Assembly (NCBI GenBank): GCA_965214705.1
Contig: OZ243972.1
Span: 3,904,001 to 3,968,000 of the forward strand
Reading direction: 5' to 3'
Source of the DNA: Alphaproteobacteria bacterium
GTDB lineage: Bacteria; Pseudomonadota; Alphaproteobacteria; UBA828
DNA length: 64,000 nt
Part shown: piece after piece, positions 1 to 64,000 of the stretch
How positions within the stretch are numbered: the stretch's first letter is position 1
Layout of the letters: every line of letters begins with the position of its first letter
Position numbers and translations under genes: made by a program
Notes under the pieces: model-generated
What the model was told of the DNA's origin: nothing
Database searches by the model: none
What the model saw: only the letters and a program-made list of their open reading frames with translations

Positions 1-533
1 GCGCCCTCGGCGTGCTCGCGGCAAGCCAGGGGACGATGAACAACGTCATCTTCGGCAACGACACGCACCAGTACTACGAGACCGTGTGCGGCGGCTCCGG
101 CGCGGGGCCGGGCTTCGACGGCACCTCGGCGGTGCACACGCACATGACCAACACGCGGCTCACCGACCCCGAAGTGCTGGAGTGGCGCTACCCGGTGATG
201 CTCGACACCTTCTCGGTGCGGCACGGCTCGGGTGGCGCGGGCGCCTATGTCGGCGGCTCGGGCTGCGACCGGCGCATCCGCTTCCTGGAGGACATGGAGC
301 TGGTCATCGTCTCCAACCACCGCATCGTGCCGCCCTACGGCATGGTCGGCGGCGAGCCCGGCCAGTGCGGCCGCAACTGGGTCGAACGGGCGGACGGCAC
401 GGTGACGGAGCTGTCGGGCCGGGACGGCACGCATGTGGGGCCGGGCGATGTCTTCGTGTTGCAGACACCGACCGGCGGCGGCTACGGGCCGGCGGCGGAG
501 CGGTCGGAGCCGCTGCCGGAAGCGGCCGAGTGA
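1..533 (+). CDS. Hydantoinase B/5-oxoprolinase family protein, C-terminal part (runs off window start)
   Basis: Motifs SQGTMNN, YYETVCGGSGAG, HTHMTNTRLTDPEVLE and TPTGGGYG, typical of the oxoprolinase C-terminus. Confidence 0.9.
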   Translation, partial: ALGVLAASQGTMNNVIFGNDTHQYYETVCGGSGAGPGFDGTSAVHTHMTNTRLTDPEVLEWRYPVMLDTFSVRHGSGGAGAYVGGSGCDRRIRFLEDMELVIVSNHRIVPPYGMVGGEPGQCGRNWVERADGTVTELSGRDGTHVGPGDVFVLQTPTGGGYGPAAERSEPLPEAAE

Positions 534-568
534 CTGTGAGCCAAACGAGAATCTAGGGGAGAACTGCC

Positions 569-964
569 ATGACGCTAACGCTCGACGAAGCCAACCGAGT
601 CGCCGAGGGCGCGATGGAACACGCGCGCAGTATCGATATTCTGGTCTGCGTCGCGGTCTGCGATGCAGGCGGTAAGCTGGTTTCGTTCCAGCGCATGGAC
701 GGCGCCATCTGGGCCGCCGTCTACGGCTGCCAGGGCAAGGCCGCTGCGTCGGCTGCGTTCGGCCGCCCGAGCGGTGACCTCACCGAGAGGGCGGACCATC
801 CCACCTTCCGCGGCATCGTCGCGAAAGACGGCGGCCACATGATCCTGGGCCGCGGTGCCGTGCCCATCGTGCGCGACGGCCAGGTCATCGGCGCCTGCGG
901 TGTCGGTGGCGGCACCGGCGAGGAGGACGAGGATTGCGCCAGGGCCGGCGTCGCTGGGCTCTGA
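569..964 (+). CDS. GlcG/HbpS family heme-binding protein
   Basis: VAVCDAGG..FQRMDGA...KA and GAVPIVRDGQVIGACGVGG motifs; GGGGAG RBS upstream. Confidence 0.85.
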   Translation: MTLTLDEANRVAEGAMEHARSIDILVCVAVCDAGGKLVSFQRMDGAIWAAVYGCQGKAAASAAFGRPSGDLTERADHPTFRGIVAKDGGHMILGRGAVPIVRDGQVIGACGVGGGTGEEDEDCARAGVAGL

Positions 965-997
965 GCGTCGGTCGAGCGGCGCACGGGACGCGGCCGC

Positions 998-2686
998 TCA
1001 GTCGTAGCGGTAGTCGCGCCGCGCGCCTTCCGGCGTAATCCAGCCTTCGCTCAGGTCTTCGGCAATCATGGCGGGGTCGCGCTCGGCGGGATCGCCGTAG
1101 CCGCCCGCGCCCGGCGCGATCAGGCGGATGCGGTCACCGGGGCCGATGGTCGCGTTGGCGAACTTGCTGGGCGAGGTCTTGCCGAAGGCCTCGGTGAAGG
1201 GGCGCCAGCCGTTGCCGCCGGCCTGCTGGTAGAAGAGCCCGCCCGTCGCCCCCGCGCCGCCGCCGAGCAGGCCCCAGGGGCGCATCTTGTGGCGGTCGGA
1301 GACCGAGCTCACGGTGATCTCCGTGTCCATGCAGCGCAGGATCTTGGCGAGTGCATGGGCGCCCCGGAACTGGCCGGGCCCGGCGGTGTCCGGCTGCAGC
1401 GCATACTCCTCGACCATCCACGGATAGCGCACCTCGAATACCTCGATCGGCACCATGCGCGAGTTGCCGTTGATGCAGTTGATGACCTCGTTGCCGTCGG
1501 CGAAGGGCCGCCCGCCCCAGGCGGCGCAGGTGAAGTCGTAGCAGACCACGTAGTCGCCCGAGCGCGGGTCGGTGGTGCCGAACAGGAAGTTGCTGTGGGT
1601 GCCCGCGTCGGTGGCGAAGGCGCGATCCGGCACGCACTGCGAAAGCGCGGCGATGATGGTGTAGGCGATGCGGATGTGGGTCTCGGTGTTGCCGCCGACA
1701 CAGGTCGCCGGATAGTCCGCGTTCACCATCGAGCCGCCGGGCGCCACGATCTTGATCGGGCGGAAGCAGCCGGAGTTCTTGAGGATCGACGGGTCGGTGA
1801 GGTGCAGGATCGCGTTGTAGGCAGAGGACCAGGCGACCGAGAGGACGGCGTTGATCGGCCCTTGCGCTTGCGCATCCGAGCCGCCGTAGTCGACCACCAC
1901 CTCGTCGCCCTGGACGTGGACATCGACGTGGATCTTGTATGGGCGGTCCTCGATGCCGTCGTCCTCCATGTAGTCGGCGAAGCTGTAGACCCCGTCGCGG
2001 AAGGCGGAGAGCTCGGCCCGCATGCGCGCCTCCGCATAGTCCATCAGGTCGTCCGAGGTCTTGCGGAAGGTGTCCGGCCCGTACTTCTCGATCAGGGCGG
2101 TGAGGCGCGCGGCGCCCACGTCGACGGCGCTGATGAGGGCACGGAAGTCGCCGTAGTTGGTGCGCGGCGTGCGGTAGTTGGCGAGCAGCAGCTTCCACAC
2201 CTCGATCACGTCCTCGCCGCGCTCCTTGATCTTGACCGGGGGGACGCGCATGCCCTCGTGGAAGATCTCGGTGGCCTCGCCGGCGAAGCCGCCGGGCACC
2301 ATGCCGCCCACCTCCGCCACGTGGCCGATGGCGACGGCGTAGCCCATGAGCTCGCCCCGGTAGAACACGGGCTTGATGAAGGTGTGCTCGGGCGTGTGCA
2401 TGCCGCCCCGGTAGGGGTCGTTGTGGACGATGACGTCGCCTTCCTCGACCTCGTCGTGCGGGATTTCCTGGGCGGAGGTCTGGAGGACGAGCGGCAGTCC
2501 GCCGATCTGCGAGGGGTTGAACTCGGCGACCCCGATCAGGTCGCCCCGCGTGTTGCCGAGGCCGCAGGTGAAGTCCAGGCCCTCGTTGAAGATGGTCGAG
2601 TAGGAGGTCTTCATCATCGTGATTCCCATCTCGCGGCAGATGGACACCATCGTGGAATCGATGATGTTCATGGTGACCATGTCCAT
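998..2686 (-). CDS. Hydantoinase B/oxoprolinase family protein
   Basis: YSTIFNEGLDF, HNDPYRGGMHTP, HVAEVGG and GAGGYGDP motifs; 562 aa. Confidence 0.9.
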   Translation of the reverse strand: MDMVTMNIIDSTMVSICREMGITMMKTSYSTIFNEGLDFTCGLGNTRGDLIGVAEFNPSQIGGLPLVLQTSAQEIPHDEVEEGDVIVHNDPYRGGMHTPEHTFIKPVFYRGELMGYAVAIGHVAEVGGMVPGGFAGEATEIFHEGMRVPPVKIKERGEDVIEVWKLLLANYRTPRTNYGDFRALISAVDVGAARLTALIEKYGPDTFRKTSDDLMDYAEARMRAELSAFRDGVYSFADYMEDDGIEDRPYKIHVDVHVQGDEVVVDYGGSDAQAQGPINAVLSVAWSSAYNAILHLTDPSILKNSGCFRPIKIVAPGGSMVNADYPATCVGGNTETHIRIAYTIIAALSQCVPDRAFATDAGTHSNFLFGTTDPRSGDYVVCYDFTCAAWGGRPFADGNEVINCINGNSRMVPIEVFEVRYPWMVEEYALQPDTAGPGQFRGAHALAKILRCMDTEITVSSVSDRHKMRPWGLLGGGAGATGGLFYQQAGGNGWRPFTEAFGKTSPSKFANATIGPGDRIRLIAPGAGGYGDPAERDPAMIAEDLSEGWITPEGARRDYRYD

Positions 2687-2810
2687 GGCCGGGGTCTCCT
2701 GAGGGGTGTCGCTCTCGGGGCGGCGGTCGCAACACTGGCGCAGGCCTCGCTAGGCCGCAAGCGGGTGGGTGCAGCGTGTGACCTCCAGTGACACATCCGG
2801 AGATCGAATT

Positions 2811-2870
2811 AAGTTGACTTAGAATCAACTTTATCGCATTCTCGGGGTCAGCAGTTGATTCACAATCAAC
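2811..2870. promoter_or_regulatory. Two palindromic operators (GTTGA-N7-TCAAC) overlapping a putative promoter of the DUF4258/HTH module
   Basis: AAGTTGACTTAGAATCAACTT at 2811-2831 and GTTGATTCACAATCAAC at 2854-2870; TTGACT (2814) then 17 bp then CATTCT (2837). Confidence 0.6.
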
Positions 2871-3015
2871 CTGTTTGGTGCCATGCGGCATGTGCCATGC
2901 GGCATGTCCAAGTCGGGAAGCGCGGCGAATGAGCGTTCGCGTTAGAGACATCAAGGGAGGCAAGACATGCTCGATCTAGCAAGAAGGCGGCGAAGAGCCG
3001 CGCGGAGACGTACAA

Positions 3016-3330
3016 ATGCAAAAAGGCACACCGCCCGATAGGTTTCGTGCAGACTACAGAAACTTCTTTCGGGATTTTCCCAATTTCAGTATCGAGTTAA
3101 CAAAACATGCGCGCACTCGAATGGAGCAACGGGATATTCGACTGCCGCAAATACGAACGGTCTTGATGACGGGATCAATATTGCCCGTCGAACCTGATAT
3201 TCGCACAGGGCTTGACAAGTATCGGGTGTTTGGCCGTGACGCAGATGGTCGGAGCTTGGAGGTTGTGGCCATTCTAAGAGAAGTCGGACTCGGCTGTGTC
3301 GTCATCATGACGGTAATTCACCGAGGCTGA
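3016..3330 (+). CDS. DUF4258 domain protein (putative RelE-like toxin)
   Basis: LTKHARTRMEQRDI...KYRVFG...VVIMTV pattern; lower GC than the flanks. Confidence 0.75.
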   Translation: MQKGTPPDRFRADYRNFFRDFPNFSIELTKHARTRMEQRDIRLPQIRTVLMTGSILPVEPDIRTGLDKYRVFGRDADGRSLEVVAILREVGLGCVVIMTVIHRG

Positions 3331-3462
3331 GCACTGATGGTTGTAGCTGACGCGGGGAGTCCTGACATAGTGGTTAGAGGCCACTAGGGGAGGGAGAGGA
3401 AAGGCAGGGGAACCAAGTTAGAAGGCAGTTCAGACTTGGGTCTCCCCTGATCCGAAGGAGAC

Positions 3463-3957
3463 ATGCACAAGACGAGGGAATACGACGCCACGGTCGAGAT
3501 GGGACTACCTGTGACCCTGATCGACACCGTCCGAGAGGACGACGACGGCAACCTGGAAATACCGAACCTGGACATGCTGCTGGCGACCGTCGCCGTGGCC
3601 CGCGTGCTCGCGCCGGTTCAGCTGGTGGGGGCGGAACTCCGTTTCCTACGCCATGTTCTACACCTGACGGGCGCCGAGTTCGCTCGCGCGATTGACCTTA
3701 GCGACAAGACCGTCGTTTCGCGCTGGGAGAACGGCAAGACCCGACCCGGTGGCTACACGGAAAAGATCATCCGGCAACTGATCCTGAATTTGCTGGGTTC
3801 CCGCGCGCCCGGCATCGACATTCCGGACAACGCGATCCCCGGAATGGTGATCCGGCAACGCGAGGCCTCAGAAGGTCCGCTGCCGATGGCATTTGCCTTC
3901 AAAAGCCGCTCGGGGTCGGAGGGTCAGTCTATAGATTGTTACGCCGAGGCTGCCTGA
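3463..3957 (+). CDS. XRE-family HTH protein (MqsA-like putative antitoxin)
   Basis: LVGAELRFLRHVLHLTGAEFARAI..TVVSRWENG helix-turn-helix; AAGGAG RBS. Confidence 0.75.
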   Translation: MHKTREYDATVEMGLPVTLIDTVREDDDGNLEIPNLDMLLATVAVARVLAPVQLVGAELRFLRHVLHLTGAEFARAIDLSDKTVVSRWENGKTRPGGYTEKIIRQLILNLLGSRAPGIDIPDNAIPGMVIRQREASEGPLPMAFAFKSRSGSEGQSIDCYAEAA

Positions 3958-3991
3958 CAGTTGATCGCGGCGTTCGCTGTGTCTTCGGCCG

Positions 3992-4336
3992 TCAGTCGAA
4001 GGGAGCGAGGCTCGCCTGCGCCTTGCGTGTGAGGCCCTTGCGCACGATGCGGTAGGAATCCGCGAGCCGCTGGCGTAGCTCGTCCTCCGGCAGATCCAAG
4101 GGAACGTTGATCCAGGAGCGGTGGAAGTAGGGCGCCTTGCGGCCCACGCCCATCTCGATCAGCATCTCGGCGGTCTCGATGCTGTCGGTCTTGATGTTGA
4201 CGCCCGGCAGCTTCGAGCCGATGCAGGCGAACATCTTACCGCCCACCTTCCAGGCGTCGTGCCCGCCGCCCCAGGGATCCGACAGCTCGGCGCCGGGAAA
4301 CGTCTCGCAGATCGCGTTGATCGTATCGCGGCTCAT
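3992..4336 (-). CDS. MmcQ/YjbR family DNA-binding protein
   Basis: PWGGGHDAWKVGGKMFA, KAPYFHRSWI and SYRIVRKGLTRK motifs. Confidence 0.85.
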   Translation of the reverse strand: MSRDTINAICETFPGAELSDPWGGGHDAWKVGGKMFACIGSKLPGVNIKTDSIETAEMLIEMGVGRKAPYFHRSWINVPLDLPEDELRQRLADSYRIVRKGLTRKAQASLAPFD

Positions 4337-4363
4337 CCGTCGCCTCCCGCTTCCCGCAAGGGA

Positions 4364-5479
4364 TCAGACGAAGATGTCGTCCGGCAGGATCGCGGAGACC
4401 ACGGTGTTGGGCACCGCCGCGATGCCGTCCACGGTCACGTCGACGCCCACGCTCGCGATCACATAGGCCTGCATCCGCGTGAAGCCGCGCTCGTGCACCA
4501 GGTGGTCGATCACGTTGAGCAGCGCGTTCTTGGTCGCGAGATTAATGTCCTCGGCGCGGTTGGCGCCGTCGCTCTCGATGCAGAGCCCGGTGGTGGCGTA
4601 GTAGCCGCCGCGCTCCAGCGCGTGGCCTACCGGCGCCGTGTCCTTGCGCGAATAGTGGATGTCTCGGATGCCGCGCTCGGCGGCGAGGCCCTTGCGCAGA
4701 TCGAAGCGCACGCGCAGCGTCGGGTCGGTCTCGATGGCCGTGCCGCAGCACTCGCTGCTGCCCTGGGCGAAGTGGCCGTCGCCCGCCGAGAACAGCGCGC
4801 CTTCGGTGTAGACCGGGAAGTAAACCGTGGTGCCGGCGGTCATCTGCTTGGTGTCGAAATTGCCGCCATGCTCGCGGGGCGGCATGGTGCGGAGCGCCTC
4901 GCCGTCGATGACCGGGTTGCGTGTGATCGCGCACTCGGCCGAAGGCGGCAGCGCCATACCGCCGGCGGCGAGGAGGTCGTTCTCCCGCGCCGCGATGCGC
5001 GCCAGCAGCTCGTGTGAGGGGGCGACCCCCATCACGCCCATGAACGGTGCGCCGGGGATTCGCACGCCCGGTATCTCCTCGCAGACGGCGCCGCCCGCGT
5101 CCTGCTCCCATTTGGCGAGGAAGGGCTCGGTGAAGACGTCGCGCAGGTAGCCGAAGCCCGGAATCGCAAGAGTGAAGCCGAAGTCGCCGGGGTTCACGTC
5201 CAGGATGTCGACGACCAGCAGATCGCCCGGTTCCGCGTCCTTGACGCAGATCGGGCCGGTGAGCGGATGCACCAGGTTGAGGTCCAGCCGCAGGAGATCG
5301 TCCAGGGTCGAGTCACGCGAAATCTGCTGGTCGCCGCCGTCCCGCGTCTCCATGAGCACCTCGTCGCCCGGCTCGATGGTGAGGATGGGCGGAATGTCCG
5401 GGTGCCAGCGGTTGTGGCCGGTCCCCGGCTCGTCGGAAAGCGTCTTGGACTGGTCGATGCGAATCTCGTGTGTCGCCAT
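4364..5479 (-). CDS. Acetamidase/formamidase family protein
   Basis: HNRWHPDIPP, HPLTGP, PPREHGGNFD and GDGHFAQG; start set at ATG 5479 after a GGAG RBS. Confidence 0.9.
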   Translation of the reverse strand: MATHEIRIDQSKTLSDEPGTGHNRWHPDIPPILTIEPGDEVLMETRDGGDQQISRDSTLDDLLRLDLNLVHPLTGPICVKDAEPGDLLVVDILDVNPGDFGFTLAIPGFGYLRDVFTEPFLAKWEQDAGGAVCEEIPGVRIPGAPFMGVMGVAPSHELLARIAARENDLLAAGGMALPPSAECAITRNPVIDGEALRTMPPREHGGNFDTKQMTAGTTVYFPVYTEGALFSAGDGHFAQGSSECCGTAIETDPTLRVRFDLRKGLAAERGIRDIHYSRKDTAPVGHALERGGYYATTGLCIESDGANRAEDINLATKNALLNVIDHLVHERGFTRMQAYVIASVGVDVTVDGIAAVPNTVVSAILPDDIFV

Positions 5480-5788
5480 CTCGGGTCTCCTCGCGGGAAT
5501 TCTGGGACGCTCGACGATCAGGAGCGCTCCGATCTTACACGGCCGTCGAGGAGCGTGGGAGCCGGTGCCCCCGGTTTGAGGCTGCGAAGTGCTTGGGCGC
5601 ACGATGCAGGCTGTGACCGTGGTGAGGAAAGCGATATGACGCCACGTCGGAAGCGGTTGTCCCCGTTGCCCGTTTTGGCGAGACTTCATTGGAGGGTGCT
5701 GCCCTTGCAGGCGCACGCGATCGATGACACCGGGCGGATGAATGGGAATGAACATGGCGCCGGAATCCAGCCACCCCATGCTCGTGTC

Positions 5789-6430
5789 ATGAGACGCTGC
5801 GTTCTCCCTCTCCTGGCAATGATTCTGGTCGCACTGCCGGCGCACGCCGAGCCGCTGGTTCTCGAATGGCCCTCGCGCGGCGACAGCGGGGACTGGGAGA
5901 TCGAAGAGTTCGAGGGCGAGACCCGCTATCAAGTGGTCAAGATCGACGGGCGGCGCGTGCTGGAGGCCGACAGCTCTGCCACGGCGTCGAGCCTCTATCT
6001 CGAGCGGGAGATCGATATCGCGGCGACGCCGATCCTCGAATGGAGCTGGCGGATCGAGAGGCCGCTCGAGGTTGACGACGAGCGGATCAAGGACGGCGAC
6101 GACTACGCCGCCCGGGTCTATGTGGTGGCGCCCGGAGAGGGACTGTTTGGTTTGCCCCGAGCTATCAACTACGTGTGGGCCAACCGCGCGGAGATCGGCG
6201 ACAGCTGGCCCAATCCCTTCACCTCCAAGGTGATGATGGTCGCGATGGATACCGGGGATGCCGATGCGGGCACCTGGCGCACCCACCGGCGGGACGTGCG
6301 CGCCGACTTCCTCCGCCTGTTCGACATGGAGGTCGACGAGCTCGAAGGCATCGCGGTCATGACCGACTCCGATAACTGCGGGCAGAGCGCCCGTGCCTGG
6401 TACGGAGAGTTGGCGTTCCACCCCGAGTAG
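5789..6430 (+). CDS. DUF3047 domain exported protein
   Basis: Signal peptide ending AHA; TPILEWSWR, GDDYAARVYV, INYVWA and IAVMTDSDN motifs. Confidence 0.85.
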   Translation: MRRCVLPLLAMILVALPAHAEPLVLEWPSRGDSGDWEIEEFEGETRYQVVKIDGRRVLEADSSATASSLYLEREIDIAATPILEWSWRIERPLEVDDERIKDGDDYAARVYVVAPGEGLFGLPRAINYVWANRAEIGDSWPNPFTSKVMMVAMDTGDADAGTWRTHRRDVRADFLRLFDMEVDELEGIAVMTDSDNCGQSARAWYGELAFHPE

Positions 6431-6494
6431 CGGAGGCCGCCTTGATCGGGGCGGGGGGCTGTGGTTGTTTGGTCCGAGCCACCCGCGAGTTCCC

Positions 6495-7379
6495 ATGAAT
6501 CTGCACCGCACCTATCTGTTCGCCCCCGGCAATCATCCGCGCAAGGTCGCCAAGGTCTTTGGCGCGGGCGCCGATGCGGTGGTGCTCGACCTCGAAGACG
6601 CGGTGGCCGCGGCGGAGAAGGAGGCCACGCGTGCGGTTGTCGTCGAGGCGCTACAGGCGCCGCGCCCCTGCCTCGGCTATGTGCGGGTGAACGGGCTCGA
6701 TACCGACTATTGCTACGGCGATCTCCAGGCCGTCGTCGCGGCGGGCGTGGACGGCATCCTGCTGCCCAAGGTCGAAGCGCCCGACCAGCTGGAGACGGTG
6801 GACTGGCTGCTCGGCCAGCTGGAGCGCGAGCGGGGGCTGGAACAGGGCGCGATCGACCTGTTGCCGATCATCGAGACTGGCCACGGCGTCGCCGCCGCCC
6901 AGGCAATTGCCGGCGCGGAGACGCGGGTACGCCGGCTCTCCTTCGGTGCCGGCGACTACACCCGCGACATGGGCATGGTCTGGACCGGGGCGGAGGCCGA
7001 GCTTGCGCACGCACGCGCGTGCATCGTGCTCGCCTCCCGCGTCGGCGGGCTGGAGGCGCCCATCGACACGGTCTTCATCGACCTCGCGGATGACGAGAAC
7101 CTGGAGCGCTCGGCCGAGACCGCGCTCAGCTTCGGCTTCCAGGGCAAGCTCTGCATCCACCCCAAGCAGGTGGAGCCGGTAAACCGGGTGTTCACACCGA
7201 GTGCTGATGCCGTGGCCCAGGCGGAGAAGCATGTTGCCGCCTTCAAGGAGGCGGAGGCGGCGGGCTCCGCCTCGATTCAGGTGGATGGATACTTCATCGA
7301 TTACCCGATCTACGAGAAGGCCGAGCGGGTGCTGCGGATCGCGGAGGCGATCCGGCAGCGGGACGCGCAGGCCGGCTGA
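6495..7379 (+). CDS. CitE/malyl-CoA lyase-like CoA ester lyase (HpcH/HpaI family)
   Basis: RTYLFAPG, DAVVLDLEDAV, YVRVN, LPKVE, IIET and GKLCIHPKQ. Confidence 0.9.
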   Translation: MNLHRTYLFAPGNHPRKVAKVFGAGADAVVLDLEDAVAAAEKEATRAVVVEALQAPRPCLGYVRVNGLDTDYCYGDLQAVVAAGVDGILLPKVEAPDQLETVDWLLGQLERERGLEQGAIDLLPIIETGHGVAAAQAIAGAETRVRRLSFGAGDYTRDMGMVWTGAEAELAHARACIVLASRVGGLEAPIDTVFIDLADDENLERSAETALSFGFQGKLCIHPKQVEPVNRVFTPSADAVAQAEKHVAAFKEAEAAGSASIQVDGYFIDYPIYEKAERVLRIAEAIRQRDAQAG

Positions 7380-7393
7380 ACGGGAGACGCGGG

Positions 7394-8941
7394 ATGTTGA
7401 TGTCCGGCGAGGAATACCGGGAGTCGCTCAGGCGGCTCACGCCCAGGGTCTATGTCGATGGCGACGAGGTCGCCTCCGTCGCCGACGAGCCCCGCTTCGG
7501 GCCGGGAGTCGCAGCGCTGGGACTGGTGTACGATTTCGCGCGCGACGAGCAGCACAAGCACACCATGGCGGCGGTGGAGGAGAGCACCGGCGCCGAGGTC
7601 CACCGCTTCCTCCACATCAACCGCTCGACCACCGACCAGCTCCACAAGCTGGAGGCGGTGCGCCTCGTCTGCCAATACACCGGCTGCGCCCAGCGCTACC
7701 TGACCCAGGACGGCCTCAACGCCATTCACCAGACGACCTGGCGCATCGATCAGGAGACCGGCAGCGCGCTCCACGAGCGCTTCCTCGCCTACCTCCATCG
7801 GGTGCAGGCGGAGGACCTCACCCTCGGCGTCGCCATGACCGACGGCAAGGGCGACCGCTCGCGCCGCCCCCACGCCCAAGCCGTGCGCGACTCCTACGTG
7901 CACATCGCCCGTCGCCGGCCCGACGGCATCGTGATCCGGGGGGCCAAGGCGATCGTCACCGCCGCGCCCTACGTCCACGAGTACCTGGTCATGCCCTGTC
8001 GCAACATGACAGAGGACGACAAGGACTTCGCGGTCTGCTGCGCGGTGCCGGTGGACGCGGACGGTGTCACCATTGTCGCGCGGCCGGCGGGCCGGCCCGG
8101 AGAGAAGGCGGCCACGTTCAGCGCGCGCTACGGCCAGTCCACCGGCGTGGTGATCTTCGACGACGTATTCGTGCCGTGGGAGCGCGTGTTTCTCGCTGGC
8201 GAGTGGGAGCACTCGCAGTATCTGACCCAGGCCTACGCCACCCATCACCGGCATTCGTGCATCGGCGCGCGCGCAGGCTTCGGCGACCTCCTGATCGGCG
8301 CCGGCGTGCTGATGGCCGAGGCCAACGGGCTCGAAGTCGAGCGCACCTCGCACCTGCGCGACCGCATGGTGGAGTTGATAAAGATCGTCGAAGGCTTCTA
8401 TGCCTGCGGCGTCGCGAGCTCGGTGTACGCGACGGCGGACGGCTCCGGCTGCGTGGAGCCCGACCGCGTGTTCGCAAACATCGGCAAGCTGCTGCTGTCG
8501 ACGCAGATCTACGACATGCACCGCATCGCCCACGAGGTCTCGGGCGGGCTGGTCGTGGCCCTGCCGGGGCCGGACGAGGACCACAACCCGGCGACCGCAG
8601 GAACGCTTGCCGAGATGCTGAAGGGGAGGGAGGACCTGCCCTACAGCGAGCGCATGGAGGTTGCGCGCCTGATCGAGGACCTGACCGCCTCCGGCACCGC
8701 CGGCTGGTACTCGGTCATCAGCCTGCACGGCGGCGGCTCGCCGCAGGCCACGGGGCTCGAAATCTTCCGCAGCTATCCGGTCGAGGACAAGGTGGCGCTG
8801 GTGGAGAAGCTGCTCGACCGGGGCGTGCTCGCCGACGAGAGCGAGGCGGAGAGCCGCGACCGCCAGCCGGGGCGGTGCTGCCCCATCGGCTGCAAGGAGC
8901 CGGCGGAGGCGCCGGCCCTGCCGAAACGCGCACACAACTGA
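7394..8941 (+). CDS. 4-hydroxybutyryl-CoA dehydratase / HpaB-fold family protein
   Basis: AMTDGKGDRSRRP, GIVIRGAK, FDDVFVPWERVFL and SLHGGGSP motifs. Confidence 0.85.
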   Translation: MLMSGEEYRESLRRLTPRVYVDGDEVASVADEPRFGPGVAALGLVYDFARDEQHKHTMAAVEESTGAEVHRFLHINRSTTDQLHKLEAVRLVCQYTGCAQRYLTQDGLNAIHQTTWRIDQETGSALHERFLAYLHRVQAEDLTLGVAMTDGKGDRSRRPHAQAVRDSYVHIARRRPDGIVIRGAKAIVTAAPYVHEYLVMPCRNMTEDDKDFAVCCAVPVDADGVTIVARPAGRPGEKAATFSARYGQSTGVVIFDDVFVPWERVFLAGEWEHSQYLTQAYATHHRHSCIGARAGFGDLLIGAGVLMAEANGLEVERTSHLRDRMVELIKIVEGFYACGVASSVYATADGSGCVEPDRVFANIGKLLLSTQIYDMHRIAHEVSGGLVVALPGPDEDHNPATAGTLAEMLKGREDLPYSERMEVARLIEDLTASGTAGWYSVISLHGGGSPQATGLEIFRSYPVEDKVALVEKLLDRGVLADESEAESRDRQPGRCCPIGCKEPAEAPALPKRAHN

Positions 8942-8976
8942 ACACATAACCTGAACAGCCAAAGGAAAAACAGACC

Positions 8977-9465
8977 ATGTCCGTCGAACAACGCCTTCAG
9001 CGCCTGGAAGACATCGAGGCAATCAAGCAGCTCATCGCCCGCTACATGACGGCGGCGGATAAGAATGGCGATCCGGCGTTGATGGCGCCCTGCTTCACCG
9101 AGGACGCCATCTGGAACGCCGAAGGGATCGGGCGTTGGGAGGGCCGGGACAACATCGTCCAGGGTCTGCACGAGACCTCCACCAAGGTGCTCTCATGGGC
9201 GCTGCATTACGCGACCCAGCCGATCATCGAGGTTGCGGACGACGGTCAGAGCGCCACCGGCGAGTACTACCTGTGGGAGCTCGCGAAGGCGGTGCAGGAG
9301 GACGGCAGCCCGGACCAGGACACTTGGATCGGCGGCTGGTACGAGTCCAAGTTCCGCAAGGAGGGCGGTGACTGGAAGTTCAGCCACATCGAGCTGATCC
9401 TCAAACTGCTGAGCCCCGCCAACGCGCCATCGTGGGAGACGCCGATCCCGCCCTGGAAGGGCTAA
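8977..9465 (+). CDS. SnoaL-like (NTF2 fold, SnoaL_4) protein, copy 1
   Basis: RLQRLEDIEAIKQLIARY..D, FTEDA.W and H...P.IEV motifs. Confidence 0.85.
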   Translation: MSVEQRLQRLEDIEAIKQLIARYMTAADKNGDPALMAPCFTEDAIWNAEGIGRWEGRDNIVQGLHETSTKVLSWALHYATQPIIEVADDGQSATGEYYLWELAKAVQEDGSPDQDTWIGGWYESKFRKEGGDWKFSHIELILKLLSPANAPSWETPIPPWKG

Positions 9466-9484
9466 CCGCGCAAGGGAGGCGCCC

Positions 9485-9976
9485 GTGGGTATCGAAGAGC
9501 GGCTGCAGCGCCTCGAGGATATCGAGGCGATCAACCAGCTGATCGCGCGCTACGCGCAGGCGGTGGATCACAACGGCGACCCCGCGCTGGTCGCGCCGCT
9601 CTTCACCGAGGATGCGGTGTGGCATTGCGAGGGCATCGGCCATTGGGAAACGCGGGAGGGCATCCTGCGCGACATCCGACCCAACTGCACCACCTTCATG
9701 CCGTGGGCCATGCATTACATGACCCAGCCGATCGTGGAGGTGGCGCCCGACGGCCTGAGCGCTACCTCCAACCACTATCTGTGGGAGCTTGCCAAGGTGA
9801 CGCCGGAGGGCGGCGGGCCGACCCAAGACACCTGGGTCGGCGGCTGGTACGACTCGCAGCTGCGCAAGGAGGGCGGCGCCTGGAAGTTCGCCCGTATCGA
9901 CCTCACGCTCAAGCTCTTCAGCCCGGCCGACGGCCGTGCCTGGGAGACCCGGATCGCGCCCTGGTCACCCGATTAG
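9485..9976 (+). CDS. SnoaL-like (NTF2 fold, SnoaL_4) protein, copy 2
   Basis: Colinear paralog of the preceding gene; GTG start after GGGAGG. Confidence 0.85.
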   Translation: MGIEERLQRLEDIEAINQLIARYAQAVDHNGDPALVAPLFTEDAVWHCEGIGHWETREGILRDIRPNCTTFMPWAMHYMTQPIVEVAPDGLSATSNHYLWELAKVTPEGGGPTQDTWVGGWYDSQLRKEGGAWKFARIDLTLKLFSPADGRAWETRIAPWSPD

Positions 9977-10015
9977 CCGGAAGCTTCGGGGCAGCCGGGT
10001 GCCCGGCGCAGCGTG

Positions 10016-10780
10016 CTACTTGGGCGCCATTCGGAGCGCGCCGTCGAAGCGGATCACCGAGCCGTTCATGAAGGTGTTCTCCGCGATATGCACGGCGAGC
10101 GCGCCGTACTCGTCGGCGGTGCCGAGGCGCTTCGGATAGACCGTCGTCTCCAGCAGGGACTGCTTCACCGGCTCGGAGAGGCCCGCCATCATCGGCGTGT
10201 CCATCAGCCCCGGCGCGATGCAATTGACGCGGATGCCGTCGCGGGCGAGTTCGCGCGCCATCGGAATGGTCATCGCGGCGACGCCACCCTTCGACGCCGC
10301 GTAGTCGAGCTGGCCGATCTGCCCCTCGAAGGCCGCGACCGAGGCGGTGGTGACGATGCAGCCGCGCTCGTTGTCCTCCATCGGGTCCAGCGCGGCCATG
10401 TCGGCGGCGGCGAGGCGGCACGAGTTGATCGTGCCGATCAGGTTGACGTGGATCGCGCGGGTGAGCTTGGCCAGCGGACTCGCGTTGCCGTCCCGGCCCA
10501 CCAGCTTGGCGCCCGGCGCAATGCCGGCGCAGGCGACCATGATGCGCGCGGGCCCGAGCGCGTCCCGCACCTGAGCGACGGCGGCCTCGTGGCTGGCCGC
10601 GTCGACCACGTCGCAGGCGGCCGCTGCGCCGCCGATCTCGGCCGCGACCTTCTGAGCCAGCTCCTCGTTCATGTCGAGAATGCCGACCTTGGCGCCGGCG
10701 GCGGCGAGCTGCCGCGCCGTCGCTTCGCCCAGCCCCGACGCGCCGCCGGTAACGATCGCCGTTTGCCCGCTAATGTTCAT
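10016..10780 (-). CDS. SDR family oxidoreductase (HSD10-like 3-hydroxyacyl-CoA dehydrogenase)
   Basis: TGGASGLG, YAASKGG and C-terminal DGALRMAPK. Confidence 0.9.
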   Translation of the reverse strand: MNISGQTAIVTGGASGLGEATARQLAAAGAKVGILDMNEELAQKVAAEIGGAAAACDVVDAASHEAAVAQVRDALGPARIMVACAGIAPGAKLVGRDGNASPLAKLTRAIHVNLIGTINSCRLAAADMAALDPMEDNERGCIVTTASVAAFEGQIGQLDYAASKGGVAAMTIPMARELARDGIRVNCIAPGLMDTPMMAGLSEPVKQSLLETTVYPKRLGTADEYGALAVHIAENTFMNGSVIRFDGALRMAPK

Positions 10781-10855
10781 GTCCAACTCCCTTCGAATTC
10801 CGGGCGTCTACATAGCAAACCGCCGGTGCGCGCAAAAGACGCGGGCGAGTGATGG

Positions 10856-11773
10856 CTACGGGCCGATAGCGGTGGGGCGGCGGCCGGCGAGGAGCGCTTC
10901 GCGGCGGGCGATGTAGACCGCGCTCGCCACGATGAAGACCGCGCCGACCCAGGTCCAGATTCCCGGAAACTCGCCGAACGCGAACCAGCCGATCGCGACC
11001 GCGAAGGGGAGGCGGGTGAAGTCCAGTGGCACGATGGCCGTCGCCTCCATGATCGAGAGTGCGCGCGCCATCGAGAAGTGCGCGATCGTGAGCACGCAGC
11101 CGATGCCGAGCAGCCAGCCGAGCTGCTCCATGGTCGGCATCTGCCACCACCAGAGTGCGGGGCCGAGCGAGATCGGGGTCATGATCAGGTTCATGTAGAA
11201 GACGATGGCCAAAGGCGATTCCGAGCGCGCAAGCAGGCGCACCAGCGCCATCGAGGTGGCGAACATCAGCGCCGCGAAGATCGCGAGCAGGCCACCGATC
11301 GAGATGGTGTCCGCCCCCGGTTGCAGGACGATCAGGACGCCGGCGAAGCCCACCACGGTCGCGACCCAACGGCGCGGGCCGACGCGCTCGCCCAGCATCA
11401 GGATGGCGACCGGGATCATCCAGAGCGAGACCGTGAAGTTCAGCGTGATGGCTTCCGCGAGCGGCGTGATCTGCAGCGCCGAATACCAGGCCCACATGGC
11501 GAAGACGCCGATCCCGGCGCGGACGGCGAAAAGCTTGAAGCGGCCCAGCTCGAACGAGCCGAAGCCGATGCGGAACATGAAGGGCACCAGGATCAGGGTG
11601 CCGATGCCGTTGCGGATGAAGGCAATCTGAAACACCGAGACTTCCGCCGAGATGTGGCGGATCGCCGCCGACATGCCCGCGAAGCAGGCGCAGGTGAAGA
11701 CCATCAGGAGCACGCCTTCCCAGGTGCGCCCGATGGTGCGGCCGCCCGGCCGATCCGTCGACTGCGTGCTCAT
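10856..11773 (-). CDS. DMT/EamA family transporter
   Basis: About 10 hydrophobic segments; LGERVGPRRW.A..VGF.GV motif. Confidence 0.9.
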   Translation of the reverse strand: MSTQSTDRPGGRTIGRTWEGVLLMVFTCACFAGMSAAIRHISAEVSVFQIAFIRNGIGTLILVPFMFRIGFGSFELGRFKLFAVRAGIGVFAMWAWYSALQITPLAEAITLNFTVSLWMIPVAILMLGERVGPRRWVATVVGFAGVLIVLQPGADTISIGGLLAIFAALMFATSMALVRLLARSESPLAIVFYMNLIMTPISLGPALWWWQMPTMEQLGWLLGIGCVLTIAHFSMARALSIMEATAIVPLDFTRLPFAVAIGWFAFGEFPGIWTWVGAVFIVASAVYIARREALLAGRRPTAIGP

Positions 11774-11932
11774 GGCGGGCGGCCTGCTCCCTTGCGCCGC
11801 CCGCCCGGTGTTTTCCCGCTAAACGAGTATCAGTGGGCGCGAGTGGCGGATGCGTTCGCGCCCCCACCATGCCACATCGGCCCGGCAGCCGCAGCGCGGG
11901 CGGCAGGCGGGAGCGCCCGCCTGTAAGCCGGC

Positions 11933-12646
11933 TCAGTACTTGTGGCAGCCGAGGCAGGTGAGCTGAGCGCGCTCTTCCGGTTTGTCGAGCTGCTGCTGCG
12001 CCATGAGCGCGTAGGGGGTCTCCGGCAGCTCGGTGATGATGCGGTTCAGATAAACCTCCGCCTCGTCGCGTCTCTCCAGCAGCCACAGGGCCTCGGCGAG
12101 CGCGCCCAGCAACTCGCCTTGGCTGTGTACGGTGAGAGAGTCGAATACGGGCGCGCGAATCTTGAGAACCTTGGTGTAGTCGCCGACCACCGTCTCCAGG
12201 AGCCCGATACGGGTCGGGGCGTGCGTGATATACGGAGCGGCAGAGAGGTAAACTGCCGCTCGCGGGATCAGCGTCTGCAGGCTGTTGGGCGCGAGCGCCA
12301 CGGCGCGGTCGAATTGGGCGACGCTCTTGTTGTAGAGCGCCATGCCCGCTTCCCGATCGCCCTGGGCAAAGGCGAAGCTTGACTCATAGAACCAGCCCGA
12401 CGCCTGCCAGACCAGGGCGCCCGGATGGTCCGGGTCGTCTGCGAGCGTCTCCTCGCACATCGCCATGCCGCGTTGCAGCGCGTCTTGGTTTCCGGCGAAG
12501 CCGGCGAAGAAGAGCTCCCGGACCTTTTCGTCGAAACGCTCCGGCTCTTGCGCTGCGACCGGGAGGGTGAGCACGAGCGCCGCAACTAGCGCGATGAGGC
12601 CGAGGACGAGGCTGTCCCGGCGCGCACGGTTCGCCATGATGTGCAT
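11933..12646 (-). CDS. Exported TPR-like protein with C-terminal CxxCH motif
   Basis: Signal peptide ending VAA-Q, helical TPR-like repeats, terminal TCLGCHKY. Confidence 0.7.
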   Translation of the reverse strand: MHIMANRARRDSLVLGLIALVAALVLTLPVAAQEPERFDEKVRELFFAGFAGNQDALQRGMAMCEETLADDPDHPGALVWQASGWFYESSFAFAQGDREAGMALYNKSVAQFDRAVALAPNSLQTLIPRAAVYLSAAPYITHAPTRIGLLETVVGDYTKVLKIRAPVFDSLTVHSQGELLGALAEALWLLERRDEAEVYLNRIITELPETPYALMAQQQLDKPEERAQLTCLGCHKY

Positions 12647-12664
12647 GTCGTCTCTCCCCTTCGT

Positions 12665-12970
12665 TTATGCGCCGGCGCCCTCGCTCTCCAGAATGTCGCG
12701 CAGATAGGCCACGTGGCTCTGGAAGGCGCGCCGTCCCGGCGCGGTGATGCGGACGCGGGTTCGCGGCCGCTTGCCCGCAAAATCCTTCACGACGGTCACG
12801 TATCCGGTCTTCTCCAGCGTGGTGAGGTGCGACCCGAGATTGCCGTCGGTGGCGCCGGTGATTGCCTTGAGTCGGACGAACTCCAGCATCTCGCGGCGCG
12901 GCAAGGCGTTCAGCGCCGACATGATCTTGAGCCGCGTCGACTGGTGGACGATCTCATCGGGGGCGCTCAT
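12665..12970 (-). CDS. Winged-helix transcriptional regulator (HTH_34/MarR-like)
   Basis: IVHQSTRLKIM..L, TDGNLGSHL..LE..GYV...K.F.GKRPRT...T..GR.AF motif; TGATG overlap with the upstream gene. Confidence 0.9.
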   Translation of the reverse strand: MSAPDEIVHQSTRLKIMSALNALPRREMLEFVRLKAITGATDGNLGSHLTTLEKTGYVTVVKDFAGKRPRTRVRITAPGRRAFQSHVAYLRDILESEGAGA

Positions 12971-13533
12971 CAGGCCCGCCGCATCCAGACGCCGCCGAGG
13001 ATGAGGGCGCCGCCGCCCGCAAGCGGAACGATCAAGTGCAGGTGCGCCGGCGCCAGGATGAACACTCCAACCGCGAGACCGCCCAGAGCGACGCCTACGA
13101 CTGCATAGCGGAGACCTATCCAGCACCCCGCGATGGCGTAGCCCGCCGCGACCAGCAGGGTGAAAAACATCAACACTTTGCCACCCGAGATCGGCGCGAA
13201 GATCATCAAAGTGAGCCCGATGAATGCCGCGAGCACGGCGGCCGACCCCAGGTAACGGAGGAGGCGCACGCGATCGCCCGGCTCGTTGCAGCGCCGCCCA
13301 TGTCTGACAATCAGGAAGGCGGTGCCTAGAAAGCCGGCGATATCGACCGCTCCCCAGACGATGCCCGGATTCGCGGTTGAGAGGGCACTGACGGCGCCGG
13401 CGACGATCCATAGCGCACCCCACAGAAACAGGTAGGGGCTCGCCACTCCGTACCCGAAGAGCGTCCGGCTGCGACGTTCCGTCGCCTCGACGTCGTGCAG
13501 CGCCGACGAGGCGTCATCCTTGCTTACGCTCAT
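12970..13533 (-). CDS. Hypothetical multi-pass membrane protein
   Basis: About 6 hydrophobic helices; translationally coupled to the regulator. Confidence 0.75.
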   Translation of the reverse strand: MSVSKDDASSALHDVEATERRSRTLFGYGVASPYLFLWGALWIVAGAVSALSTANPGIVWGAVDIAGFLGTAFLIVRHGRRCNEPGDRVRLLRYLGSAAVLAAFIGLTLMIFAPISGGKVLMFFTLLVAAGYAIAGCWIGLRYAVVGVALGGLAVGVFILAPAHLHLIVPLAGGGALILGGVWMRRA

Positions 13534-13620
13534 GGCGCGCTCCGCGTCTCCGCCTCTCTGCTGACGGGGAGTATAGCTGATTTCTCTCTACAACACAGAG
13601 TAATCTGTATGCCAAAACGG

Positions 13621-13650
13621 CTTGATTCAGGTCAACGCGCTTCCCACATT
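13621..13650 (+). promoter_or_regulatory. Putative RpoH (sigma32) promoter of ibpA
   Basis: CTTGA...CCCACAT with alphaproteobacterial RpoH-like spacing. Confidence 0.55.
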
Positions 13651-13654
13651 CAGG

Positions 13655-13765
13655 ATTGAGAGGTAGCCAGCCGCGTAAGGGCTACCGCGATCGGCCGCTT
13701 CAGGGTGCGCGCCGCCACAGGGCGCACCCACCGACACTCGCTCGACGGAGGAGGGCAAGGCGATG
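13655..13765 (+). promoter_or_regulatory. ROSE-like RNA thermometer in the ibpA leader
   Basis: Hairpins GTAGCC/GGCTAC and GGGTGCGC/GCGCACCC, then TCGCT (13738-13742) positioned to pair with the AGGA Shine-Dalgarno. Confidence 0.65.
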
Positions 13766-14191
13766 GCACGAGTTTCACCGTTCAGCAGCCCTCTTCTGCT
13801 CGGCTTCGACCGCCTGGAGGAAATGGTCGACCGGCTCTCTCGCTCCACGACCGACGGGTATCCCCCTTACAACGTGGTGCATCTGGGGGATGAGCGGCTG
13901 CGCATCAGCCTCGCCGTTGCCGGCTTCGACGAGGACGATCTCGACGTCACCGTCGAGCGCAACGAGCTGCACATCAGAGGACGGCAAGCGGAGGAGAACG
14001 GTGCCGTCTACCTGTATCAGGGCATCGCTGCGCGCCAGTTCCACCGCACGTTCCTGCTTGCGGACGGGATCGAGGTAACTGGCGCTTTACTCGACAGCGG
14101 ATTGCTTCACATCGAGCTGACTCGCCCCACCGCACCTGAGATCGTGAGGACCATCGCGATCAAAAGCGGCGATGGAGCAGGCAATGACTAA
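13763..14191 (+). CDS. ibpA: Small heat shock protein Hsp20 (IbpA-like)
   Basis: LLLGFD, YPPYN, RISLAVAGF and YLYQGIAARQF.RTF.LAD. Confidence 0.9.
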   Translation: MARVSPFSSPLLLGFDRLEEMVDRLSRSTTDGYPPYNVVHLGDERLRISLAVAGFDEDDLDVTVERNELHIRGRQAEENGAVYLYQGIAARQFHRTFLLADGIEVTGALLDSGLLHIELTRPTAPEIVRTIAIKSGDGAGND

Positions 14192-14265
14192 GGGAGGTGT
14201 GTCGTGTGTGAACGGCGCGGCAGGCGCTGCTGCGGCTTCCGTGTCCAGTCCAGAGGAGGACGGTC

Positions 14266-14481
14266 ATGAATGATGGTGATCGGGCGATTGCCGGCGAGCG
14301 GAGGGAGTACGTCCACTTCCTCACCGGCAACGAAGCGTACATCCAGGAAGTTGTGGTGGACGGCGCCGCCGTCTACGGCATCCATGCGCCGGACGGCCGT
14401 CTCCTTGGCGTCGCGCCGGACCGCGACCTCGCGTTCGCCGCGGCCCGTCAGCACCAGCTAGAGCCGCTCAGCGTCCACTAG
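14266..14481 (+). CDS. DUF1150 family protein
   Basis: AYI...YGIHAPDG..L...DRDLAFAAARQHQLEPLSVH; usual neighbour of ibpA. Confidence 0.85.
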   Translation: MNDGDRAIAGERREYVHFLTGNEAYIQEVVVDGAAVYGIHAPDGRLLGVAPDRDLAFAAARQHQLEPLSVH

Positions 14482-15322
14482 GGCCTGTTCACACTAATTG
14501 TGCGAATCGTGTTACCATTCTGGGATGGAGATCACGGAAGCTCAATACGCGCGCCTTGCCCCGTACCTTCCGGTGCAACGCGGCAACGTCAGGCTGTCGA
14601 ACCTGCAGGTGCTGAACGCCATCCTCTACGTGGCCGAGCACGGCTGCAAGTGGCGCGGACTGCCGGCCCGCTTCGGCAACTGGCACACCATTTACATGCG
14701 TATGAACCGGTGGTCGAAGAACGGGGTGCTCGACCGGGTATTCGAGCAACTGCAGCGGGAGCAGATCGTGCGCATCAGGCTCGAGGCCGTGTCGCTGGAC
14801 AGCACCATCATCAAGGTCCATCCCGACGGGACGGGGGCGCTAAAAAAAACGGACCCCAGTCGATCGGCAGGTCACGAGGCGGCTGGACCACCAAGCTTCA
14901 TATGGTTGCCTCGGATGCCCGGACGGCCGTGACCTTCTCGCTCTCCCCCGGTCAGGCGCACGTCGCGCCGAAGGCGCGCGTATCCGCGCGACGCGCCGGA
15001 GGGGCGCAAACTGTTGCGCCGCCTCGGCCGCCAGCGCGCCAAGCCAGCGCTGGTGATGGATCGCGCCTACGAGGGCGACGAGACGCGCCAACTGGCGCTC
15101 GACCTCGGCTTCACACCCGTGGTTCCGCCGCTCAAGACCCGGCGTGACCCCTGGCTATACGACCGGGAGATGTACAAGCGGCGCAACGAGATCGAGCGCC
15201 TGTTCAGAAGACTGAAGGGCGTCCGGCGCATCTTCTCCCGCTTCGAGAAACTCGATGCCCTGTTCCTCGGCTTCGTCCACTTCACACTCATCTACGATGC
15301 CCTGCGTTAACGTGACAGGCTC
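14481..15322 (+). mobile_element. IS5-family (IS427-group-like) element inserted at CTAG
   Basis: Imperfect TIRs GGGCCTGTTCACACTAA / TTAACGTGACAGGCTC; CTAG at 14478-14481 and 15322-15325. Confidence 0.85.
14525..15310 (+). pseudogene. IS5-family transposase; two-ORF frameshift type, additionally broken by a 28-bp insertion
   Basis: ORF A has GCKWRGLP..FGNWHTIY.R..RW and LDST; A8 run at 14842-14849; ORF B has GRSRGGWTTKLH, DRAY and YKRRNEIERLF; insertion at 14963-14990. Confidence 0.8.
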
Positions 15323-15325
15323 TAG

Positions 15326-15446
15326 CAGGCTGCTGAAAAACCCTTTGGACCCGACCAATGATTCCCTTCTGTTCTGAATTCGATTCTCATTCGTTCCTGC
15401 GTTTCGTCAGAACATGTTGGAAATATCGGAGTTTTTCAGCAGCCTG
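15326..15446. mobile_element. 121-bp MITE (non-autonomous IS derivative)
   Basis: Perfect TIR CAGGCTGCTGAAAAA / TTTTTCAGCAGCCTG, CTAG on both sides, AT-rich non-coding interior. Confidence 0.85.
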
Positions 15447-15501
15447 CTAGAGCATTTTTCGATCTTATAGAATCTTTAGAATTTTCAATCGCTTGGAAAT
15501 G

Positions 15502-17167
15502 GTAACTGCCCAGGTCGCTTACTGAGGTGATTCCGGTGTTGGGGAGTTCTTGCCCGGTAGGCTCACGCGCACTTGACGGTGGCGATGAGTTGGTCCGATG
15601 GGCTGATCAGGGCTTCGATGATGTTCCAGCCCTGCTTTCTGGCGGTGGTGATCACGCTGCGCAGGATGGCGAAGTTCTCGGCCCCCTTTGCGGATCGGAA
15701 GCCGCCGGAGATCTTCTGGCGCAGCTTCATCATCCGCAGGTCGCGCTCGGCCTCGTTGTTGGTAAACGCCACTTCGGGGTCGGTCAGGAAGCGGAGAACC
15801 GCGCATTTTCGATCGCGCAGGCGCAGGGCGAGGTTGTGGCCGATCCGCCGCTTCTTGCGTCCCCGCTTTCCGGGCTTGGGAGGCGAGAGCGGCGGCTGGC
15901 TCTCGTGGAAGGCCAGCGCCTCGGCAATGATCTCGTCGTATCGGCGCTCGATCAGCGCCACAAGCGTCGCCGGAACGGCGATATCCTTGTCCTGCGCGAT
16001 CCGGGCGGCGCGATTGGCCCGGCGCAGGAGCTGCTGCATGCGTCCGGCCCAGCCTTCCCCTTCGATGTCCACCAGCGCCTGCAACTCCCGCAGGTGGTGG
16101 GCGTTGCACAAGCCGTGCTCCACCCCCTCCAACGTGAAGTACGGCTTCCAGTGATCGTGAACGACGATACCGGAAACACCCAAGAGCAGGTCGCCGCGCT
16201 TGGCGCTGACCCGGAATGCCGCCAGATGCGGCGTGCAGATCACATGGAGCCACTGCGTTTGCCCGCCAATCCGGAACCCGGTCTCGTCGAGGTGCTTCAC
16301 CCGCGCCGTGCCCGCCGCAAGCTCCTGTATGTGGGTGGCAACTCCCCGCAGCCGATCGGCCGCCCTCTCGCTCATCGCCGCCAGTGTCGCAGCCGTCACC
16401 GGCGCGCCGAACAGCTCCGCCATCACCTGCGACAGCCGGTCCTCCGGCAGGAAGTGGGCGTGCTGAAGGTAGACCGCCACGCCTGCAATGCGCGACCCGT
16501 ACTGCACCGGTGCCGACACCCCCTCGGGGAACGCTGCACGGGTCAGCGTGCCGCAATGCCCGCAGCACTTGGCATGCGCCCGGTGCTCGGTCACCTCCAG
16601 CGCACGCGCCTCGGGCAGGTCGAAGACCTGGCGGGCGTGCGACACCCCTGCCGTGGCCGCCGCCGACAGGGACGAACCGCATCCCTCGCAGGCAGCCGGA
16701 ACGTGGTTCTCCACCCGGTCCGGGTGATCCGTGCGGCGCAACGTCTCGCCCTTGTGGCCGGGCTGACCGCCCGGCTTGCGCCCCGATTTGCCCCGCTGGC
16801 TTTGGGTCCGCCGCTTGGCCCTCGGCTTCTTCAACCCATCGCTCGACGGCGGCTTGGCGCTGTTGCGACTGCTCAGTCCGAGACGGCGTTCCAACTCCTC
16901 GATACGCTCGACAAGACGCGTGTTTTGTTCCTCCAGCCGCGCATTCTGCTGCCGAAGCCAGGCGTTCTCCTCCTCCAGGCGAGCGATCTTCTGCTCGGAA
17001 CTTTCGGGCCGTGCCCCCGTTGAAGGGCCGCGCGGCGACTCGGGATTGCTCATGTCGTTGTTGAGTCATTTTCCGAAACTTCCGTCAACCCCCTCGTGTC
17101 AACTCCAAACTGGCCGTGCCTCAACCCCAAGGTTCAAAATGACAAATCAGACAACCTGGGCAGTTAC
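15502..17167 (-). mobile_element. IS66-family element (single-ORF, ISBst12-like)
   Basis: 14-bp TIR GTAACTGCCCAGGT / ACCTGGGCAGTTAC; 8-bp target duplication TGGAAATG at 15494-15501 and 17168-17175. Confidence 0.95.
15563..17053 (-). CDS. IS66 transposase (TnpC-like)
   Basis: Coiled coil, NSAKPPSSD, GGQPGHKG, HLDETG, CNAHHLREL and TNNEAERDLR..KLRQKISG. Confidence 0.95.
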   Translation of the reverse strand: MSNPESPRGPSTGARPESSEQKIARLEEENAWLRQQNARLEEQNTRLVERIEELERRLGLSSRNSAKPPSSDGLKKPRAKRRTQSQRGKSGRKPGGQPGHKGETLRRTDHPDRVENHVPAACEGCGSSLSAAATAGVSHARQVFDLPEARALEVTEHRAHAKCCGHCGTLTRAAFPEGVSAPVQYGSRIAGVAVYLQHAHFLPEDRLSQVMAELFGAPVTAATLAAMSERAADRLRGVATHIQELAAGTARVKHLDETGFRIGGQTQWLHVICTPHLAAFRVSAKRGDLLLGVSGIVVHDHWKPYFTLEGVEHGLCNAHHLRELQALVDIEGEGWAGRMQQLLRRANRAARIAQDKDIAVPATLVALIERRYDEIIAEALAFHESQPPLSPPKPGKRGRKKRRIGHNLALRLRDRKCAVLRFLTDPEVAFTNNEAERDLRMMKLRQKISGGFRSAKGAENFAILRSVITTARKQGWNIIEALISPSDQLIATVKCA

Positions 17168-17384
17168 TGGAAATGTGATTCAAGATGCGGGCTGGTGAAG
17201 GAGGCCGGCCTGCATGACACGACCTCTTTCGAATGATCTGCGCCGCCGGGTGGTGACGGCGGTGGTCGATGGCGGCATGACCCGCCGGGGCGCGGCGAGA
17301 CGCTTCGGCATCGCGCCGTCGACGGCGATCAAGTGGGTCGATGCCTGGCGCCGCACGGGCAGCTATCGCCCCAGGGCGCAAGGA

Positions 17385-18741
17385 GGCATATGCGCTAACT
17401 TGTTTGCGGTTCTTCGATGAAGCGTTCCGCGGTTTGGGTCAGGCGCCGCCGGGACGGTTCGGAGAGGGATTTGGAGATCTGGTTCCATTGGTCGATCACC
17501 TCGGCGAGGGACAAATGGGGTTCGATGGCTCGCACGCCCTGGTTGAGCATGAACCTGAAGTCACGCCAGGCGCTGTGCGGCCCGCCTCCAGGCTGTATCC
17601 CCAGGGGGAAACCGTGCCGGCATGACGGATCAGCTTTTCCACCAGCAGCGCCACCAGGAGTTTGCCGTAGAGCCACGCCTTGGCGCTCTCGTCGTCGTAT
17701 TTGGGCAGATGCCCCAACTGCGCCAGAGACTTGAAGCGCTTGAAGACCAGTTCGACCTGCCAGCGGGTGCGATACCACTCCAGGACCTGCGCCGCGCTGA
17801 AGGCCGCTTCGGGAAAGGTCGTGAACACGATGACGTAGCGCGCGAACTCCAGGGTTCGCGGCCGAACCTGCTTGCCCTTGCGCCCGGCCTCCTTGCGCAG
17901 CTTGCGCTGCGCCAGCCTGATGGCTTCCTGCGTCTTTCTGATCGCGCACACGCGCCCCGGCACCGCGATGCCGTCGCCGACCGCCAGCACGGGCCAGGAT
18001 CGCACGCTGCCGACCCGCTTCAGCGTCGTGACGTGTGCAAGCAGGTCGAACGGCGCGCCGTCGCGCGTTCGAAGCGACAGCGACCCGGTGTTCACGCGCA
18101 CGGTGACGTGACCCCCCGCAGACACCACGTGGTGGAGGCCCGCAGCAGTCGAGTACGCCCGGTCGGCGAGCACAAAGTCGCCCTCGCCGACCGGGAACTG
18201 CGAGAACGCCTCGCCCGTGCCCCGTCCCTCGCTCGCCGTGAGCTTGAAGAAGTCGCACGCCAGCGACGGAAGGCGCACGCTGTAGTGCAGGCGCCACAGC
18301 GCCCCGGTCCGGCCCGGCTCCTTCACCGTCGTCGCGTCGAAGGCCCTGACCTGGAACCCGCCAGCGGCCGACATCGCCATCCCCTGTTCGCGAAACAGCG
18401 CGACGCACAACGCGTGAAGCCAATCCCCCGACTTCCTCAGCCGCTTCAACAAGGCCACGTCGGACAGATCGGCCAGGTTCGCCTTCCTCGCACGCACCAC
18501 GGTCTCGCGCAGCGAGTGTCCGCAGGCCAGATGCAGCAACAGCGTGCGCAGCAGGGCATCGACCGACTTGTCCTTGCGCAGACCCTTCAAGGCCCCGGTC
18601 TCCCGTGCCAACTCCCGCCAGCCCTCGGGCAGAAACGACGACACCACTTCCCACTCCTCGTCCATCCGCCAAGCCTCCCCGCAGCGCGCACCAACCCACA
18701 ATACGGAGTGCCGACATGACAAACAAGTTAGCTCTTATGCC
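17385..18741 (-). mobile_element. IS4-family element
   Basis: 22-bp imperfect TIR GGCATATGCGCTAACTTGTTTG / CAAACAAGTTAGCTCTTATGCC; no target duplication visible. Confidence 0.85.
17496..18665 (-). CDS. IS4-family DDE transposase
   Basis: FDAT, LADRAY and Y..RWQVELVFKRFKS signature. Confidence 0.9.
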   Translation of the reverse strand: MDEEWEVVSSFLPEGWRELARETGALKGLRKDKSVDALLRTLLLHLACGHSLRETVVRARKANLADLSDVALLKRLRKSGDWLHALCVALFREQGMAMSAAGGFQVRAFDATTVKEPGRTGALWRLHYSVRLPSLACDFFKLTASEGRGTGEAFSQFPVGEGDFVLADRAYSTAAGLHHVVSAGGHVTVRVNTGSLSLRTRDGAPFDLLAHVTTLKRVGSVRSWPVLAVGDGIAVPGRVCAIRKTQEAIRLAQRKLRKEAGRKGKQVRPRTLEFARYVIVFTTFPEAAFSAAQVLEWYRTRWQVELVFKRFKSLAQLGHLPKYDDESAKAWLYGKLLVALLVEKLIRHAGTVSPWGYSLEAGRTAPGVTSGSCSTRACEPSNPICPSPR

Positions 18742-18808
18742 CCTGTCCCCCCGAAGGCGGAGGGGGAACGCAAGCGGCGCCGGCCAACTCTCCCTCTCCT
18801 CCCCTCGG

Positions 18809-19977
18809 GGATTCCTCTGCGAAAGGGGGTTTGCGGATTTCGTTGCATGTGATTCGTTGCAGCAACGATGTGGAGGTCGAGTCGATGAGCGGCACGGGTC
18901 AGCTGGGATTTGCGGAAGCGTTCATGTCTGCGGGGCTGGGTACGAACCGGAAGCTGGAACGGCTGGATGGGCTGATCGACTGGTCCCGGCTCGAGCGCCT
19001 GGCTGCGCGGGTGCGCGAAGGACGGCGGGGGCGCCCGCCCTATGCGCCGCTGTCGATGCTGAAGGCGCTCTATCTTCAGGCGCTTTACGACCTCTCGGAC
19101 CCCGGTCTGGAGGAGGCGCTGCTGGACCGGCTCTCGTTTCGTCGCTTCTGCGGCTTTGCGCTGGACGGGGGCACGCCGGACGAGACCACGATCTGCCGCT
19201 TCCGCGCAGATGCGGGCGCTGTCCTGGAGGCGGCGTTCGAGGAGATCAACCGCCAGCTGGATGCCGCCGGTCTGATCCTGCGCAAGGGCACGCTGATGGA
19301 CGCGACCTTGGTGGCCTCGGCCTCGCGGCCGCCGCCTTATGCGGCCGGTGCTGGCGCCAGGAGTGCGCGCGAGCCGGGCGCGGATTGGACGCGCAAGAAG
19401 GGCCGCGCGGTCTTCGGCTACAAGGCGCATCTCGGTGTGGACCAGGGCTCGGGGCTGATCCGTCGCCTGGTTCTGAGTTCAGCCAAGACTTACGAGAGCG
19501 AGGTTGCGGATCGTCTGGTCTGCGGCGACGAGGGGGCGGTCTACGGCGACCGCGCCTACGAGGGCAAGCCGAGACGGGCCAGGCTCAAGGCCGCCGGTAT
19601 CAAGGACCGCATCATGCACCGGCGCAACAAGCACATGGCCTCGCTGCCGCCCTGGCAGCAGCGCCGCAACGATCTCATTGCGAGGCGCCGGGCGCCGGTG
19701 GAAGCGGTCTTTTCGGCGCTGAAGCGCCTCTACGGGCTGAGGCGGGCGAAGAGCCTCACGCTTGAGAGGAACACCGCCCGCCTCTACGCCGCTGCCACCG
19801 CCTGCAACCTGCGCCGCGCCAGCCTGATTGCGGGCTGCTGACCGACCAGTGCGCCCGCAAACCGCCGTTTCAGACACAAGATCGTCCAACGATGGCGACA
19901 CACCCGCCTCCATCAACACCGCCCAGCGCCAAAAGCCTTCCCCAACACCCTGTCGAGCCCCTTTCGCAGAGGAATCC
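18809..19977 (+). mobile_element. IS5-family element
   Basis: Perfect 20-bp TIR GGATTCCTCTGCGAAAGGGG / CCCCTTTCGCAGAGGAATCC. Confidence 0.9.
18885..19841 (+). CDS. IS5-family transposase
   Basis: GRPPY, LSDPGLEE, PDETTICRFR, MDAT, FGYKAH, GDRAY and RAPVEAVF. Confidence 0.95.
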   Translation: MSGTGQLGFAEAFMSAGLGTNRKLERLDGLIDWSRLERLAARVREGRRGRPPYAPLSMLKALYLQALYDLSDPGLEEALLDRLSFRRFCGFALDGGTPDETTICRFRADAGAVLEAAFEEINRQLDAAGLILRKGTLMDATLVASASRPPPYAAGAGARSAREPGADWTRKKGRAVFGYKAHLGVDQGSGLIRRLVLSSAKTYESEVADRLVCGDEGAVYGDRAYEGKPRRARLKAAGIKDRIMHRRNKHMASLPPWQQRRNDLIARRRAPVEAVFSALKRLYGLRRAKSLTLERNTARLYAAATACNLRRASLIAGC

Positions 19978-20105
19978 GAAGGGCGGAGAATGGACACCTC
20001 CCACCCCTGATGGTGTCGCTCGGGAGGGTGGACCCTCGCGGGCCGACGGCATCTAAGTGCCAGGGGAAGATACGGTGTCTTCCCGGGCAAACCGGAGGGT
20101 CCGAG

Positions 20106-21131
20106 ATGAAGCCTAGCAGAACGGTGGTCGGCGTGGATACGGCCAAGCGCGTCTTTCAGCTGTATTGGATGGAGATGGATACGGGCGAGGTCAAGGAACT
20201 GAGGCTGACGCGGGCGCGCTTCCTGGAGCGCTTCGCCAACCGCGCGCCCTGCGTGGTGGCGATGGAGGCGTGTGGCGGCGCGCAGCACTGGGCGCGGCGC
20301 CTGCACGCGCTCGGTCACGAGGTCCGTCTGCTGCCGGCGCAGGTGGTCCGGCCATTCGTGGCTGGCAACAAGAGCGACGCGCACGATGCGCGGGCGATCT
20401 GGACGGCGGCGCAGCAGCCGGGCATCAAGACGGTGGCGATCAAGAGCGAGGAGCAGCAGGCGATCCTGGCGCTGCACCGCATGCGCCAGCAGCTGGTGAA
20501 GTTCCGCACGGCGCAGAGCAACGGCCTGCGCGGGCTTCTGGCCGAGTACGGCGAGGTGATGGCGCGGGGCCGTGCGGGGCTGCGGCGTGGCATGCCCGGT
20601 GCGCTGGAGCGGCTCTCGGAGCGTCTGCCGGCGACGGTTATCGAGAGCTTGCGCGAGCAGTGGGCGCGACTGGATCGGCTGGATGAGGAGATCGATGAGG
20701 TCGAGCGTCGCCTTGCGCAGTGGCACAGGCACAACCCAGCCAGCCGGCGCATTGCCGAGATCCCCGGTGTCGGGTTAATCACGGCGACGGCAGCCGTCGC
20801 TGCGATAGGCGATCCGGTGTCGTTCCGGTCTGGCCGGGAGTTCGCGGCCTGGCTCGGCCTGGTGCCGCGCCACAGGGGCACCGGCGGGCGGGTGCGCACG
20901 CTCGGCATCTCCAAGCGGGGCGACCGCTACCTGCGTACCCTGCTTATCCATGGCGCCCGGACCGCGCTCAACAACAGCAAGGCGCCGCCTGAATGGGCGG
21001 TACGTCTGGCCGAGCGGCGGCCAGCGAACGTGGCCACGGTGGCGCTCGCCAACAAAATGGCGCGCACCATCTGGGCCCTGCAGGCCCATGAGCGGGACTA
21101 TCAGCCCAACTACGGCGCAAGACCGGCGTAG
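20106..21131 (+). CDS. IS110/IS1111 DEDD recombinase
   Basis: GVDTAK, MEACG, KSDAHDA, IPGVG, WLGLVP..TGG and SKRGDRYLR. Confidence 0.95.
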   Translation: MKPSRTVVGVDTAKRVFQLYWMEMDTGEVKELRLTRARFLERFANRAPCVVAMEACGGAQHWARRLHALGHEVRLLPAQVVRPFVAGNKSDAHDARAIWTAAQQPGIKTVAIKSEEQQAILALHRMRQQLVKFRTAQSNGLRGLLAEYGEVMARGRAGLRRGMPGALERLSERLPATVIESLREQWARLDRLDEEIDEVERRLAQWHRHNPASRRIAEIPGVGLITATAAVAAIGDPVSFRSGREFAAWLGLVPRHRGTGGRVRTLGISKRGDRYLRTLLIHGARTALNNSKAPPEWAVRLAERRPANVATVALANKMARTIWALQAHERDYQPNYGARPA

Positions 21132-21391
21132 GCGCGGCCGACGCGGGCAGAGACAAGGCCACACAGGAGGTAGCCGCAGACAGAGTGCGCAAGGCGCGAC
21201 AAGGTGTGATGGCACACAGGTCAGACCGCAATCCGCCAAACCTGACCCGGCCCTTGGGCGAAAAGCCCGTGCGGAGAGTGAGGCGCGGATCAGCAGATAC
21301 CATCGGGGCCAGCAGGACAAAACCCGCACCAACAGGCCGAATATAGAGCTGCACCCTGGCCGCCACTCACACCAAATCAACCCTTGCGTCC
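21132..21391 (+). ncRNA. Candidate bridge/seek RNA region of the IS1111-type element
   Basis: About 260-nt non-coding segment between the recombinase stop and the right IR, the position known for IS1111-group guide RNAs. Confidence 0.6.
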
Positions 21392-21524
21392 GGGAGGCGT
21401 CCATATAGAGGCCGGGAAGAGGAGGGGGATTTTCCGGTCGTACTGCTTGTGCGAGAAGGGCCGCGCGTCAACCGGGGCCGATCCCGTTCGGTCGGACCGT
21501 GCTCAGGGGCACGATCTGCGTGGA

Positions 21525-22211
21525 TCAATGCGCCGGCAGGACCAGGCGTTCGAGTGCCTCGTCGGCCGTCATCACGTCGCCGTAAGACGCGAGGCAGACG
21601 GCGTAGGTCCAGGAGTCCTCTTCCGCCGAGCGGCCGCCGTTGGCGTCCGAGATCATGACCGTCTTGAAGTCGTAGGCGGCGGCCTCGCGCGCCGTGGTCT
21701 CGCAGCAGACGTTGGTGACGGTGCCGACGACCAGGACCGTGTCGACCCCGAGGTCGCGCAACGCGCGCGCGAGGCGTCCCTGGCTGCCGATAAAGCCGCC
21801 GAAGCGGTTCTTGTGAACCATCGGATCGGTGTCGCGCGCGTCGAGCGCCGGCCAAATCGCGTGGCCCTCGACGCCTTCGCTGAGGCCGGCGCGAAAGACC
21901 GCCGCCGCTTCCTCACCCAGGATGGTGTCGAGGTTGGCCCAGTTCCTGTCTTCCTCCGGACCGTAGGTGGAGACCAGCCAGACGACGTGGCCGCCGGCGG
22001 CCCGGAGCGCGCCGGCCAGTCGATTGACCGTCGGCACGATCGCCCTGGCGTGGGGGATCTCGGACGGGCTGCCCTCGCGCATAAAGTGGACCTGCAGGTC
22101 CACCACCAGCAGCGCCGTGCGCGCCGCGTCCAGGTTCTCGAAAGCGTGCAGCCGGCCGCGCCGGCGCAGCACGCGGTCGATGACGCGCTGGGGGATCTGT
22201 ACCGGCTCCAT
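21525..22211 (-). CDS. Isochorismatase/cysteine hydrolase family protein
   Basis: TALLVVDLQ, HKNRFGGF and GTVTNVCCETTAR. Confidence 0.9.
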   Translation of the reverse strand: MEPVQIPQRVIDRVLRRRGRLHAFENLDAARTALLVVDLQVHFMREGSPSEIPHARAIVPTVNRLAGALRAAGGHVVWLVSTYGPEEDRNWANLDTILGEEAAAVFRAGLSEGVEGHAIWPALDARDTDPMVHKNRFGGFIGSQGRLARALRDLGVDTVLVVGTVTNVCCETTAREAAAYDFKTVMISDANGGRSAEEDSWTYAVCLASYGDVMTADEALERLVLPAH

Positions 22212-22310
22212 GGCGCCCTCCCGTCTCTGGCGAGTCGCCGGCATTCTGACCCGACCGGCTCGTGTGCGAAACGCGCCGAACTTTGGTCGAGGTGGATGAG
22301 GTTCCGGCCT

Positions 22311-23090
22311 CTATTCGCAGACCACCCCGTCGCCGTCCCCGTCGCGCATGTAGCGATAGGCCGGATGGTCACGCGGTACGGGTGCGATGCCGTGGCGTCG
22401 TGCCTCCGCGCACGTGATGCGGCCGTTGCGATTGTCGTCATAAACAGCGAGCACGTCGGACGCCGAGACGGTGCGAGGCTGTGCGCCCGTGGAGCCGGCA
22501 ACCGCTGCGGTCACGATCATCTCGGTGGAGTCACAGCCCGAAAGAACCCGTTCGAGTGCGGCAGCCTCACGCCGGTCGACGGTCAGTGCGTACGCGCGCT
22601 TGACCGCGACGATGCGCGCTGCGTACCAGCAGCGGTTCAACGGCGGCAGCCATTCTGCGAAATCGAAGGCGCATTTTCCGCCGCTTCCGCAGCGGTTCAC
22701 CTCGGGCGCAGCCAGGGTCAGGTTGAGCAGGTCGGAAGCGAAGCGTCGCCGAAGATCGGGGCCGGCGGCGCAGAGCCCACTGTCATGAGCCTCGGAGACG
22801 GCGACGATGTGCTCGATATCGGTTTGTCGCGTGGTCGAATAGTGCCGCCCCGTATAGGGCCCGTAGACCCTGCCTCCCATGGTGGCCACGATCTTGGCCT
22901 CGACCGACTGCGAATAGCGGTAATCGCCCCGGTCGTATGGCGCGCAGCGGTGCTCCGGCGCGATGGCGAGGCCGCGCCATGTCTCGGCGCCCAAGGCCTG
23001 ACCGAAATCGGCGATGCTTGCGACTATGATCGCAAGTGCGGCAAGCAGCATCGCTGCGGTGCGGCCTGAGAGCCTGTGTGCTCGTGTCAT
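22311..23090 (-). CDS. Exported DUF1524/HNH-type nuclease with C-terminal Excalibur-like Ca-binding domain
   Basis: Signal peptide; DIEHIV...AHDSG, FASDLLNL....VN..K..D..EWLP; C-terminal DGDGDGVVCE. Confidence 0.75.
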   Translation of the reverse strand: MTRAHRLSGRTAAMLLAALAIIVASIADFGQALGAETWRGLAIAPEHRCAPYDRGDYRYSQSVEAKIVATMGGRVYGPYTGRHYSTTRQTDIEHIVAVSEAHDSGLCAAGPDLRRRFASDLLNLTLAAPEVNRCGSGGKCAFDFAEWLPPLNRCWYAARIVAVKRAYALTVDRREAAALERVLSGCDSTEMIVTAAVAGSTGAQPRTVSASDVLAVYDDNRNGRITCAEARRHGIAPVPRDHPAYRYMRDGDGDGVVCE

Positions 23091-23347
23091 TGCGACACCC
23101 CTTCTGAATCTTGTGAATCGAACTATCCATTTGATTGTCCAAATTGAGCCAAACGATTCAAATTTGTCGCCACGCATTTTGCTGATGCCGGTGGCGCGGC
23201 TTCTCGGATTTCAGCGGGGTGACGCGCTCGCTGGGTCGTGCGCGCGGGAGAGCGGCAGGGAGGAAAGGCGCGGCTTGCGGGCAGCCCCGCCGCGGCTTAG
23301 CTTCGGCGCGCGACCGCCGTGGCCCGCGACCGGGGAGGAAAATGGGG

Positions 23348-24502
23348 ATGGCCAAAATCGTCGAGGTTCGCGCGAGCGCACATTCGTGCCCGTTCGAGAG
23401 CAACTTCGTGCGCCTGGGCCTCGGCACCAACACAAAGCGCGACATCGTGCTGGTGCGGATCACGGACGAGAGCGGCGCGGTCGGCCTGGGCGAGGCCCAT
23501 CACGGCCAGAACCCCACGGCCATGGCGACGGTGATCCAGGACGGCCTAGGCTCGCTCATCATCGGCGCCGACCCGTTGGACAGCGAAGGCATCTGGCACC
23601 GGCTGGAGCGTCAGCAGATCGTGACGCACGGTTTGGGGGCGGGCAGCATCACGGCGCTCGCCGGCATCGACAACGCGCTCTGGGACCTCAAGGGCAAGCT
23701 GCTGGGCTTGCCGGTCTACACGCTCCTGGGCGGGGCCAAGAAGCGAATCCGCGCCTACGCCGGCGGTTTAAGTCTTGGCTTCAAACCGCCGGAAAAGCTG
23801 GAGAAAGAGGTCGCCACTTTGGTGGCCGAGGGCTACACGGCGATCAAGATGCGCGTCGGCGATCACCCGGCTCGGGACGCCATGCGGGTCAGCCACATCC
23901 GCAAGACCTTCGGCGACGATCTCGACATCGCGGTGGATGCCGCCACCCGCTACGACCTGCTCGATATCCCGGAGGTGCTGCGCTATTGCGAGGAGAACAG
24001 GGTGTACTGGCTGGAGGAGCCGTTCACGCCGGACAACATCCCGGCCTATGCCGAGCTGCGCACGCGTACCGCGATCCCCATCGCGGCCGGCGAGAACCAC
24101 TACGGAAGGCCGGCCTTCCGCGCGCTCTTCGAGGGGCGGGCGGTCTCCATCTGCCAGGCGGACTTCTGCAAGTCGGGCGGGCTCAGCGAGCTCAAGAAGA
24201 TTTCCGATATGGCCGCCGCCTGGCACATCCCGATGGCGCCGCACACCAGCCACAGCATCCTGAGCGCCGCCGGCAACGCGCACCTGCTCTCGGCGATCCC
24301 CAACGGGTTGATCTACGAGGCGGACGTGGCCACGGTGAACCCGTTCCGCACCGACCTCGCCAAGGGCTATGCGGGCGTGGTCGACGGGCATATCGAGCCG
24401 CCGGACGGGCCGGGCCTCGGGATCGAGATCGACGAGGCGGTGCTGGAACGCTATCCGGCGATTCCAGGGCCCTGCTACATTCCGGGGTGGGCCAGGGAGT
24501 AG
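23348..24502 (+). CDS. Mandelate racemase/muconate lactonizing enzyme family protein
   Basis: GIDNALWDLKGK, KMR, VDA, WLEEP, AAGEN and APH motifs. Confidence 0.9.
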   Translation: MAKIVEVRASAHSCPFESNFVRLGLGTNTKRDIVLVRITDESGAVGLGEAHHGQNPTAMATVIQDGLGSLIIGADPLDSEGIWHRLERQQIVTHGLGAGSITALAGIDNALWDLKGKLLGLPVYTLLGGAKKRIRAYAGGLSLGFKPPEKLEKEVATLVAEGYTAIKMRVGDHPARDAMRVSHIRKTFGDDLDIAVDAATRYDLLDIPEVLRYCEENRVYWLEEPFTPDNIPAYAELRTRTAIPIAAGENHYGRPAFRALFEGRAVSICQADFCKSGGLSELKKISDMAAAWHIPMAPHTSHSILSAAGNAHLLSAIPNGLIYEADVATVNPFRTDLAKGYAGVVDGHIEPPDGPGLGIEIDEAVLERYPAIPGPCYIPGWARE

Positions 24503-24524
24503 GCCGACGCAACGGGAGGGCGCC

Positions 24525-25394
24525 ATGACTCCTGAGATCACGCCGACCGACGCCACTCTCGGCGCGGTGGTCAGTAATGTCCGGCTCGCCGCGCTCGACG
24601 ACGAGGCATTCGCGGCCATCGAGGAGGCGTGGCATGCTCACGCGGTCCTGATCTTCCCCGGTCAGCACCTTTCGGAAGGGGAGCAGGTGGACTTCAGCCG
24701 CCGCTTCGGCCCGCTGGAGCGGAGCCTCACCAAGACCCACACGCAGGGCGACCCGGCGATCATCCACCTCTCCAACGTCAAGAAGGACGGCACGCTCTGG
24801 GGCACCGACAGCGACACGGGCAGGCTGCTGAAGGGCAACAACTATTGGCACACCGACAGCTCGTACAAGCGCATCCCGGCCAAGGCCTCGCTGCTGACGG
24901 CGAAGATCGTGCCCAAGACCGGTGGCGAGACCGCCTTCGCCGACATGCGCGCGGCCTATGATGCCCTCGATGCCGCTATGCGGGACTGGCTCGCGGACAA
25001 ATCCGCCCTGCACAGCTACGCCTACAGCCAGGGCAAGGTCGGCGGCATGGGCGGCATCACCCAGGACGAGTGGGACGATCTGCCGCCGGTGGAGCAGCCC
25101 GTGATCCGCACGCACCCGGCGACCGGGCGGCGCAACCTCTATATCGGCCGCCATGCCAGCCACATCGTGGGCGAGGACCACGACGAGAGCCGCAAGCTTC
25201 TGGAGGAGCTCTGCGCAGACGCCTGCCGGCCGCCCCGCATCCACATCCACAAGTGGCAGGTGGGCGATCTGGTCATATGGGACAACCGCTGCGTGCTGCA
25301 CCGGGGCCTCGGCCATCCGCCCGACCAGCCGCGCCGCATGGTCCGCACCACCGTCGCCGGCGACAGCGACGAGGCCAACGAGTGGGTCGCGTGA
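24525..25394 (+). CDS. TauD/TfdA family 2OG-Fe(II) dioxygenase
   Basis: WHTDSSY, GGETAFAD, RTHPATGR and WDNRCVLHR. Confidence 0.92.
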   Translation: MTPEITPTDATLGAVVSNVRLAALDDEAFAAIEEAWHAHAVLIFPGQHLSEGEQVDFSRRFGPLERSLTKTHTQGDPAIIHLSNVKKDGTLWGTDSDTGRLLKGNNYWHTDSSYKRIPAKASLLTAKIVPKTGGETAFADMRAAYDALDAAMRDWLADKSALHSYAYSQGKVGGMGGITQDEWDDLPPVEQPVIRTHPATGRRNLYIGRHASHIVGEDHDESRKLLEELCADACRPPRIHIHKWQVGDLVIWDNRCVLHRGLGHPPDQPRRMVRTTVAGDSDEANEWVA

Positions 25395-25519
25395 GAGGGG
25401 GCGCACGTAGCGCTCCGTAGACGCGCGGCGGCGGCGCGCCACCAGGCGCATGATCGCGCTGGACTCCGCCCTGACGTTCCCTATATTTATTGTTGTAAAT
25501 CGTACGTCAGACGAACGAT

Positions 25520-26704
25520 ATGCAACAATTTATCCAGCGTCCCGCGCTTCTGGCTGCCGCCGTCCAGGGGCTGTCCGAAGTGCCGGCGGTCGCCTTGCTG
25601 GGTGCCCGGCAAGTGGGCAAGACGACGCTGGCGCACCGAGTTGCGGACGAGTGGCCGGGGCCGTCCACCCTTCTCGACCTGGAGGTGGCCGCGACGCGAG
25701 AGGCATTGTCGGGAACGCCCGAGAGGCTGCTGGGCGGCAGCGAAGGGCTAGTCGTTATCGACGAGATACAGCGCTTGCCGTCACTCTTCGAGGTGCTGCG
25801 CCCCATCTGCGACGACCCGGACCGGAAGGCGGTCTTTCTGCTGCTGGGCAGCGCGTCTTGGGATCTGATTCAGGGGGTCTCCGAAACCTTGGCGGGGCGA
25901 ATTCTCTTCGTTGATGTGGGCGGCTTCTCACTGGCCGAGGTGGGGGCGACCAACCAGGACAAGCTCTGGATGCGCGGCGGCTTTCCGCGCGCGTGGCTGG
26001 CACCTTCAGCGGCGGCTTGGACGCGCTGGATGCGGTCCTTCACCCGGACCTTTCTGGAACGGGACATCCCAGGGCTGGGCTCGCGGGTGCCGCCCGAATC
26101 GCTGGGCCGCTTCTGGCGGATGCTGGCGCATTACCACGGGCAGACCTGGAACGCGGCAGAGCTCGCGCGCTCGATGGACGTGGGTGTCACCACAGTAAAC
26201 CGCTATCGCGACCTGCTGGCGGGCGCCTTCATGGTCCGGATTCTGCCGCCGTGGTTCGAGAATCTCGGCAAGCGCATCGTCAAGTCACCCAAGGTTTATC
26301 TGCGCGACAGCGGCGTGCTGCACTTCCTGCTGGGACTCGAGAAGGCGTCCGACCTGCCGGTGCATCCACGCTACGGCGCCAGTTGGGAGGGGTTTGCCCT
26401 GGAGCAGACGCTGCTCGCGCACAGCGAGCACGAGGCATATGTCTACGCCACCCAGCGGGGAGCCGAGCTCGACCTGCTGTTGCTGCGGCGGGGACGGCGC
26501 TGGGGCTTCGAGTTTAAGTGCACCGACGCGCCGCGCACGACGAAGTCCATGCATGTCGTCATGAAGGACCTGGGCCTGCAGCATCTGTGGGTTCTCTATC
26601 CGGGGGATCAGGCCTATCCGCTCGCCGACGCCATCACGGCGCTGCCTCTCAAGAATGTCGGCGGAATTCAGCTGGAGCCCGGCGTCGTTGAGCGCCGCGA
26701 CTAA
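25520..26704 (+). CDS. AAA_14/DUF4143 ATP-binding protein
   Basis: GARQVGKTT, IDEIQ, LLGSAS, ETLAGR, RGGFP, KSPKVYLRDSG; C-terminal E.D...EFK. Confidence 0.9.
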   Translation: MQQFIQRPALLAAAVQGLSEVPAVALLGARQVGKTTLAHRVADEWPGPSTLLDLEVAATREALSGTPERLLGGSEGLVVIDEIQRLPSLFEVLRPICDDPDRKAVFLLLGSASWDLIQGVSETLAGRILFVDVGGFSLAEVGATNQDKLWMRGGFPRAWLAPSAAAWTRWMRSFTRTFLERDIPGLGSRVPPESLGRFWRMLAHYHGQTWNAAELARSMDVGVTTVNRYRDLLAGAFMVRILPPWFENLGKRIVKSPKVYLRDSGVLHFLLGLEKASDLPVHPRYGASWEGFALEQTLLAHSEHEAYVYATQRGAELDLLLLRRGRRWGFEFKCTDAPRTTKSMHVVMKDLGLQHLWVLYPGDQAYPLADAITALPLKNVGGIQLEPGVVERRD

Positions 26705-26784
26705 GACGGCCGCCGGGGCGTGCTATGGTTGCGTGCCGCTTGTATGGTGGCGCCGCGACGGCGGGACGGAGAGGGAGACAAGCG

Positions 26785-27180
26785 ATGGTTGAGTTGCCGG
26801 ATCTGGCAAGACGGCTGCTGGACGGGAAGAACTTCGCGACCGTGGCGACCGTGATGGGGGACGGGCGGCCGCAGGCGTCCGTCATCTGGATTCACACGGA
26901 CGGCCCGCACATCGTCTTCAACACGGCGGAAGGGCGGGTGAAACCCAAGAACATGCGCCGCGACGCGCGGGTCGCGATCGCCGTGTTCGACATGGAGAAC
27001 CCTTACCAGCAGGCCATGATCCAGGGCCGCGTGGTGGCGATGGAGCACGAGGACGCCGACGCACACATCGACGCGATGGCCAAGAAGTATCTGGACCTGG
27101 ACAGCTATCCCTACCGCCAGGAGGGAGAGCAGCGCGTGATCGTCAAGATTGAGCCCGAAAAAGTCGCACTCATGGAATAG
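26785..27180 (+). CDS. PPOX-class (putatively F420-dependent) oxidoreductase
   Basis: FATVAT..DGRPQ.S.IW, FNTAEGRVK.KN.RRD.RV and HIDAMAKKY. Confidence 0.85.
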   Translation: MVELPDLARRLLDGKNFATVATVMGDGRPQASVIWIHTDGPHIVFNTAEGRVKPKNMRRDARVAIAVFDMENPYQQAMIQGRVVAMEHEDADAHIDAMAKKYLDLDSYPYRQEGEQRVIVKIEPEKVALME

Positions 27181-27214
27181 GCGGTGTCAACGGCATAACG
27201 AGGGGAGGCGAGCG

Positions 27215-27973
27215 ATGAGGCTAGAGGGAAAGCGGGCATTGATCACGGGAGCGATGGGCGGCATCGGCAGCAAGGTCGCCGAGCGATTCGCCGCCGAAGG
27301 CGCCGAGCTCGCGCTGGCGGACGCGGTGGCAGGCGAGAGCCCGGTCGCAGGCGCACGCTGTTATCGGGTCGACCTTAGCAGCGTTGCTGAGTGCCGGCGC
27401 CTCGCAGCCGAGGTAGAGGCTGATCTCGGCCCGATCGACCTGCTCGCCAACTGCGTCGGCGTCTTCGAGCAGGCATCGTTCGACGAGACCACCGAGGAGA
27501 TCTGGGACCGCAACGTCGATATCAACCTGAAGGGCGTGTTCTTCCTCATTCAAGCGGTGGCGCCGCAGATGCGCGCGCGCGGCGGCGGGCGTGTCGTCAA
27601 CATCACGTCTATCGCCGCCATTCAGGGGTTCGGTACCGCCCAGGCCTATTGCGCGGCGAAGGGCGGGCTCCTCAACCTCACACAGGCATTGGCCATGGCG
27701 CTCGCGCCCGACGGCATCAACGTCAATGCGGTGGGACCCGGCTTCATCCGCACGCAGATGACCGAGCACCAATGGACCGACGACGCCTTCAACGCCGGCC
27801 TCGCCCGCATGTTGGCCACCCGCAAGGGCTACATGGAGCCCGACAACATCGCCGCAGCCGTGCTCTTCCTATGCTCGGACGATGCCGCCCATATCCACGG
27901 CACCAATCTGCGCGTGGACGACGGCTGGCTCTCCGGAATTTCGGGCGCCGCGTTCTCGGACACCCACGCCTGA
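27215..27973 (+). CDS. SDR family oxidoreductase
   Basis: TGAMGGIG, YCAAKGG, NAVGPG and VDDG. Confidence 0.9.
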   Translation: MRLEGKRALITGAMGGIGSKVAERFAAEGAELALADAVAGESPVAGARCYRVDLSSVAECRRLAAEVEADLGPIDLLANCVGVFEQASFDETTEEIWDRNVDINLKGVFFLIQAVAPQMRARGGGRVVNITSIAAIQGFGTAQAYCAAKGGLLNLTQALAMALAPDGINVNAVGPGFIRTQMTEHQWTDDAFNAGLARMLATRKGYMEPDNIAAAVLFLCSDDAAHIHGTNLRVDDGWLSGISGAAFSDTHA

Positions 27974-28007
27974 CGCCCGAGGCCGCAGACACGACGAGGA
28001 CGGCGCG

Positions 28008-29039
28008 ATGAAGTTCGGTCTGCTGTTCGCTCATCAGGTGCCGCCGGAGAGCGGCATCGCGAGCCAGGAAACCTACCGGGACATGCTGCGCTGCCTGCCG
28101 CGGGCGGAGGAGCTGGGCTACGTCTCGGCCTTCCAGTGCTCCCACCATGTCCAGAAGGACAGCTTTTGCCCCGGCCCGCTGGTGGCGATGGCCGGCGCCG
28201 CCGCGGTCACCGAGCGGATGCGAATCGGCACGGCGGTTCTGCTGGTGCCGCTCTATGCGCCGCTCAAGCTTGCCGAGGATGTCGCGGTGATCGACAACCT
28301 CTCCGGCGGGCGTTTCGTCTTCGGCGTGGCGCCGGGCTACGTCTCGCAGGAGTTCACTGCCCACAACGTGCCTCGGGAGGAGCGGGTCGGCCGTTTCGAG
28401 GAGGCGCTGGACCTAATGATCCAGGCCTGGACCGGAGAGCAGTTTTCTTTCGAGGGCCGCTACTACCGGGTGCCGGAGGGGCGGGTGACACCGAAGCCGG
28501 TTCAGGACCCGCACCCGCCCATCTGGTACGGGGTCTCGGCGCCGGGCTCGCTGCGCCGGGCAGCGGCGCGTCGCTGCGTGCAGATCATGTCGCCGCGCCA
28601 CGGGCTCGCCGAGCTGGAGGAGCATTTCCGGCCCTACGAGGCCGCTGCCAACGACGCCGGCTGGGAGATCCCGGAGCGGCCAGTGATCCGCCAGGTGTTC
28701 GTGGCACCGACCATGGCGGAGGCGGAGGTGAAGGCCGCGCCCGCCGTGGACTATCTCTACCGCGTGCTTTACGGCGCCGCGTCTGCTGCCGGCGACCGGG
28801 TGCTGCGGCGGGACGACGGCAGCGTGATCGAAGACCCCACCGAGGTCGCGTTCGCGACCTTCAAGGACCGCTACATCATCGGCGATCCCGATTTCGCGAT
28901 TCGCCGCATCCAGGACTACCAGGCGGCGGTGAACCCGAGCGAGATGATCTGCTGGATGCACATGCCGGGCGTAAGTGGCGCGGACGCGATGGCCTCGGCC
29001 GAGCTCTTCGCCAGCGAGGTCATGCCGCACTTCCAGTAG
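28008..29039 (+). CDS. LLM-class flavin-dependent oxidoreductase
   Basis: AEELGY..HH, TERMRIGT, LAEDVAVIDNLSGGR and PKPVQDPHPPIW. Confidence 0.9.
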   Translation: MKFGLLFAHQVPPESGIASQETYRDMLRCLPRAEELGYVSAFQCSHHVQKDSFCPGPLVAMAGAAAVTERMRIGTAVLLVPLYAPLKLAEDVAVIDNLSGGRFVFGVAPGYVSQEFTAHNVPREERVGRFEEALDLMIQAWTGEQFSFEGRYYRVPEGRVTPKPVQDPHPPIWYGVSAPGSLRRAAARRCVQIMSPRHGLAELEEHFRPYEAAANDAGWEIPERPVIRQVFVAPTMAEAEVKAAPAVDYLYRVLYGAASAAGDRVLRRDDGSVIEDPTEVAFATFKDRYIIGDPDFAIRRIQDYQAAVNPSEMICWMHMPGVSGADAMASAELFASEVMPHFQ

Positions 29040-29144
29040 CGCCACAGTTCCCGATCAAACAGACAATGTGGTCGGATGGTTTTGCGCACGGGCATCCCGC
29101 AGCGTAGGGTCCGACGACCGCCAAGGCCTTTGAAAGCACCGGCA

Positions 29145-29420
29145 ATGGAATACGCATTGCGCGACGCGAAAGCACATCTCTCCAAGCTCGTCAGGGACGC
29201 CCAGAACGGCGAGCGCGTGGTCATCACCAAGCACGGCAAACCGGTCGTCGAGCTTGTGCGTTGCCACGAGCGCGGCGGAATCGACTTCGACAAGCTGGAT
29301 GCGGACCGTCGGCGGTTAGGAATCGAGGACGCCTCTCCGGAAGAGGCCGAGGCGATGATAGCCGCCTTTCACGACCCCGCGCTCAGCCGCCGGGTGCTCC
29401 GAATCGCGGGCAACGAATAG
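29145..29420 (+). CDS. Phd/YefM family antitoxin (no adjacent toxin)
   Basis: [32 protein letters not shown]. Confidence 0.85.
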
Positions 29421-29439
29421 TGGGCAATCAGAGCACACA

Positions 29440-31119
29440 ATGAGCGCAGGCGACGACTTCATTCGGGCGGTGGTCCGCGCCGACCTCGCGGCCGAGCGGC
29501 ATGACGAGGTGGTGACACGCTTCCCGCCCGAGCCCAACGGCTATCTCCACATCGGGCACGCCAAGTCGATCTGCCTCAACTTCGGCGTGCCGCAGGAGTT
29601 CGGCGGGCGCTGCCACATGCGCTTCGACGACACCAACCCGACCAAGGAAGAGCACGAATTCATCGAAGCGATCCTGGAGGACGTGCGCTGGCTCGGCTTC
29701 GACTGGGGCAGCCATCTCTATTTCGCCTCCGACCATTTCGAGCGCCTCTACGAGTGGGCCGAGCACCTGATCCAGAGCGGCGACGCCTACGTTGACGACC
29801 TCTCGGCCGAGGAGATCCGCGCCCATCGCGGCACGCTCACCGAGCCGGGGCGCAACAGCCCTTACCGGACCCGACCGGCGACGAAGAGCCTCGACCTCTT
29901 CCGCCGCATGCGGGCGGGCGAGTTTCCCGAAGGCGCGCGGGTGCTGCGGGCGAAGATCGACATGGCGTCGGGCAACATCAACATGCGGGACCCGGTGCTC
30001 TACCGCATCCTGCACGCCGCCCATCCGCGCACCGGCGAGGATTGGTGCATCTATCCCACCTACGACTTCGCGCACGGGCAGTCGGACGCGATCGAGGGCG
30101 TGACCCATTCGCTCTGCACGCTCGAGTTCGAGGATCACCGCCCGCTCTACGACTGGCTGATCGAGCACCTGCCGGTGCCGACGGTGCCGCGGCAGTACGA
30201 GTTCTCGCGCCTCAACCTCAGCCACACCGTGCTCTCCAAGCGGCGGCTGACGCAGATGGTGGAGGAGGGCAGGGTGGACGGCTGGGACGATCCCCGGATG
30301 CCGACCCTGCGCGGCCTGCGCCGGCGGGGCGTGCCGCCCGAGGCGATCCGCGACTTCGTGGGGTTGCTCGCCATCTCCAAGACCAGCGACAACCTGGTGG
30401 AGCAGGCCATGCTCGACCATGCGGTGCGCGAGCGGCTGAACAAGACCGCGCCGCGCCGCTTCGGGGTGCTGCGCCCGCTCAAGCTCACGATCGAGAATTA
30501 CCCGGAAGGAGAGGGCGAGTGGGTCGACGCCCTCAACAACCCCGAGGACCCCGACGCCGGCACCCGGCAGGTCCGCTTCGGGCGGGAGCTATACGTCGAG
30601 GCGGACGACTTCATGGAGGACCCGCCCAAGAAGTTCTTTCGGCTGGCGCCCGGCCGCGAGGTGCGGCTGCGCTACGGTTACCTCGTGACCTGTCGGGAAA
30701 TGGTCAAGGATGAGTCCGGCGCGGTCACCGAGCTGCGCTGCACCTACGACCCGGAGACCCGCGGCGGCCAGGCGCCGGACGGGCGCAAGGTGAGAGGCGC
30801 GCTGCACTGGGTCTCGGCGCATGACTCGGTGGAGGCGGAGGTGCGGCTCTACGACTCGCTGTTTAGCGAGCCGCTGCCGGGTGCGGACGGCGGCGCGTTG
30901 TGGGACGACCTCAATCCGGCATCGCGCACGGTTTTGACCGGCTGCCGGCTGGAGTCCGGCCTTGCCGACGCGGCGCCGGGCGAGACGGTGCAGTTCGAGC
31001 GGCAGGGCTATTTTTGCCCCGATCCGGTCTCCACGCCCGAGCGGCCCGTCTTCAACCGCACCGTGGGCCTGCGCGATTCCTGGGCGCGGGCGCAGAAGCG
31101 GGCTGCGAGCCAGAGCTAA
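29440..31119 (+). CDS. glnS: Glutamine--tRNA ligase
   Basis: [45 protein letters not shown] and QFERQGYF. Confidence 0.95.
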
Positions 31120-31396
31120 GGCGCAGGTTTCGCCAGGGTCCGAGGCTGACGCGCGCGGGAGCGCGATGCGCTCCCGCGTGATGACGGAGAAGAGAAGGCA
31201 GCCCTCTCATCTCGCCCTGTGCCCCCGGACCAAGGTGCGGTGCACGGGGCGCGTCCCCTGCGCCAGGATCGCGCCATGTCGATCGAGTACAAGCCGGGCG
31301 CTGCGCGGGCGGTGATGCAGTCGCGGGTCAAAGCCATTCGTGCCATCATCGCCGAGGGCCTTCGCCCAGGACGGCGTGACGCGAGAGAGGGAAAAC

Positions 31397-32287
31397 ATGG
31401 CGCGCAAAGTCATCATCACCTGCGCGGTGACGGGCTCGGCGGACACGGTGGCCAAGAATCCGGCAGTGCCCGTGAGCCCGACGGAGATCGCGCAATCCGC
31501 GCTCGATGCGGCCAGGGCTGGTGCCGCCATCGTGCACGTCCACGTGCGCGACCCCGAGACCGGAAAGGCCAGCATGGCGCTCGATCATTACCGCGAGACC
31601 GCCGGCCGAATCCGCCAGAGCGAGACCGACGTGGTACTCAACCTGACGACGGGCTACGGCGCGCGCCTCAGCCCCGGTGTGGAGGACCCCTTCGATTACG
31701 GGCCCGGCACGACCTTCACGGCGCCGGCCAGGCGGATCGCCCACGTGGGCGAGCTCAGGCCCGAGATTTGCAGCCTCGACGTGGCGACCATGAACTCGGG
31801 CGGCGTGCGCGACGACAGCGTGATGATCAACTCGCCGCCGCAACTCCGCTACATGGCCGATAACATGCGGGAGTGGGGGGGCGTGCCGGAGTTGGAGGTC
31901 TTCGACGTGGGCGGCGTGCGGCTCGCGGCGAACCTGATCGAGAAGGGCCATGTCCCGGAGCCGGGGTTCTTCCAGCTCTGCCTGGGGATCGAGTGGGGCG
32001 CGCCGGCGACTCCGGAGGCGCTCTCCTACATGAAGAGCCTGCTGCCGGAGGGCGCGCACTGGGCGGCCTTCGGTATCTCCCGCGACCAGCTTCCCATCGC
32101 CGGCCTCTCGGTGCTGAGCGGCGGCCATGTCCGCACGGGGCTCGAAGACAATCTCTACCTTGGGCGGGGTACTCTCGCGCCCTCCAACGCGGCGCTGGTG
32201 GAGCAGGCGGTGGCGCTAGTCCGCATGCTGGGGGCGGAGCCGGCGACGCCGGCGGAGGCCCGCGAGATACTCGGCACGCGCAACTGA
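31397..32287 (+). CDS. Beta-keto acid cleavage enzyme (BKACE/DUF849)
   Basis: VIITCAVTG, AGAAIVHVHVRD, PELEVFD and HVRTGLEDN. Confidence 0.92.
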   Translation: MARKVIITCAVTGSADTVAKNPAVPVSPTEIAQSALDAARAGAAIVHVHVRDPETGKASMALDHYRETAGRIRQSETDVVLNLTTGYGARLSPGVEDPFDYGPGTTFTAPARRIAHVGELRPEICSLDVATMNSGGVRDDSVMINSPPQLRYMADNMREWGGVPELEVFDVGGVRLAANLIEKGHVPEPGFFQLCLGIEWGAPATPEALSYMKSLLPEGAHWAAFGISRDQLPIAGLSVLSGGHVRTGLEDNLYLGRGTLAPSNAALVEQAVALVRMLGAEPATPAEAREILGTRN

Positions 32288-32380
32288 GCCGGCCGGGGCA
32301 GGCCACGGAACGCAGCAGGTGCGCGGCTCCTGGCGCCGGGGTAGAAACCGCTCCCGAACCGCGACGACGAGCGACAGACC

Positions 32381-33436
32381 ATGATCCCGCTGATCGATAT
32401 CGAACCCTTCCTCCACGGTTCTCAGGGGGACAAGGCGCACACGGCGAGAGCGCTTGACGACGCCTGCCGCGCGTTCGGCTGGCTGGTGGTTGCGGGCCAC
32501 GGGGTACCGAAATCGCTGATCGACGAGATGCACGGTGTCTCGCGCGGCTTCTTCGCGCGGCCCCACTGGGAAAAGATGAAGCACAAGATGCCGGCCGACC
32601 GTTATCGCGGCTACACGCCGCCTGGGACGGAGAGCCTAGCCTACAGCCTGGACGAGGAGCGCCCGCCGGACCTCAAGGAGGCCTACAGCATGGGGCCGGT
32701 GGATGCGGCCTACGACGAGTATCACTACGGCCCGGCCGGCGCGCGCTATTTCGCCCCCAACATCTGGCCGGACCGGCCTGCGGACATGGCGCGGGTGTGG
32801 GAGGCCTATTACCGCGAGATGACGCGTCTCTCCGCCGATATCATGCGAATCTTCGCCGTGGCGCTCGACATGCCCGAGGGCTTCTTTCAGGCCAAGATCG
32901 ACGAGCACATCACCAACTTCAGCGCCATCTACTATCCGTCGCAGCCGGATGCGCCGCTGCCGGAGCAGCTTCGCGGCGGCGCCCATACCGATTACGGCAG
33001 CCTCACTCTGGTGCATTGCGACACCGCCGTGGGTGGGCTGCAGATTCAGACCGAGTCAGGGGCTTGGGAGGACGTGCCGTGGTTTCCCGACAGCTTCTCG
33101 GTCAATCTCGGCGACCTGATGGCCGAGTGGACCAACGACCGCTGGCGCTCGACCATGCACCGCATCGCGAATCCGCCCCGCGACAAGGCGCACCTCGACC
33201 GGCTGTCGCTGATCTTCTTCCATCAGCCCAACTACGACGCAGAGATCGAGTGCCTGCCGAGCTGCGTGAGCGCCGACAATCCGGCGCGCTACGGGCGTAC
33301 GACCTCGGGCGATCACATCACGATGAAGCTAACCAAGCAGCGCGCGCCGGGGCTGGAAGCGGTGGCGGCTGGCGAGTCGGACGGGCGCCCGAAGGCGTGG
33401 CTCTACCCGCCGAAGACCGAGGGACGCGCGGGCTGA
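32381..33436 (+). CDS. Isopenicillin N synthase family 2OG-Fe(II) oxygenase
   Basis: IPLIDI, DLKE, HTDYGSLT, NLGDLM..WTNDRWRSTMHR and RLS. Confidence 0.92.
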   Translation: MIPLIDIEPFLHGSQGDKAHTARALDDACRAFGWLVVAGHGVPKSLIDEMHGVSRGFFARPHWEKMKHKMPADRYRGYTPPGTESLAYSLDEERPPDLKEAYSMGPVDAAYDEYHYGPAGARYFAPNIWPDRPADMARVWEAYYREMTRLSADIMRIFAVALDMPEGFFQAKIDEHITNFSAIYYPSQPDAPLPEQLRGGAHTDYGSLTLVHCDTAVGGLQIQTESGAWEDVPWFPDSFSVNLGDLMAEWTNDRWRSTMHRIANPPRDKAHLDRLSLIFFHQPNYDAEIECLPSCVSADNPARYGRTTSGDHITMKLTKQRAPGLEAVAAGESDGRPKAWLYPPKTEGRAG

Positions 33437-33512
33437 GAGACGCGGCGCATCCTTCACCCAAACGTGATTGGCCTTGCGATTTCGTCAGGCGCCCGCGTGC
33501 TACCATCGCGCC

Positions 33513-34268
33513 ATGATTGTGAAAAAGAAGCTTGGCGCTCTTCTCCTCGTCGCGGCGCTCGTGGCCGTTCCGGCTGCGGTGCGCGCGGACGACCCCAAGG
33601 TGGTTCTGGAGTTGTTCACGTCCCAGGGCTGCTCATCGTGCCCCTCGGCCGATGCCTATCTCGGGGAGCTGGCGGCGACGCGGGACGATGTGGTCGCGCT
33701 CTCGTTCCACGTCGACTACTGGGACTACATCGGCTGGGAGGATCGCTTCGCGACCGAGGAGACAACGGATCGGCAGCGGGACTATGCCCGTGCGCTCGGC
33801 ATCGCCTACGTCTATACGCCCCAGCTCGTAATTGACGGCGCCCGCCACGCGGTAGGGTCCAACAAGCGGGCCGTGAGCGAAGCCATCGCCACGTCGAAGG
33901 CCGTGAAAGCGAGGCGGGTCCCCGTGGCGCTCACGTCGAGCGGCACCGGCCAACTATCCGTCGAGATCGGCCACTCCGACGGCTACTACGGAGAGGCCAC
34001 GGTCTGGCTCGTCTCCGTCGATCGAGAGCACAGGACCGCGGTCGACGCCGGCGAGAACCGGGGACGCACGCTGACCAACTATCACGTGGTGCGCGATTTT
34101 CGCTCTATCGGGCGCTGGACCGGCGGCGCCATGACCCTCAAGTTCGGGCCGGACGAGCTATCGCGCATGGCCGATGGCATGGGCGACGGCTGTGCCGTCC
34201 TCGTGCAGGAGAATCGCGGTAAGGGCCGCATCATGGGCGCGGACATCGTCTGGATGGACGAGAGTTGA
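33513..34268 (+). CDS. DUF1223 thioredoxin-like exported protein
   Basis: ELFTSQGCSSCP.AD, HVDYWDYIGW and YTPQ. Confidence 0.92.
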   Translation: MIVKKKLGALLLVAALVAVPAAVRADDPKVVLELFTSQGCSSCPSADAYLGELAATRDDVVALSFHVDYWDYIGWEDRFATEETTDRQRDYARALGIAYVYTPQLVIDGARHAVGSNKRAVSEAIATSKAVKARRVPVALTSSGTGQLSVEIGHSDGYYGEATVWLVSVDREHRTAVDAGENRGRTLTNYHVVRDFRSIGRWTGGAMTLKFGPDELSRMADGMGDGCAVLVQENRGKGRIMGADIVWMDES

Positions 34269-34307
34269 AGGGTAGGCCCCGGCCGTGGCGGGCGCGGGGC
34301 CGGACGA

Positions 34308-36248
34308 TTACTCCGCGAGGGCCCGCGACACCAGACCCGAAAGGCGCTTGGTGAAGGCCGAGGGGTCGGGCACCGGCTCGCCTTCGAGGATGAGCGCCTG
34401 ATCCATCAGCAGGTGCGCGGCGTCCTCGAGCGCCTCGCTTGCGCCTTTCTGGCCGACCATCCGCGCCAGTGCCCGGGTCAGATCGTGTGACGGGTTGATC
34501 TCCAGCACCCGCTTCTGCTCCGGCAGCTCGTGCTTGTGCTGGCGCAGCAGCCGTTCCAGGTGCATGTCGAGGTCACCCTCGTCGGCGACGAGGCAGACCG
34601 GGCTGTCAGTCAGGCGCTCAGAGGTGCGCACGTCCTTGACGGCATCCGCCAGCGTCAGCTTCACCAAGGCGATCAGCTTATCCATCTCGCCCGGCGGCGT
34701 GGCGTCGGTCTCATCCGGCTTGGCCTCCTCGCTCACCGCGAACTTGTCCAGGTCTGCCGCGCCCTGCGTGACCGAGCGGAACGGCTTCTCCTTGTAGGCG
34801 CCGATTACCGGAAGCCAGAACTGATCGACCGGGTCGACCATGAGCAGCACGTCGATGCCGCGGGCGCGAAAACCCTCGATCTGGGGACTGCGGCGCAGCG
34901 CGTCGGCATCCTCCCCGCTCATGTAGTAGATGGCTTCCTGCTGCTCAGGCATGGCGTCCACGTAGTCGTCGAGCGAGAGCCAGCGCTCACCGCCGCCCGT
35001 GGAGCGGAAGCGGACGAGGGGAAGCAGCCGGTCCTTCTGCTCTGCGTCTTCGTACAACCCCTCCTTCAGCACCGCGCCGAAGTTGTCCCAGAACGACGCG
35101 TATTCCTCCGGGGTCTTCTTGGCGCGCTTCTCCAGCTCGGAGAAGACGCGCTTGACCAGTCCGGTCCTGATCTTCGCCAGGATCGGATCGTTCTGGAGGG
35201 TCTCGCGGCTGACGTTGAGCGCGAGATCGGCGGAATCCACCACACCCCGCATGAAGCGGAGGTAGGGCGGGATCAGCCCCTCGCATTCGTCGGTGATGAA
35301 GACCCGCCTGACGTAGAGCCGCACCCGGTGCCGGCGGATCGGGTCGAACAGATCGAAGGGCGTGGTGTCCGGCACGAAGAGCAGCGCCGTGTACTCGATG
35401 CGCCCTTCGGCGTGGAGGTGGATGGTGTGCCAAGGGTCGCCCGGCATGTGGGCGATGTGGTGATAGAACTCGCGGTACTGATCCTCGTCGATGTCGCTCT
35501 TGGGCCGGCTCCAGAGCGCCGAGCCCTCGTTGACCATTTCCTTCTGGCCGCTCTCGTTCTCGAGCCAGATCGGCAGGCCGACGTGGTCGGAGTAGGCCTT
35601 GACGATGGTGCGGATGCGGAGCGGCTCCAGGAATTCCCGCGCGTCCTTGCGCAGGTGAAGCTCGATCCGGGTGCCGCGGGCGGCGTCGACCTCCGGCGCG
35701 ATGGAAAACGATCCGGTCCCGTCCGAGCGCCAGCGCCAGCCCTCGGCCTCGTCTGCCCTGCGGGTCACGACGTCGACGCGCTTCGCCACCATGAAGGACG
35801 AGTAGAAGCCGACGCCGAACTGGCCGATGAGCCCGGCTGCCAGGCCGTCTTGTTCCTCCTTCCCGCTTTGCTCGTCCTGTCCGTCCTTCCCGTCATCGTC
35901 CCGCGAGTCGGCCATCTGTTTGACGAAGGCCTCTGTGCCGGAGCGCGCAATGGTGCCGAGGTTGTCGATCAACTCCTGGCGATTCATGCCGATGCCGTTG
36001 TCGGTTACGACCAGCACGCTGCTCTTGCTGTCCGGCGTAATGGTCACCGCAAGCGCGGCGTCGTCGCCCAGCAGGTCGGGTTGTGTGATCGCGGCGTAGC
36101 GCAGCTTGTCGCAGGCGTCGGACGCGTTCGAGACCAACTCCCGCAGGAAGATTTCTTTGTCCCGATAGAGCGAGTTGGCCATGAGGCCAAGCAGCTTGCT
36201 GACCTCGGCCTGGAACGCGTGGCGTTCCCCGCTGGTGTTCGCCATCAT
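34308..36248 (-). CDS. htpG: Chaperone HtpG (Hsp90)
   Basis: FQAEV, IFLRELVSNASDA, DNGIGM and IGQFGVGFYS. Confidence 0.97.
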   Translation of the reverse strand: MMANTSGERHAFQAEVSKLLGLMANSLYRDKEIFLRELVSNASDACDKLRYAAITQPDLLGDDAALAVTITPDSKSSVLVVTDNGIGMNRQELIDNLGTIARSGTEAFVKQMADSRDDDGKDGQDEQSGKEEQDGLAAGLIGQFGVGFYSSFMVAKRVDVVTRRADEAEGWRWRSDGTGSFSIAPEVDAARGTRIELHLRKDAREFLEPLRIRTIVKAYSDHVGLPIWLENESGQKEMVNEGSALWSRPKSDIDEDQYREFYHHIAHMPGDPWHTIHLHAEGRIEYTALLFVPDTTPFDLFDPIRRHRVRLYVRRVFITDECEGLIPPYLRFMRGVVDSADLALNVSRETLQNDPILAKIRTGLVKRVFSELEKRAKKTPEEYASFWDNFGAVLKEGLYEDAEQKDRLLPLVRFRSTGGGERWLSLDDYVDAMPEQQEAIYYMSGEDADALRRSPQIEGFRARGIDVLLMVDPVDQFWLPVIGAYKEKPFRSVTQGAADLDKFAVSEEAKPDETDATPPGEMDKLIALVKLTLADAVKDVRTSERLTDSPVCLVADEGDLDMHLERLLRQHKHELPEQKRVLEINPSHDLTRALARMVGQKGASEALEDAAHLLMDQALILEGEPVPDPSAFTKRLSGLVSRALAE

Positions 36249-36287
36249 CCCCTCCGATGCGCCCGTCCGCCGTCAATTCGGAGCGCT

Positions 36288-36316
36288 ATATGTGACGAAC
36301 CTGCGGGTGGTTCAAG
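36288..36316 (-). promoter_or_regulatory. Putative RpoH promoter of htpG
   Basis: Minus strand CTTGAA-N16-CACATAT. Confidence 0.6.
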
Positions 36317-36361
36317 CCCGTGCTCGCTCATTCGAGCGACGAGGGCAGGCGCAGCGAAGGC

Positions 36362-36829
36362 CTATTCCAGCTCGTCGAGCTGTTCGCCTGCGAGAAATCG
36401 TTCCATGACGATGCCGTCGGACTGTTCATACCGGCCGTCACCTAGCGGCGTGACGTACTTGCAGAATTCCTTGGGGCCAAGCGGAATGCTTGGATAATTC
36501 GTGCAGAATTGGCCAACGTCATCGAAGAAATACGTTCCGTCATAGTTGAAAGTCCCGAATGGCGTCTTCGCCTTCAATTTCGCTGTTCCATCGGAAGCGA
36601 AATACTCCGCCGCGTCGATATTTCTTTTGGCTTCAACGCTGATGACGGTATTCCCTACGATAAGTTCCTGGATTTCGGCGACGGTCATCGTACCGGCCGG
36701 AGCGGCCGCATCTTGAACTGCAGCGTCTTGAGTCGTCGCAGCCATCTCATACGGTTGGCACGCTGCAACAGCGAGTCCAAGAGCCGCAACCGCCAAGCCA
36801 CCGGCTCCAATCTTCCAAAGACGAGTCAT
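36362..36829 (-). CDS. Hypothetical lipoprotein, low GC
   Basis: Lipobox-like LAVAAC; GGAGG RBS; visibly AT-richer than the flanks. Confidence 0.65.
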   Translation of the reverse strand: MTRLWKIGAGGLAVAALGLAVAACQPYEMAATTQDAAVQDAAAPAGTMTVAEIQELIVGNTVISVEAKRNIDAAEYFASDGTAKLKAKTPFGTFNYDGTYFFDDVGQFCTNYPSIPLGPKEFCKYVTPLGDGRYEQSDGIVMERFLAGEQLDELE

Positions 36830-36981
36830 TCGATAACCTCCCAATGAGCGAGACGTATTTTCCACGCACGATCATTCTAGCCATCTGTGGGACGTGGCAT
36901 ACCCGCGATTACGAAGTGAGGAACGCCATGGCGCCTGCTCATGGGGTTGCCAAATCGGGCTGGACCGCCAAACTTTCTGTC

Positions 36982-39519
36982 ATGATTCGGCACGACGCCG
37001 AAAACGCCTCCGTCACCGCGCTGCTCGGCCCGACCAACACGGGCAAGACCCATCTGGCGGTCGAGCGCATGCTGGCCCATCGCACCGGGATGATGGGCTT
37101 CCCGCTCCGCCTCCTCGCCCGCGAAGTCTATGATCGGGTGGTCGAGGAGAAGGGGGAGCAAGCCGTCGCCCTGGTGACGGGCGAAGAGCGGCGAATCCCG
37201 GAGGAGCCCCGCTACTTCGTCTGCACCGTCGAGTCGATGCCCCTGGACAGGGAGGTCGAGTTCGTCGGCGTGGACGAGGTCCAACTGGCCGGCGATCGCG
37301 AGCGCGGCCACGTCTTCACCGACCGACTCCTGCGCGCGCGGGGAACGGCAGAGACCATGTTCCTCGGTGCGGACACGATGCGCCCGCTGATCCGCACACT
37401 CGTCCCCGAAGCGCGGTTCACGAGCCGCCCCCGGCTCTCCACGCTTGCGCACGAGGGGCACTGCAAGCTCGCGCGGCTTGCGCCACGCAACGCGGTGATC
37501 GCGTTCTCGACCGAATCGGTCTACGCCCTTGCCGAGCGCATGCGGGGGCTACGAGGCGGATGCGCCGTGGTGCTGGGCGCGCTGAGCCCGCGCACGCGCA
37601 ATGCGCAGGTGGGTCTCTATCAGGCGGGCGAGGTGGACAGTCTGGTGGCGACCGATGCCATCGGCATGGGGCTCAACCTGGACCTGGATCACGTCGCATT
37701 CTCGGCTTATCAGAAGTTCGACGGCCGCACGACGCGGATGCTCACGTCAGCCGAGATCGCGCAGATCGCCGGCCGCGCCGGCCGCCACCTCAGGGACGGC
37801 AGCTTCGGTACGACCGGGGGTGTCGAACCCTTCGAGCCCTCCCTCGTTCAGGCGGTCGAAAATCACCGGTTCCCGCCGGTGCACCGGGCCTATTGGCGCA
37901 ACGCCGCGCTCTCCTTCGACTCACTGCCCGAACTGGCGGAATCGCTGGCTGAGCCGCCGCCGCTGCCCGGTCTCCGCCGCACCCACGATGCGGACGACCA
38001 TCGCACGTTGCTCGTGTTGGCCCGCGATCCGGCAATCGCGAAGACGCTGACCGGTGCGGACCGCGTCGCGCTCCTCTGGGAGGTCTGCCAGATTCCCGAT
38101 TTCCGCAAGACCATGGCGGAGGATCACGTCGGCCTCGTGCGGCGGATTTACCTCTCCCTGGTCGAAAGCGGGCGCCTGCCGCCGGATTGGGTCGGCCGTT
38201 CGATCGAGCGGCTGGCGCCCACCGAGGGAGACATTGACACGCTGACCGCCCGGATCAGCCATGTGCGGACCTGGACCTACGTGTCCCACCGCCCCGATTG
38301 GGTGGACGACGCACGCGGATGGCAGGAGCGCACGCGCTCGCTCGAGGACTCGCTCTCCGATGCTCTCCATGCGCAGCTGACCCAGCTCTTCGTCAATCGG
38401 AGAGCGCGAATAGCCCGTATCGGCAGGCGCGCGGACGAGGCGCTCTTCGCGCTGGTCGGCGAGGACGGCGCGGTGACGGTGGAAGGCGAGCGGGCCGGCG
38501 CGTTCGACGGCTTCCGTTTTCGACCGGACACGGAGGCCGAGCGCAGCCGAGAGATTCTCGCGGCCGCCAACCGCGTGGTCGAGCGCGAGGTGGCGCGGCG
38601 GGTCGCGGCCGCGGTGTCTGACGGCGACGGTGCGTTCACGCTCGGGCTTGAGGCGGGGCGGGAAGACGCGCCCCGCTGGGGCGAGATCGCCTGGCAAGGT
38701 GCATCAATTGCGCGTCTCGGGCAGGGCGACACGCCGCTCCGACCGCAGATTGCGCTGATCGGCGAGGATCATCTGAGCGCGGCGCAGCGGGAGCGCGTGC
38801 GCAGGCGCCTTCAGTCGTGGCTCGATCGGCGCATCGCGCACGACGCAAGGCCCCTGGTATCGCTGCGTGAGGCGGCGCTGGACGGCTCGGCCCGCGGCAT
38901 CGCCTTTGCACTGAGCGAAGCGCTCGGCTGCGTGCCCCGGCGCTCGCTTAGCCCCCAGATCGCCGCGCTGGACGCTGCGGGGCGGCGCGCCCTCGGCGCG
39001 GCTGGTGTCCGGCTCGGCGCGCTCACCGTGTTCTTGCCCGCCATGTTGAAGCCGGCGCGCTCGCGCTGCGCAGGCCTTCTCTGGTGGGCCTGGAGCGGCG
39101 CCGGCACGCCGCCGCCCGCGCCGGGCTCCGCGGTCTCGATGGACCGCGACCCGGCCGTCCCCGACGCGTGCTACGCGGCGCTCGGCCTGGTGCCCCTGGG
39201 CTCCCAGGTGCTCCGTGCGGATATCGCGGAGCGCCTCGCCGCGCGGCTGCGCAAGGCGGCGCGCAAGGAGCCCTTCGCCGTCGACCCCGGTTTGCTCAAG
39301 CTGGCCGCCTGCAAGCGGGCCAAGTTCGACGACATTCTCGTGGCCCTCGGCTACGCCATGGTGGGGCTCGGCACCGATGGTCTGCCGCGCTATGGGCGGA
39401 GCGGCACGCGACCACACCGGCCGACGGAGAAGGCGCGCCGCAGGGGGAGGGGGGTGGACCCCGATTCTCCTTTTGCGAAGCTCAGCGAGCTTGCCATCGG
39501 AGGCGCGCGCCCGTCGTGA
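36982..39519 (+). CDS. Suv3/MgpS-like SF2 helicase
   Basis: LGPTNTGKT, DEVQ, VATDAIGMGLN and QIAGRAGR. Confidence 0.92.
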   Translation: MIRHDAENASVTALLGPTNTGKTHLAVERMLAHRTGMMGFPLRLLAREVYDRVVEEKGEQAVALVTGEERRIPEEPRYFVCTVESMPLDREVEFVGVDEVQLAGDRERGHVFTDRLLRARGTAETMFLGADTMRPLIRTLVPEARFTSRPRLSTLAHEGHCKLARLAPRNAVIAFSTESVYALAERMRGLRGGCAVVLGALSPRTRNAQVGLYQAGEVDSLVATDAIGMGLNLDLDHVAFSAYQKFDGRTTRMLTSAEIAQIAGRAGRHLRDGSFGTTGGVEPFEPSLVQAVENHRFPPVHRAYWRNAALSFDSLPELAESLAEPPPLPGLRRTHDADDHRTLLVLARDPAIAKTLTGADRVALLWEVCQIPDFRKTMAEDHVGLVRRIYLSLVESGRLPPDWVGRSIERLAPTEGDIDTLTARISHVRTWTYVSHRPDWVDDARGWQERTRSLEDSLSDALHAQLTQLFVNRRARIARIGRRADEALFALVGEDGAVTVEGERAGAFDGFRFRPDTEAERSREILAAANRVVEREVARRVAAAVSDGDGAFTLGLEAGREDAPRWGEIAWQGASIARLGQGDTPLRPQIALIGEDHLSAAQRERVRRRLQSWLDRRIAHDARPLVSLREAALDGSARGIAFALSEALGCVPRRSLSPQIAALDAAGRRALGAAGVRLGALTVFLPAMLKPARSRCAGLLWWAWSGAGTPPPAPGSAVSMDRDPAVPDACYAALGLVPLGSQVLRADIAERLAARLRKAARKEPFAVDPGLLKLAACKRAKFDDILVALGYAMVGLGTDGLPRYGRSGTRPHRPTEKARRRGRGVDPDSPFAKLSELAIGGARPS

Positions 39520-39800
39520 CGCGCGACGCCCGCGCCCTCGCCGCGAGCCGGCTGGACAAGTGGCTCTGGTACGCGCGGTTCTTCAAGACCCGGGGGCTTG
39601 CGCAGAAGGCCTGCGAAACCGGGCGCATCCGCGTTAACGGCCGCCGCACCACCAAGGCGCATCGGACTGTCGGTCCCGGCGACGTGCTCACCTTCGTGCA
39701 AGGCAGAATGGTGAAAATCGTTCGCATCTTGGCAGTGGCGGAAAGGCGCGGGCCTGCGCCCGAAGCGCGGAAACTTTACGAGGAAATCGAGCAGGAGTAG
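39516..39800 (+). CDS. hslR: S4-domain RNA-binding protein (Hsp15/HslR-like)
   Basis: RLDKWLWYARFFKTR and RRGPAPEARKLYE; GTGA overlap with the helicase. Confidence 0.88.
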   Translation: MTRDARALAASRLDKWLWYARFFKTRGLAQKACETGRIRVNGRRTTKAHRTVGPGDVLTFVQGRMVKIVRILAVAERRGPAPEARKLYEEIEQE

Positions 39801-39872
39801 GACAGATCTGATATGGCGGGGGCGTCCGGGCACCCCTTGAGTCGGTCGCCGCCGTTATGATACGCAGCGCCC

Positions 39873-40352
39873 GTGATTGACAGGATCAAGATCCTCCTGA
39901 GCGGTGCGGGCGCCACCGGCGACGAGCCGGTGGCTGCCGAAGCGTCGAAGCTCGCGGCGGCGGCGCTGCTGGTCGAGGCGGCGTGTATGGACGGACACTT
40001 CGACGGCGACGAGCGCGACGCGATTTGTGCAGCCTTGGGCGCGCATTTCGGGCTTAACGATGCCGAGGCCGGCACTCTGATCGAGGAGGCCGAAGCCGCC
40101 CACCACAAAGCGACCGATCTCCACCGCTTCACGCGGGCCATAAACGATCGCTACGACCACGCGGATCGTCTCGCGGTGATGGAGATGCTGTGGGAGGTGG
40201 TTTATGCTGATGGTCGGCTTCACGCATATGAAGCCAATCTGATTCGCCGCATCGGCGGCTTGCTTCACATCACGGACCGGGAACGAGGGGAAGCGCGCAA
40301 ACGTGTCCTCGCCCGAGTCGGACAGGGAGCGGAGCGAGCGGCCGCCACGTAA
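39873..40352 (+). CDS. TerB family protein
   Basis: AAAALLVEAA..DG and LWEVVYADG.L..YE..LIRRI..LL. Confidence 0.85.
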   Translation: MIDRIKILLSGAGATGDEPVAAEASKLAAAALLVEAACMDGHFDGDERDAICAALGAHFGLNDAEAGTLIEEAEAAHHKATDLHRFTRAINDRYDHADRLAVMEMLWEVVYADGRLHAYEANLIRRIGGLLHITDRERGEARKRVLARVGQGAERAAAT

Positions 40353-40400
40353 GCAGCCGGCTGCGGCGCACGCACAAGCGAAGCACGGAGCACAAAGCGA

Positions 40401-40745
40401 ATGACGTATCTGGTGACCGAGTCCTGCATTCGGTGCAAGTACATGGACTGCATCGAGGTGTGCCCGGTGGATTGCTTCTATGAAGGTGAGAACATGTTGG
40501 TGATCCACCCGGACGAGTGCATCGACTGCGGCGTGTGCGAGCCGGAGTGTCCGGTCGAGGCCATTATTCCCGATACCGCAGGCGACGACGATGAGGGGAA
40601 GTGGCTGGAGATCAACACAAAGTTTGCCGAGATTTGGCCCAACATCACGCGCAAAGGCGAGCCGCCGGGGGACGCGGACGACTACAAGGACGAATCGGGC
40701 AAGTTCGAGAAGTATTTTTCGGACAAGCCGGGCGAAGGGGATTAA
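40401..40745 (+). CDS. fdxA: 7Fe ferredoxin FdxA
   Basis: [21 protein letters not shown] and [12 protein letters not shown]. Confidence 0.95.
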
Positions 40746-40915
40746 GCGCGCAGGCCAAGCCCTGGAAATTGCACCGCGACTCTGGTATTGTGCAATGCAA
40801 TGCGGCGGGGCGATCGGCGCCCGGTCGACCGCGGCGGAGCACTGACCGAACGCCGCTGGCGTAAGGCCGCTTGAGGGCGGCCTTAATCTCAATCGGACAG
40901 GGAATTCGAGACACA

Positions 40916-41824
40916 GTGAGCAGCAAGGCGCCGTCGAAATCGAAGACTTCCGCTAAAGAACAGACCACCGCCAAGGCCCGCAAACGGTCTTACTCCTCCC
41001 CGAGTACAGCAGCGCGATCGAAGGCATCGGCGCGCGCTCGGACAGCGGCCAAGAAGACCACTGGCGCGGCGTCTGGCGCGCGGCGCCCCGCGGCGCGGCC
41101 GGAGGCGAAGCAGCCAGAGGCACAGGAGGGGGACACGGTGAAGCCGGCAGGTGCGGCCGGGCGCGCGAAGAGCGCCAAGGCCGCCAAGACTGCAAAGAAC
41201 GGCAAGGACACCAAAGTCGCCAAGGAGACCAAGGCCAAGGGTGGGACCAGGGCCAAGCGGGCCAACAAGGCAGTCCCCGCGGCTAAGGCAGGTACGGCCG
41301 CCGAAGCACGGCGCAAGAAGAAGGTCCTGACCGAGGTCAACGGATTTGCGGTGGGCGATCACGTGGTCTATCCGGCCCACGGCGTCGGTCGGATCACCGG
41401 CATCGACGAACGGGCGGTGGCCGACCAGACCCTGCAGATGTTCGTCGTGGCCTTCGAGAAGGACAAGATGACCCTCATGGTCCCGACCGACAAGGTGGAG
41501 TCGGCCGGCATGCGCCGGCTGAGCTCGAAAGAGACCATGGATGCGGCGATCACCACCTTGCGGGGGCGGGCACGCCAGCGTCGCGTGATGTGGAGCCGGC
41601 GCGCCCAGGAGTACGAGGCGAAGCTGAACTCCGGCGATCCGGTTTCGATCGCGGAGGTCGTGCGGGACCTGCACCGCAACGTTGGCCAGCCGGACCAGAG
41701 CTATAGCGAGCGCCAGATGTACGAGGCGGCGCTGGATCGCCTGGCGCGGGAGTTCGCAGCGGTCGACAATACCGATACCGAGCAAGCCGCGAACAAGCTC
41801 GAGGACGTCCTACGCGCGGCGTAG
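40916..41824 (+). CDS. carD: CarD family transcription factor with long Lys/Ala-rich N-terminal extension
   Basis: VVYPAHGVG, MWSRRAQEYEAK.NSGD and SYSERQ.YE; start uncertain (GTG 40916 chosen). Confidence 0.85.
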   Translation: MSSKAPSKSKTSAKEQTTAKARKRSYSSPSTAARSKASARARTAAKKTTGAASGARRPAARPEAKQPEAQEGDTVKPAGAAGRAKSAKAAKTAKNGKDTKVAKETKAKGGTRAKRANKAVPAAKAGTAAEARRKKKVLTEVNGFAVGDHVVYPAHGVGRITGIDERAVADQTLQMFVVAFEKDKMTLMVPTDKVESAGMRRLSSKETMDAAITTLRGRARQRRVMWSRRAQEYEAKLNSGDPVSIAEVVRDLHRNVGQPDQSYSERQMYEAALDRLAREFAAVDNTDTEQAANKLEDVLRAA

Positions 41825-41845
41825 GAGCGGGCCTCCCCTCAACAA

Positions 41846-42652
41846 GTGGGCTGCGCCACCAACGAACGGTTCGTGACGATCCGCAGCGGCGGTCGAATTT
41901 GGGCCGTCGGCGCGATCCACGGCGAAGCGTCGAGGCTGGCCGAGCTGCACGGCGGCATCGAAGAGCGCTTCGAGCCTGGCGACCGCATCGTCTATCTCGG
42001 CAACTTCCTTGGTCACGGCCGTGAGGTTGCCGCCACCATCGACGAGATGGTGGCCTTCCGCAGCGCATTGCTCGCGGTGCCACACATGAACCTCTGCGAC
42101 GTGGCCTACCTGCGCGGCAGCCAGGAAGAAATGTGGCAAAAGCTGTTCCGCCTCCATCTTTCGGTCGAGCCGTCGGACGTGTTGGCCTGGATGATGAATC
42201 AGGGTGTGCAGCAGACACTCGCCGCCTATGGGTGGGGAGCCGCCCAGGCGCAGGAGCGGATCGGCAACGGCTCCCAAGAGATCGCGCGCTGGCTTGGCGA
42301 AGTGCGTGCGAGGATGGAGCTGTATCCGGGGCATCAGGAATTGCTCGCTAGCGTGCGGCAGGCGGCCGTCACCGACGATGGAGCGCTACTCTTCGTGAAT
42401 TCGGGGCTTGATCCATCGCGTCCGATCGATGCCCAGAGAGACGCCTTCTGGTGGGGTGCCGATCAGCTCGCCCAGCTCACGCCGCCCTACGCCGAATACA
42501 AGAAGATCATTCGGGGCTTCGACCCGTCGCAGGGTGGCGTCAGCCTCGACGGCTATGTGGCGACGGTGGATGGCGGCGCAGGATTCGGCGGCACCTTGAC
42601 CGCTGCCTGCTTCGATTCCAAGGGCGGGGCGGTGGACCGCATCGACGCATGA
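41846..42652 (+). CDS. Metallophosphoesterase-fold protein with degenerate metal motifs (start uncertain)
   Basis: VGAIHG, YLGNFLG, LRGSQE and FVNSG align with GDxHG, GDxxD, GNHE and HAG. Confidence 0.7.
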   Translation: MGCATNERFVTIRSGGRIWAVGAIHGEASRLAELHGGIEERFEPGDRIVYLGNFLGHGREVAATIDEMVAFRSALLAVPHMNLCDVAYLRGSQEEMWQKLFRLHLSVEPSDVLAWMMNQGVQQTLAAYGWGAAQAQERIGNGSQEIARWLGEVRARMELYPGHQELLASVRQAAVTDDGALLFVNSGLDPSRPIDAQRDAFWWGADQLAQLTPPYAEYKKIIRGFDPSQGGVSLDGYVATVDGGAGFGGTLTAACFDSKGGAVDRIDA

Positions 42653-42687
42653 CTGCGGCCGCTAAGGCTGAAGAGTGAGGGCGCGCG

Positions 42688-43764
42688 ATGGCGTCTGAGG
42701 GGCAACCGGCCAACGACCTCCACAGTGGGATCAGCGAGCGCATGGGGACGGCCACCGTGTGGGCGCTGCCGGCGCAGTGGTACAGCGACCCGGAGATTTA
42801 TCAGGCCGAACGGCGAACCATCTTCTCGCGCCACTGGCTCTGGATCGGACGCGAGGCCGACGTGGCTGAGCCGGGCCAGTACATTACGGCCACGCCCGCC
42901 GAGTTTCCGGTCTTCGTGCGCCGCTCGGATAACGGCGCGCTCCACGGCTTCCACAACGTGTGCCGGCACCGGGCGTCGAAGCTGCTGACCGAGCCGAGCG
43001 GGCAGTGCCGCACCCTCGAATGCCCTTATCACGGCTGGCGTTATCGATCGGACGGCGCACTCGATCACGTGCCGCTGTTCGGCGAGGCGCCAGACTTTCC
43101 AAAGGACGAGCTGTCTCTCTTCCCCATTTCGGTCGATGTCTGGCGCGGCCAGGTCTTCGTATGCCTGGACCCGGAGGCGCCGCCGCTCATCGAGTGGCTC
43201 GGTCCGATCGAGGACGCGGTGGAACGAACCGCGCCGGCACGGGCCGAGTTCGGGCGGCGCCTGCAGTTTGTTGTCGACTGCAACTGGAAGACCTATGTCG
43301 ACAATTACCAGGAGGGCTATCACATCCCTCCGCTGCACCCCGGATTGCACCGCGACCTCGACTGGAAGCGCTACAGGGTCATCAACTTCGAGGGCGGCAG
43401 CCTTCACGAGGCTCCGACAAAGGGGAGCTCGAACCATCCCGGCGCTTTCGGTTGGCGTTTTCCCCATTTTGCGTTCAACTCGTACCCGGACGGGCTTTCC
43501 TTCATGCGGATGGAGCCGGTCGGCCCGCGCCAGACGCGCCTGGTCTACGACTATTGGCGGCCGGACTCGGTCAGCATGGAGGACTTCGAGGCGACGCTGG
43601 AATACGGCGTCCAGGTTTCGAAGGAGGACCAATGGATCACGCCGATCATTCAGGAGAACCTAGAGGCCGGCGTGTACGAGGCGGGTCCGCTCAGCCCACT
43701 GCACGAGAACGGCGTGTTCTACTTTCACGAGATGGTGCGGGAAGCCCTCGGCTCCGCAGCGTAA
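42688..43764 (+). CDS. Rieske non-heme iron oxygenase alpha subunit (choline/carnitine monooxygenase-like)
   Basis: CRHR...CPYHGW, NWKTYVDNYQEGYHIPPLH and terminal ED. Confidence 0.9.
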   Translation: MASEGQPANDLHSGISERMGTATVWALPAQWYSDPEIYQAERRTIFSRHWLWIGREADVAEPGQYITATPAEFPVFVRRSDNGALHGFHNVCRHRASKLLTEPSGQCRTLECPYHGWRYRSDGALDHVPLFGEAPDFPKDELSLFPISVDVWRGQVFVCLDPEAPPLIEWLGPIEDAVERTAPARAEFGRRLQFVVDCNWKTYVDNYQEGYHIPPLHPGLHRDLDWKRYRVINFEGGSLHEAPTKGSSNHPGAFGWRFPHFAFNSYPDGLSFMRMEPVGPRQTRLVYDYWRPDSVSMEDFEATLEYGVQVSKEDQWITPIIQENLEAGVYEAGPLSPLHENGVFYFHEMVREALGSAA

Positions 43765-44876
43765 GGCGGCAGGCGCGCTCCATTCGCGTCACCTGGGACG
43801 ACGGTACCGCCGGGACATTTCACCATCTCTGGTTGCGGGACAACTGTCGTTGTCCGCAATGCCGGCACCCGGACACCCTGGAACGAATCTTCGATCCGCT
43901 CTCCGTGCCGCCCGACCTTGAGGCCGAGTCGGTCTCGATTACCGACGCGGGCGGGCTGCGGGTCCAATGGAGGCCCGAGGGTCATGTCAGCGACTACGAC
44001 TCTGACTGGCTCAGGGAGCATCGCGGCGGCAGCGACGAAGGTTCGCAGCTAGCCCCGGTCCCCGTCACATGGGGCGCTGAGCTCTCAGGAGCCATGCCCG
44101 GCGCGGACTACGACGCGGTCACAAGCAGCGACGACGCGCTGCTGGACTGGCTCCGCCTCCTGCGCGACTACGGCGTGGCTGTCCTGCGCAACACCCCGCG
44201 CGAGCCGCTCAGCGTTCTCACCCTCGCGGGTTTCATCGGCCCCGCACGGGCGACCAATTTCGGCGAACATTTCGATGTGCTCTCGAAGCACGAGCCCAAC
44301 AGCAACGCCTATACGGCGCTCGGGCTGCTCTGCCACACCGATCTGCCCAATTGGGAACGCCCGCCCGACTACCAGTTGCTGCATTGCCTGGAGAACAGCG
44401 CCGAGGGCGGCGACTCGATCCTCGTGGACGGTTTTCGGGCTGCGGAAACGCTGCGCTCGCAGGAGCCTGCTGCCTTTCGGTTGCTCAGCGGAACGCCGAT
44501 CGATTTCCGTTTCCAGGACAGCGAGTCGGACATTCGCTTCCGGGCGCCGGCCATTGCTCTGGATGAGGCCGGCTCGGTCGCAGAAGTGCGGTTCAACTTC
44601 GCCGTGATGGGAGCCGTTCGGGCGCCGACGAACCGCATGGGAGCGCTCTGCCGCGCGCTGCGCACCTTCGGGACGGTGCTTCGCGACCCGGCGCTGGAGT
44701 GCCATTACAGGCTCAGCCCAGGCGAGCTTTTGATCTTCGATAACCGCCACGTGTTGCACGGGCGTGCAGCCTTCGATCCCTCGACCGGACGGCGGCACTT
44801 GCAGGGCTGCTACGTGGATCGCGACCAGTTGCTGAGCCGCATTCGCGTCCTTGAGCGCGCGGCGCCGCTGCAGTGA
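43750..44876 (+). CDS. Gamma-butyrobetaine dioxygenase-like TauD family protein (no clear start codon)
   Basis: [13 protein letters not shown] Zn domain, [22 protein letters not shown] and RHLQGCY. Confidence 0.8.
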
Positions 44877-44891
44877 GGGCAGGGCGTTGGG

Positions 44892-45857
44892 TCAGTTGAA
44901 CTCGCGCTCAAGGGCCTCGGCGAGTTCGAAGATGTCAACGCAGGCGCCGTGGTGGGCGACGTTGAAGATCGGCGCCTCCGGGTCGGTGTTGACCGCGATG
45001 ATGGTGTCCACGTGCTTCATGCCGGCCAGGTGCTGGACCGCGCCGGAGATACCCAAAGCCAGATAGAGTGAGCAGTTGCCCGCGATCGTGCCGGACTGGC
45101 CGACCTGGTGGGCCTTGGGCAGCCAGCCGGAATCGGCGACCGGGCGCGAGCAGCCGAGGGTGGCGCCGAGCCGTTCCGCAAGCGCCGCGAACTGAGGCAG
45201 GTTCGTGTCTTCGCCGAGGGCGCGGCCGACCGAGAGGATGAACTCCGCCTTGCCGATATCCACGTCGGCGGGTGGGGCCGGCAGATAATCGATGTGGTGG
45301 CCGGCGCCGGGCACGGCGTCGAGCTCGACCGTGACCGGCACGATACTCGCGTTGCCTGCCGCTTCGGGCGCCTGGAAGGTCGCGCCGCGCAGCGTCAGCA
45401 CGATCACGGGCTTCTCGGGGAAGGCCAAGTCCATCGAGACCTTGCCGCCGTAACCGCTGCGGGTCGCGATGGGCTCGCCGCCGTCGAGCGCGAGTCCGAA
45501 GACATCGGACGCGAAGCCCGAGCCGAGCCGCGCGGCGACCGCCGGCCCGAAAGCCATGCCGGCGGCGGTGTGGCCGATCAGGACGAGCCGGACCTGCCGC
45601 GCCTCGGCGACGGCGCAAACCGCTTCCTCATAGAGCGCGGGATCGAAATGCGCGTCCGCCTGCGCGACGGTGACGATCTCGTCGACTCCCTCCAGGTTGG
45701 CGGCGGCGGCGAGGCTGTCCGTGTCCTGACCGACGACGAGGACGGCGAGCGGGCCGCCGAGGCCGTCCTTGATCTCGGCGGCAGCGCCGATCATCTCCAG
45801 CGTGACGTCGCGCAGGAGACCGTCGAAGTGCTCAGCGACGACGAGGATCCCGGCCAT
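44892..45857 (-). CDS. etfA: Electron transfer flavoprotein alpha subunit
   Basis: [26 protein letters not shown] and [11 protein letters not shown]. Confidence 0.93.
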
Positions 45858-46051
45858 CACACCTCTCCTCGCTTGTCCCGAATGATGTCCGCGATGGCCT
45901 TGGCGACGGCGGCCGCGTCGATCATCTCCAGCGTGACGTCGCGCAGGAGACCGTCGAAGTGCTCGGCGACGACGAGGATCCCGGCCATCACACCTCTCCC
46001 CGCTTGTCTCGAATGATATCCGCGATGGTCTTGGCGACGGCCGCCGCATCG
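45790..46051. repeat. 131-bp tandem duplication of the etfB/etfA junction, creating a 43-aa hybrid ORF (45857-45988, minus strand)
   Basis: Units 45790-45920 and 45921-46051 differ at 7 positions. Confidence 0.92.
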
Positions 46052-49000
46052 CCCTCGATCATCGCCGCGCGCCCGGACTTTAGCGGCTCGTAGAGCCGGC
46101 GCACGACCGCGCCCGCCTGATCGAGACCGACGCCCGTGCCATCCACCACCGCGATCGGCTTCTTCCTGGCCTGCTTGATCATGCGCATGGTGGCGTAACG
46201 CGGCGTGCTGCCGCCGGTTTGTATTGTGAGTAGCGCCGGCGCCGGCAAAGAGAGCTGCTGGCGCATGCCGCCTTCCAGCTCGCGGGTGACGGTCATCGCG
46301 TCTGCGCCGTCCCACTCGATGCCGAGTACGACCGCCGCATGCGGCAGGTCCAGGATGCGGGCCAGCGCCGAGCCCGTGGCACCGTGGCCGAGATCGGCTG
46401 ACTGCGCGCCGGTGAGTACGATGTCCGGCGTCTCCTGCGCGGCGACGCCCGCCAGCACGCGGGCGAGGGTCACGGGGTCGGCGTCCCGCAGGCTCTCGTC
46501 CCACACCCGCACGCCCCGGTGCGCGCCCTTGGCGAGGGCGCGGCGCAGAGTCTCCTCGGCATCGTCCGGGCCGATGGTGACGGCAACCACCTCGCCCGCG
46601 TCGAGCTTCTCGGTCAGCAGCAGCGCTTCCTCCAGCGCCGCCTCGTCCCACTCGTTCAACTCGTACTCGAAGTGCTCGTCGGCGATCGTGCGGTTGGCTT
46701 CGTCGATCGCGAACTCGGGGTTCAGCTCGCCGACCCGCTTGACCGCGACCAGCACGCGGGGGCCGTCCTTCGCCGGCACCTCGTAGGGAGGCAGCGTCGC
46801 CGGGCTAACCGGCGCAGCCCGCCACGGGCCGGCGGCGGGCGCCGCCTCAGCCTGCTGCTCGGGCGTGGGCGCCGGCTGCGGCGCTGCGGCGGCTGCGGCA
46901 AGCGCGGGCGCCCGGTCGGCAAGCTCGCTCAGCACCCGCTCCGTCACGGTTTCGGCGAGACGCTCGGCCAGGCGGTCCGCCACGGTATCGGCGATACGGG
47001 TCGCGGCAGCCTCGGTGATACGATCGACCAGCGCCGGCACCTCCTTGAGGTCGATGCTCTTCAGGTCGATGGCCTCGGCCACCAGCTCCGCCAGGTCCTG
47101 GACGACGAAGTCGCTCTCGTGGCCGCTGGTCTTGCGGGCATCCTCGAACATGGTCAGGTCCTTGGGGCAGCAAACGACGAACGTGTCGAGATTACCGAGA
47201 GACGCCGCTTCGTGCATCCGGTTCTCGGCGGGCCGTTCCTTGCCGACGGGATCGGGGATCCAGATGCGTCCGCCGCCGGCGCCGCAGCAGAAGGAGTTGT
47301 CGCGGCAGCGCGGCATGTCGACCAGCTCGCAGCCGATCAGCTCCAGCACCCGGCGCGGCTCGTCGTAGTGGCCGTTGAACCGGCCGAGATGGCAGGGGTC
47401 GTGGAGCGTCACCCGCCTGCCGAGGGGCTTGACGACGGTGAGCCGCCCGCTCTCCAGTAGCTCGGCGAGGACGCTCGTGTAGTGGCGGATGGGCGCGACC
47501 TCGCCGAAGTCGGGATACTCGTTGCGGATGGTGTTGTAGCTGTGGGGGTCGGTGGTGACGATCGAGTCGAACTGCTTGGCCGCGCCCATCGCCGCCAGGT
47601 TGTGCTCTGCGAGGGATTCGAAGAGCCCTTCCTCGCCGACCCGGCGCACATCGTTGCCTGCGGTCCGCTCGCTCTCGTAGAGCAGGCCGAAGTCGAGGCC
47701 GGCAGCACGGAAAAGCCGCGCGACGGTACGCGAGACGTCCTGGTTGCGCGGGTCGTAGGAGGCGTAGTCGCCGACGAACCAGAGGTTTTCGGCGGGCTCG
47801 GCCCGGACATCCTTGACCGGGAACTCCAGGGCGGAGGTCCAGCCACCACGGCTGCGCGGACTCTCGCCAAAGCTGTTGCCGCGGTTGGCGATCATGTCGA
47901 GGGTATCGCGGAGCTGCTGCTCCATGGCGCCGTCCTCGACCAGCTGACGCCGCATCTGCACGATCATCGGCGGGTGCTCGATGCCGACCGGGCAGATCTC
48001 CATGCAGGCGCCACAGGAGCGGCAGGACCAGAGCGTCTCCGCCTCGATCACGTCGCCGATCAGCGCCGCGCCGTTCGCCCCCGGCCTGAAGGCGCTCTGC
48101 GCGGCATGGGCGCGCAGGTCGAGGACCAGATCGCGCGGGCTGAGCGGTGCGCCGCTGGCGGTGGCCGGGCAGGCCTCGTGGCAGCGTCCGCACTTGGTGC
48201 AGGCGTCGAGGTTGAGCAGGTCCTTCCACGAGAACTGGGCGATGCTGCCGAAGCCGACTTCCGGCTCGGCGTCGTCTGCGACGGCCCCGCGAGCGGGCGC
48301 GGGCTTGGGCAGGCGGCGCAGGGCGAGGGCATCGCGGGTCGAGAGCGAGCCGAGCACGGCGAGGATGTGCTTGGCCTTGGTCCAGGGAATGCCCGCAATG
48401 AAGGCCAGGGCTGCGATGCCGTGAATCCACCAATTGGCCCGGCGCACGGCCGCGGCAGCGGCTTCGTCCATGCCGAGCCCCAGGAAGATCTGGGCGAGCA
48501 CCCAGCCGACCGGCGACCACGGCCCCCAGGGAGGCTGGTCCATGGCGAGGCGCACGGCCTCCTGCAGGAAGCCGGTCACCCCGATCAGCAGCAGCGCCCA
48601 CAGGAACAGCGTGTCGTCCCACTCCCAGGCGCGGGCGCGCGGGCGTGTCTCCGTTTCGCCGCGATACTCCCGCCGGTAGGCGAGTTTTGGGGGCCGGACC
48701 TGCCAGCGGCGCCACATCATGTAGACGACGCCCACGATCAGCCCGAGGCCGGCGAGATCAGCGATCAGGCTGAAGGCGAGGTAGAAGTCGCCGTGCCAGA
48801 AGGTGAAGCCGAAGAAGGGCTCCGAAATGTCGTACTCGACCGTGATGATGCTGGTGGCGGCCAGCAGCAGGAGAAAGCCGTAGAGGATCGGCGTGTGGGC
48901 ATGGCCGGCGGCCCGGTCGCGCCGGTGCACGGTCCGCTGAGAGAAGACGTCGAACACCATGCGCCAGAAGCCGCGCCACGGGTGGACGGGGACCGGGCTG

Positions 49001-49134
49001 CGCCGTGCGCGAGCGTAGCGGTAGACGTGCCAAACGACGCCGGCGAAGGCGACTGCCATCGCCGCGCCCGCCACCACGAAGAAGAGGGTGTGGCCGAGGG
49101 AGCTTATCTCCCAGAAGAGTTCGCGAGTTTCCAA
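45988..49134 (-). CDS. FadF/HdrD-like membrane Fe-S oxidoreductase fused to ETF beta subunit
   Basis: N-terminal TM region, CTKCGRCHEACP, CRSCGACMEICP, HDPC/CCG domains, Ala/Pro linker, then VLVAVK..LNEWDEAALEEAL EtfB domain; TTG start. Confidence 0.88.
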   Translation of the reverse strand: METRELFWEISSLGHTLFFVVAGAAMAVAFAGVVWHVYRYARARRSPVPVHPWRGFWRMVFDVFSQRTVHRRDRAAGHAHTPILYGFLLLLAATSIITVEYDISEPFFGFTFWHGDFYLAFSLIADLAGLGLIVGVVYMMWRRWQVRPPKLAYRREYRGETETRPRARAWEWDDTLFLWALLLIGVTGFLQEAVRLAMDQPPWGPWSPVGWVLAQIFLGLGMDEAAAAAVRRANWWIHGIAALAFIAGIPWTKAKHILAVLGSLSTRDALALRRLPKPAPARGAVADDAEPEVGFGSIAQFSWKDLLNLDACTKCGRCHEACPATASGAPLSPRDLVLDLRAHAAQSAFRPGANGAALIGDVIEAETLWSCRSCGACMEICPVGIEHPPMIVQMRRQLVEDGAMEQQLRDTLDMIANRGNSFGESPRSRGGWTSALEFPVKDVRAEPAENLWFVGDYASYDPRNQDVSRTVARLFRAAGLDFGLLYESERTAGNDVRRVGEEGLFESLAEHNLAAMGAAKQFDSIVTTDPHSYNTIRNEYPDFGEVAPIRHYTSVLAELLESGRLTVVKPLGRRVTLHDPCHLGRFNGHYDEPRRVLELIGCELVDMPRCRDNSFCCGAGGGRIWIPDPVGKERPAENRMHEAASLGNLDTFVVCCPKDLTMFEDARKTSGHESDFVVQDLAELVAEAIDLKSIDLKEVPALVDRITEAAATRIADTVADRLAERLAETVTERVLSELADRAPALAAAAAAPQPAPTPEQQAEAAPAAGPWRAAPVSPATLPPYEVPAKDGPRVLVAVKRVGELNPEFAIDEANRTIADEHFEYELNEWDEAALEEALLLTEKLDAGEVVAVTIGPDDAEETLRRALAKGAHRGVRVWDESLRDADPVTLARVLAGVAAQETPDIVLTGAQSADLGHGATGSALARILDLPHAAVVLGIEWDGADAMTVTRELEGGMRQQLSLPAPALLTIQTGGSTPRYATMRMIKQARKKPIAVVDGTGVGLDQAGAVVRRLYEPLKSGRAAMIEGDAAAVAKTIADIIRDKRGEV

Positions 49135-49165
49135 CCGCTCACCCGGCCTTCATAAGGCCTGACCG

Positions 49166-49873
<708 letters not shown>

Positions 49874-50626
49874 TCAGGCGGTTCCCAGATAGGCTTCGAT
49901 CACCGCCGGATCGGACCGGATTTCGTCCGGCGTGCCTTCCGCCAGAAGCTCGCCGAAGCTCAGCACCGTGATCTGGTCGCAAAGCCCCATGACCGCCTGC
50001 ATGTCATGCTCGACCAGGAGGATGGTCACGCCTTGGCTACGCACGCGCTCGACCAGCACCATCATCTGCCGCGTCTCTTCGGGGTTCATGCCGGTGAAGG
50101 GTTCGTCGAGCAATATCAGCTTGGGCTCGGCCGCCAGCGCCACCGCGATGCCCAGAGCCCGTTGGTTGCCGTGCGGCAGGTTGACCGTCTCGTCGTCGCG
50201 ACGGTCGCCCAGGCCCATGAACTCAAGAATTTCTATGGCGCGTGCCTCCGACTCCCGTTCGGCATGACGACTGGTGCCCAGCAACGCGCTGAACGGGCCC
50301 ACCTTCGATTGCATGTGGCAGCCGATCAGCACATTCTCCAGGACGGTGAGTTCCTGGAACAGAGTGGTCGCCTGAAAGGTGCGGACCACGCCCCGCGCCG
50401 CGATCCGGCTCGGGCGCAGCCCAGATATCTTGCGGCCGCCGAACGCGATGTCGCCGGCGGTCGGCTTGTAGTAGCCGCTGATGACGTTGAAGGTCGTGGT
50501 CTTGCCGGCGCCGTTGGGGCCGATCAGCCCGTGAATCGCGCCCTCGTCCACGGTGAAGGTGAGGTTGTTCACGGCGGCCAGGCCGCCGAAATGCCGGGAC
50601 AGTTCGCGAACTTCGAGCAGGCTCAT
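49874..50626 (-). CDS. livG: Branched-chain amino acid ABC ATP-binding protein (LivG-like)
   Basis: FGGL.A, GPNGAGKTT, RTFQ, LVEHDM and VIEAYLG. Confidence 0.92.
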   Translation of the reverse strand: MSLLEVRELSRHFGGLAAVNNLTFTVDEGAIHGLIGPNGAGKTTTFNVISGYYKPTAGDIAFGGRKISGLRPSRIAARGVVRTFQATTLFQELTVLENVLIGCHMQSKVGPFSALLGTSRHAERESEARAIEILEFMGLGDRRDDETVNLPHGNQRALGIAVALAAEPKLILLDEPFTGMNPEETRQMMVLVERVRSQGVTILLVEHDMQAVMGLCDQITVLSFGELLAEGTPDEIRSDPAVIEAYLGTA

Positions 50627-50720
50627 GGGCGTTGCGGCGGTTCAGACTCACAATCGTGACATGCGGCAGCCTAAACCCGCACCACGCGCTGCGCCATAAG
50701 AGATCGTGTGTGGGGGCGGC

Positions 50721-51920
50721 TTAGCCCCCGGCCGCAGCAAGGGCCTGCTCCAGGTCGGCGCGCAGGTCTTCCTCCGCCTCCAGCCCAACCGAGAGGCGCA
50801 CCAGACCGTCGCCGATCCCGAGCGTTGCCCGCGCGTCCGCGCCGATCTTCTGATGCGTGGTGCTGGCGGGATGGGTGGCGAGGCTCTTGGCATCGCCCAG
50901 GTTGTTGGAAATGTCGATCAGCTCCAGCGCATCGAGAAGGCGAAAGGCGGCGTCCCACCCACCCGCGAGCTCGAAGGCGATCACGCTGCCGCCCCGGCTC
51001 ATCTGCCGCGCCGCGAGCGCGTGCTGGGGATGGCTCGCGAGACCCGGATAGTGCACGGCCGCCACGGCCGGGTGGCCTTCGAGAAACGCCGCGAGCCGCT
51101 CCGCCGTCTCACACATGCGAGCCGTGCGCAGCTCCAGGGTCTCCAGGCCCTTCAGCATGACCCAGGCGTTGAAGGGGCTCATGACCGGCCCCGTGGTGCG
51201 CATGAAGGGCACGAGATCGTCGGCGAAGAACGTCTCGTCGCCTAGGATGGCGCCGCCCAGGCAGCGGCCCTGGCCGTCAATGTGCTTGGTCGTGGAATAG
51301 ACGACGATGTCGGCGCCGAGGGCGAAGGGGCGCTGCACGGTCGGAATGCCGAGCACGTTGTCCACGACGACGCGGGCGCCGACGCCGTGCGCGAGTGCCG
51401 AGACCGCAGCGATGTCGACGACCGGCATGGTCGGGTTGCCGGGGCTTTCGAGGAAGATGCAGCGGGTCTCCGGCCTGAGCGCGCGCTCCCACGCGCCGAG
51501 GTCGGTGCCGTCCACGAGATCGGTCTCGATGCCGTAGCGCGGCAACAGCTGGTCGATCACCACGTAGCAGGCGCCGAACATGACGCGGGAGGCAACAACG
51601 TGGTCGCCGGCGCGCAGCTGGCTCATCAGGGCCGCGAAGACTGCCGCCATGCCGGTGGCGGTCGCCTGGCAGGCTTCGGCGCCCTCGACCAGCGCGAGAC
51701 GATCCTCGAACATGGTGACGGTGGGGTTGCCGAAGCGGCCGTAGACGTACCCGGCCTCTTCGTCCGCCGTGCGCGCATTGCCCTGTGCGGCGGACTCGTA
51801 GACGAAGCCCGAGGTCAGGTAGAGTGCCTCGTTCGTTTCGCCATGTTGCGAGCGCTCGATCCCGCCCCGCACCAGTTGTGTGGCCTGTGACCAGGCTCGC
51901 TCGCGTGTCCTCCGCCCCAT
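50721..51920 (-). CDS. metZ: O-succinylhomoserine sulfhydrylase
   Basis: RSQHGET.EALYLTSG, YGRFGNPTV, YSTTKHIDGQGR and ISNNLGDAKS. Confidence 0.92.
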   Translation of the reverse strand: MGRRTRERAWSQATQLVRGGIERSQHGETNEALYLTSGFVYESAAQGNARTADEEAGYVYGRFGNPTVTMFEDRLALVEGAEACQATATGMAAVFAALMSQLRAGDHVVASRVMFGACYVVIDQLLPRYGIETDLVDGTDLGAWERALRPETRCIFLESPGNPTMPVVDIAAVSALAHGVGARVVVDNVLGIPTVQRPFALGADIVVYSTTKHIDGQGRCLGGAILGDETFFADDLVPFMRTTGPVMSPFNAWVMLKGLETLELRTARMCETAERLAAFLEGHPAVAAVHYPGLASHPQHALAARQMSRGGSVIAFELAGGWDAAFRLLDALELIDISNNLGDAKSLATHPASTTHQKIGADARATLGIGDGLVRLSVGLEAEEDLRADLEQALAAAGG

Positions 51921-51957
51921 ATGCAAAAACCCCGGCCGCGCTGGCCGGGGTCCCTCC

Positions 51958-52022
51958 CTTCGACCTTTTAGCGCGCTTGTTTAGCGTGGCCGCAAGCCGG
52001 TCGCTCAAATCGCCACGTGAAT
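51958..52022 (-). promoter_or_regulatory. SAM-II (SAM_alpha) riboswitch
   Basis: Minus strand CGTGGCGATTTGAGCGACCGGCTTGCGGCCACGCTAAACAAGCGCGCTAAAAG, immediately upstream of metZ. Confidence 0.85.
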
Positions 52023-52178
52023 GAACTAGAAACCACGACAGGGCCCCGAGTCAAGGACTTGACCAAAACGCTTGCCTCCAGCGCCAGGCGCTGATGCGAA
52101 GAATTGGCCGTGCCCGGAGCCGGGCGCTATAGTGCGCGCGGCCCCGCGGCAGCGATACGCCGCGTCGTGCGGGCCGGT

Positions 52179-52255
<77 letters not shown>

Positions 52256-52384
52256 TTTTCCTGCCAACCCAAGGCCAGAGTCCGCGCTGTGGTGGCGGGG
52301 CAGGGGGACGGACGGCCATGCACGGTGCGATGACTTGGCAGGAGGAACGTGCGCGATGAGCACTCGGCAAGAAGTGGCCGACCG

Positions 52385-53230
52385 ATGAGCGCACGCAGCT
52401 ACTTCACGCCGGTGGCGGGCCTTCCGCCGCAGCAGACGCTGTTGACCGATCGCGCCGTGATTACCGAGGCGTACACGGTCATTCCGCGCGGCGTGCTGCG
52501 CGACATCGTCACCAGCTACTTCCCGCACTGGCAGGGCGCTCGCGCGTGGGTGCTGTCGCGTCCGGTCGCGGGTTTCGCGACGACGTTTTCCCAGTCCATC
52601 GTCGAGCTCGAGCCAGGCGGCGGCAGCGAGCGGCCCGAGCCGGACGGCCACGTCGAATGCGTGCTGTTCGTCATGGCCGGTAAATTGCGGCTCACGCTCG
52701 ATAATGCAGATCACACGCTGTCACCCGGCGGCTATGCCTACGTCGCGGCGGGAACGCGCTGGACGGTCGCCAACGCTGGACCCGAGCCCGCCTGCTTCCA
52801 CTGGATCCGAAAGGCGTATCAGCTCCTGGACGGTATCGATGCGCCCGAGTGCTTCGTTACCTCCGACCACGATGTCGAGCCGGTGCCGATGCCGGACACA
52901 GACGGCGCCTGGGCGACCACGCGATTCGTAGACTCGGGCGACCTGCGCCACGACATGCACGTGAACATCGTGACCTTTCAGCCGGGAGGGTCCATTCCCT
53001 TCGCCGAGACCCACGTCATGGAGCACGGGCTCTACGTGCTCGAGGGCAAGGCCGTGTACCGGCTCAACCAGGATTGGGTGGAGGTCGAGGCCGGTGACTA
53101 CATGTGGCTGCGCGCCTTCTGTCCCCAGGCCTGCTACGCCGGCGGACCGGGGCTCTTCCGTTACCTGCTGTACAAGGATGTGAACCGCATTCCAACGCTC
53201 CCCGTCCCCGGAGCGCCCGCGCCCGCGTAG
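52385..53230 (+). CDS. allE: (S)-ureidoglycine aminohydrolase (bicupin)
   Basis: GLPPQ..LLTDRA..TEAY, DLRHDMHVNIV, ETHVMEHG and YLLYKDVNR. Confidence 0.9.
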   Translation: MSARSYFTPVAGLPPQQTLLTDRAVITEAYTVIPRGVLRDIVTSYFPHWQGARAWVLSRPVAGFATTFSQSIVELEPGGGSERPEPDGHVECVLFVMAGKLRLTLDNADHTLSPGGYAYVAAGTRWTVANAGPEPACFHWIRKAYQLLDGIDAPECFVTSDHDVEPVPMPDTDGAWATTRFVDSGDLRHDMHVNIVTFQPGGSIPFAETHVMEHGLYVLEGKAVYRLNQDWVEVEAGDYMWLRAFCPQACYAGGPGLFRYLLYKDVNRIPTLPVPGAPAPA

Positions 53231-53319
53231 GGCCAGGCGGTCCGTCGCCGACGGAATTCCCAGGCGGGGGTCGCCCGGAACCGACTGCCCCCTCGTCGTG
53301 GACGACGGACACCCTGCAC

Positions 53320-54114
53320 ATGCCCCTGGCGCAGATCGAAGGCGGCGACATCCACTACGAGGAAAGCGGCAGCGGCGCGGTGCTGGCGATGCTGCTGCCG
53401 CAGAGTACCGGGCCAATCGGCGTGGGTCCGTTTTGCGACAGATTGGAGGGACGCTTCCGGGTGGTCCGCTACGACCAGCGCGGCACCGGCCGCAGCGGAC
53501 CCGTGGCCGTGCCCGAGGGCATGACCATGGCGGGCCGCGCGGCGGAGCTTGCGCAGCTTTTCGACGCGCTGGAGATCGACAGAGCGCACCTGTTTTGCCA
53601 CTCCACCGGCTGCGGCATCGGCCTGTCGCTGGCCGCGGCCTGCCCGGACCGGGTTGCCGGGCTGGTGCTGGCAAATCCGTGGAGCCACGGCGATGCGCAT
53701 CTGACAGCGATGCAACGTCTGCGCGTGGCGGCCGCGCGGGCGCTCGACCCGTACTGCTACGCTTGGTTCAACGCCAGCCTGCTGTTTCCGCCCGACTACC
53801 GTCGCGCGCACGCAGAGGCATTCGAGAATTTAGCCCGGAACGCGGCGCCGCAGGATGCCGACCGGATCGAGGGCAGGCTGGAGGCGATCCTGGCTTTCGA
53901 CGCTCGACCGCTGGCACCGGGCCTGACTTGCCCCACCCTGGTCGTGACTGCGGCCGATGACCAGCTGATGCCGCCCTGGTTCGGCGCGGAACTCGCGGCG
54001 CTGTTCCCCGGTGCGGCCCATCGCGCGCTGGACGGCGGCGGCCACATGCTGCCGGAGACGCGCGGCGACGCGCTGGCCAGCACGGTTACGGAATTTTTCG
54101 ACAGGGTATCCTGA
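53320..54114 (+). CDS. Alpha/beta hydrolase (RutD-like)
   Basis: YDQRGTGRS, CHSTG nucleophile elbow and GGGH. Confidence 0.82.
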   Translation: MPLAQIEGGDIHYEESGSGAVLAMLLPQSTGPIGVGPFCDRLEGRFRVVRYDQRGTGRSGPVAVPEGMTMAGRAAELAQLFDALEIDRAHLFCHSTGCGIGLSLAAACPDRVAGLVLANPWSHGDAHLTAMQRLRVAAARALDPYCYAWFNASLLFPPDYRRAHAEAFENLARNAAPQDADRIEGRLEAILAFDARPLAPGLTCPTLVVTAADDQLMPPWFGAELAALFPGAAHRALDGGGHMLPETRGDALASTVTEFFDRVS

Positions 54115-54219
54115 ACCCTTCAGCCGCGTCCGTGCGGTGACGAGGCTTGTTCATGAACGCAGACCAAGAGGCTCGATTCTCTACGCCCGATGTCGCGTAT
54201 TCGAGATGGCGGGCGGTGG

Positions 54220-55167
54220 TCAGCGCCGGGCTTTGTCCCTGGCGAGGTGGCGGAACAGCTCCTCCTCGCGTTCCTTGAGCAACGCCGCGCCGTCGCGCGC
54301 GCTCCAGTCGTACAACCCCCGGCCTGAGGGCAGGCCGCGATGCCCCGCATCCACCAGCTGGGTCACCGCCGCAGCGGGCTGAGAGTTCGTATTCAGGTGC
54401 GGGATGAGGTACGCGCCGAACGCGTGCAGCGTATCGAGGCCGCCGACGTCGGCAGACTCGATGGGGCCGGTGATCGCGAGACGCCGCCCGATGGAGGCTT
54501 TCACCACCGTGTCGATCGCCTTGGCCGACGCCGCGCCCTCTGCCCAAAGCGCCCAGGCCTCGCGCAGGATCGCGTACTGAAGCCGGTTGCCGATGAAGCC
54601 CGGAACCTCCTTGTCGACGATCACCGGCTCCTTCCCGGCCGCCCGCAGCACGTCGCAGAGCCAGGGCGCCACGTCCGGATCGGTCTCCGGTCCGGCGCAG
54701 ACTTCGACCAGGGGAATGAGCTGCGGCGGGTACCAGAAGTGGGCGGCGACCACACGCCCGCGATGCGTGACGTTAGACACGAGCTCGCTCGCGGGCTGCC
54801 CGCTCCCAGAGGCGAAGACGGCGGGCGGCGCGCAGATCGTGTCGAGCCGCCCGTACACCTCGTCCTGGACCGCACGATCGGCTGGCACCGCCTCGAGGAC
54901 GAGCTGCGCCGCCGCCGCGTCCTCGAGATCGGTCGAGGTCCGGATGCGTCCCAGGGTGGCGCTCACGTCACCGGACGTGACGAGCCCGTGTGCTTCGAAG
55001 GCGGCGAGGCTCTTCGCAATCCTCTCCATCGCCGCGGCGAGGCTCCCCTCGCGCCGGCCGATCATGACGACCCGGTGGCCCACAGCCGCGAAAATCTGGG
55101 CCATGCCGTGGCCGACGAGGCCGTTGCCCACGACGGCGACGGTATCGAGCGTTGCAGGAACAGTCAT
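54220..55167 (-). CDS. 3-hydroxyacyl-CoA dehydrogenase family protein
   Basis: GNGLVG, EAVP, HFWYPP.LIPLVEV and PGFIGNRLQ. Confidence 0.9.
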   Translation of the reverse strand: MTVPATLDTVAVVGNGLVGHGMAQIFAAVGHRVVMIGRREGSLAAAMERIAKSLAAFEAHGLVTSGDVSATLGRIRTSTDLEDAAAAQLVLEAVPADRAVQDEVYGRLDTICAPPAVFASGSGQPASELVSNVTHRGRVVAAHFWYPPQLIPLVEVCAGPETDPDVAPWLCDVLRAAGKEPVIVDKEVPGFIGNRLQYAILREAWALWAEGAASAKAIDTVVKASIGRRLAITGPIESADVGGLDTLHAFGAYLIPHLNTNSQPAAAVTQLVDAGHRGLPSGRGLYDWSARDGAALLKEREEELFRHLARDKARR

Positions 55168-55265
55168 CGACCTCTCCTTCCCATGCGGTTGCCGCCGCGC
55201 CGAGCCAATCCTCAAGCCGCAATGCTACCGCCAACACCGTCAGCATAAGCGAGGCTACTGTTCTT

Positions 55266-55511
55266 TCAGCGCCACACCGCGCGGACCACGCTCAAGTAGT
55301 TCTCGCCCAGGATACCCCGCACCTCCCGTTCGGCGTATCCGCGCTCCAGCAGGCCTTCGGTCACCTCGGGCAGTTGTTCGGGCTGGAAGAACGCGGTCAG
55401 CGGCTTCTCATAGTCTGCCCAGTATTTTTCCTTGTTTGCCTCGAAGACGCGGGTGAAGCCTTCGACGTCGTAGACGAGGTCAATCCCGAGCCCGACATGC
55501 TCGGGACCCAT
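55266..55511 (-). pseudogene. C-terminal remnant of a membrane dipeptidase (M19)
   Basis: GPEHVGLGID and LLERGY.E.EVRGILGENYL.V; N-terminal part absent. Confidence 0.75.
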
Positions 55512-56111
55512 CCAGTGGGCGGCGTCCGAGGGCGAGAGCGATACGGGTGTTGCTCGCTAGAGCATTTTTCGATCTTAGAGAATCTTTAGAATTTTCAATC
55601 GCTTGGAAATGTGATTCAAGACGCGGGCTGGTGAAGGAGGCCAGCCTGCATGACACGACCTCTTTCGAATGATCTGCGCCGCCGGGTGGTGACGGCGGTG
55701 GTCGATGGCGGCATGTCCCGCCGGGGCGCGGCGAGACGCTTCGGCATCGCGCCGTCGACGGCGATCAAGTGGGTCGATGCCTGGCGCCGCACGGGCAGCT
55801 ATCGGCCGAGGGCGCAGGGCGGCGACAGGCGCTCGCAGCGGATCGAGGCGCGGGCCGAGGTGGTCCTCGCACTGGTGGAAGAGACCCCGGACATGACGCT
55901 GGCGGAGATCACCACCCATCTGGAGGACGAGCACGGGCTGCGGGTCTCCCAGAGCACCGTATGGCGCTTCTTCCACCGCCGGGGCATCACCTTCAAAAAC
56001 AGACATGGCCGGCGTGTAGCGATCCACCCCGGATGATGAAAGTCCGGTGCCTCGGTCGAGGGAATGAACGCTGCCCCTGCGTGGCATAGCGGCATTAGAG
56101 TCACGGTCGGT

Positions 56112-56288
56112 GGAGGCGGCACAATGGCCGTCGTTTTAGTGGTGAGCACTGCTTCCCGATCAAAAACTGGCCCCGGCCGGTCGGCTCCGAGCCCCGGATT
56201 GTTCCCGGCCGCCGAGCCGTGGACGCGCGGCAAACCGCACCGCACCCGAGGCGGGTGTGTGTTCAGTCCGACCGGCCCGTCCGCCTCC
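56112..56288 (+). ncRNA. Candidate bridge RNA
   Basis: Nested stems GGAGGCGG/CCGCCTCC and GGCCGGTCGG/CCGACCGGCC enclosing segments that match the target flanks and donor junction. Confidence 0.7.
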
Positions 56289-56314
56289 GCCTTCCCCAAG
56301 CGAGAGGTGAGATC

Positions 56315-57577
56315 ATGAGAACCGACACACTGCACGTCGTCCATGCTCGTGCCGCCGGCATTGACGTGCACAAGATGCAGATCACCACATCGATCCGCAT
56401 CTGTGCACCCGGCGGCGGCGAGCCGCAGATCGCGACGCGGACCTTCGAGGCTCTGCCCAGCGGCATCGACGAGATGGTGGCATGGATGCTCGCGCGCAAA
56501 GTCGATGCCGCAGTGATGGAGGGCACCGGCATCTACTGGGTGGCACCGTTCGAAGCGCTGGAGGCGGCCGGCATCTCCGTGGTGCTGGTCAACGCCCGGC
56601 AGGTCAAGCAGCTGAAGGGCCGCAAGACCGATGTGGCGGACAGCGTCTGGCTGGCGCGGGTCTGTCAGTTCGGTCTGGCAAGCCCCAGCCACGTGCCGCC
56701 CAAGGCGTTCCGGGAGATGCGCGCACTTACCCGCTACCGGCGCGCCCTCGTCGGTCAGCGCAGCCGGGTGCGCAATCGGGTGCAGAAGGTCCTGGACCGC
56801 AGCGGCGTGCGCGTCGGCGGTGTCCTCTCCGACGTCTTCGGCACGAACGGGAGACGGGTTCTCGACGGCTTGGCTGAGGGGCTCGGACCGGACGCCATCC
56901 TGGCCTCGCTCAGCCACCATGTGGCGCACAAGGTCGAGCGGCTCGGCGACGCCCTCAGCCTCTCCCTCAGCGCTGCGGACCGCCTGATCCTGTGCGATCT
57001 GCTTCGCGAGCACGATGCGCTGGAGGAGCGCATCCAGGGGTTCGACCGGGCCATCGACGATGGCTTCGTGCCCTGGGAGGACCGCATCCTGCTTCTCCAG
57101 ACCATCCCCGGGATCGACCGGGCCTCGGCCTGCGCCATCCTCGCCGAGATCGGCCCCGACCTCGACGCCTTCGGCTCCACTGATCGGCTTGCCGCATGGG
57201 CCGGTCTCTGTCCCGGCAACAGCCAAAGCGCCGGAAAGCGCCGTGCCGCCCGCACACGCATGGGCAGCAAGACCCTGCGCGCCGTGCTCGTCGAATGCGC
57301 TCATGGCGCGGCGCGAACCCATGGCTGCCAGTTCCGCGGCTACCACAAGGCTCTCATGATCCGACGCGGTTACAAGCGGGCCATCGTCGCCACCGCGCAC
57401 AAGATGCTGCGGGTCCTCTACGTCGTGTTGCGCGACGCCAAGCCTTACTACGATCCGGAAGCCGACTACGAAGCCCTCATGGTCAGGCGAAATGCCCCGC
57501 GCTGGATCCGCATGCTCCGCCGGCACGGCTTGCTCGAGCCCGGTCGTATCCCAACTGCCATGGCCGCGACCGCCTGA
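56315..57577 (+). CDS. IS110 DEDD recombinase
   Basis: GIDVHK, MEGTGIYW, RKTDVADS, TIPGI and WAGLCPGNSQSAGK; GAGG RBS. Confidence 0.95.
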   Translation: MRTDTLHVVHARAAGIDVHKMQITTSIRICAPGGGEPQIATRTFEALPSGIDEMVAWMLARKVDAAVMEGTGIYWVAPFEALEAAGISVVLVNARQVKQLKGRKTDVADSVWLARVCQFGLASPSHVPPKAFREMRALTRYRRALVGQRSRVRNRVQKVLDRSGVRVGGVLSDVFGTNGRRVLDGLAEGLGPDAILASLSHHVAHKVERLGDALSLSLSAADRLILCDLLREHDALEERIQGFDRAIDDGFVPWEDRILLLQTIPGIDRASACAILAEIGPDLDAFGSTDRLAAWAGLCPGNSQSAGKRRAARTRMGSKTLRAVLVECAHGAARTHGCQFRGYHKALMIRRGYKRAIVATAHKMLRVLYVVLRDAKPYYDPEADYEALMVRRNAPRWIRMLRRHGLLEPGRIPTAMAATA

Positions 57578-58352
57578 AGCATTACCTGGTCGGAGCACGG
57601 TCGGCACCGGGCCACAATCCAGGGCAGCCCGAAGTCCGACCGCGTCTCCAAGCACCGCGAGCGCGGCCTCACGCCGACAACGCGACGCCTCGTCGTAATT
57701 CCCCTACTCGTGCCCGTCCCGAAGAAACTTTCACGGCAAAACGGCGCACGCCAGCGAGCAGCAACGCGCTGACGTGCTCAGGCGCAGGCGCGCCTGGGTC
57801 GAAGCCCAGCCCGGGCTCGACCCTGAGAAGCTGGTCTTCGTGGATGAGACCGGTGCTTCCACCAAAATGGCGCGGCGCTCAGGCCGAGCTTTGCGCGGAC
57901 ACCGCTGCCGCGCTCCGGTGCCTCATGGCCATTGGAAGACCACGACCTTCGTCGGCGCGCTGAGGCTGAGCGGAATGACCGCGCCCATGGTGCTCGACGG
58001 CGCCATGCACGGCGTCGCCTTCCTCGCCTACGTAGACAAGGTGCTGGTGCCGACACTTAAACCCGGCGATATCGTGGTGATGGACAACCTTGCCTGCCAC
58101 CGCAGTGCCGCCGCCCGCGAGGCTATCCAAAGGGCCGGGGCCGAGCTCCGCTTCCTGCCGCCCTACAGCCCCGACTTCAACCCGATCGAGATGGCCTTCT
58201 CCAAGCTCAAGGCCTCCCTCAAGCGCCGCGCAGCCCGCACCCTTCCAGAACTCTGGGACGCCATCGGCGAAGCCACAGACAACTTCACACCCGCCGAGTG
58301 CCAAAACTACTTCGCTGCTGCAGGATATGACCACGTATGATCGGATAGTGCT

Positions 58353-59432
58353 CTAGTTGTGGTTGGCGTGAGCACCATTGTTGGGGGCGGGGGCAGGGGC
58401 CTCCGCGCTGGGAGGCCATGTGTCGCTGAGTCTATAGCCCTCCGGCCATGGATCGCGCGGGTCGAGGTGGAGTTAGGTCGTACCGGTCAGCCAGGCACGA
58501 CCCGAGATCGACGGCAGGATCGCCGGGCGTCCGTCCAAGGTGGTTTCCCCCTCGATGCGGCAGTCGAAGACGGAATCGATGATCGACACTCCGCGGAAGC
58601 GGTCGCCGAGCCCGAGTTCGCCCCGCGCGTGCAGCACCGCCATGCGTGCCGAGCAGCCGGTACCGGTCGGACTGCGGTCGATCTTGCCCGGCCGGATTAC
58701 CACCGCGTTGCGGCCCGTCGGAACGCCGTCGATGCTCTGAAGCGGCGCCGCGATCTGGCAGAACGAGATATGCCGCCAATCGGGGTTTTCGGGATGGACG
58801 AAGCCCAACTGCTCGTTGGCGGCACGGGTGATCCGAATCCCCGTCTCGACGATGTCCCGCGCTTCGTCAGGGCTGAGTGCGAAGCCGAGCGCCTCCGAAT
58901 CCACCAGCACGAAGCTGTCGCCGCCATAAGCGGTGTCCACAGTGAGCGTTCCGAGCCCTTCCACCTCGAGCGCGGCCCCAAGCCGCGCCGCGAAGGAAGC
59001 CACGTTGTGCACGCGGACGGAGTCGACCCGCCCCTCGTTGCAGGCGGCATGCACCCGGATGAGGCCGCCAGGTGCTTCCAGAGTCATCACCGTCTCGGGT
59101 TCGGTCATCGGCAAGATGCCTGTTTCCAGTAACACCGTGGCGACGCAGAGGCTATTCGATCCCGACATCGGCGGCGTGTCCTCGGGCTCCATGATGATGA
59201 AGCCCATGTCGGCGCGAGGATCCTTCGGCGGCACCAGCAGGTTGACATGTCGGAACACGCCGCCGCGTGGCTCGTTCAACACGAAGCGGCGGAGCGACTG
59301 GTCGCGGGCGATGAAGCGTGACTGCTCCCAGAGCGTGTCACCTGGCGGCGGGGCGACGCCGCCGATGATGACATCGCCCACCTCGCCTTCCGCATGGCAG
59401 CCGACGATTTGCACGAGGCGTTGCGATCGCAT
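58353..59432 (-). pseudogene. Proline racemase family protein (Ser/Thr type) with premature TAA at 58473-58475
   Basis: HAEGE, PMSGSN and DRSPTGT; the frame continues past the TAA as LHLDPRDPWPEGYRLSDTW to a TAG at the IS630 insertion site. Confidence 0.85.
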
Positions 59433-59566
59433 TGTTCACTCCACGATGAGGTCGATGCCGGCGCTGATCTCTGCGCCCGGATCCTCGGCGAAGGCCAGTA
59501 ATATAGCCCTTGCCCGATTGCTCGAGAGTGGTCGTCGCGCACGCGCTCTCGGAGGAGCGCCGGTGC

Positions 59567-60871
59567 TTATTCAATCCCCATGACCAGCCTGGGCAGTGCC
59601 AGCGAGAGGTCGGGAATGAATGTGACGATCAGCACCATGGGCAGGTGACCCAAACACAACAGCTTCATCGTTGGCACGACGTACTTGTCCAGCGAGAGCT
59701 TGCTGATCCCCGCCGCCATGTAAAGCATGGGCGCGCACGGCGGCGAGACGTTCCCGAGCCCGAGATTAGTGCCGACGATCGCCGCGAAGTGGATGGGATG
59801 GACGCCGATCTCCGTCGCCACCGGCAGCAGCACGATCGCCGCGAGCACGCTGCCTGACACGTCGACCACGATCATGCCGATCAACAGCAGGATCAGGTTG
59901 ATCATCAGGAGCACGAAAATGCGGTTTTCGGTCAGCGCGATCAGCGCGTCCGCCACGTCCTTCGGCACTTGTTCCAGAATCATCGCGCGGCTCATGACGA
60001 ACAGGAAGAACAGCACCGCGATGATCGATCCTGTGGTGACCGCTGCGCGCCCGATGGCCTTGGGGAAGTTCTGCAATGTGAGGCCCCGGTAGAACACGAA
60101 GCCCACGACCACCGTGTAGACGAAGGCGATCGCGGCGGCCTCGGTCGGTGTCGCGATACCGGAGTAGATGCTGCCGAGGATGAAGACCGGCAGCAGCAGC
60201 GCCCAGAAGGCCTTGGCGCCCGTGGTGCCCACGCGGCGCACCGCGACGCGGGCCGGAACCCGTTCCTCGACCGTGATGGTCTTCACCTTGCGCAGGAACA
60301 GGAAGTTCAAGCCGACATAGACGACTGTCAGCAAGACGCCGGGAATGATGGTTGAGAGAAAGGCAGCACCCACCGAGATTCCGCCAGTGACGGCAAAGAC
60401 GATCATGGGAATGGAGGGCGGGATCATGAGTGCCAAAACCGAGGAGCAGGCCACCAGCGCGGTCGCATGGCCGGGCGGATATCCCTCCCGCACCATGCGC
60501 GGAATCATGATCGACCCGATGGCGGCGATGGCCGCCGATGACGAGCCGGAGATCGCGCCGAACAGCGCACAAGTGACGATGGTCACGGCGCCGAGTCCAC
60601 CCTTCAGCCTGCCGACCAGCGCGTTCACGAAGTTGAGCAGGCGGTCGGACATCCCCCCTTCGGCCATGATGGTGCCGGCCATCACGAAGAGCGGCAGCGC
60701 GAGCAGGGCGAAGCTCGAGGTCGTCTGGTAGGCGAAGGGGATGAGGAAGGAGATGTCCGAGCCGGACGCGAGGCCGAACACCAGCGCGCCGATGCCGAAG
60801 GCGAACGCGATCGGCATCTCCGACAAGAGCAGTATGACGACGAGCGCGATAGAGCCGAGAAAGACGAGCAC
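59567..60871 (-). CDS. dctM: TRAP transporter large permease
   Basis: LALPLFV.AG, FGAISGSS, IPPSI, ATPTEAA and SPP; GTG start. Confidence 0.92.
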   Translation of the reverse strand: MLVFLGSIALVVILLLSEMPIAFAFGIGALVFGLASGSDISFLIPFAYQTTSSFALLALPLFVMAGTIMAEGGMSDRLLNFVNALVGRLKGGLGAVTIVTCALFGAISGSSSAAIAAIGSIMIPRMVREGYPPGHATALVACSSVLALMIPPSIPMIVFAVTGGISVGAAFLSTIIPGVLLTVVYVGLNFLFLRKVKTITVEERVPARVAVRRVGTTGAKAFWALLLPVFILGSIYSGIATPTEAAAIAFVYTVVVGFVFYRGLTLQNFPKAIGRAAVTTGSIIAVLFFLFVMSRAMILEQVPKDVADALIALTENRIFVLLMINLILLLIGMIVVDVSGSVLAAIVLLPVATEIGVHPIHFAAIVGTNLGLGNVSPPCAPMLYMAAGISKLSLDKYVVPTMKLLCLGHLPMVLIVTFIPDLSLALPRLVMGIE

Positions 60872-60873
60872 GG

Positions 60874-61518
60874 TTATCTCCGCCTGGACGCGCGGAGACG
60901 GACTTGCAGATCCAGGAACTGGTGGACCGCCTGAAGCAGCATGTAGACCGTGGTCGCGACGAAGCCGACGATGAGCGAGGCCGACCACAACCCCTTGGGC
61001 CAGCGCATGTAGGAGCTCAGCCGGCCGGTCCCGATCTCGAAGAGCGCGTACTTGATCGCGAAGTAGCCGAAGATCGCGCAAGCGCCGACGCTGAGCACGG
61101 TCACGACCAAGCGGACGGCCTGCACGGCGGTCGGATTGCGCACGACCATGGTCAGGATGCCGCCGTGGATGTGCTCGCCGTCACGGGTGACGTAGGCGAT
61201 GCCGAGGAAATAGAACCAGGCGCCGAAGAGCAGCGACAGCTCCTCGATCCCCACGAACGGCGAGGCGAAGGCGTAGCGCAGCACGACCTGGGTGAACATC
61301 AGCCCGGCGAGGGCGAGGCCGAAGGCGATGATGAAGACGTAGAGGACGCGCTGGACGATGGCCTCGACGGAGAGCACCCAGCGCAGCTTCTCCGCCAATG
61401 CGCCCGTGGGCAGTGGGCTCAGGCGCTCGGGCGGTTCGGACCGGTCATGATCGGGATCGTTGTCATTTGACGAGGCACCCTCGGAAGGTCGGGAGCGATG
61501 GTCCGACTTCCGGCTCAT
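60874..61518 (-). CDS. dctQ: TRAP transporter small permease
   Basis: QVVLRY, EELS and HI motifs; 4 TM segments. Confidence 0.88.
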   Translation of the reverse strand: MSRKSDHRSRPSEGASSNDNDPDHDRSEPPERLSPLPTGALAEKLRWVLSVEAIVQRVLYVFIIAFGLALAGLMFTQVVLRYAFASPFVGIEELSLLFGAWFYFLGIAYVTRDGEHIHGGILTMVVRNPTAVQAVRLVVTVLSVGACAIFGYFAIKYALFEIGTGRLSSYMRWPKGLWSASLIVGFVATTVYMLLQAVHQFLDLQVRLRASRRR

Positions 61519-61596
61519 GTCGGCGGGTCCCCGATCAAGAAGCCGTCCGGGTGCCGAAGCACCCGGACGCAGTCACTGGAGAATTCTCAGGAATCA

Positions 61597-62625
61597 CTAC
61601 TCGACGCCGACGACCTGCCGGATCTTGTCCATGATCTCCTTGCCAACGACGGCCTCCATCGCCGGCCACTCGTTGTCGTAGACGATCTGCTTTGCGGCGC
61701 TCATCTGCTCGTCGCTCAGCTCGACCACGTTGATGCCGGCATCGCGCGCCTTCTGCAGGAACTCGTCGCTCTTGCTCTTGGCCTCCTTCCAGGACCAGCC
61801 GATGGTGTTGTCGGCGGCGGCCTGCAAGGCGGTGCGATCTTCCTCGGAAAGGCCGTCCCACCAGTCCTTGTTCACGAGCCAGAAGGCGACCTCGAAGTAG
61901 TCGTTGGTAAGGATGTTGGCCTCGAGCACGTCGCGCAGCGTGTAGGTCTCGACCGCGGTCGAGAACGAACGCGCATCCACGGTCCCGAGCTGCAGGGCCG
62001 TGTGCACCTCGGAGAGCGGAATGGGCACCGCAGCGAAACCGAAGCTGTTGAAGCGGTCGACCGCGATCGCAAGCCCCGGAACGCGGATCTTCATGCCGGC
62101 GGGGTCATCCGGGAAGTTCATCGGAAGCTCGCCGACGCCCTTGCGGATCACCACGGAGCCGAAATCTGTCGGGATGATTCCAAGAGCGTACAGGCCGAGG
62201 TCGGCCAGCATGTCGTTGTACACGCCCAGCATGCCGGCGCCGGGGCCGTAGAGCGCCTCCGCGTCCTCCCAGTTGGAGACGATGTAGCCCAGGTAGATCA
62301 GGTCCAGCCGCGAGTCGAATTCCGACGAAGCCCAGGTCAGCGTCATCGGCACGACGCCCTGCATGGCCTGCTCGAACAGCGACGTCCAGTCGCCGAGATC
62401 GCCGCCCGGGTGATACTCGATCTCGATCCCGCTCTGGTCTGCCAGGTCGGCGATATACCGTTCCGAGATGGCGTGGAACACGTGATCGACGTTCATCGCG
62501 TGCGCGAAGATGAAGCTCTCCGCCGCGGCGGCCTTCTGAGTCTCGGCCTGAAAAGCCATCGCGCCGAGCGCAATTCCTGCCGCGGTCAGGCCGGGCAAGA
62601 CTAATTTGCGAAGTGGGGTATTCAT
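61597..62625 (-). CDS. dctP: TRAP transporter substrate-binding protein
   Basis: Signal peptide; GMKIRVP and VPIPLSEVHTALQLGTVD. Confidence 0.9.
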   Translation of the reverse strand: MNTPLRKLVLPGLTAAGIALGAMAFQAETQKAAAAESFIFAHAMNVDHVFHAISERYIADLADQSGIEIEYHPGGDLGDWTSLFEQAMQGVVPMTLTWASSEFDSRLDLIYLGYIVSNWEDAEALYGPGAGMLGVYNDMLADLGLYALGIIPTDFGSVVIRKGVGELPMNFPDDPAGMKIRVPGLAIAVDRFNSFGFAAVPIPLSEVHTALQLGTVDARSFSTAVETYTLRDVLEANILTNDYFEVAFWLVNKDWWDGLSEEDRTALQAAADNTIGWSWKEAKSKSDEFLQKARDAGINVVELSDEQMSAAKQIVYDNEWPAMEAVVGKEIMDKIRQVVGVE

Positions 62626-62693
62626 CGTTCCATCTCCTCTTCGTTGCACTGGTTGTCGAAACAAATTCCAGGGGCACTCCCTTCAAATCGCCC

Positions 62694-63002
62694 CTAAACC
62701 TTCACGTAGACTTGGCCGTCTTCCGCCTTCACGGGATAGGTGTTGAGATCGACGAAGGGCGGCGGCGAGATCACCTCTCCCGTCCGGATATCGAAGCGGC
62801 CCTGGTGAAGCGGGCACTCGATGACGTGGCCGGTTAGAAGCCCCTCCTCGAGGTGCTCCTCCTCGTGCGTGCACATGCCATCGGTGCAGTAAAAGCCGTC
62901 CTCGGCCTTGTAGATCGCGTAGGTTCGGCCCGCGTGGTCCCAGCGGATGAGGTCCTCATCCTCGATGTCGTCGCAGGCGCAGGCGCGAACCCAGTCGGCC
63001 AT
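62694..63002 (-). CDS. Rieske ferredoxin (MocE-like)
   Basis: CTHE..HL.EG and IECPLHQGRFDIRTG. Confidence 0.9.
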   Translation of the reverse strand: MADWVRACACDDIEDEDLIRWDHAGRTYAIYKAEDGFYCTDGMCTHEEEHLEEGLLTGHVIECPLHQGRFDIRTGEVISPPPFVDLNTYPVKAEDGQVYVKV

Positions 63003-63012
63003 CGTTGCTCTC

Positions 63013-63855
63013 CTAGGTGTTGAAGACCGGGCGCGCATCCAGCGCCTCGAGAAGCCTTTGGTGCTCGTTCGGCAGCATCGAGACCGAGGTCGCGGCGTCG
63101 GGATAGGCGCCGGTTATGACTGCGTGCCGGTATTCGCTCAGGGCTCGCCGCCGTTCGACAGCGAGGTGCGCACGGATCGAATTGAGGTCGGCGAAGGCCT
63201 TGGCGTGACCCGGGGGACGGTCAGACTCCCCGCAGATGTCGACCAGGAACATGAAGATGACGTCGCCGGCGGACCCGGCGCCGATGGAATGCGTGACCAA
63301 CTTCGTCAGCGGATTGATCGCCGCGAGCGCCTCGGCCGCCACGCACTCGACCTCGGCGGCGTAGGCGCCGGCGTCCTCGAGGCGGCGGAAATCCTCTGCC
63401 AGCTCGACGGCTTCCTCCGCCGTCTTGCCGATGATCCGCAAGCCCCCGCGCCGGGTCGAGAGCCTCGGCACCAGGCCGAGATGGCCCTGAACGGCAAGCC
63501 CCTCCTTGGCCAGCATCTCGACCATGCGCAGGCTGCGCGGCGTGTAGACTGCGTCCGCGCCGATCTCCGCCGCCCTGACGGCAGCGCGCATGATGTCGTC
63601 GGGCGTCTGGTGTGCCGTCATCGGGAGATCGGCGATGATGAAGGTCTCGGGCGCGCCGGCTCGGACCGCGGGAAGGTCCGCGTCCGACGTGTTCAGCACG
63701 TCGATGCCGACCGCTTCGCAGGCCGCTGCTTCCTCCTCCGTCGCCGGGCAGGTCTGGCAAAGCCTGACAGTGCCCTTGAGCGCGATCAGATCGGCCACGG
63801 TGAAGTTGCGCCGAGCCGGCCTGCCGCCATAGGTGTAGATGCGCTTGCGCGTCAC
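63013..63855 (-). CDS. PanB-like (ketopantoate hydroxymethyltransferase-fold) protein
   Basis: IADLP, GHLGLVP, LEDAGA..EVECV and SIGAG; the canonical GDS motif is missing. Confidence 0.75.
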   Translation of the reverse strand: MTRKRIYTYGGRPARRNFTVADLIALKGTVRLCQTCPATEEEAAACEAVGIDVLNTSDADLPAVRAGAPETFIIADLPMTAHQTPDDIMRAAVRAAEIGADAVYTPRSLRMVEMLAKEGLAVQGHLGLVPRLSTRRGGLRIIGKTAEEAVELAEDFRRLEDAGAYAAEVECVAAEALAAINPLTKLVTHSIGAGSAGDVIFMFLVDICGESDRPPGHAKAFADLNSIRAHLAVERRRALSEYRHAVITGAYPDAATSVSMLPNEHQRLLEALDARPVFNT

Positions 63856-63898
63856 TGCATCGTCGCCTTCGAGATCGTCGTGCAGGCCCCGCCGGCGC

Positions 63899-64000
63899 TC
63901 ACCATGTGCGGGGCCTGGCGGATCCATGCGGCCTTGGTGCTGCGCCCGAGCGAACGCCAAATCACGACCCAGAGCAGATCGAGGTTGGTGGCCCAAAAAC
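63899..64000 (-). CDS. C-terminal end of an unidentified upstream gene
   Basis: Open frame FWATNLDLLWVVIWRSLGRSTKAAWIRQARTW-stop running off the window; product not identifiable. Confidence 0.35.

Follow-up and report, generated by a model that had tools for sequence, protein, structure and literature searches.

An IS110-family insertion sequence of 1740 bp (positions 56000-57739) was found in the window, that is, in the whole stretch of 64,000 nucleotides analyzed here, and its non-coding left end very probably encodes a bridge RNA whose two target guides stand in the reverse order compared with IS621. Four guide segments had been proposed from this single element. Three of them, namely the left target guide, the right target guide and the left donor guide, were found to covary with the flanks or ends of the elements across about 25 related families, while the right donor guide is only plausible. 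All coordinates and match counts of the original prediction were checked and found to be correct. The matches exceed chance, and the basis for this is covariation across related elements rather than match length.

The element is inserted in a run of seven A residues (A7) of an IS630-type transposase gene. The following features make up the element and its flanks:

55650-55997, + strand: 5' part of the IS630-type transposase gene with HTH domains (Pfam HTH_32, HTH_23 and others); it ends in the left target (LT), ..ACCTTCAAA, and intact copies in congeners read ATCACCTTCAAAAAAACGGCGCACGCC
55998-55999, + strand: left copy of the AA core, whose exact place inside the A run cannot be fixed
56000-56314, + strand: non-coding left end (LE) with the right donor (RD) CAGACATGG at its start; very probably encodes the bridge RNA
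56035-56043, + strand: subterminal inverted repeat, arm in the LE (GATGAAAGT), which falls within the loop that a predicted 5' hairpin would form; complement of 57727-57734
56315-57577, + strand: IS110-family DEDD recombinase gene (420 aa)
57727-57734, + strand: right end (RE) arm of the subterminal inverted repeat, ACTTTCAC, partner of the LE arm
57732-57737, + strand: left donor (LD) CACGGC, the final bases of the right end
57738-57739, + strand: right copy of the AA core
57740-58340, + strand: 3' part of the IS630-type transposase gene (Pfam DDE_3, E 5.5e-33), which starts with the right target (RT) AACGGCGC

The left boundary was placed at the point where the copies in the genome diverge (to the left of 55989-55999), and an alignment of the left ends of 25 elements also supports it. 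Empty IS630 sites, found by a pattern screen in 4 of the 9 relatives' loci, contain 7 A, whereas the junctions of the element contain 5 and 4 A. Thus, the core is AA and the donor contributes two A, which gives the predicted A-rich core its exact form. The same AA dinucleotide is present at both junctions and the insertion occurred without target duplication. The genome contains three full copies, which are 99.9-100% identical over the element, and one truncated copy; the A7 run of the IS630-type gene was hit in copies c1, c2 and c4, and one full copy lies in an unrelated site that shares the left flank (ACCATCAAAAA). In addition, contigs of two sequencing runs of unrecorded type (X3 and X5) join 55998 to 57738. 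The insertion accounts for the split IS630-type gene at 55650-58340 and predicts the landing sites of further copies. The element is an active-looking IS110-family insertion sequence.

The recombinase includes an N-terminal DEDD RuvC-like domain (PF01548, E 1.7e-24) and a C-terminal Tnp domain (PF02371, E 1.2e-19). It was attributed to the NCBIfam model NF033542, 'IS110 family RNA-guided transposase' (268 bits, cut-off 140), and matched the IS621 transposase in the PDB with an E of 2.7e-16. The gene starts with ATG at 56315, preceded by GAGAGG, directly after the non-coding left end of 315 nt. Of 8000 candidates in a protein search, 3029 matched at E up to 1e-40, and none of the 120 matches listed carried an IS name. 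The best plasmid match was 39.5% identical. A 341-aa IS110-family gene of the plasmid CP056656.1 was considered as an IS1111-type reference and rejected, as neither its ends nor its name could be established.

The RNA comprises the following segments:

56109-56119, + strand: outer stem P1, 5' strand; pairs with 56281-56291 (87.4% of cells paired, both sides changed in 6 of 11 pairs)
56126-56130, + strand: P2, 5' strand GGCCG, which closes the target-binding loop; pairs with 56168-56172 (95.5% paired)
56130-56137, + strand: right target guide (RTG) GUCGUUUU, the complement of core plus RT on the top strand (AAAACGGC, 57738-57745)
56140-56158, + strand: P3 hairpin between the target guides, UGG.GAGC / GCUU.CCG (89.1% paired)
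56159-56167, + strand: left target guide (LTG) AUCAAAAAC, in the same sense as LT plus core; its last C corresponds to the first base of the left end
56168-56172, + strand: P2, 3' strand UGGCC
56175-56184, + strand: P4, 5' strand, which closes the donor-binding multiloop; pairs with 56268-56277 (80.3% paired, both sides changed in 5 of 12 pairs)
56226-56234, + strand: left donor guide (LDG) CGCGGCAAA, in the same sense as LD plus core (CACGGCAA)
56256-56263, + strand: candidate right donor guide (RDG) UGUGUGUU, 7/8 complementary to core plus RD (AACAGACA)
56268-56277, + strand: P4, 3' strand; pairs with 56175-56184
56281-56291, + strand: P1, 3' strand; pairs with 56109-56119

In the proposed structure, P1 would enclose two domains, the target-binding loop and then the donor-binding multiloop. 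The latter would run from the P4 stem through extra hairpins to the LDG (56226-56234, CACGGC plus AA), a hairpin and the probable RDG (56256-63, AA plus CAGACA), and back to the P4 stem. The order in the target loop, namely RTG, hairpin and LTG, follows from the covariation of both target guides presented below. The donor loop keeps the order of IS621, whereas the target loop does not, as the guide for the top strand is located 5' (56130-56137) and the guide for the bottom strand is located 3' (56159-56167). For IS621, the order LTG, stem-loop, RTG is described in PMC11208158 and PMC11208160; together with the covariation, this bears out the reversal stated in the original prediction. The suggestion of a distinct architecture holds with respect to IS621 and has to be narrowed otherwise, since this order was already published for the IS1111 seekRNAs, which carry the match to the top strand on the 5' side of that to the bottom strand (Siddiquee et al. 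2024, PMC11187229). According to the descriptions available to us, the reversed order has been reported so far only for the IS1111 branch. In the literature text, no explicit account was found of this order in an RNA that is located upstream and accompanied by a 420-aa transposase, and the figures and supplements may show one (Durrant Fig. 6d, Extended Data Fig. 10c and Supplementary Data 2; Fig. S12 and the 86 models of the preprint 10.64898/2026.10.21.760802).

This precedent raises the question of whether there is any new permutation here. The clade could instead carry an IS1111-type seekRNA/bridge RNA located upstream instead of downstream of the recombinase gene, and the element would then be an ordinary member in an unusual position. 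We consider this rather unlikely. Besides the guide order, an upstream non-coding region is described for a few IS1111 members (PMC11187229), and in many IS1111 RNAs the donor-binding bases are located in a multiloop (Durrant et al. 2024); the donor domain here is a multiloop as well. Subterminal inverted repeats of 7-17 bp are described for IS1111, and the repeat of 7-10 bp in the present element may correspond to them; both of its arms change together between families, as assessed by eye, and the LE arm is located about 35 nt inside the end. However, the transposase contains 420 aa, compared with the 330-350 aa given for IS1111 and the 395-455 aa given for the subgroup with IS110 itself (PMC11187229), and the long non-coding region is located upstream (315 nt in the left end versus 160 nt in the right end, 57578-57737). 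A bridge RNA with a reversed target loop in an IS110-type element is the reading that we follow below.

The left target guide was clearly confirmed by covariation. The TCAAAAA segment (56160-56166) is identical to the left flank at 55993-55999 in 7 of 7 positions, as predicted, and copies c2 and c3 have a left junction, ATCAAAAAC, that is identical to the whole guide. In a comparison of 23 families, guides agreed with their own left flanks at 4.26 of 8 positions and with those of other families at 1.82 (0 of 100000 permutations); in each family, the segment preceding AAAC-[C/U]G corresponds to its own left flank. In closely related pairs, guide and flank switch together, as between L010 (GAUCUAAAC with CATCTAAAC) and L013 (GAUAUAAAC with CATATAAAC), and likewise between L018 (CACCAAACC) and L060 (ACGCAAACC). 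In the nearest relative, L087, the guide GUAUAAUC corresponds to its junction GTATAATC at 8/8 positions. The guide reads 4-5 variable bases and the A run. A more distant group, family C (22 metagenome loci), shows 36-42% amino acid identity to the recombinase, has the core AG and, by eye, repeats the layout of the window element; in 14 of 17 loci its left target guide agrees with the flank at 4/4 variable bases, and in the other 3 at 3/4, also by eye.

The right target guide was confirmed statistically. The segment GTCGTTTT (56130-56137) matches the reverse complement of AAAACGGC at 7/8 positions, as predicted, or at 8/8 if one G-U wobble is counted. In a register test of 21 families and 63 sites, the segment paired with its own right flank at 4.00 of 6 positions and with those of other families at 3.08, with 0 of 200000 permutations reaching this level; this count, like the other permutation counts given here, overstates independence because the families are related. 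The register was set post hoc from the 3' anchor, after a looser test for the longest contiguous complement in any register had turned out almost flat (3.42 for own versus 3.17 for other sites), and was then varied over 18 parameter settings, in each of which at most 1 of 20000 permutations equaled the signal. The linker length was picked after viewing the data, and the result holds at lengths of 2, 3 and 4. Two controls were null: the segment reversed and uncomplemented (14795 of 20000 permutations) and the segment against the left flank (18966 of 20000). The best cases are L090/L091 (ACCTTC, 6/6), the L063 family (ATGCGG) and L088 (ACCGC).

In another interpretation, the bridge RNA is real and 56130-56137 is a piece of scaffold able to pair with the A-rich LTG; the loop would then read only the left target and the A run, and the right flank would be unread or read elsewhere. 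In the minimum free energy (MFE) fold, GUUUU (56133-56137) indeed pairs with AAAAC (56163-56167). The flat longest-match test points in the same direction, as does the weakness of the guide in 6 of the 21 families, where it ranks 11th or worse against the sites of other families. In the B family, moreover, the right flanks of 33 independent sites are nearly random, and only a purine at RT1 (32/33) and RT3 (25/33) stands out. It also speaks against the guide reading that the register between guide and core varies by 1-3 bases between families and that about half of the families have a single U where pairing with AA needs two. Nevertheless, we judge the scaffold interpretation to be improbable. 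The register test with its 18 settings and null controls contradicts it, and the segments of L063, L083, L088 and L090 are not complementary to the LTG, yet they pair with the right flank at 5-6 of 6 positions. In addition, no part of the loop apart from the LTG varies as much as this segment.

For the donor side, the left donor guide was clearly confirmed. The segment CGCGGCAAA matches the right end CACGGCAAA at 8/9 positions, in accordance with the prediction, and in all 14 distinct pairs of LDG and LD the two variable positions agree (GG in 8, AG in 5 and AA in 1). The count of 7/8 for TGTGTGTT (56256-56263) against the reverse complement of AACAGACA was also reproduced. Two positions of this candidate right donor guide change in step in the nearest relative, L087, whereas no consistent covariation with the two variable bases of RD was found across more distant families; the candidate also lies partly inside a predicted hairpin of the MFE fold. 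A variable loop CCCCG-NNN-UGU-N-CCCGG (56194-56208) was considered as a right target or right donor guide and ruled out for two reasons: it does not change along with the variable bases of either RD or RT, and the consensus fold has its UGU paired with ACG.

The helices P1-P4 are backed by compensatory changes. In the consensus structure, 76.8% of cells are paired, compared with 38.8-44.8% for slid partners, and the observed level of covariation was reached in 0 of 500 shuffles. At the P2 pair of columns 28/77, both sides changed in 15 of 22 sequences; the pair of columns 30/75 is GU in 20 of 22, and such frequent G-U pairs place the RNA on the + strand. The predicted outer stem GGAGGCGG (56112-56119) / CCGCCTCC (56281-56288) is right and can be extended to the full P1 helix, and the coordinates given for the second stem, GGCCGGTCGG (56175-56184) / CCGACCGGCC (56268-56277), are those of P4. 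Only the small AGTG/CACT hairpin proposed between the target guides was wrong: the conserved pairing is that of UGG.GAGC (56140-56147) with GCUU.CCG (56151-56158). The folding energy of the left end appears only moderately unusual, with z = -3.33 for 56100-56300 (0 of 200 shuffles fold as well) and z = -1.20 for the whole 315 nt (13 of 100). A search of 55500-58300 against Rfam at E up to 1 gave only one match, ctRNA_pGA1, on the opposite strand and below threshold (20.8 bits, gathering score 45), and so no curated Rfam family covers this RNA. Matches of only 7-9 nt, the unremarkable fold of the whole left end and the lack of an Rfam family match would suit a left end that is only a promoter and 5' untranslated region of the recombinase gene with four coincidental matches, but this is hardly credible, being already contradicted by the guide-flank covariation in three segments, the compensatory changes in four helices and the layout kept at 36-42% protein identity with a different core.

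In IS621-type systems, the promoter of the RNA is formed by the RE-LE junction of a circular intermediate. A scan for the sigma-70 consensus, which covers one promoter type, gave no match in 55900-56400 or at the natural tandem RE-LE (head-to-tail) junction of the related element L024. A terminator-like match at 56115-56132 followed by GTTTTAG overlaps P1, P2 and the RTG and was taken as spurious. Five sequencing runs matched the element, namely a metatranscriptome, with a share of words of 0.12, and four others whose type is unrecorded; they consist of contigs and are thus silent on expression, RNA ends and strand, and uncovered stretches were given no weight. No circle junction was found in the contigs of these runs. 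The metatranscriptome, the only RNA run among them, contains contigs of relatives. The bin 56162-56238 had high depth in the RNA run X1 and in X3 and X5, both of unrecorded type, and not in X2; the most likely source of this depth is the donor domain, which is conserved among many related elements.

To our knowledge, bridge RNAs are the only bispecific guides of a recombinase, and we know of little mechanistic work on them beyond IS621 and ISCro4. They are being engineered for large genome rearrangements. In the model proposed here, the 315-nt left end would encode such an RNA on the + strand, upstream of the 420-aa DEDD recombinase, and this RNA would be made, bound by the recombinase and programmable. 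By analogy with IS621, the junction of the excised circle, ..CACGGC-AA-CAGACA.. (expected as ..TTTCACGGC-AA-CAGACATGG..), would be bridged by the RNA to a target of the form ATCAAA-AA-(AACG..), and recombination would take place at the AA core without target duplication, presumably by the same chemistry as in IS621. The simplest structural reading is that the target loop is a circular permutation of that of IS621, with P3 replacing the basal stem and P2 replacing the distal stem-loop.

We tentatively propose that the element belongs to a large unnamed IS110-type clade, frequent among marine and sponge-associated metagenome-assembled genomes, whose transposases contain about 415-420 aa, whose RNA is located upstream, and in which the target loop is circularly permuted relative to IS621 and the donor loop is canonical; the layout recurs in a distant family with the core AG instead of AA. 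If so, the clade would link the RNA layouts of IS110 and IS1111 types, and the two guide strands of a loop could be joined to the scaffold either way round, which would be useful for split or permuted bridge RNAs; the guides would be short and the core an A-tract. A natural target loop that is reversed next to a donor loop that is not would show which parts of the scaffold the geometry can spare, offer a second template for guide design and bear on the relation between the IS110 and IS1111 layouts. As the specificity is low (4-5 variable bases, an A run and a weak right side), the element is more a lesson in architecture than a tool.

A comparison with IS621 and ISCro4 (IS622) of the IS110 group, as described by Durrant et al. 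(2024) and Hiraizumi et al. (2024), indicated that the element shares with them the recombinase with DEDD RuvC-like and Tnp domains, an RNA that is encoded ahead of the gene in a long left end, a division into a target and a donor domain, guides that include the 2-nt core, and insertion without target duplication. In both cases, the left guides are of the same sense as the top strand, the right guides are complementary to it, and the donor domain runs from the LDG through a hairpin to the RDG, which is a probable one here. The RTG is short and weak, as in IS621, where it is given as 4 nt. Unlike in IS621, the target loop runs RTG, hairpin, LTG, the outer stem encloses both domains and the donor domain forms a multiloop that carries additional hairpins. 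AA takes the place of CT as the core, the left target is read by 4-5 variable bases and the A run rather than by 7 + 2 bases, and the recombinase contains 420 aa rather than 326, the sequence match being limited to the E of 2.7e-16. In the position of the segment complementary to the top strand, 5' of the bottom-strand one, the element resembles the IS1111 seekRNAs of ISEc11, ISPa11 and ISKpn4 (PMC11187229), and it differs from IS1111, compared by description, in its upstream RNA and 420-aa protein, where IS1111 has a downstream RNA and 330-350 aa. ISEc21, an IS110-type element with an upstream non-coding region, is described as targeting a conserved site inside IS3-family transposase genes (PMC11187229); the element studied here likewise has its non-coding region upstream and its target inside the transposase gene of another insertion sequence, the A7 run of the IS630-type gene. 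However, in ISEc21 the bottom-strand match comes first and the top-strand match is located 3', and the order in the present element is the opposite.

It had been predicted that in the RNA encoded by the left end of the element the right-target guide (RTG) precedes the left-target guide (LTG), opposite to IS621. This order was borne out, as both guides track their own flanks across families of relatives. The features of the element in the window are as follows.

56000–57739: IS110-family element
56315–57577: recombinase ORF, 420 aa, with the domains DEDD_Tnp_IS110 and Transposase_20
55650–55997: HTH domains of the host gene split by the element, an IS630-type transposase
57740–58340: DDE_3 domain of the same host gene
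56130–56137: second variable stretch of the left end, 5' of the hairpin P3, candidate RTG
56035–56043 (about 35 nt inside the left end) and 57727–57734 (just before the right end): subterminal inverted repeat

The 420-aa ORF scored 268 bits (cut-off 140) with the NCBIfam model NF033542 "IS110 family RNA-guided transposase" and is distantly related to the PDB transposases IS621 (E 2.7e-16) and ISCro4 (E 5.5e-13). Its start codon in relatives is the ATG at 56315, with the ribosome-binding site GAGAGG; in the mechanical ORF list the ORF spans 56219–57577, beginning at an upstream GTG and reading through the RNA's donor domain. The own genome contains three full near-identical copies of the element (99.9–100% over the element) and a truncated one, as well as two copies of a sister element, B, with 68% identity. 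Three of the four copies (c1, c2 and c4) occupy the same site in different IS630 copies, and c3 lies at an unrelated site sharing only ACCATCAAAAA on the left side.

The insertion point is the A7 run of the IS630-type gene, and with seven A the HTH and DDE parts share a frame (TTC AAA AAA ACG GCG ..). A pattern-based screen of nine loci in relatives' genomes revealed the uninterrupted site ATCACCTTC-AAAAAAA-CGGCGCACGCC, with seven A, in four of them (L169–L172). The window junctions contain five A on the left and four on the right; thus, two A are contributed by the element, in agreement with the A-rich core of the original prediction. On the simplest parse, the target is TTCAAA-AA-AACGGC and the donor is CACGGC-AA-CAGACA (core between hyphens), without duplication. 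Position 55998 is joined to 57738 in diverged IS630 copies on contigs of two sequencing runs, X3 and X5 (run type unrecorded).

Of 405 candidate stretches from a scan of species genomes, 326 were relatives. The best 80 of the 326 were retained and yielded 79 loci, which fall into 18 sequence clusters, several with more than one copy in a single genome. The metagenome scan added 80 loci, of which 22 were matched by the RNA profile and 12 had both target guides readable by motif search. Element ends were set by copy-to-copy comparison and then by conserved end motifs.

The stretch 56100–56300 folded better than its shuffles (z = −3.33, 0/200 as good), and the whole left end did not (z = −1.20, 13/100 as good). 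RNAalifold with 22 representatives predicted 35 pairs, and compensatory changes were seen in 16. In the structure used here, namely the MFE fold of the window minus a guide–guide helix, 76.8% of cells were paired versus 38.8–44.8% with partners slid, and 0/500 shuffles reached its covariation score. The outer stem P1 was paired in 87.4% of cells, P2, which closes the target loop, in 95.5%, the hairpin P3 between the target guides in 89.1% and P4, which closes the donor multiloop, in 80.3%; the lower scores of the inner donor-domain hairpins are partly due to the alignment. The RNA was assigned to the + strand because the opposite strand would turn many of the G-U pairs into C-A. On recheck, all previously reported coordinates and match counts were correct except for the small AGTG/CACT hairpin, where the actual pairing is UGG.GAGC with GCUU.CCG (56140–56158). 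A terminator-like match at 56115–56132 (a GC-rich stem, then GTTTTAG) is built from strands of P1 and P2 together with the RTG's U run, and is probably not a terminator. No family for the left-end RNA was found in Rfam. A coral metatranscriptome (X1), whose library may contain DNA, includes a 108-nt related bridge-RNA contig (on window 56164–56207) with other guide letters.

In the left-end alignment, the segment between P3 and the 3' strand of P2 ends with AAAC in nearly every family, and the 4–5 variable bases preceding it are those of the same family's own left flank. In sister families with 97–98% identity over the element, guide and flank switch jointly (GAUCUAAAC with CATCTAAAC in L010 vs GAUAUAAAC with CATATAAAC in L013; CACCAAACC in L018 vs ACGCAAACC in L060). 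The nearest relative, L087 (79% aa), has the guide GUAUAAUC and the junction GTATAATC. Over 23 guide families, the LTG matched its own flanks at a mean of 4.26/8 and those of others at 1.82/8, and 0/100000 permutations reached the observed sum. The window LTG AUCAAAAAC (56159–56167) equals the junction ATCAAAAAC of c2 and c3, with 8/9 in c1. In two other relatives (L081, L086) the LTG GCAGCAAAC is identical to the right end of the element itself.

For the candidate RTG, a free-register test was uninformative (own 3.42, cross 3.17). In the register test, with anchoring at the hairpin chosen after the free-register test, three linker bases were removed and six bases were compared with the right flank, the start being allowed at positions one to four past ..GC. 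Own flanks scored 4.00 and foreign ones 3.08 (21 families, 63 sites), with 0/200000 permutations as good. The signal was kept with linkers of 2–4, lengths of 5–7 and with or without three near-duplicate guides (≤1/20000 in each of 18 settings), and two controls were null, one with the segment reversed but not complemented and the other testing it on the left flank. Seven first-ranking families carry the signal, six rank 11th or worse, and at 33 independent B-family sites the right flank shows only a purine at RT1 (32/33) and RT3 (25/33) of the right target; therefore, the right side is weakly read. IS621 is similar in this respect, its RTG being 4 nt long according to the consulted text. The window RTG pairs with AAAACGGC (core plus right target) at 8/8 with one G-U allowed, its register to the core being approximate, and at the c3 site pairing is limited to the A run and one wobble.

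Of the two donor guides predicted, the left one (LDG, CGCGGCAAA, 56226–56234) has the same sense as the right end plus core and agrees with the right end in all 14 distinct pairs, two variable positions always being identical (GG/GG in 8, AG/AG in 5, AA/AA in 1). The other, UGUGUGUU (56256–56263), is a probable right-donor guide (RDG): it is complementary to AA+CAGACA at 7/8, and two positions co-change between the window and L087, in both cases with U replaced by A in the guide and A by T opposite it. In more distant families it did not track the two variable bases of the right donor, and in the MFE fold it lies partly within a hairpin. Discontiguous, mismatched RDG pairing is reported in the consulted text for IS621 and ISPpu10.

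The arms of the subterminal repeat, GATGAAAGT in the left end and ACTTTCAC in the right end, co-change by family (CATGAAACAG/CTGTTTCACG in B, TGTAACT/AGTTACA in L080, TGAAATA/TATTTCA in L083), and a predicted 5' hairpin carries the left arm in its loop. The repeat could be a protein site at both ends or an extra RNA–DNA contact beside the left donor.

In the B-type cluster of 37 loci, one alphaproteobacterial MAG accounts for 33 copies and a second for 4; the target, (G)AC-AAAA-R, is loose. The two B copies of the own genome, L005 (C1:363589–365014) and L006 (C1:425563–426988), have the LTG GACAAAAC and the flanks ..GACAAAA / ..ACACAAAA. Head-to-tail tandems occur in L020, L024, L029, L031 and L036 (about 2140–2150 in each), with the junction CACGGCAA(A)ACAGTCATGG. 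Since its own right end plus core, GGCAAAA, differs from the target GACAAAA by one mismatch, the B type can insert beside itself.

A distant family, C (22 metagenome loci: L118, L120 and 20 more; about 1490 bp; 36–42% aa identity), has the core AG and the ends AG-CAAC.. (left) and ..CCCATC-AG (right). By eye, its layout is that of the window: top-strand guide, hairpin, bottom-strand guide. Its guide comes in six variants that track the left flanks, with all four variable bases at 14/17 loci and three at 3/17, and the 5' segment contains CU, the complement of the core (both by eye). In L158 of this family the donor guide CCGAUCAG changes along with the right end CCGATCA.

According to the consulted text on IS621, its target-binding loop runs stem, LTG (50–58), stem-loop, RTG (77–80), and its donor-binding loop runs stem, LDG, stem-loop, RDG. 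The donor domain of the window RNA conforms to this order, whereas the target domain is reversed. Both target guides have their 3' ends directed at the core; because of this, the reversed order and the unchanged insertion orientation, the order is most simply explained by a circular permutation of the loop, in which the basal stem would correspond to P3 and the distal stem-loop to P2.

Section 12 of Durrant et al. and section 2.4 of a 2026 preprint (10.64898/2026.10.21.760802) both note departures from the IS621 structure in many predicted bridge RNAs; the text portions of both do not give the guide order. A literature search covering text portions found no explicit description of reversed target-guide order for an upstream RNA, and there is a real chance that the layout is already drawn in published figures or supplements. 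According to text portions of Siddiquee et al. 2024 (PMC11187229), the top-strand match lies 5' of the bottom-strand one in IS1111 seekRNAs, and the reverse holds for ISEc21, of IS110 type; IS1111 elements usually carry the non-coding region downstream and IS110 types upstream, though exceptions occur, and transposases have 330–350 aa in IS1111 and 395–455 aa in the subgroup that includes IS110. The present clade combines an upstream RNA and a long protein with an IS1111-like guide order.

Follow-up and report, generated by a model that had tools for sequence, protein, structure and literature searches.

How does an IS110-family element come to lie exactly in the run of adenines at which the two halves of an IS630 transposase gene are joined? 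The locus that raises this question is located in the 64,000-nt stretch of DNA analysed here (the window, to which all positions refer unless a contig is named). In it, an IS630-family element (55560..58353, plus strand; 1,053 bp without the insert) harbours an IS110-family element, termed IS110-a (55999..57737, plus strand; about 1.74 kb, ACAGACATGG...CTTTCACGGC). The explanation that we favour, and in which we place considerable confidence, is that IS110-a is a bridge-RNA-type element which entered the A-run joining the DNA-binding and catalytic halves of the IS630 transposase through site-specific recombination guided by RNA. The mechanism would be a known one; its target, the joint between the transposase halves of another IS, is unusual.

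Anatomy of the composite element

The upstream half of the IS630 gene (ORF A, 55650..55998, plus strand) ends with ...ITFKK within the A-run and matches HTH_32, HTH_23 and HTH_Tnp_Tc3_2 in Pfam over 55650-55997, i.e. the amino-terminal half of an IS630 transposase. The downstream half (ORF B, 57738..58340, plus strand) resumes with K T A H A S E Q... and contains a DDE_3 domain (57738-58337, E 6.3e-33). Both halves are read in frame 0 of the window, and the upstream frame meets a stop after 36 nt of the insert. The insertion splits the transposase gene in this way and thereby inactivates it. On the left side, GGC ATC ACC TTC AAAAA (five A's, 55995..55999, plus strand) is followed by CAGACATGG..., and on the right side the 3' end of IS110-a, ...CTTTCACGGC at 57737, is followed by four A's (57738..57741, plus strand) and then CGGCGCAC. 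The junctions read TTCAAAAA|CAGAC and CACGGC|AAAACGGCGCAC. In uninterrupted relatives the two ORFs meet at the A-run, and therefore the insertion lies exactly in the linking run. The presence of an IS110-family element within the IS630 A-run, which the initial annotation had described as a poly-A frameshift site, is thus confirmed by the junction sequence, the Pfam halves and the uninterrupted relatives. The composite retains both IS630 ends (the first 15 terminal bases of the inverted repeats agree at 12 positions, counted by eye) as well as the flanking TA duplication (55558-55559 and 58354-58355).

In contigs of three metagenome runs, position 55997 is joined directly to 57738 (A7), or 55998 to 57738 (A8). 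A census of uninterrupted IS630 relatives, in which 31 of the 35 loci examined were readable, gave A8 in 16/31, A7 in 10/31, A6 in 3/31 and an interrupted run in 2/31; relatives without IS110-a have several uninterrupted IS630 copies each. A7 is the in-frame allele, and A8 alleles need a shift. Members of the IS630 family are reported to use frameshifting or transcriptional realignment (Atkins et al. 2016, PMC5009743). As in the Roseiflexus IS630 described there, the HTH and DDE halves meet at an A-run, with A8 being the commonest allele among the relatives (16/31). Unlike in that account, the in-frame A7 is common here (10/31). Judged from the allele sequences, the A-run is a real joint of the ORFs at which slippage may occur, but it is not immutable. 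The proposal that it is a motif which IS630 cannot easily mutate was not borne out, as the run ranges in length from A6 to A8 and can also be interrupted.

The insert encodes an IS110 recombinase of 420 aa (56315..57577, plus strand), identified by Pfam and by alignment to IS621. The region 56315-57574 contains DEDD_Tnp_IS110 (PF01548, 1.7e-24) and Transposase_20 (PF02371, 1.2e-19), and the protein aligns with the IS621 recombinase 8wt6 at E 2.7e-16. Residues D17, E69, D106, D109 and S305 are placed opposite D13, E62, D104, D107 and S243 of the 8wt6 chain, whose numbering is offset by a constant +2 from the catalytic residues D11, E60, D102, D105 and S241 given for IS621 (PMC11208158, PMC11208160). 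According to this alignment, the recombinase of IS110-a retains the catalytic DEDD residues and the Ser found in IS621.

A leader RNA and its candidate guide strands

Upstream of the recombinase gene lies a bridge-RNA-like leader (56109..56291, plus strand), which would fold into a structured RNA closed by a stem of GGUGGAGGCGG (56109-56119) and CCGCCUCCGCC (56281-56291). The single-sequence fold has a z-score of -3.63, and the structure is conserved with compensatory changes in 16 aligned elements. Across these, the outer helix is paired in 75.7% (eight pairs with both sides changed), the loop-closing helix in 92.3%, and the hairpin 3' of the donor guide in 89.1% (five compensated pairs). The covariation score of 0.178 was reached by 0/500 shuffles, compared with 0.121 in the shuffles. 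A scan of 55400-58500 against Rfam 15 at E up to 1 detected no bridge-RNA family, but merely a chance ctRNA match, and a scan of 55500-57800 for sigma-70-like promoters found none.

Three segments of the leader resemble guide strands. The left target guide, AUCAAAAAC (56159..56167, plus strand), is identical to the left flank (A/T)TCAAAAA plus C; it agrees with the flank at 8/8 positions in copy B (ATCAAAAA) and at 7/8 in the window copy, which has TTC. In a sample of 11 elements and 20 sites, 3.39/6 variable positions match the cognate flank but only 1.7/6 a non-cognate one, a difference not reached in any of 20,000 label permutations. In the relative IS110-b (72% identical), the guide is GACAAAA and the sites are (G/A/C)ACAAAA. 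The candidate for the right target guide is UCGUUUUAG (56131..56139, plus strand), in which CGUUUU complements AAAACG of the right junction; the corresponding right-flank complements are AACACG and AATAAAC in two other elements (L069 and L072). The mean contiguous complement between right guide and right flank is 4.14, a value reached by 30/20,000 permutations. This test is weaker than that of the left guide because the right strand is U-rich in most members. Since the candidate is located 5' of the left guide, opposite to the order in IS621, it is the covariation that supports its assignment to the loop.

An alternative right target guide, GAUUGUU (about 56198-56204), was rejected as it sits in an invariant conserved helix (UGU/ACG, CCCG/CGGG). 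We also discarded the idea that the two guide strands pair together as a conserved helix, given that only 55% of the cells are paired across the family.

The left donor guide, GCGCGGCAAACCG (56225..56237, plus strand), contains CGGCAAA, which is identical to the right end CACGGC plus AAA, and this segment would recognise the joined ends of IS110-a. It agrees with the right end in 11/11 element rows whose right end was found, and four variants of the pair occur if IS110-b is included (CAGC, CGGC, UGGC and CAAC). For the right donor guide, the alignment offers no convincing contiguous complement in the strand 3' of the P5 hairpin; in IS621 this guide is reported to pair discontiguously (PMC11208160). 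All three guide strands thus track flanks or ends in about 11 related elements. The suggestion that the guide is written for the IS630 site is well supported by AUCAAAAAC, by CGUUUU and by the covariation of both strands with the flanks. As the leader itself contains the flanking sequence, the position of the insert is no mere coincidence.

Crossover register, copies and unoccupied sites

Occupied sites were compared with their empty counterparts. Copy C has 10 A's where 2/2 homologues have a 7-nt empty site, r1 has 7 A's as opposed to 4 in a 98% paralogue, r2 has 6 as opposed to 3 in 4/4 homologues, and L027 has 7 as opposed to 4. From this conservation of length at empty sites we infer that the donor junction holds three A's. 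The joined ends would then most likely read CACGGC-AAA-CAGAC, and with such a donor the struck IS630 allele probably had six A's (TTC AAAAAA CGG). The crossover would take place at an AA core. In this putative register the left A-run is composed of target AA (55995-55996), core AA (55997-55998) and the first base of IS110-a (55999), and the right A-run of core AA (57738-57739) and target AA (57740-57741). Against an A6 target speaks that this allele is rare among the relatives (3/31). A donor with two A's (target A7), however, predicts empty sites that are one base too long at four sites, and it requires for the metagenome contig X6 an A9 allele, which was never seen. A donor with four A's (target A5) is suggested by a tandem IS110-b junction in genome G012, with four A's instead of the expected three, and by the guide AAAAAC, but the same length counts exclude it, and an uninterrupted A5 run is absent among the 31 relatives.

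The paired sites are also instructive with regard to specificity. In 6/6 comparisons the unoccupied homologue differs within the guide footprint whereas the occupied version matches the guide. These occupied and empty pairs suggest that one mismatch near the core may be enough to spare a paralogue, which bears on the specificity rules of bridge-type recombinases.

Three IS630 copies in the genome carry IS110-a at the same site, and these are all of the subfamily copies that keep the site (3/3). A fourth copy, with ATCAAAAA, lies in a gene that is not part of an IS. Copies A and B are identical (1,738/1,738 bp), and copy C has one mismatch. It is important to note that a block of 2,103 bp is the same in copies A, B and D except for one difference; it comprises the 1,738-bp element, 277 bp to its right and 88 bp to its left; the single flank difference is located in the 88-bp left part. 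Outside this block, the three IS630 copies differ by 6-9%, and relatives differ by 6-12% over the same flanking stretch. Three independent IS630 insertions are not accepted in view of this shared identity block. The three interrupted copies probably go back, at least partly, to one insertion that was then spread through duplication or homologous recombination, and the genome may have seen only two independent events.

The junction recurs elsewhere. Another species (G002) has a decayed copy whose right end is joined to IS630 as CGCGGC-AAAA-CCGCGCAC, and contig X6 has the same junction with two more A's and a different IS630 allele. Further full copies of IS110-a were not found outside this genome among 61 relatives and 49 genomes of the order. 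Likewise, a megablast search of the whole composite against a plasmid collection and a search of metagenome contigs for the exact 26-nt left-end pattern gave no match, and a scan of genome contigs returned protein-level relatives only (80% identity or less).

Several similar sites are unoccupied. A related motif had been noted in an IS5 element, and indeed TAAAAAAAACGG is present at 14841-14852 in an IS5/IS427-like element (read by eye), where it forms the -1 shift site between two overlapping frames. Both genomic copies of this site are unoccupied, and it matches the right half of the guide only. Near-cognate sites without an insertion are TTCAAAAAACG (C1:174699), ACCATCAAAAAAC (C1:3333690, minus strand) and GATCAAAAACGG (C1:3568261). 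A search for [AT]TCAAAAAA retrieved ten unoccupied sites, and only that at C1:174699 has the CG continuation of the full motif. Provided that the IS630 sites originally contained six A's, they would account for three of the four full-motif sites. As read from the genome sequence, the IS630 A-run is the best natural guide match and a recurrent target of the IS110-a lineage.

Targeting, survivorship and known systems

Could the pattern reflect survival of insertions rather than targeting? A short A-rich core might suffice for insertion, harmless insertions would persist, and the IS630::IS110 composite would have spread by homologous recombination. An A-rich core is rare in a genome of 67% GC, dead or selfish DNA would tolerate insertions, and copies A, B and D do share their flanks (277 bp right and 88 bp left, with one difference), where relatives are 6-12% apart. 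Moreover, two IS630 copies contain a further multi-copy IS (at window 15502-17153 and at C3:100715), and the genes that hold IS110-b copies encode a phage-type integrase, an IS630-family transposase and a protein with HTH_Tnp_1. Given that IS630 copies house other ISs as well, part of the pattern is owed to neutral survival in dead-end DNA. The vacancy of the near-cognate sites fits this scenario, too, as does a survey of 10 distant family members, in which no transposase domain (0 found) was detected in the flanking ORFs examined, one for each member; the latter result led us to reject a family-wide homing on ISs. On the other hand, the guides match copy B at 11 bases in a row (ATCAAAAAACG, if the presumed A6 is counted), far more than a short core, and the full motif is found at just one of the ten unoccupied sites. 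The same junction in G002 and X6, with different IS630 alleles, and the guide mismatches in all six unoccupied homologues compared also argue against survivorship, which we regard as a distinctly unlikely account of the whole.

RNA-guided insertion being our preferred explanation, one may ask whether the guide evolved for the slippage run that IS630 needs. The run would represent a safe site that is multi-copy and travels horizontally; IS110-a might in addition be carried along when the IS630 ends are mobilised in trans, and the host IS would be silenced as a side effect. Such an adaptive specialisation could explain why the junction recurs in two species and one metagenome, why all three site-keeping copies are interrupted in a genome whose relatives without the element keep several uninterrupted ones each, and why both IS630 ends are preserved with the TA duplication. 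It is also in line with the frameshifting or realignment reported for IS630 (PMC5009743) and with the IS110-family precedents IS1383 in IS1384 and IS4321/IS5075 in Tn21-family repeats (PMC11208160). However, A6 to A8 and interrupted variants indicate that escape is easy, one of the four copies lies outside any IS, and the full element occurs in only 1/49 genomes searched in the order. We consider this scenario possible, although the balance tips against it. The same degree of doubt applies to its boldest form, a parasite of a parasite: an IS110 lineage specialised on the IS630 slippage A-run, with the target-loop strands swapped relative to IS621, in which single bases near the core choose between IS630 and paralogue copies and so shape the survival of IS630 alleles. 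Here, the homopolymeric target would have the consequence that the two guide strands are also complementary to each other.

The conjecture of the initial annotation that this IS targets and inactivates other ISs thus holds in part. The guide fits the site, the junction recurs in G002 and X6, and every site-keeping IS630 copy is interrupted; yet the shared block, the fourth copy in a non-IS gene and the vacant IS5 site speak against a general rule. The mapping of copies that it had called for revealed three IS630 slippery sites, but also one non-IS gene, and the one flanking ORF examined beside each of the 10 distant members has no transposase domain. In terms of genome biology, the case would amount to one IS family silencing every site-keeping subfamily copy of another within a genome.

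Comparison with known systems places IS110-a close to the bridge recombinases. As described for IS621 and other IS110 elements (PMC11208160, PMC11208158), the protein combines a DEDD RuvC-like and a Tnp domain with five aligned catalytic residues. Like IS621 (Durrant et al. 2024, Hiraizumi et al. 2024), IS110-a encodes a structured, presumably transcribed non-coding RNA in its left end. Further features shared with IS621 as reported are a segment identical to the left target plus core, a segment complementing the core plus right target, a segment identical to the left donor plus core, and a dinucleotide core at both junctions. The proteins are nevertheless only remotely similar (E 2.7e-16), and the RNA fits none of the Rfam models. 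The core would be AA (within AAA) instead of the CT of IS621, and the RNA is wholly enclosed by one long-range helix, unlike that of IS621. Whereas in IS621 the left target guide is 5' and the right one 3', in IS110-a the right-target-guide candidate is 5' of the hairpin and the left guide 3'.

Insertion into other mobile elements or repeats is not without parallel. The inverted repeats of IS1384 harbour IS1383, and Tn21-family transposons carry IS4321/IS5075 in their terminal repeats (PMC11208160). Like IS110-a, these IS110/IS1111-family elements have their site inside another transposable element, on which they ride and which they disrupt; their targets, however, are terminal inverted repeats, and that of IS110-a is an internal coding A-run. 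ISPpu9 and ISPpu10 of Pseudomonas putida, also of the IS110 family, are reported to be inserted in REP or conserved intergenic repeats. They resemble IS110-a in homing on a repeated multi-copy sequence under the guidance of the element's RNA, yet their targets are extragenic host repeats rather than a gene of another IS. The target of IS110-a, the functional joint of a transposase gene, is therefore neither a terminal repeat nor a host repeat. The locus is a natural example of a bridge-type recombinase whose guide and target can be compared letter by letter, and the alternative layout of the putative bridge RNA, with its outer closing helix, swapped target strands and AA core, would be of interest for engineering.

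Insertion site in the IS630 transposase gene

The IS110-family element IS110-a (window 55999-57737) is embedded in an IS630-family element (55560-58353) that has TA at both sides, measures 1,053 bp without the insert and, by our own reading of its end sequences, carries an inverted repeat in which 12 of the 15 terminal bases match. The left junction reads GGC ATC ACC TTC AAAAA, with the A's at 55995-55999, followed by CAGACATGG. The last bases of the insert are CTTTCACGGC, ending at 57737, and IS630 resumes at 57738 with AAAA CGG CGC AC. According to Pfam, the helix-turn-helix half of the host gene begins at 55650 (HTH_32, HTH_23, HTH_Tnp_Tc3_2) and the catalytic half spans 57738-58337 (DDE_3, E 6.3e-33), while the IS110 gene within the insert (56315-57574) combines DEDD_Tnp_IS110 and Transposase_20. 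The window sequence and the two Pfam halves thus bear out, to the base, the claim of the initial annotation that IS110 sits exactly in the IS630 A-run.

We read the same run in uninterrupted IS630 relatives elsewhere in the genus and class, where 31 of 35 loci were readable by pattern. Sixteen have eight A's, which shifts the DDE frame by +1 against the HTH frame, ten have seven A's and a single continuous frame (F-K-K-T-A-H-A), three have six A's (in one case followed by T), and two have interrupted runs (AATAAAA, AACAAAAA). In metagenome contigs from three runs, 55997 is joined to 57738, giving A7 (X6, X8), or 55998 to 57738, giving A8 (X6, X8, X9). According to a review, IS630-family elements use frameshifting, with transcriptional realignment in a Roseiflexus IS630 (PMC5009743). 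Taken together with these relatives and contig joins, this indicates that the two ORFs do meet at the A-run, a likely slippage site. Its length is hypervariable, not fixed, and the spread from A6 to A8 plus interrupted forms among the 31 relatives speaks against the proposal that the guide addresses a motif IS elements cannot easily mutate.

Since conservative recombination preserves length, the two junctions together contain as many A's as target and joined ends combined, and five comparisons of occupied and empty sites were used to count the donor share. Copy C of IS110-a has 5 + 5 A's, and its empty site is ATC AAGAAAA TACGG (7 nt, two of two homologues at 95-96% identity). For IS110-b, a 72%-identical relative from this genus, copy r1 has 4 + 3 A's against GACAC GAAA GACCG (4 nt, a 98% paralogue) and copy r2 has 4 + 2 against GAC GAA GAAGG (3 nt, four of four homologues at 76%). 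In the related genome G012, copy L027 has 4 + 3 against AAC AAAT GGCGG (4 nt, homologues at 80%), and the outer junctions of a tandem pair have 4 + 3 against AAAA in the orthologue of the source genome (G000). Each comparison yields a donor of three A's. In the family, the shortest right junctions have two A's ahead of a non-A, and no left junction has fewer than three ahead of C, which fits joined ends of the form ...GC | AA | AC.... With a three-A donor, the nine A's of the window (5 + 4) would lead back to TTC AAAAAA CGG with the DDE frame at -1. The length comparisons therefore imply an IS630 allele that most likely had six A's at the time of insertion, in place of the originally suggested run of about A7-A9. 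A two-A donor, and hence an A7 target, is contradicted by four length counts. For an X6 contig whose right junction has six A's, the target would have been A8, the commonest allele.

The G012 pair (L016/L022, G012:C5, about 476717-479911) is a head-to-tail tandem of IS110-b with the internal junction CACGGC-AAAA-CAGTC. These four A's, one above the three-A donor junction deduced from four empty sites, can be explained only if the site originally had five A's; the junction may have arisen by re-insertion into target-like sequence regenerated at the right end.

Recombinase, leader RNA and candidate guides

The recombinase aligns with that of IS621 (8wt6, E 2.7e-16), and D17, E69, D106, D109 and S305 face the five catalytic residues listed for IS621 (PMC11208158). 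Its 315-nt leader is in some relatives better conserved than the gene. We aligned the leaders of IS110-a, IS110-b and relatives in other phyla found by protein search, and scored helices in 16 sequences. In the consensus fold, 56109-56119 pairs with 56281-56291 as the outer helix, a short helix encloses an internal loop that itself contains a hairpin, and a further hairpin follows a conserved GCAAA segment; in this order, the four are paired in 75.7%, 92.3%, 78.7% and 89.1% and contain 8, 2, 1 and 5 pairs altered at both sides, respectively. The covariation score exceeded all 500 shuffles and all slid controls. By its sequence, the insert appears to be a bridge-RNA-type IS110 element, and its mechanism would be the known RNA-guided IS110 recombination. 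Helices 5 and 6 of the single-sequence fold, at 50-56% paired, lack support. At 56115-56141, a terminator-like hairpin plus GTTTTAG, a consensus match only, overlaps the right-target-guide candidate.

The 3′ strand of the internal loop is AUCAAAAAC in IS110-a, and the left flanks are CCTTCAAAAA-C for the window copy and CCATCAAAAA-C for copies B and C; in IS110-b the strand is AUGACAAAAC, and eight insertion sites in two genomes, including the two of the G012 tandem, read (G/A/C)ACAAAA-C. Across 11 elements and 20 sites, this strand matched cognate flanks at 3.39 of six variable positions and non-cognate flanks at 1.7 of six, a level that no label permutation reached in 20,000 trials. The 5′ strand of the loop is UCGUUUUAG, whose CGUUUU complements the right-junction AAAACG. 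Non-trivial matches of this kind elsewhere in the family are AACACG (L069) and AATAAAC (L072), and the observed mean was equalled in 30 of 20,000 permutations. The CGGCAAA stretch ahead of the last hairpin copies the right end, CACGGC, together with A's; this segment agrees with the right end in all 11 element rows in which that end was located, and has four variants in the family, IS110-b included (CAGC, CGGC, UGGC, CAAC). By the definitions in PMC11208160 the three segments would be the left target guide, the right target guide and the left donor guide; a search of the leader for a right donor guide found none. The suggestion that the guide is programmed to the motif is thus supported at both junctions. 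Because the two target-guide strands occur in the reverse order compared with IS621, we file the RNA as probably bridge-RNA-like in function, with a different layout. As the target is a homopolymer, the GUUUU and AAAAC guide strands (56131-56167) are mutually complementary. The single-sequence fold pairs them, and this pairing is not conserved in the family.

Copies and insertion events

The genome contains four copies of IS110-a. Copy A is that of the window, B lies 30 kb away in a 5′-truncated IS630, C interrupts a gene without Pfam domains, and D, on another replicon (G000:C3:1700196-1700895), comprises only the last 700 bp and lies in a third IS630. Three of the copies thus lie in an IS, as proposed, and C does not. 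Copy D is broken off at element position 1039 by unrelated sequence.

Within the element, A and B agree at 1,738 of 1,738 bp, D over its full 700 bp, and C has one mismatch, whereas the outer IS630 parts differ by 6-9% between copies. The right flank (277 bp) is identical among A, B and D, and the left flank (88 bp) is shared by A and B except for one base. This sequence is not conserved as such, since relatives differ from copy A by 17-33 bases over the same 273-bp stretch. Over 2,103 bp of element and shared flanks, the sole difference between A and B is T at 55992 versus A at G000:C1:3989682. The position falls in the left-target-guide footprint; A fits the guide, and T occurs in every relative with a TTC-type site. 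The simplest reading would be one insertion, after which the IS630::IS110 block spread through homologous recombination or duplication. Alternatively, there may have been three independent hits on IS630 copies homogenised beforehand, and the T/A difference may reflect a separate hit on a rare allele or a recombination-linked change. Only two independent events are safe within this genome.

Site choice and association with mobile elements

In all six comparisons the unoccupied homologue departs from the occupied site within the guide footprint, the occupied one fitting the guide: AAG versus AAA (copy C), ACG versus ACA (r1), GAA versus AAA (r2), AGC versus AAC (tandem site), two positions (L027), and TTC in all relatives versus ATC (copy B). 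We read this pattern as probable ascertainment, mismatched paralogues having remained empty; that in turn speaks for a guide-dependent choice of site. The genome (7.92 Mb, 66.8% GC) contains 113 TCAAAAA sites on both strands. Ten unoccupied sites fit [AT]TCAAAAAA, and only that at C1:174699 is followed by CG. Had the three IS630 sites each carried six A's prior to insertion, they would have made up three of four full-motif sites. A number of near-cognate sites are unoccupied, which is what one expects of an element that seldom moves. The similar unoccupied motif initially noted in an IS5/IS427-like element (14498-15310, by-eye reading) is present: two overlapping frames meet at A8 (14842-14849) in a classical -1 slippery run (CTA AAA AAA ACG / GCT AAA AAA AAC), and both genome copies are empty. 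Its site (T A8 CGG, 14841-14852) fits the right guide only.

Does IS110 inactivate other ISs, as initially proposed? The effect is partly supported: all three IS630 copies of this subfamily that retain the site are broken, tblastn found no intact copy in the genome, and relatives without IS110-a retain several. Likewise, IS110-b (G000:C1:363396-365172 and 425370-427146; L027) occupies a multi-copy gene for a phage-type integrase, one for an IS630-family transposase of a different subtype (antisense, between the HTH and DDE parts) and an HTH_Tnp_1 gene belonging to an element with roughly 50 copies. IS110-family members are known for guides tuned to multi-copy mobile targets, with IS1383/IS1384 and IS4321/IS5075 cited in PMC11208160 and ISPpu9 and ISPpu10 as further cases. 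As an adaptation the reading is unproven. Against targeting, the flanking ORFs examined for 10 distant family members, one per member, include none with a transposase domain, and another IS is nested in two IS630 copies of this genome. In the window, a multi-copy element (1.65 kb matched, 15502-17153; at least eight genome copies at 97-100% identity) interrupts a second 5′ fragment of IS630 (15446-15501 and 17168-17396); it also occurs at C3:100715, directly after TTCAAAAAAAG of a distant IS630 relative. Insertion tolerance in selfish DNA and recombinational spread clearly contribute. None of the papers listed by our literature searches describes an IS110-IS630 pairing; the IS630 A-run would be a new target for the IS110 family, and the RNA layout departs from that of IS621.

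Searches of 61 relatives and of the 49 genomes of the order turned up no further full IS110-a copy. Metagenome set X9 shares the junction of the window. Set X2 also contains the copy-C right junction; as the pieces listed show zero differences, we count it as this strain or a very close one rather than as an independent case. In an X6 contig, IS110-a (4 differences in roughly 1.6 kb) interrupts an IS630 allele distinct from that of the window at 57768. In the related genome G002, L006 (G002:C2, about 19219-19580) is a deletion relic of an IS110-a-like element, in which 112 nt of leader (90% identical) are fused to the right end (last ~22 nt); beyond it, at the same A-run, comes the DDE half of an IS630 of another subtype (CGCGGC-AAAA-CCGCGCAC). 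Given this relic and the X6 contig, the association with the IS630 A-run site is recurrent.
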